From the NCBI RefSeq assembly GCF_004010195.1, contig NC_057757.1, positions 3,159,256 through 3,179,255 on the forward strand: a stretch of 20,000 nucleotides of DNA. Reading direction: 5' to 3'. Shown here piece after piece: positions 1 through 20,000 of the stretch. Origin of the DNA: Chiloscyllium plagiosum. Lineage: Eukaryota. The notes under the pieces were generated by a model. The model was not told the origin of the DNA and did no database searches. It worked only from the letters and a program-made list of their open reading frames with translations. Position 1 is the stretch's first letter. Each line of letters opens with the position of its first letter. The translations under genes were made by a program, and so were the position numbers.

Positions 1-217
1 GATCAAGATCCCTTTGTAATCTTAGATAACCTTCTATGCTGTCCACAATGCCACCAATCTTGGTGTCATCTGCAAACTTACTAACCATCCTCAACCAAAT
101 CATTTCTATAAACGACTCACCAAAGTGGACCCAGCACTGATCCCTGTGGAACACCGCTGGAGCAACCTGTCACCACAGTCTCTGTCTCCTGCTCATTTGA
201 ATCCAATTGGCAAGCTC
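1..217 (-). mobile_element. CR1-clade LINE fragment, reverse transcriptase core (decayed)
   Basis: Minus strand encodes SGVPQGSVLGPL (ORF 117..341) followed by SKFADDTKIGGIVDS (reverse complement of ttggtgtcatctgcaaacttacta), the CR1 RT QG and FADD motifs. Confidence 0.85.
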
Positions 218-789
218 TTTTCTTTTTCGGGTTAGCTCCACCAGGGAAGCGGGGGGGGGGGGGGGCTTTGAGGAGGGGGATGTGGGGGAAATTGGTGCTG
301 GGGTTTGAACTCAATTGAACTTTCCGTTTGACAGATGGCACACCAATAGTTTCCTCAGGAACCGCTGATCCCTCTTAATAAGCGAAATAAAAGGCCGAGG
401 GAGCCAAAAGTCAGAGTCATGAATAATAAAGAAAGGGCCTTCTGTTTTCTTTCAAGCTATCTGTAAGTAAAATGTCAATAATTAATGCTTAAATACCATC
501 CAACAGTTTCCAAGCCTGGGCAGCTCTGTTCCCTCAAAGGCAATGTGTCCATAGTTACTGTGCTGACATTAATCATCGGCTTGCTGTAATTAAACCTAAC
601 CTCCTCATTAAAGGGCAAGGGGTCCACCAGAGGAATCATTGCCTCTGAATGGGAAGTCTGGGCTCTAAATCATAGAATCCCAGTGTGGAAGCATGCCATT
701 CAGCCCATTGAGTCCACAACAACTGTCTGCAGAGCATTCCACCCAGACACCAGCCCCCACCCATCCCATCCTGGTTCTGTAAACTCCCA

Positions 790-1283
790 TGGCTAACCCA
801 CCCTCACCTGCACATCCCTGGGCACTATGGGACAATTTAACACGCCCAATCCACCCTAACCTGCACATCCCTGGGCACTATGGGACAATTTAACACGCCC
901 AATCCATCCTAACCTGCACATCCCTGGACACTATGGGACAATTCAGCATGGCCAATCCACCCTAACCTGCACATTCCCAGGGCACTATGGGACAATTCAG
1001 CATGGCCAATCCACCCTAACTTGCACATCCCTGGACAATATGGGACAATTTAGCACAGTCAATCCATCCTAATCTGTAGCACAGTGGTTAGCACTGCTGT
1101 CTCACAGCACTAGAGATGCAGGTTCAATTCCCACCTCAGGCAACTGTCTGTGTGGAGTGTGCACGTTCTCCCCGTGTCTGCATGGGTTTCCTACAATTTA
1201 GCATGGCCAGTCCACCCTAACCTGCACATCCCTGGGCACTATGGGACAATTTAGCAGGGCCAGTCCAACCTAACCTGCACATC
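790..1283. repeat. 53-bp tandem repeat, about 7 copies, inside the SINE
   Basis: The cacat(c/t)cc motif recurs at 811, 864, 917, 970 and 1024 (period 53-54). About two more units follow at 1191-1283. Confidence 0.9.
1076..1190 (+). mobile_element. HE1-like SINE 5' head (tRNA-related region), opposite orientation to the surrounding SINE
   Basis: Pol III A box TAGCACAGTGG at about 1077 and B box GGTTCAATTCC at 1121, followed by ctgtctgtgtggagtgtgcacgttctccccgtgtctgcatgggtttcc. Confidence 0.85.
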
Positions 1284-1387
1284 TTTGGACAGTGGGAGGA
1301 TACCGGGGCACCTGAATGAAACGCACGAAGACATGAGGAAGAACTTACAAACTCCATGCAGACAGTCACCCGAGGGTGGGACCAAAC

Positions 1388-1470
1388 GTGGATGCCCTTT
1401 GGAGGGGTTGGCGAGGACTCAATGGGTCAAATGGCCTGTTTCCTCATTGTTGGAATTCTATGATTCTATA
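1388..1470 (+). mobile_element. HE1/HER1-type 3' tail fragment
   Basis: ggactcaatgggtcaaatggcctgtttcc...attctatgattctat matches the tails of the other SINE copies, for example 3130-3185. Confidence 0.7.
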
Positions 1471-1774
1471 ATTTCCTTGGGGATTTGTCAGTCTTTAATT
1501 ATAATAATTTTCTTATTAACCTTTCCCTAACGATTGTAACTGTTTAATTTCCTACCTCCCTTTCACCTCTGTGATTATTTCTGAGATAATAATTCTATCC
1601 CCTACAGTGAAGGCAGACACAAGATCTCCATTTAGTTGATCTGACAATTCCTAGTTCTCCATTAATGGTTCCTCAGATTCACTGTCTGGAATAGAGACCA
1701 CCACTACCTGTGGGTTATTCTCCAAGTTGCTCACCATTCTGACTTGGAAATACTGACTCACTGATGTTGATAGC

Positions 1775-1952
1775 CCTGAAGTATGCCATTCGGCCCATCG
1801 TGCCCACCTTGTCTAATCAGATCTGAACACACACGAATCCAATTTCCCAGCTTTGATCCCACAACTATGGCAGTGCAAGTGACTGGTGAAAGACACGCTG
1901 AAATGTTTTGCAAATTACCCACTCAGGCACTGAGACACCCATGACCATGTGA
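1775..1952 (-). mobile_element. Old CR1-like LINE 3' end
   Basis: gccattcggcccatcgtgcc...aatccaatttcccagctttgatccc resembles a reversed CR1 3' UTR/tail. It is probably the same element as 2803-3490. Confidence 0.5.
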
Positions 1953-1956
1953 ACCC

Positions 1957-2266
1957 GGCATGATGGTTCAGTGGTTAGTTCAGCTGCCTCATCAGCGCCA
2001 AGGACCCGGGTTCGATTCCAACCTCAGGCAACTATCTGTGAGGAGATTGCACATTCTCCCCATGTCTGCGTGGATTTGCTCTGGTTTCTCTGCCAAAGAT
2101 GTGCATGCTGAACTGCCCCCATAGTGTACAGTGATGTGTAGGTTAGGTAAATTAATCAGGGGAAATGTAGAGTAATAGGGGAGGGGAATGGGTCTGGGCG
2201 GGTTACTCTTCAGAAGGTCGGGGTAGACTTGTTGGGCCTGTTTCCACACTGTAGGGATTCTATGAT
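1957..2266 (+). mobile_element. HE1-like SINE, near full length
   Basis: A box (tggttcagtgg), B box (ggttcgattcc), conserved body, and tail gggcctgtttccacactgtagggattctatgat. Confidence 0.9.
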
Positions 2267-2799
2267 GAGAATTTATTAAAACACTACAGTTTAAACATGA
2301 ACAGAAGAAAACTGAATTTAGAATAACTAGTGGAAAAGGTAACTGATGTGATACAGTAACTATTACTCATTAACTGTTCCAGTTCAGTAGCATCCCACAA
2401 ACACATCTCTTGTCAAAAAGGTAAATTCAAACACAGATTCTTACAGGCAGGAGGGAAGAACATGCACATGGATAGCATTTAGTTGAGGGGTGCGTAGGTT
2501 AAGTTACTATATTTTACATTAGGATTAAATCTCGGCACAACATCGTGGGCCAAAGGGTCTGTTCTGTGCTGTGAATTTCTATAAAAGATTTCAGGAGACG
2601 GTCAGAGGAGTTCTTTACTGAAGGTTGCAACTCCCCTGGACTCCCACATCTTGTGACTGCTCCAGCTAAACCAAACTAGAAGCAACCTGAACTGGGAGAA
2701 CTGGCCACTCCCCTGACATCGTTAAACTCGACACTTTTTTACCTCTGTTGCAAAAAACCAAGGACCAACTAACCTTCTTAAGGTAGCAACATCATTACA
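2267..2799 (-). mobile_element. Probable partial solo LTR, interrupted by a LINE tail
   Basis: Minus strand starts TGTAATGATGTTGCTACCTTAAG at 2799, similar to the TGT...ACCTTTAAG start of the 9732 LTR. Minus-strand AATAAA at 2272-2277. The other terminus is not identified. Confidence 0.35.
2461..2582 (+). mobile_element. CR1-like LINE 3' tail fragment
   Basis: ctcggcacaacatcgtgggccaaagggtctgttctgtgctgt...ttctat is a typical CR1/HER1 terminal stem-loop and tail. Confidence 0.7.
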
Positions 2800-2802
2800 A
2801 AA

Positions 2803-3490
2803 GTCCACCAATCATGTCCTAACCAGTGTTTTATACAATTTCAGAATAACTCCCTTTTACTTGTATTTGATGCCTCGGCTAATGGAACAGTGGCTCAGCG
2901 GTTTGTGTCACTGTCTCATAGCGCCATGGTTTGGGTTCGATCGCACGTCCGGGTGACTGTGTGGAGTTTGCATGTTCTCCTTGTGTACGCATGGGTTTCC
3001 TCCTGAAGTCCAAGGATGTACAGGTTAGGTGCTAAATTGCCCCATGGCATCCAGGGATTTGCAGGCTATGTGGGAAGTACAGAGATCGGGTAGAGAGGTG
3101 GGTCTGGGTAGGATGCTCTTCGGAAGCTTGGTTTAGACTTAATGGGCCGAATAGCCTGCTTCTATACTGTAGGGATTCTATGACTCCAATGGAGTCATGT
3201 ATTCCATATGCCTTCCTACCAACCTGCCCAGAAGTCTTTGGGTGTTCAACCATGGTCCCTCTGCTTCCCATCGTCTGATCATTCTCAATGTCATCTCTTG
3301 CCTTTTTGGATTGAATTCCATTTGCCACTGTTCTACTCAGCTGACCAGTCCATTGCTATCCTCCTGCAGTTTAAGGTTGTCCTCACTATTTACCACCTAA
3401 CTAATTTTCATCTCATCAGTGAACTTCTCGATCATAGCATGTTACAATTAAGTCCAGTTCATTTACGTACACACAACAAACAGCCAGGTC
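2803..3490 (-). mobile_element. Decayed CR1 LINE ORF2 fragment split by a SINE
   Basis: 2803-2886 (cctaaccagtgttttatac...tgcctcggctaat) continues at 3199 (attccatatgccttc...ttgaattccatttgccactg, minus strand WQMEFN). Confidence 0.7.
2887..3187 (+). mobile_element. HE1-like SINE with possible 6-bp target-site duplication
   Basis: A box tggctcagcgg, B box ggttcgatcgc, tail gggattctatgact. AATGGA flanks it at 2881-2886 and 3188-3193. Confidence 0.88.
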
Positions 3491-3522
3491 ACAGAAACAT
3501 CCCTCTAGAATCATCACCTATG

Positions 3523-4906
3523 GGTGCAGGAACATGATTCTTTGAGGTTTGTGACACATATAGGCAGGGCAGTTAAAAAGATGCTTGGCACACTTGCTTT
3601 CATTGCTCAGTCCTTTGAGTATAGGAGTTGGGACGTCATGTTGAAGTTGTACAGGATGTTGGTGAGGCCTGTTCTGGAGAACTGTGTCCAGTTCTGGTCA
3701 CCCTGTTATAGGAAGGATGTTATCAAGGTGGAGAGGACTCAGAAGAGATTTACCAGGTTGTTGCTGGGTATGGAGGGTTTGAGTTATAAAGAAAGGCTGG
3801 ATACGTTGTGACTTTTTTCACTTGAGTGTAGGACGTTGAGAGGCGACGTGATAGAAGATTATAAAATAATGAGAGGTGTGGGAAAAGATCTGCCACCCTG
3901 CCTACCCATATAGCAGGCCCACACTGAACACAGGAAACTTGGCCAAACTATACCAGAAATGCCCAGAATGCCTCAGCAGTGACCAAACAGGCTGACAAGC
4001 GAAACCAGACAGCACTCGCAGACACTTCCCAACACCCACTAACAATGCCAGATCAACACAGCTGTCCCAAAGTCCCGAGGACAGTCTCATAACACAGCAA
4101 TACCAACGCCACACAAAGAACAGATGGAGAGACACCATCATACCTTGCACCCAGGACAGGAACAATGGAATTCTCACCGACCTGCAAAGAGAGCTAGAAT
4201 CTCCTGATCCCATCAAGAACTCATGGATACTGTCCAGGATGGTACATTGTATCGTCAATCAGGACATTCTTCCGATAACTGCTTCTCAATTATCACCATT
4301 GTAGCTGGATTACTCCATTTCCAAATACATTGTATCTTTCCCCATTTCTAATCAACCTTATTGTATAAGATTATTATAAAACCTGGCTTCTTCCTCAGCT
4401 CGAGGAAGAGAACCCTTGATCTACCTGCACAGACCGTCGGTTCTGTGTCAGCCCAGTCAATTTCTCTTCCAGCGATCTTGCTTGTAATAAGCAGCTTGTC
4501 AATTTCACCTGATCTGGTTTGTGCGGCCTCTGCTTCATTGGGCTAATTTCTCCGACAAGGGGTATAGATAGAGTTGATGATACTTGTCTTTTCCCTAGGG
4601 TGGGGGTACAAGACTAGGGGGCACATTTTTACGGCGAGAGGAGAAAGATGTAAAAAATATACAACGTGCAACGTTTTTACACAGAGAGAGTAGTTTGTGT
4701 GTGGAATAAACTTCTGGAGGAAGTGGTGGATGTGGGTACAGTTACAACATTTAAAAGACATTTGGATAAGTACATGAGTAGGAAAGGTTTAGAGGGATAT
4801 GAGTCAGGAGCAGGTAGGTGGGGCTAGTTTAGTTTGGGAACATGGGCCAACATGGACTGGTTGGACTGAAGTGTCTGCGTCCATGCTGTGAGACTGTATG
4901 ACTCTA
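3523..4906 (+). mobile_element. HER1/CR1 LINE 3' portion, split by a solo LTR at 3877-4557
   Basis: ORF 3524..3811 (LYRMLVRPVLENCVQFWSP...ERTQKRFTRLLLGMEGLSYKERL) is the CR1 ORF2 C-terminus. It resumes at 4558 and ends in the tail ccatgctgtgagactgtatgactcta. Confidence 0.9.
3877..4557 (+). mobile_element. Solo LTR (ERV-like or Gypsy-like), 681 bp
   Basis: TG...CA ends with an imperfect inverted repeat (TGTGGGAAAAG / TTTCTCCGACA). Flanked by AGAGG (3872-3876) and AGGGG (4558-4562). TATAAAA near 4375 and AATAAG near 4486. The LINE is continuous across it. Confidence 0.85.
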
Positions 4907-5081
4907 AAACTCTGCTACCACCCTCTGATTACTGCCTCTCATCAGCTTTGGATCTAATATGCCACTTCGCCTCAGATCTCACAGGCTCTTGTCTTCTCAG
5001 CTATTCTGTCAGTGTCATTGGGTCAAAATCCTGCGACTCCCCCCGCTATTGGAACACTATGGGTGAATGTACAACAGGGTC

Positions 5082-5842
5082 TACAATTTTGGGAAGACAA
5101 ATCAGGGCAGGACTTATGCTGAATGGTAAGGTCCTGGGGAGTGTTGCTGAACAACGAGACCTTGGAGTGCAGGTTCATAGCTCCTTGAAAGTAGAGTCAC
5201 AGGTGGATAGGATAGTGAAGAAGGCATTTGGTATGCTTACCTTTCTTGATCAATGCATTGAGTATAGGAGTTGGGAGACTATGTTGTGGCTGTACAGGAC
5301 ATTGGTTAGGCCACTATTGGAATACTCTGTGTAATTCTGGTCTCCCTGCTATAGAAAAGATGTTGTGAAACTTGAAAGGGTTCAGAAAAGATTTGCAAGG
5401 ATGTTTCCAGGGTTGGAGGGTTTGAGCTACAGGGAAAGGCTGAATGGACTGGGGTGTCATCGGCTGACGAGTGACCTTATAGAGATTTATAAAATCACGA
5501 GGAGCATGGAAAGGATCTTTTTCCTAGGGTGGGGTAGTCCAAAACTAGAGGGGCATAGGTTAAGGTGAGAGGGGAAAGATTTGAAATGGACCCAAGGGAC
5601 AACATTTTCATGTAGAGAGTGGTGCGTATATGGAATGAGCTGCCAGAAGAAGTGGTGGAGGCTGGTACAATTACAGCATTTAAAAAAGCATTTGGATGGG
5701 TATATGAATAGGAAGGGTTTAGAGGGATATGGGCCAAATGCAGGCAAATGGGACTAGATTCATTTAGGATATCTGGTCAGCATGAACGAGGTGGGCTGAA
5801 GGGTCTGTTTCTGTGCTGTATATTTCTAAGTCTCTATGACTA
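5082..5842 (+). mobile_element. HER1/CR1 LINE 3' portion
   Basis: ORFs 4888..5334 (LNGKVLGSVAEQRDLGVQVHSSLKV...LYRTLVRPLLEY) and 5365..5568 (ERVQKRFARMFPGLEGLSYRERL). Tail gggctgaagggtctgtttctgtgctgta...ctctatgac. Confidence 0.92.
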
Positions 5843-5849
5843 GTCGATG

Positions 5850-5972
5850 GCCAGAACCTACATGTGACTCCAGGCCCTTGGAATGTGGTTGACACTTATT
5901 GGCCCTCTGGGCAATTAGGGATGGGCAATACATGCTGATCCCATGCACATCCCATGAATGAATAAGGGAAAA
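5850..5972 (+). mobile_element. 3' end of a second SINE/LINE family
   Basis: ctacatgtgactccag...gggcaattagggatgggcaata...cacatcccatgaatgaataa is a tail I recognise from other shark retroposons, distinct from the HE1 tail. Confidence 0.6.
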
Positions 5973-5994
5973 GGGTAAACATGAGAGCCACAAC

Positions 5995-6268
5995 TATTGA
6001 ATATCTTGAGGAGAATGGATATTGGAAGAGACTGAGGCACATGGTTTAAGACAGAGATGAAGAGACTTTTTTTTTCTCTCAGACAATCATGAAATCTCTC
6101 CCCCAGAGAGCATTGGAGGCCTGATCACAAAATACGTTCAAGGCCCAATTAGACAAGAGTTTTAATAAACAACAGATTTGATGGTTGTGGGTGAACTGGC
6201 AGAAAAGAGTGATCACAACCAGATCAGCAATGATCTTAATGAATGGTGGAGGAGGCTCAAAGGATCAA
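5995..6268 (+). mobile_element. Decayed CR1 LINE 3' end
   Basis: tttaagacagagatgaagaga...ccccagagagcattggaggc...agatcagcaatgatcttaatgaatggtggaggaggctcaaagg. Confidence 0.7.
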
Positions 6269-6269
6269 C

Positions 6270-6866
6270 TATAGGAGTGAGGAGCAGCAAGAGGCCATTC
6301 AGCCCCTTGAGCCTGCTGTGCCATTCAATAAGATCATGGCTGATGTGATATATATGCATGACTGCATACTCGCCCCCAATAACCTTTCACCCTCTTGTTT
6401 ATCAAGAACCTACCTGCCCCTATCTTAAGAAATATTCAAAGACTCTGCTTCCACAGGATGAGAGTTCCACAGAGTCATGGCTCTCTGAGCGAAAAGAATT
6501 CTCTTCAACTCAGTCTTAAATGGATGGAGCTTTATTTTCAAACAGTAACCCTTAGTTCTTGACGCCCCTCTATGAAACAACACTTTCACCACATCAACCC
6601 TGTCAAGACACCTCGGGATCTTATTTATTTCAGTCAAGCCACCCCTTACTATTTCAAATTCCAATGAATGCAAGCCCAGTCTGTCCAACTTTCCTCACAA
6701 GGGAACCCATCCATTCAAGGGGTTAGTCTGGTAAACCCTCTCTGAACTGCTTTTCATGAATTTGCAACCTTCCTTAAATAAGGAGACCTGTACTCTCTAT
6801 AATTGCTGCATACCCACTCTATTTTTGTACTCAATCCCCTCCACAAACAGTAGCATTCTGTTAGCA
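6270..6866 (-). mobile_element. CR1 LINE 3' portion; its upstream part lies at 12630-13026
   Basis: ORF 6425..6688 (DRLGLHSLEF...SRTKGYCLKI...LWNS) and reversed tail ggccattcagccccttgagcctgct. Confidence 0.85.
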
Positions 6867-6910
6867 ACTGTGATGCTCTATTAGAAACAGTAGCATTTCA
6901 TTTAAAATTA

Positions 6911-7822
6911 CCGTATATACTTATGTAAACGTTGAATTTTTTAGGCTATTTTTAAAGGTTCAATTTATAGGGTCGACTATTACACGGGCACTAGTTTTGA
7001 GGGGCTGAAATTCATGCTGCAGTTCGAAATACCATATTATTAGCAGAAGTCGATTTGATCGCTCAACTAATCTCGGGTAAAGAAGAAAAACACAACAAAT
7101 TATGTTAAAAGCCAGAAGAAGGTAATTACCAAATGAAAGCGAGAGTAACAAGAATGAATTACTGGTAGGAAATTTTATTTTTACATACCGGTACGAAAAT
7201 TTAACATGTCAAAGATTTATTGAAATCCTGCAAAGTCACACTGTTCAACATCATCATTGCCTGGTATAGTGTCACACTTAAAATGAAACATTTATTCAAT
7301 TCTTCAATTTTCCTCCCATTTACTCTCGGATGTAATGAACCTCAGCAACATTAACAAATTTGTCAAAGAACTAAAGATATATGTAGCTAATATATCTCGC
7401 TTTTAGTCAGATATAATGGCACAATTAAAATAATTAACTTTTTAATGATATTAACTTTTGGAAGTATAGCGAACAAAGGATAATAAGCTCTGATGGACTT
7501 AGTATCAGTCTGAATGAATGAATGAATGAATCAAAACATTCTGTGGTAAACCAAGTGGGCTAAGTAGACTCATGAATGACTGAATAGAGACGCAATACAG
7601 TAAACAAAGAGCGATGAGTAGAGATACTGGTATGAATGAATGAATGCAATTTTGTTTAAGTGGGTTAATGGGAACATGCAATTTCCTTTTTAAGAGGTTT
7701 ATAATGTGATATAGTCGGGTCAACTTTTACACAAGCTGCTATTTATGGAAAATACAAGATTTCTTGGCCAAAGTAAGGGGTCGACTTTTACATGAGGTTG
7801 ACTTTGACACAAGTATACATGG
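6911..7822. mobile_element. Non-autonomous Tc1/mariner-superfamily (pogo-like) DNA transposon / MITE
   Basis: TA then CCGTATATACTTATGTAAACGTTGA at 6911. The right end reverse-complements to CCATGTATACTTGTGTCAAAGTCAA (18/25 identical). Subterminal gggtcgact(a/t)ttaca repeats at both ends. AT-rich interior with (GAAT)n. The right flank is TC rather than TA. Confidence 0.7.
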
Positions 7823-7824
7823 TC

Positions 7825-7970
7825 GTAACCTTCTAATAGAAATAATAACATTCTATTAGAAACAGTAACATTTCATTAGAAACAAGAACATTTCAATAGA
7901 ATTAGTACCCTTCTATTAGAAATAATAACATTATCAGAAAGAGTGACATTATATTAGAAACAATAACATT
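7825..7970. repeat. 20-bp AT-rich minisatellite (TTCTATTAGAAACAGTAACA), largest block; other pieces at about 6845-6900, 8600-8660, 8990-9030 and 12551-12650
   Basis: Units start at 7831, 7851, 7871, 7891 and 7911, an exact 20-bp period. Confidence 0.9.
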
Positions 7971-8600
7971 CATAGAGCCATAGAGATGTACAGCACGGAA
8001 ACAGACCCTTCAGTCCAACCCGTCCATGCTGACCAGGTATCCCAACCCAATCTAGTCCCACCTGTCAGCACCTGGCCCATATCCCTCCAAATCCATCCTA
8101 TTCATATACCCGTCCAGATGCCTTTTAAATGTTGCAATTATACTAGCCTCCACCACTTCCTCTGGCAGCTCATTCCATACACGTGCCACCCTCTGCGTAA
8201 AAACGTTGCCTCTTAGGTCTCTTTTATATCTTTCCCCTCTCACCCTAAATCTATGCCCTCTAGTTCTAGACTCCCCCACCCCAGGGAAAAGACTTTGTCT
8301 ATCTATAAAAGGTCAGTTAGACTCGAAACGTCAGCTCTTTTCTCTCCTTACAGATGCTGCCAGACCTGCTGAGATTTTCCAGCATTTTCTTTTTTTGTTT
8401 CAGATTCCAGCATCTGCAGTAATTTGCTTTTATACTTTGTCTACTTATCCTATCCATACTCCTCATGATTTTACAAACTTCTATAAGGTCACCCCTCAGC
8501 CTCCGACATTCCAGGGAATACAGCCCTAGCCTATTCAACCTTTCCCTATAGCTCAAATCCTCCAACCCTGGCAACTTCCTCATAAATCTTTTCTGAACCA
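7971..8600 (-). mobile_element. HER1/CR1 LINE 3' end, with an insertion at 8302-8433
   Basis: ORFs 8317..8601 (VQKRFMRKLPGLEDLSYRERLNRLGLYSLECRRLRGDLIEVCKI) and 8052..8279 (ESRTRGHRFRVRG...VWNELPEEVV). Reversed tail catagagatgtacagcacggaaacagaccctt. Confidence 0.95.
8302..8433 (+). mobile_element. Short Penelope-like pLTR/3' fragment with target-site duplication
   Basis: ACTTTGTCTA is duplicated at 8292-8301 and 8434-8443. The body ctcgaaacgtcagctc...cagatgctgccagacctgctgag...tccagcatctgcagt is also seen at 14549-14646. Confidence 0.7.
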
Positions 8601-8664
8601 TTCTACTAGAAACAGTAATAATCTATTAGAAATAATGACATTATCTTCGAAACAGTAACTTTTT

Positions 8665-8980
8665 TTTAGATTACTTACAGTGTGGAAATGGACCCTTCGG
8701 CCCAACAAGTCCACACTAACCCGCCGAAGCGCAACCCACCCAGACCCATTCCCCTACATTTACCCCTTCACCAAACACTACAGGCAATTTAGCACAGCCA
8801 ATTCACCTCACCTGCACATTTTTGGACTGTGGGAGGAAACCGGAGGACCCAGAGGAAACCCACGCAGACACAGGGAGCAACGTGCAACCTCCACACAGTC
8901 AGTCGCCTGAGGCGGGAATTGAACCCGGGTCTCTAGCGCTGTGAGGCAGCAGTGCTAACCACTGTGCCACCGTGCTGCCC
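8665..8980 (-). mobile_element. HE1-like SINE, full length
   Basis: Reversed A box (ccactgtgcca), reversed B box (ggaattgaacc), body, and tail (tagattacttacagtgtggaaa). Confidence 0.93.
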
Positions 8981-9753
8981 ACAAATAATAATTAGTAACA
9001 TTCTATTTGAAACAATAACAATCTGTTATAACTAGTGAGCTACTTCAAGGGATGACAGTGTACAGGCAATGCCAAACGTTTAAGAAATGCACGGGAGGAC
9101 AGCAATAACTGCTTATTCCTGTCCAGCACAAAAGTAAAATGAGTAAGAGTGCCAATCCATGTCTGACAAAGGAAATTAGAGGTAGTATCTGATCCAAGGA
9201 AGAAGCATACAGATTGGCCAAGAAAAACAATAGGTCTCAGGATTGGGAACAGTTTAGAATTCAGCAAAGAAGGATCAAGGGATTGATGAAGAAGGAGAAA
9301 ATACAATACAAAAATAAGCTTGAGGGAGCATGAAGACTGGCATCTCTATCAGTATGTGAAGAGAAAGAGATGGGGACAAAGAAATGACTGAGCAATTAAA
9401 TATATATTTTGGTTCTGTCTTCACAAAAGGGAACACAAATCAGATACCAGAAATGTTGGAGAACATAAGATTTAGTGAGAGGTAGGAACTGAGGGAGGTC
9501 AATATTAGTAGAGAAATGGTGTGGGAAAATATGATGAGATTGAAAGTAGATAAATCCCCAAGTCCTGATAATCTACATCTCAGAAAGTGGCTCTCAAAAT
9601 AACGGATGCATTGGTGGTCATTTTCCAGGATTCGATAGACTCCGGAATAGTCCCTGTAGATTGGAAGATAGCTAATGTCATTCCAATATTTAAAAAGGGA
9701 GGTAGAAAGAAACCAGGTAATTATAGACCAGTGTTATGAAGTTGAAGGCTAAT

Positions 9754-9950
9754 ATAAAGTTAAAAATCACACAACACCAGGTTATAATCCAACAGGTTTA
9801 ATTGGAAGCACACTAGCTTTCGGAGCTCCGCTCCTTCATCAGGCGGCGCTCCGAAAGCTAGTGTGCTTCCAATTAAACCTGGTGGATTATAACCTGGTGT
9901 TGTGTGATTTTTAACTTTGTACAACTCAGTCCAACACCGACATCTCCAAA
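9754..9950. mobile_element. Penelope-like element remnant: inverted pLTR pair
   Basis: 71-bp arms at 9756-9826 and 9848-9918 with one mismatch. Flanked by TGAAGGCTAAT (9743-9753) and TGAAGACTAAT (9951-9961). Contains a hammerhead core. Confidence 0.8.
9811..9845 (-). ncRNA. Minimal type I hammerhead ribozyme motif
   Basis: Minus strand reads CGC CUGAUGA A GGAGC-GGA-GCUCC GAAA GCUA GUG: conserved core boxes, 5-bp helix II, palindromic AGCU helix III, 3-bp helix I with one G-U pair. Confidence 0.7.
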
Positions 9951-10265
9951 TGAAGACTAATGCTGTACCTTTAAGAGAAGGTGAAAGCTGTTTTGCACTG
10001 AGAGCTTGCAGGCACCTGACATGTAACTGACTAGCAGTCTCAGAGTGTACTGGAAAATTAAAAATATGCAACATTTGGCTGTGAAACAAAGACATGAGTT
10101 TTGGTTGCTTTGTTTACAACCATTCAATTTTAACCAATCAGTTTAAATTATGCCCCAGGATACTAAAACCCAATCAATTTTACATTTATTGTTTTGCCAA
10201 CATTGAACCAATGAGACAATCCAATCCAATGTTTGGGGTATAAAGAAACAGACATTTTGAGAGTT

Positions 10266-10595
10266 TGATTAGATTAGATTCCCTACAATGTTGAAACAGG
10301 TCCTTCGGCCCAACAAGTCCACACCAACCCTCCGAAGAGCGACCCACCCAGACCCATTCCCCTACATTTACCACTGACTAATGCACCTAATACTACGGAT
10401 AATTTAGCATGGCCAATTCACCTAACCTGCACATCTTCGGACTGTGGGAGGAAACCAGAGCACCTTGAGGAAACCCATGCAGACACGGGGAGAATATGCA
10501 AACTCCACACAGACAGTCACCCGAGGCTGGATTCAAACCTGGGACCTTGGTGCTGTGAGGCAGCAGTGCTAACCACTGAGCCACCGTGGCGCCCC
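10266..10595 (-). mobile_element. HE1-like SINE, full length, inside the LTR
   Basis: (GATTA)n tail at 10267-10280, body, reversed B box ggattcaaacc and reversed A box ccactgagcca. Confidence 0.93.
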
Positions 10596-10599
10596 TAAA

Positions 10600-10701
10600 A
10601 TCAGATTCTACCATGGTGGGATTTGAACCCAAGTCCCCAAAACATGCGCCGAGTTTCTGGATTAATAGCCCAGGAATAATACCACTAGGCCATACTGCCC
10701 T
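10600..10701 (-). mobile_element. 5' head of a second tRNA-derived SINE family
   Basis: Minus strand: TGGCCTAGTGG (A box) ... ttaatccagaaac ... GGTTCAAATCC (B box) caccatgg. Confidence 0.7.
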
Positions 10702-12629
10702 ATACATTTGTGAGAGAGTTAGTGAGAGAGAACAACTGCCATTGTCAGAGTAACTGCCAGCAACACACTCTCTATCAAAGGTAACTTTTTCATATGAAAC
10801 ATCTTAGCAACAAAAGACCAAAGACAACCCAGACAGCAAGAGGAAGACATACACCGGAGACGACAGCTGCTGTCTGGTTTTGAAATTAAGTTGATGTAAT
10901 TTTAGTATGAGTGGTTATTGGAACAGTATGTAGTTATAGAAGTGGAGGCAGATAACAAGCAGTTAAGAGAAAGGAAGCTTAGAGTTGTGAATAGTTATTG
11001 TTCAATGTTCACTTTTAGAGTTAAAGAATAAATTAATATTTTTTATTTAAATAGTGGAATTTGGGAGTTCTCTGTCACTCAGACTTTAACAGATTATGAG
11101 GCGAGGTGAGCTTTTCTGGGTGTTTGGTTTAATTAGCAGAGAGTTAACCGCCATGTCGTAACACTCGTAAGTCTAAAATCGGTGGTGAGGAAAATTCTTG
11201 AATCCATTATCAAGGACCTTATGGTGAAGCATATAGAAAGCAGTGGCAAGGTCAGACAGAGTCAGTGTAGATTTATGAAGGGGAAATCATGCTTGACAAA
11301 TCTGTTGGAAGTCTATGAAGATGTAATGAGTAGAGTTGAAAGGGAGAGCTAGTCAATGTGGTACATTTGGACTTTCAGAAAACGTTTGACAAAGTCCCAC
11401 ATAAGAGACTGCTGTGCAAGATTACAGTGTATGGGATTGGGGAAAGTCTACTGAGATAGCTAGGAAACTGGTTGGTAGAGGGGAAAAGACAAAGAGTAGG
11501 AATTTATGGATCCTTTTCAAATCAGCAGGCACTAACTAGTGGGGTGCCACAGGGATCAGTGCTTGGACCCCAACTATTCACAATATGTAGTAATGATTTG
11601 GATGAGGGAACAAAATGCAACATGTCAAAGCTTGCAGATGATACCAAGTTGGGTGGGAGGGTGAACTGTGACAAGGATGCAGAGATCCTTCAGCACGATC
11701 TGGATAGGTTGGGTGAGTGGGCAAGCCATTGGCAGATGCAGTATAATTTGGATAAATGTGAGGTTATTCACTTTGAAAGCAGAAACAAGAGGGCGGATTA
11801 GTACCTGAATGGCTGCAAATTGGGAGGGGGAATGCGCAGAGGGACCTGGGTGTCCTTGTGCACCAGTTGCTGAAGGTGAGCATGCAGGAGAGCAGGTGGT
11901 AAAGAAGGCAAATGGCATATAGGCCTTCATTGCGAGAGGATTCGAGTACAGAAGCAGGGATGTGTTGCTGCAGTTATACAGGGGCTTAGTAAGGCCACAC
12001 CTAGAATATTGAGAGCAGTTTTGGTCTCCTTTTCTGAGGAAGGATGCTCTTGCTCCCAAGGGAGGGCAGTGAAGGTTTCCCAGGCTGATTCCAGGGGATG
12101 GCAGAACTGAAGTATGAGGAGAGATTGACTAGGTTAGGATTGTTTTCACTGGAGTTCAGACAAGTGAGGGGGAATCTCATATTAGAAAATTCTAACAGGG
12201 CTATATAGGGAGGATGTTCCCAATGGTGGGTGTGTCCAGTACCGGGGGTCACAGTTTGAGGATTCAGGGTAGACCATTTAGGACAAAGAAGAGGAGACAT
12301 TTCTTCACCAACAGAGCGGCGAGCCTGTGGAATTCATTACCACAGGAAGGAGTTGGTGCCAAAACATTCAACACATTCAAGAGGAGGCTAGATGTAACAT
12401 TTGGGGAGAATGGGATCAAAGGTTATGGGGAGAAAGCAGGATTAGACTCTTGAATTGGACGATCAGCCATGATTGTGATGAATGCTGAAGCAGGCTTGAA
12501 GGGCTGAACGGCCTCCGTCTGCTCCTTTCTTCAATGTCTCTATGTTTCTAAATGGTGACATGTTATTAGAAATATTGACATTCCATTAGAATTAGTAACA
12601 TTCTATTGGAATCAGCAACATTCTATTAG

Positions 12630-13026
12630 AAACAGTGGCATTCTGTTAGCTTCACTAATTACTTTTAGAATATCAGTGTTACGCAGAGCATGCATCCGTA
12701 ATAGATACTGCCAAACCTCTGATCTTGACAGCACTGCAAATCTCCCACTGGTCAGACAATCGGTTTCTCTTTTATTCTTCCTGCCAAAATGGACAACTTG
12801 GTTTGCCACATCTGTGCCCACACGCACAGTCCGTGATGCTCCTTTCTTAGCCTCCTCACGTCCACATCACGATCTAACGTTCCTGCCTATCTTTGCGCCT
12901 ACCGTTTATATGCAAAGTGCAAAAGGCTGAAGCGCTTGTCCTGGATCCTGTGGCACACCACTCATTGCATCTTGCCAACCAGAAAATGACCCACTTATAT
13001 CAACTTGCTGCTTCGTGTTTACCAAC
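12630..13026 (-). mobile_element. Decayed CR1 RT fragment, continuation of 6270-6866
   Basis: Repeats the break-point sequence (aacagt(a/g)gcattctgttagc), then ttattcttcctgccaaaatggacaa (VHFGRKNK) and gatcctgtggcacaccactc (SGVPQ). Confidence 0.75.
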
Positions 13027-13692
13027 AGGTAACTAAAATTCGGTGTAACTGGGTCATAACTGGTCCACTTCTGCTCCAAAGTCCTAAGTCCTGATCATTT
13101 ACTTATTAATGGCTTAGATGATCGCATAGAGAGAGAGACAACTATCAAACTTGTTAATGTCTCAATGATTAGTGACATTTTAGCCAGTGTAGAATGTTCA
13201 GAGCAATTAACTGAGTGTATTTGGAGGGGTGCAATGTGTATTCATTGTGTAGAAAAGATGGCATGCACAGAAAAATTCTAACTCTACCATAGATGGAATC
13301 CATGTCAAACATAATATCATGACCACACAAGGGTGTATCAACCCTTTAAGACCATAAGATGTAGGACTGAACTGCCCCATCCGCGATTCTTTCCTTCTGT
13401 GAGCTTCCGAGAAAGAGTTGCGAGCTGTGAGGAATGCGTGCTTGTTGAGCTTCCTTACTTGGCTGCAATTGTCCACGTTTCATACTGATTCACGAACAGG
13501 CCACTGAGACCTCAGGCTCCAACAGCAGGTGTCTTCACCTTACGCATCAGCTCAATACTACTCCCTGCACGTCCCGTGAGTTTGCCAAAGGTGTGTGGCT
13601 CAGAGAGAAACTTGCATCTGGTGCCCTTGCAGACGGCAGAGGTTGCATGCTTGTATGGAGTCTTGGTGAGTTGCCGCAGTACATCATACTGT

Positions 13693-13997
13693 GGCACAAT
13701 GGCTCACGGTGGCTCAGTGGTTAGCACTGCTGCCTCATAGCGTCTTAGACCCAGGTTCGATTCCCATCTCGGGCGATTGTCTGTGTGGAGTTTGCACATT
13801 CTCTCTGAGTCTGTGTCGATTTCCTCCCACAGTCCAAAGATGTGCAGGTTAGGGTGGGTTGGCTATGCTAAATTGTCCCATAATGTTAGATGCATTAGTC
13901 AGGGTAGGGGAATGGGTCTGGGTGGGTTACTCTTTGGAGGGTGTGAACTTGCTGGACTAAATGGCCTGTTCCATACTGTAGGGAATCTAATCAAATC
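13693..13997 (+). mobile_element. HE1-like SINE
   Basis: A box tggctcagtgg (with an apparent upstream duplicate), B box ggttcgattcc, tail ccatactgtagggaatctaatc. Confidence 0.92.
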
Positions 13998-13999
13998 GT

Positions 14000-14435
14000 G
14001 TGGAAAGTACACACTGCTGCTCCTGAGTGTCAGTGGTGGGGGGAGTGGATGTGATGCCAGTCGATTGGGCTGCTTTGTCCCTGGATGGAGTCAAGCTTTT
14101 TGAGTGTTGTTGGAGCTGCCCCCATCCAGGGGCAAATGGGGAGTATTCCATCACACTCCTGAGTTGTGCCTTGTCGCTAGTGGACTGGCTTTTGGGGAGT
14201 CAGGAGGTGAGTTACTCCCCGCAGTATTCCAAGCCTCTGATCTGCTCTTGTAGCCACAGTGGTTATACAATGAGCCCAGTTGGTACAATGGTAACCCCCT
14301 AGGATGTTGATAATGGAGGACTTCGGTGATGGCAATACATTGAGTGTCAAGGGGGTGATGGTTTGATTCTTTCTCTTGTTGGAGATGATCATTGCTTGGC
14401 ATTTGTGTGTGGTGTGAATGTTAGTTATCACACTT
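14000..14435 (-). mobile_element. CR1-clade LINE ORF2 fragment of a different subfamily
   Basis: ORF 14177..14431 (HKCQAMIISNKR...INILG...TVATRADQRLGILRGVTHLLTPQ) resembles the post-RT region of a non-LTR ORF2. Confidence 0.8.
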
Positions 14436-14548
14436 TGAGTACTGTGAGCAATTCAAAACACCTTAACAAGGACATTTCCCTAGGACAAAGTGCAGTGTAG
14501 ATTCTGAAAATTGTTGTTTTGACTCCATGGATTAAATTACAAGGGAAA

Positions 14549-14646
14549 CTGACAAAATGGTCATCAACCTACAACTTCAACTTTGTTTTGCTCTCCCCAG
14601 ATGCTGCCCGACCTGCTGAATTTCTCCAGCACTCTCAATTTTATTA
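14549..14646 (+). mobile_element. Degenerate Penelope-like pLTR fragment
   Basis: ctctccccagatgctgcccgacctgctgaatttctccagca is homologous to 8340-8385. Confidence 0.6.
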
Positions 14647-14726
14647 CACAAACTACACAAAATGGATTATGCTTCTGGCAATTTAGAACATTGAGCATCG
14701 AATTGAGTAAACTTGTCTATCTGTTA

Positions 14727-15565
14727 ATGTGTGTCTGTGTGTACACATGCAAGCGTGTTTGTGTGTATCTCTCTCTGTTACTGTATCTCTCTGTTACTGT
14801 GTGTGTATATGTGTGTGTCTGCTACTGTGTGTTTGTGTCTGTCTCTCTGTTGCTATGTGCGTGTCTGTGTTATTGTGTGTGCGCCTGTGTGTGTCTATGT
14901 TACTGTGTCTGTCTCTCTGCTACTGTGTATATCTGTAACTGTGTGTGTGTGTGTGCGCCTGTGTGTGTCTCTGTCACTGTGTGCATCTGTTACTCTGTGT
15001 GTGTATATCTCTGTAACTGTGTGTGTCTCTCTCTGTTGCTGTGGTATCTCTGTAACTGTGTGTGTGTCTCTCTGTTATTGTGTATGTGTCTCTGTTACTG
15101 TGTGTATGTTCATGTATGTGGCTCTGTTATTATGTGTGTGTCNNNNNNNNNNNNNNNNNNNNNNNNNNNNNNNNNNNNNNNNNTGTATCTGAGTGTCTCT
15201 GTTACTGTGTGTGTCTCAGTGTCTCTCTGACTGTGTCTGTGGGTGTGTGTATGTGTGTCTCTGTCACTATGTGCGTGTATGTGTCTGTATCTCTATGTTA
15301 TTCTGTGTGTGTATCTGAGTGTCTCTGTTACTGTGTGTGTCTCAGTGTCTCTCTGACTGTGTCTGTGGGTGTGTGTATGTGTGTCTCTGTCACTATGTGC
15401 GTGTATGTGTCTGTATCTCTATGTTATTCTGTGTGTGTCTGAGTGTCTCTCTGTTAGCCTGTGTTTGTCTGTGTCTCCACGTTATGCTCTTTGTGCATGT
15501 TGCTCTGTTATTTTGAGTACGTGCGTGTGTGTGATTCCCTGTTAGTGTGTGTGTATGTGTGCGGG
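14727..15565. repeat. TG/TC-rich compound microsatellite with a 41-N assembly gap (15143-15183)
   Basis: Recurrent ctctgttactgtgtgtgt units. A 126-bp direct duplication starts at 15184 and again at 15310. Confidence 0.95.
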
Positions 15566-15604
15566 CGCGCTTCTCTGGATTGAGGATTCAGATTATCATC
15601 ACAA

Positions 15605-15672
15605 ACTCATGGTATAGCAGAGTAGATTTGATGGGCTGAATGGCCTATTTCTGCTCTCTGTCTGATGGCCTT
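15605..15672 (+). mobile_element. CR1-like 3' tail remnant
   Basis: gatttgatgggctgaatggcctatttctgctc. Confidence 0.55.
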
Positions 15673-15768
15673 GTTGCCTTGCTTATCTGTGAGCGCATCT
15701 GTGACCTTGACTAACACACAGATCACCCCTGATTTCCCCCCAAAACCCATTCAAGTGAGAGCGCTGAC

Positions 15769-15823
15769 CTGTTGGACTGGTCTCGATGAAGAAGAGGACC
15801 AGCAGGAGGTAGACTAGGAACAT
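15769..15823 (-). CDS. Candidate first coding exon encoding a signal peptide, MFLVYLLLVLFFIETSPT plus one base of a split codon
   Basis: Non-repetitive sequence. ATG with G at -3, hydrophobic core, 55 nt ending at a phase-1 donor CAG|GTCAGC. Upstream acceptor candidates: ccttttcttgtcctgctctggttcag| (exon start 15884) or ctaac...ctctttaag| (exon start 15919). Confidence 0.45.
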
Positions 15824-16175
15824 CTCTCCAGCTGTTAATGCTCTGTGAGGCGCCACATTTTCAATCGGTAGAGGAGGAAGGGACCTGAACCAGAGCAGGA
15901 CAAGAAAAGGCAACATAACCTTAAAGAGACATCTCGTTAGATGGGTGAGAGGGATTGCTATTGGGGAAGGACCAGCACTGAGGACCAGTCGCTGTGATGT
16001 TACCCCCCACACCCTCCACGTCCATTCCACACCATTACCTCATAATCACCAGCTAGCATCATAATCATCATCCCACCAATAGGGGCCCAGAGTGACCTCT
16101 GCACCAGGTATAATAGGTCAATGGCAATTGGTACTGTCACAAAACACTGCAGCTGGACATGCAATGATGATTGAG

Positions 16176-16503
16176 CATAGAGTCATAGAGATGTACAGCA
16201 CGGAAACAGACCCTTCGGTCCACGTCCATGCCAACCAGATATCCTCAACTAATCTACTCCCACTTGCCATCATTTGGCCCATATTCCTCTAAACCCTTCC
16301 TATTCATATACCCATCCAGGTGCCTTTTAAATGCTGTAATTGTGCCAGCCTCCACCACTTCCTCACCACTTCATGCACCACCCTCGTGTGAAAAAGTTGC
16401 CCCTCAGGTCCCTTTTAAATCTTTCCCCTCTCACCTTAAGCCTATGCCTTCTGGTTTTGGGCTCCCCTACCCTGGGGAAAACACCCTATCCATGCACCTC
16501 ATG
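16176..16503 (-). mobile_element. HER1/CR1 LINE 3' end
   Basis: catagagtcatagagatgtacagcacggaaacagaccctt... closely similar to 7971-8290. Confidence 0.92.
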
Positions 16504-16669
16504 TAGATTGGATCAACTGGATTACTGCTGGATGATGGTGCCTCCTGCGTCGTAGATCACTGGGCCACGTCATGTCAGGAGGGGTGCATCTGTTCCACAG
16601 ATTTGGCCCATTTCCGAACATCTAGTCCAGAAAATTGCTGACCTGTGTTGCCGTGTACTATTTGACACT

Positions 16670-19600
16670 TGTTTCCACTAGGATTTCACTGGCTCACTCC
16701 AGGGTACACTGAGGAATGATGACTCACATTGGAATTTCACAGATTCTCACTGGGGTAAACAGGTTCCCACTGGTATGCATTTGTTCTGACTGGGATTTCA
16801 CTGGCTCACACTGGGATGCGCGGACTCAGAGTGGGATATGCTGACTGTCACTAGGGCACACTGACTCCCACTGAGATTTTGCTGGCCCACACTGGGATAT
16901 ACTGATCCACACTGGAGTGCACGATTACACTGGCTCACACTGGAGTATGATACATGCTGGGATACACAGACTCACATTGGGCACACCAACTCACACTGGA
17001 GTATACTGGCTCACACTGGGGTACACTAGTTCACACTGGGGTACACTGGCTCAACCTGGGGTACATTGACCCACACTGGTGAACACTGACCCATACAAGA
17101 ATACACCGACACACACTGGGGTACACTGACCTACAGTGGGACACATTGACCAGGACTAGTGTACACTGCCCCCCACTGAGGTACACTGATCCACACTGGT
17201 ACTCATTGACCCACACTGGGGAATACTGACCCACACTGGGGTACACTGATCCACACTGGTACTCACTGATCCACACTGGGGAATACTGACCCACACTGGG
17301 GAACACTGACCCACACTGGGAAACACTGACTCACACTGGGGTGCACTGACCCACACTGGGGAGCACTGACCCACACTGGGGAGCACTGACACACACTGGA
17401 ACACACTGACCCACACTGGGGTACACTGACCCACACTGGGGTACACTGACCCACACTGGGGAACACTGACCCACACTGGGAAACACTGACTCACACTGGG
17501 GTGCACTGACCCACACTGGGGAGCACTGACCCACACTGGGGAGCACTGACACACACTGGAACACACTGACCCACACTGGGGTACACTGACCCACACTGGG
17601 ATGCACTGACCCACACTATGAAACACTGACTCACACTGGGGTGCACTGACCCACACTGGGGAACATTGACACACACTGGAACACACTGACCCACACTGGG
17701 GCACACTGACCCACACTGGGGTGCACTGATCCCCACTGGAACACACTAACCCACACTGGGGTGCACTGACCCACACTGGGGTGCACTGATCCCCACTGGA
17801 ACACACTGACCCACACTGGGGTACACTGACCCACACTGGGGTGCACTGACCCACACTGGGGTGCACTGACCCACACTGGGGAACACTGATCCCCACTGGA
17901 ACACACTGACCCACACTGGGGTACACTGACCCACACTGGGGTGCACTGACACACTGGGATACACTAACCCACACTGGCGTGCACTGACACACACTGGGGT
18001 GCACTGACCCACACTGGGAAACACTAACTCACACTGGGGAATACTGACCCACACTGGGGAATACTGACCCACACTGGGGAACACAGAGCCATGCAGAAGT
18101 GCACTGTCACACACTAGGACACATTGACACACACTGGGGTGCATTGACCCACACTGGGGACACACTGGCCCACACTGGAGTACACTGACCCACACTGGGG
18201 ACACACTGACCCACACTGGGGACACACTGACCCAGACTGGGGACACACTGACCCACTCTGGGTTACACTGACCCACACTGGGGACACACTGACCCACACT
18301 GGGGTACACTGACCCACACTGGGGACATACTGACCCACACTGAGGAGACACTGACCCACACTGGGGACACACTGACCCACACTGGGGTACACTTACCCAC
18401 ACTGGGGACACACTGACCCACACTGGGGAGACACTGACCCACACTGGGGAACACTGACCCACACTGGGGGACACTGACCCACACTGGGGAACACTGACCC
18501 ACACTGGGGAACACTGACCCACACTGTGGGCATACTGACCCACACTGGGGAACACTGACCCACACTGGGGAACACTGACCCACACTGTGGGCACACTGAC
18601 CCACACGGGTGTGACTGACATACACTGGGGTACATTGATCAGACTGAGGTACACTGACATACACTGGGGAACACTGATCCACACTGGGGAACACTGACCC
18701 ACACTGGGGAACACTGACCCACACTGGGGACACACTGACCCACACTGGGGACACACTGACCCACACTGGGGACACACTGACCCACACTGGAGCGCACTGA
18801 CACACACAGGGGACACACTGACCCACACTGGGGACACACTGACCCACACTGGGGTACATTGACCCACACTGTGGGCACACTGACCCACACTGGGGTACAC
18901 TGACCCACACTGGGGACACACTGACCCACACTGGGGACACACTGACTCACACTGGGGAACACTGACCCACACTGGGATACACTGACCCACACTGGGGAAC
19001 ATTGACCCACACTGGGGTACACTGACCCACACTGGGGAAGATTGACCCACACTGGGGACACACTGACCCACACTGGGGAACATTGACCCACACTGGGGTA
19101 CACTGACCCACACTGGGGAACACTGACCCACACTTGGGACACACTGACCCACACTGTGGACCACTGACCCACACTGGGGAACACTGACCCACACTGGGGT
19201 ACACTGACCCACACTGGGGACACACTGACCGACACTGGGGACACACTGACCCACACTGTGGACCACTGACCCACACTGGGATACAGTAACCCACACTGGG
19301 GAACATTGACCAGACTGAGGTACACTGACCCACACTGGGGAACACTGATCCACACAGGGGTACACTGACCCACACTGGTGACGCACTGACCCACACTGGG
19401 GAACACTGACCCACACTGGGGAACACTGACCCACACTGGTGACACACTGACCCAGACTGGGGACACACTGACCCACACTGGGGACACACTGACCCATACT
19501 GTGGAACACTGACCCACACTGGGGTACACTGACCCACACTGGGGTACACTGACCCGGACTGGAGTGCACTGACCCGGACTGTGGGCACACTGACCCACAC

Positions 19601-20000
19601 TGGGGACACACTGACACACACTGGGGACACACTGACCCACACTGGGGAACACTGACCCACACTGTGGGCACACTGACCCACACTGTGATGACTAACATAC
19701 ACTGGGGTACACTGGCACACACTGGGGAACACTGACCCACACTGGGGACACACTGACCCACGCTGGGGACACACTGACCCACGCTGGACACACACTGACC
19801 CACGCTGGGGACACACTGACCCACGCTGGACACACACTGACCCACGCTGGGGACACACTGACCCACGCTGGACACACACTGACCCACGCTGGGGACACAC
19901 TGACCCACGCTGGACACACACTGACCCACGCTGGGGACACACTGACCCACGCTGGACACACACTGACCCACGCTGGGGACACACTGACCCACACTGGGGA
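16670..20000. repeat. 20/21-bp minisatellite, consensus about CCACACTGGGG(T/A)ACACTGAC, running off the window
   Basis: Degenerate at 16670-17200, strict 20-bp period at 17200-17950, mixed 20/21-bp units after that, alternating 21-bp dimers from about 19760. Confidence 0.98.

Follow-up and report, generated by a model that had tools for sequence, protein, structure and literature searches.

Penelope-like elements (PLEs) and the hammerhead ribozymes that they carry are the closest described systems. In the available text of PMC3846280, insertions have a head-to-head inverted pLTR, a target site duplication (TSD) of 8–10 bp, a 31-bp tail on one arm and palindromes at the junctions, and self-priming is proposed. 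The accessible part of PMC8557442 gives an inverted, 5′-truncated copy with a 30–40 bp tail as typical and treats the function of the hammerhead as unclear. For the anole enzyme, the sections at hand of PMC11167929 report that it cuts and extends both strands, that two internal start sites bound the tail, that the ribozyme needs protein and that hammerhead mutants leave in vitro insertion unaffected. The features of minimal hammerheads are set out in PMC4209133, in whose available portion monomers are inactive and dual motifs lie on opposite strands 100–700 bp apart. The excerpted preprint bioRxiv 10.64898/2026.07.22.740005 further reports that tandem retrozymes are depleted in Xenopus introns and that retrozymes are direct tandem repeats. 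How Penelope-like inverted copies form is left open in the accessible text of these papers, and the literature that we searched, outside which most subscription papers lie, yielded no account of PLE hammerheads caged by inverted arms.

Here we analysed a stretch of 20,000 nt of the Chiloscyllium plagiosum genome (the window), in which a preliminary description had placed a hammerhead ribozyme caged inside a near-perfect hairpin. We consider it highly probable that the insert consists of two truncated tail ends, joined head to head, from a very abundant and likely Penelope-like repeat, and that it is a likely dead by-product of one insertion event.

Results

The insert comprises 197 bases (9754–9950), and its net footprint with the duplication is 208 nt. 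Its 71-nt arms (9756–9826 and 9848–9918) were found to be reverse-complementary with one mismatch (9792/9882), as originally described. The loop, given before as 21 nt, proved to be 11 nt because pairing continues inward past the mismatch 9827/9847, with 9828–9831 against 9843–9846, so that the full arms are 79 nt long with 96% identity (3 mismatches in 79). The hairpin fold had a z-score of −19.6, and none of 200 shuffles was as stable. Rfam matches to MIR845 and MIR847 were rejected as reflecting a generic hairpin, with MIR845 scoring 52 bits against a family gathering threshold of 81.

An 11-bp TSD had also been described; its length held, but it proved imperfect. The copies at 9743–9753 and 9951–9961 (plus strand) are identical at 10 of 11 bases, a match reached by 21 of 3,000 random pairs from the window, and no exact direct repeat of at least 7 nt was found flanking the insert. 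Since the target is itself a repeat, the length is supported independently by insert-free copies: three of the four rows listed for copies starting at 9748–9749 showed a net gap of 208 nt (197 + 11), and the fourth showed 213.

Between the duplications, the left arm (9754–9843, minus strand) appears to be a 5′-truncated, tailless terminal-repeat end in which both the complete hammerhead core and a poly(A) signal are found, and family ends with varied flanks pile up at its border (9754–9759). Judged by the sequence check and by comparison with the homologous contigs L001 and L002 described below, the right arm (9843–9920, plus strand) is a terminal-repeat end truncated inside helix II, without CUGAUGA, and it is the antisense 'cage' for a minus-strand transcript. 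The two meet at 9843–9846, where the window letters, compared with the family loose-end consensus behind 9843, show that the left arm, if continued in its native form, would share 3 of 4 bases with the beginning of the right arm. A tail of about 30 nt (9921–9950, plus strand) is present on the right arm only, being unmirrored in the left arm and followed by a second family terminus at 9951; it carries bases that are in the minority in the family at 9924, 9926 and 9940. Both arms share the same minority base at 9787/9887, where about 90% of the family depth has the other base, which points to one template or source copy for both. Decay shows in the 3 mismatches between the arms, the one in the duplication and the minority bases of the tail. 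The insert is likely a genuine stub of a Penelope-like insertion, ordinary in kind and decaying.

The surroundings consist of SINE and LINE relics plus satellites. Some 20 nt in from its edge, a host repeat of about 1.4 kb (9732–11163, plus strand) contains the insert; this repeat is likely a solo LTR, judging by its TG...CA ends, five CCAAT boxes, TATAAA at 10239 and AATAAA at 11027, with multicopy depth at 9959–10160. A SINE occupies about 10270–10590 of this repeat, and its 4-nt flanking duplication has decayed (2 of 4). The repeat in turn interrupts a decayed LINE reverse-transcriptase region (9300–9731, plus strand), which we take to be CR1-like and whose reading stops at ...NYRP and resumes as LVSLKSVV... 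at 11164, with an RVT_1 match at 11460–11798 (E 6.5e-11). The locus is thus nested at three levels, with the fold-back stub and the SINE in a likely solo LTR that sits in a LINE RT relic.

A candidate minus-strand host gene, suggested earlier, was not found: Pfam searches of 150 of 166 frames gave RVT_1 and one weak sub-threshold match, the frames being stop-to-stop, at least 45 aa long and outside satellites, a scan that short exons could escape and that left out 16 mostly SINE-like frames. A fragment at 13350–13690 (minus strand) resembles a LINE RT end, presumably of RTE type, and may be what was taken for that gene. Elsewhere in the window, an AT-rich segment (6905–7820) has ends resembling the inverted termini of a DNA transposon, which we assume to be of Tc1/pogo type. 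Short arrays of 20-nt units stand beside LINE or SINE ends (6840–6907, 7800–7985, 8585–8682, 8985–9037 and 12530–12662), a long 20/21-nt satellite with strong strand skew fills 16650–20000, a 53-nt tandem array lies at 760–1330, and a gap of 41 N at 15143–15183.

Contig sets X1 and X3 (organism A) and X11 (organism B) were aligned on 9560–10160 at 88% likeness. The family is clearly huge: summed contig depth on the arms was about 1e7, against 16–29 for contigs of unique flank, a figure that is not a copy number. Depth in X1 fell from 10.1M (9770–9790) to 1.7M (9812–9832) and 0.9M (9833–9853), which suggests that the majority of arms end short of the core, with the likeness cut-off contributing to the fall. 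Family ends with unrelated flanks piled up at 9754–9759 and at 9951, about 30 nt apart in element terms, and these two termini indicate a Penelope tail.

The 15 joint rows listed (of 294) contained 2 insert-free targets and 13 different fold-back junctions of other copies. In these listed junctions, left ends ranged over 9786–9843 and right starts over 9850–9899; the right arm started past the whole ribozyme in 12 of the 13, and three with a left arm reaching 9840–9843 are uncaged. None of the 13 cages a complete core, a count from which window-like junctions drop out because they align straight through. A caged, complete core would result from one of 12 listed table rows (9843 to 9853, with 40 letters between), and a similar hinge is spanned, with 9 differences, by X3 record 21. 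For the insert itself, the left junction was recovered from X3 with 1 difference over 221 nt and from X11 with 6 over 215 nt; the right junction may be represented by X11 record 10, with 8 differences over 90 nt. The left junction thus occurs in a second individual and in organism B, suggesting that the insert has persisted.

The minus strand from 9845 to 9811 reads as it had been given, CGC-CUGAUGA-A-GGAGC(GGA)GCUCC-GAAA-GCUA-GUG, a minimal type I hammerhead motif whose cleavage is predicted. Helix I pairs 9845–9843 with 9813–9811 (3 bp, including one G.U made by the junction); CUGAUGA occupies 9842–9836, followed by an extra A, helix II (9834–9830 with 9826–9822, 5 bp), GAAA and palindromic AGCU. 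The conserved core, helix II, extra base, short helix I and palindromic helix III of a minimal type I form are therefore all present, and a descriptor of this form matched once in the window (core at 9842, minus strand) and in 1 of 500 shuffles. The sequence agrees with a cut predicted after A9814 (9814|9813), and the plus-strand arm lacks CUGAUGA as described. Rfam hammerhead families gave no match at E ≤ 5; these models are not known to detect minimal forms. The helix I strand CGC is present in the window and is not native to the family, which continues T-G past 9843, that is CAC; the window letters come from the other arm, leaving the G.U pair.

Among the difference rows listed, the helix II loop (9827–9829) varies across the family while the stem is mostly kept, and 9822 varies in 7–15%. 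With the GGA loop variant, 9822–9829 becomes self-complementary over 8 nt, and for this stretch cofolding predicted a competing intermolecular duplex of −27 kcal/mol; its loop base is a 2–3% minority in the family, yet the form is found in L001 and L002. By a nearest-neighbour estimate, free of tertiary and Mg2+ terms, the double-hammerhead dimer lay about 3 kcal/mol above two free monomers in the window and native forms alike. The motif is thus predicted to be barely foldable even without the antisense arm.

Exact scans for the core gave no match in viral contigs or prokaryote genomes and two in metagenomes, the contigs L001 and L002. L001 969–1001 and L002 1333–1365 are identical to window 9811–9843 (33/33 nt), with the exact match limited to the core; both have the native helix I 5′ strand CAC before it, then AATAAA and a loosely similar end. 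The L002 core lies about 750 nt downstream of a same-strand ORF in which a CxxxCxxC linker accompanies a domain of GIY-YIG type (Atlas 0.97, with 31–34% of cluster members annotated GIY-YIG, Pfam without a match). At its start (1–109), L002 repeats its 3′ region (983–1091) in inverted orientation, and L001 has its core region head to head with an RT fragment (RVT_1 1.5e-5, score under the Pfam cut-off) and a junction (374–385) at a 6-nt palindrome; neither junction falls inside the ribozyme. These contigs are probably Penelope-like fragments from another host, sampled in marine metagenomes, and are homologues, not proof for the window family. Searches of the window with their proteins by tblastn returned nothing significant, and no Penelope ORF was found in the window. 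The identical 33-nt core beside diverged flanks suggests strong constraint on the core across hosts.

The anatomy of the insert matches what the available text of PMC3846280 and PMC8557442 describes, which supports a Penelope-like origin. With the comparison to L001 and L002, it also favours the minimal, dimer-type hammerhead and inverted terminal repeat that had been proposed.

To dissect the effect of the antisense arm, we folded transcripts in silico. The predictions bore out that this arm would prevent the ribozyme fold in a minus-strand transcript: the cost of enforcing helices I and II with an open core was 3.3 kcal/mol for 9845–9800 and 30–37 kcal/mol with the long arm, and as the chain grows the hairpin is also predicted to win co-transcriptionally once helix II has been made. 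Whichever strand is transcribed, the antisense arm precedes its partner, a consequence of the head-to-head arrangement. CUGAUGA had been said to be left in the loop, which is so in part: in the predicted minus-strand RNA fold, core C3 and U4 are paired and the loop is GAUGAA. The short construct proposed earlier (9850–9800) is not uncaged either, as it keeps 8 nt of the antisense arm, and the probability of helix II drops from 0.91 to 0.20. By its geometry, any RNA that reads across the insert is predicted to form a long duplex in which the ribozyme fold and the poly(A) signal are both blocked.

That signal is ATTAAA, followed by a GU-rich tract (9797–9802, minus strand; mirrored at 9872–9877 on the plus strand). 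We aligned 1,864 reads on 9560–10160 from X21, a 3′-biased poly(A) single-cell run of which 2% was read. Only 10 of the 1,864 were 99% alike and none fell on the flank 9560–9727, so these reads report on the family and not on the locus. Poly(T) loose ends were seen in 359 reads before 9788 and in 391 before 9782, at distances of 14 and 20 nt from the ATTAAA start at 9802, and 117 reads had an A-rich end behind 9951; all these counts may stem from few loci or duplicates, and genomic A-tracts are a possible contributor. It seems that polyadenylation works from a signal within the terminal repeat (9782–9802 minus, mirror 9872–9892), one that the hairpin buries, and the hexamer has a predicted unpaired probability of about 0.002 in both transcripts.

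Furthermore, 871 of the poly(A)-library reads extended past 9843 into native upstream sequence through the core. Lengths of 72 + 56 + 23, set against a read length of 150 nt, imply that most of them also have the poly(T) ends, so that one read spans the poly(A) site, the cut site and the core. Depth was steady across the cut site (1107 against 1139), and no pile of read starts or ends was seen there among the X21 family reads. Apparently, then, uncut and uncaged family transcripts exist; cleaved molecules would be too short to see. Some reads carried helix II changes (9822 in 167 of 1,142), and the reads through the core, too, may stem from few loci or duplicates. Loose ends at 9811 were rejected as cleavage, since they are best read as a 2-nt deletion variant.

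Discussion

The insert could have arisen from two cDNAs. The element's enzyme would nick both target strands 11 nt apart, and with element RNA as template, cDNA synthesis would be primed at each nick, beginning at the tail end (9950) for one strand and, for the other, at an internal site (about 9754) some 30 nt inward. Both cDNAs would stop after 90–108 nt, at the hammerhead, and their 3′ ends would anneal via the 3-of-4 overlap at 9843–9846, with fill-in to follow. We modestly favour this route among the mechanisms, one that the accessible text of the cited papers demonstrates for no element. It seems unlikely, while still deserving serious weight, that the same by-product came from a single nascent strand that folded back on the palindrome of helix II and primed itself, perhaps with an antisense template (Arkhipova et al. 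2013). The hinge does lie inside helix II, the native left-arm end (9842–9846) could pair with 9828–9832 through three Watson–Crick and two G.T pairs, the L001 junction sits at a 6-nt palindrome, and self-priming is inferred from junction palindromes in the available part of PMC3846280. However, a single fold-back from the left start cannot yield an element-derived 30-nt tail on the right arm only, and an insert that ends at both family termini within a short TSD is more simply explained by two primed strands. We give almost no credence to a spurious fold-back created during assembly or sequencing: such errors can produce long palindromes, and none of the listed contigs spans the whole insert, but the arms differ at 3 of 79 positions, the TSD and tail bound the insert, and the X3 and X11 contigs cited above pass from flank into insert at the left junction.

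The preliminary description had held that inversion silences a ribozyme that would otherwise cut host pre-mRNA, and preferential retention of caged copies would fit with that. The predicted caging of 30–37 kcal/mol, winning co-transcriptionally with the antisense arm made first in either direction, is consistent with it, as are the left junction common to organisms A and B and, in the excerpted preprint (bioRxiv 10.64898/2026.07.22.740005), the depletion of tandem retrozymes from Xenopus introns. We nevertheless find it very improbable, because minimal monomers show no cleavage and dimers little in the accessible part of PMC4209133, the anole hammerhead needs protein according to the sections available of PMC11167929, helix I here has 3 bp with a G.U and the dimer costs +3 kcal/mol, the 871 poly(A)-library reads cross the core at steady depth, none of the 13 listed junctions cages a complete core, and no host exon was found in the frames scanned. 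A functional meaning of the caging is thus unsupported, the motif being predicted to be barely foldable, its relatives inactive as monomers or in need of the element's protein, the listed junctions of other copies scattered and for the most part lacking the core or leaving it uncaged, and neither a host gene nor a locus transcript having been found. We rate just as low the idea that the hairpin is a mobile non-autonomous unit, retrozyme- or MITE-like, copied whole; the very high family depth and the X3 contig with a similar hinge (record 21) would suit it, but junctions vary from copy to copy, and retrozymes are by definition direct tandem repeats with a hammerhead per unit. Collectively, caging is likely an ordinary by-product of insertion and not a built-in switch, and selection need not be invoked.

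The single locus, a decayed stub in nested repeats, matters little. The stub population records both RT start sites and both stop points, and could test how Penelope-like elements make inverted copies. Very speculatively, self-masking of the hammerhead and of a working poly(A) signal might let fold-back stubs accumulate in introns where single arms are purged, with RT pausing at the hammerhead setting the hinge; we think this improbable. If true, such self-masking as tolerance in genes would be a simple rule for one retroelement reaching very high copy number.

Compared with the EN+ Penelope-like insertion unit as it appears in the available text of PMC3846280 and PMC8557442, the insert is alike in its inverted, 5′-truncated head-to-head copy, its junction palindrome and its tail of about 30 nt on one arm, with a TSD of 11 here and 8–10 in rotifers. 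It differs in that both copies are cut to about 100 nt, and hence lack an ORF, and in that the junction lies inside the hammerhead. Relative to metazoan PLE minimal hammerheads (Cervera and de la Pena 2014, PMC4209133, as far as accessible), the predicted motif shares CUGAUGA, the extra base before helix II, the G10.1-C11.1 pair, a short helix I and palindromic 15.2-16.2, whereas here helix II has 5 bp, helix I has 3 bp with a junction-made G.U, and the core is on one arm only.

For PAc (Poseidon, Anolis carolinensis; Frangieh et al. 2024, PMC11167929), the part at hand describes a tail that is delimited by two RT start sites and lies a short way downstream of the hammerhead, and extension of both target strands, which the present reading shares; inverted junctions are not demonstrated there for PAc. 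L002, the only ORF-linked homologue found, has the CxxxCxxC linker that the accessible text of PMC8557442 gives as a Neptune/Nematis trait, not a Poseidon one. Finally, the non-LTR retrozymes of the excerpted preprint (bioRxiv 10.64898/2026.07.22.740005) are likewise non-coding PLE-derived sequence with a type I hammerhead; those are direct tandem repeats able to give dimers, whereas the insert here has its two units inverted, and the window contains a single core.
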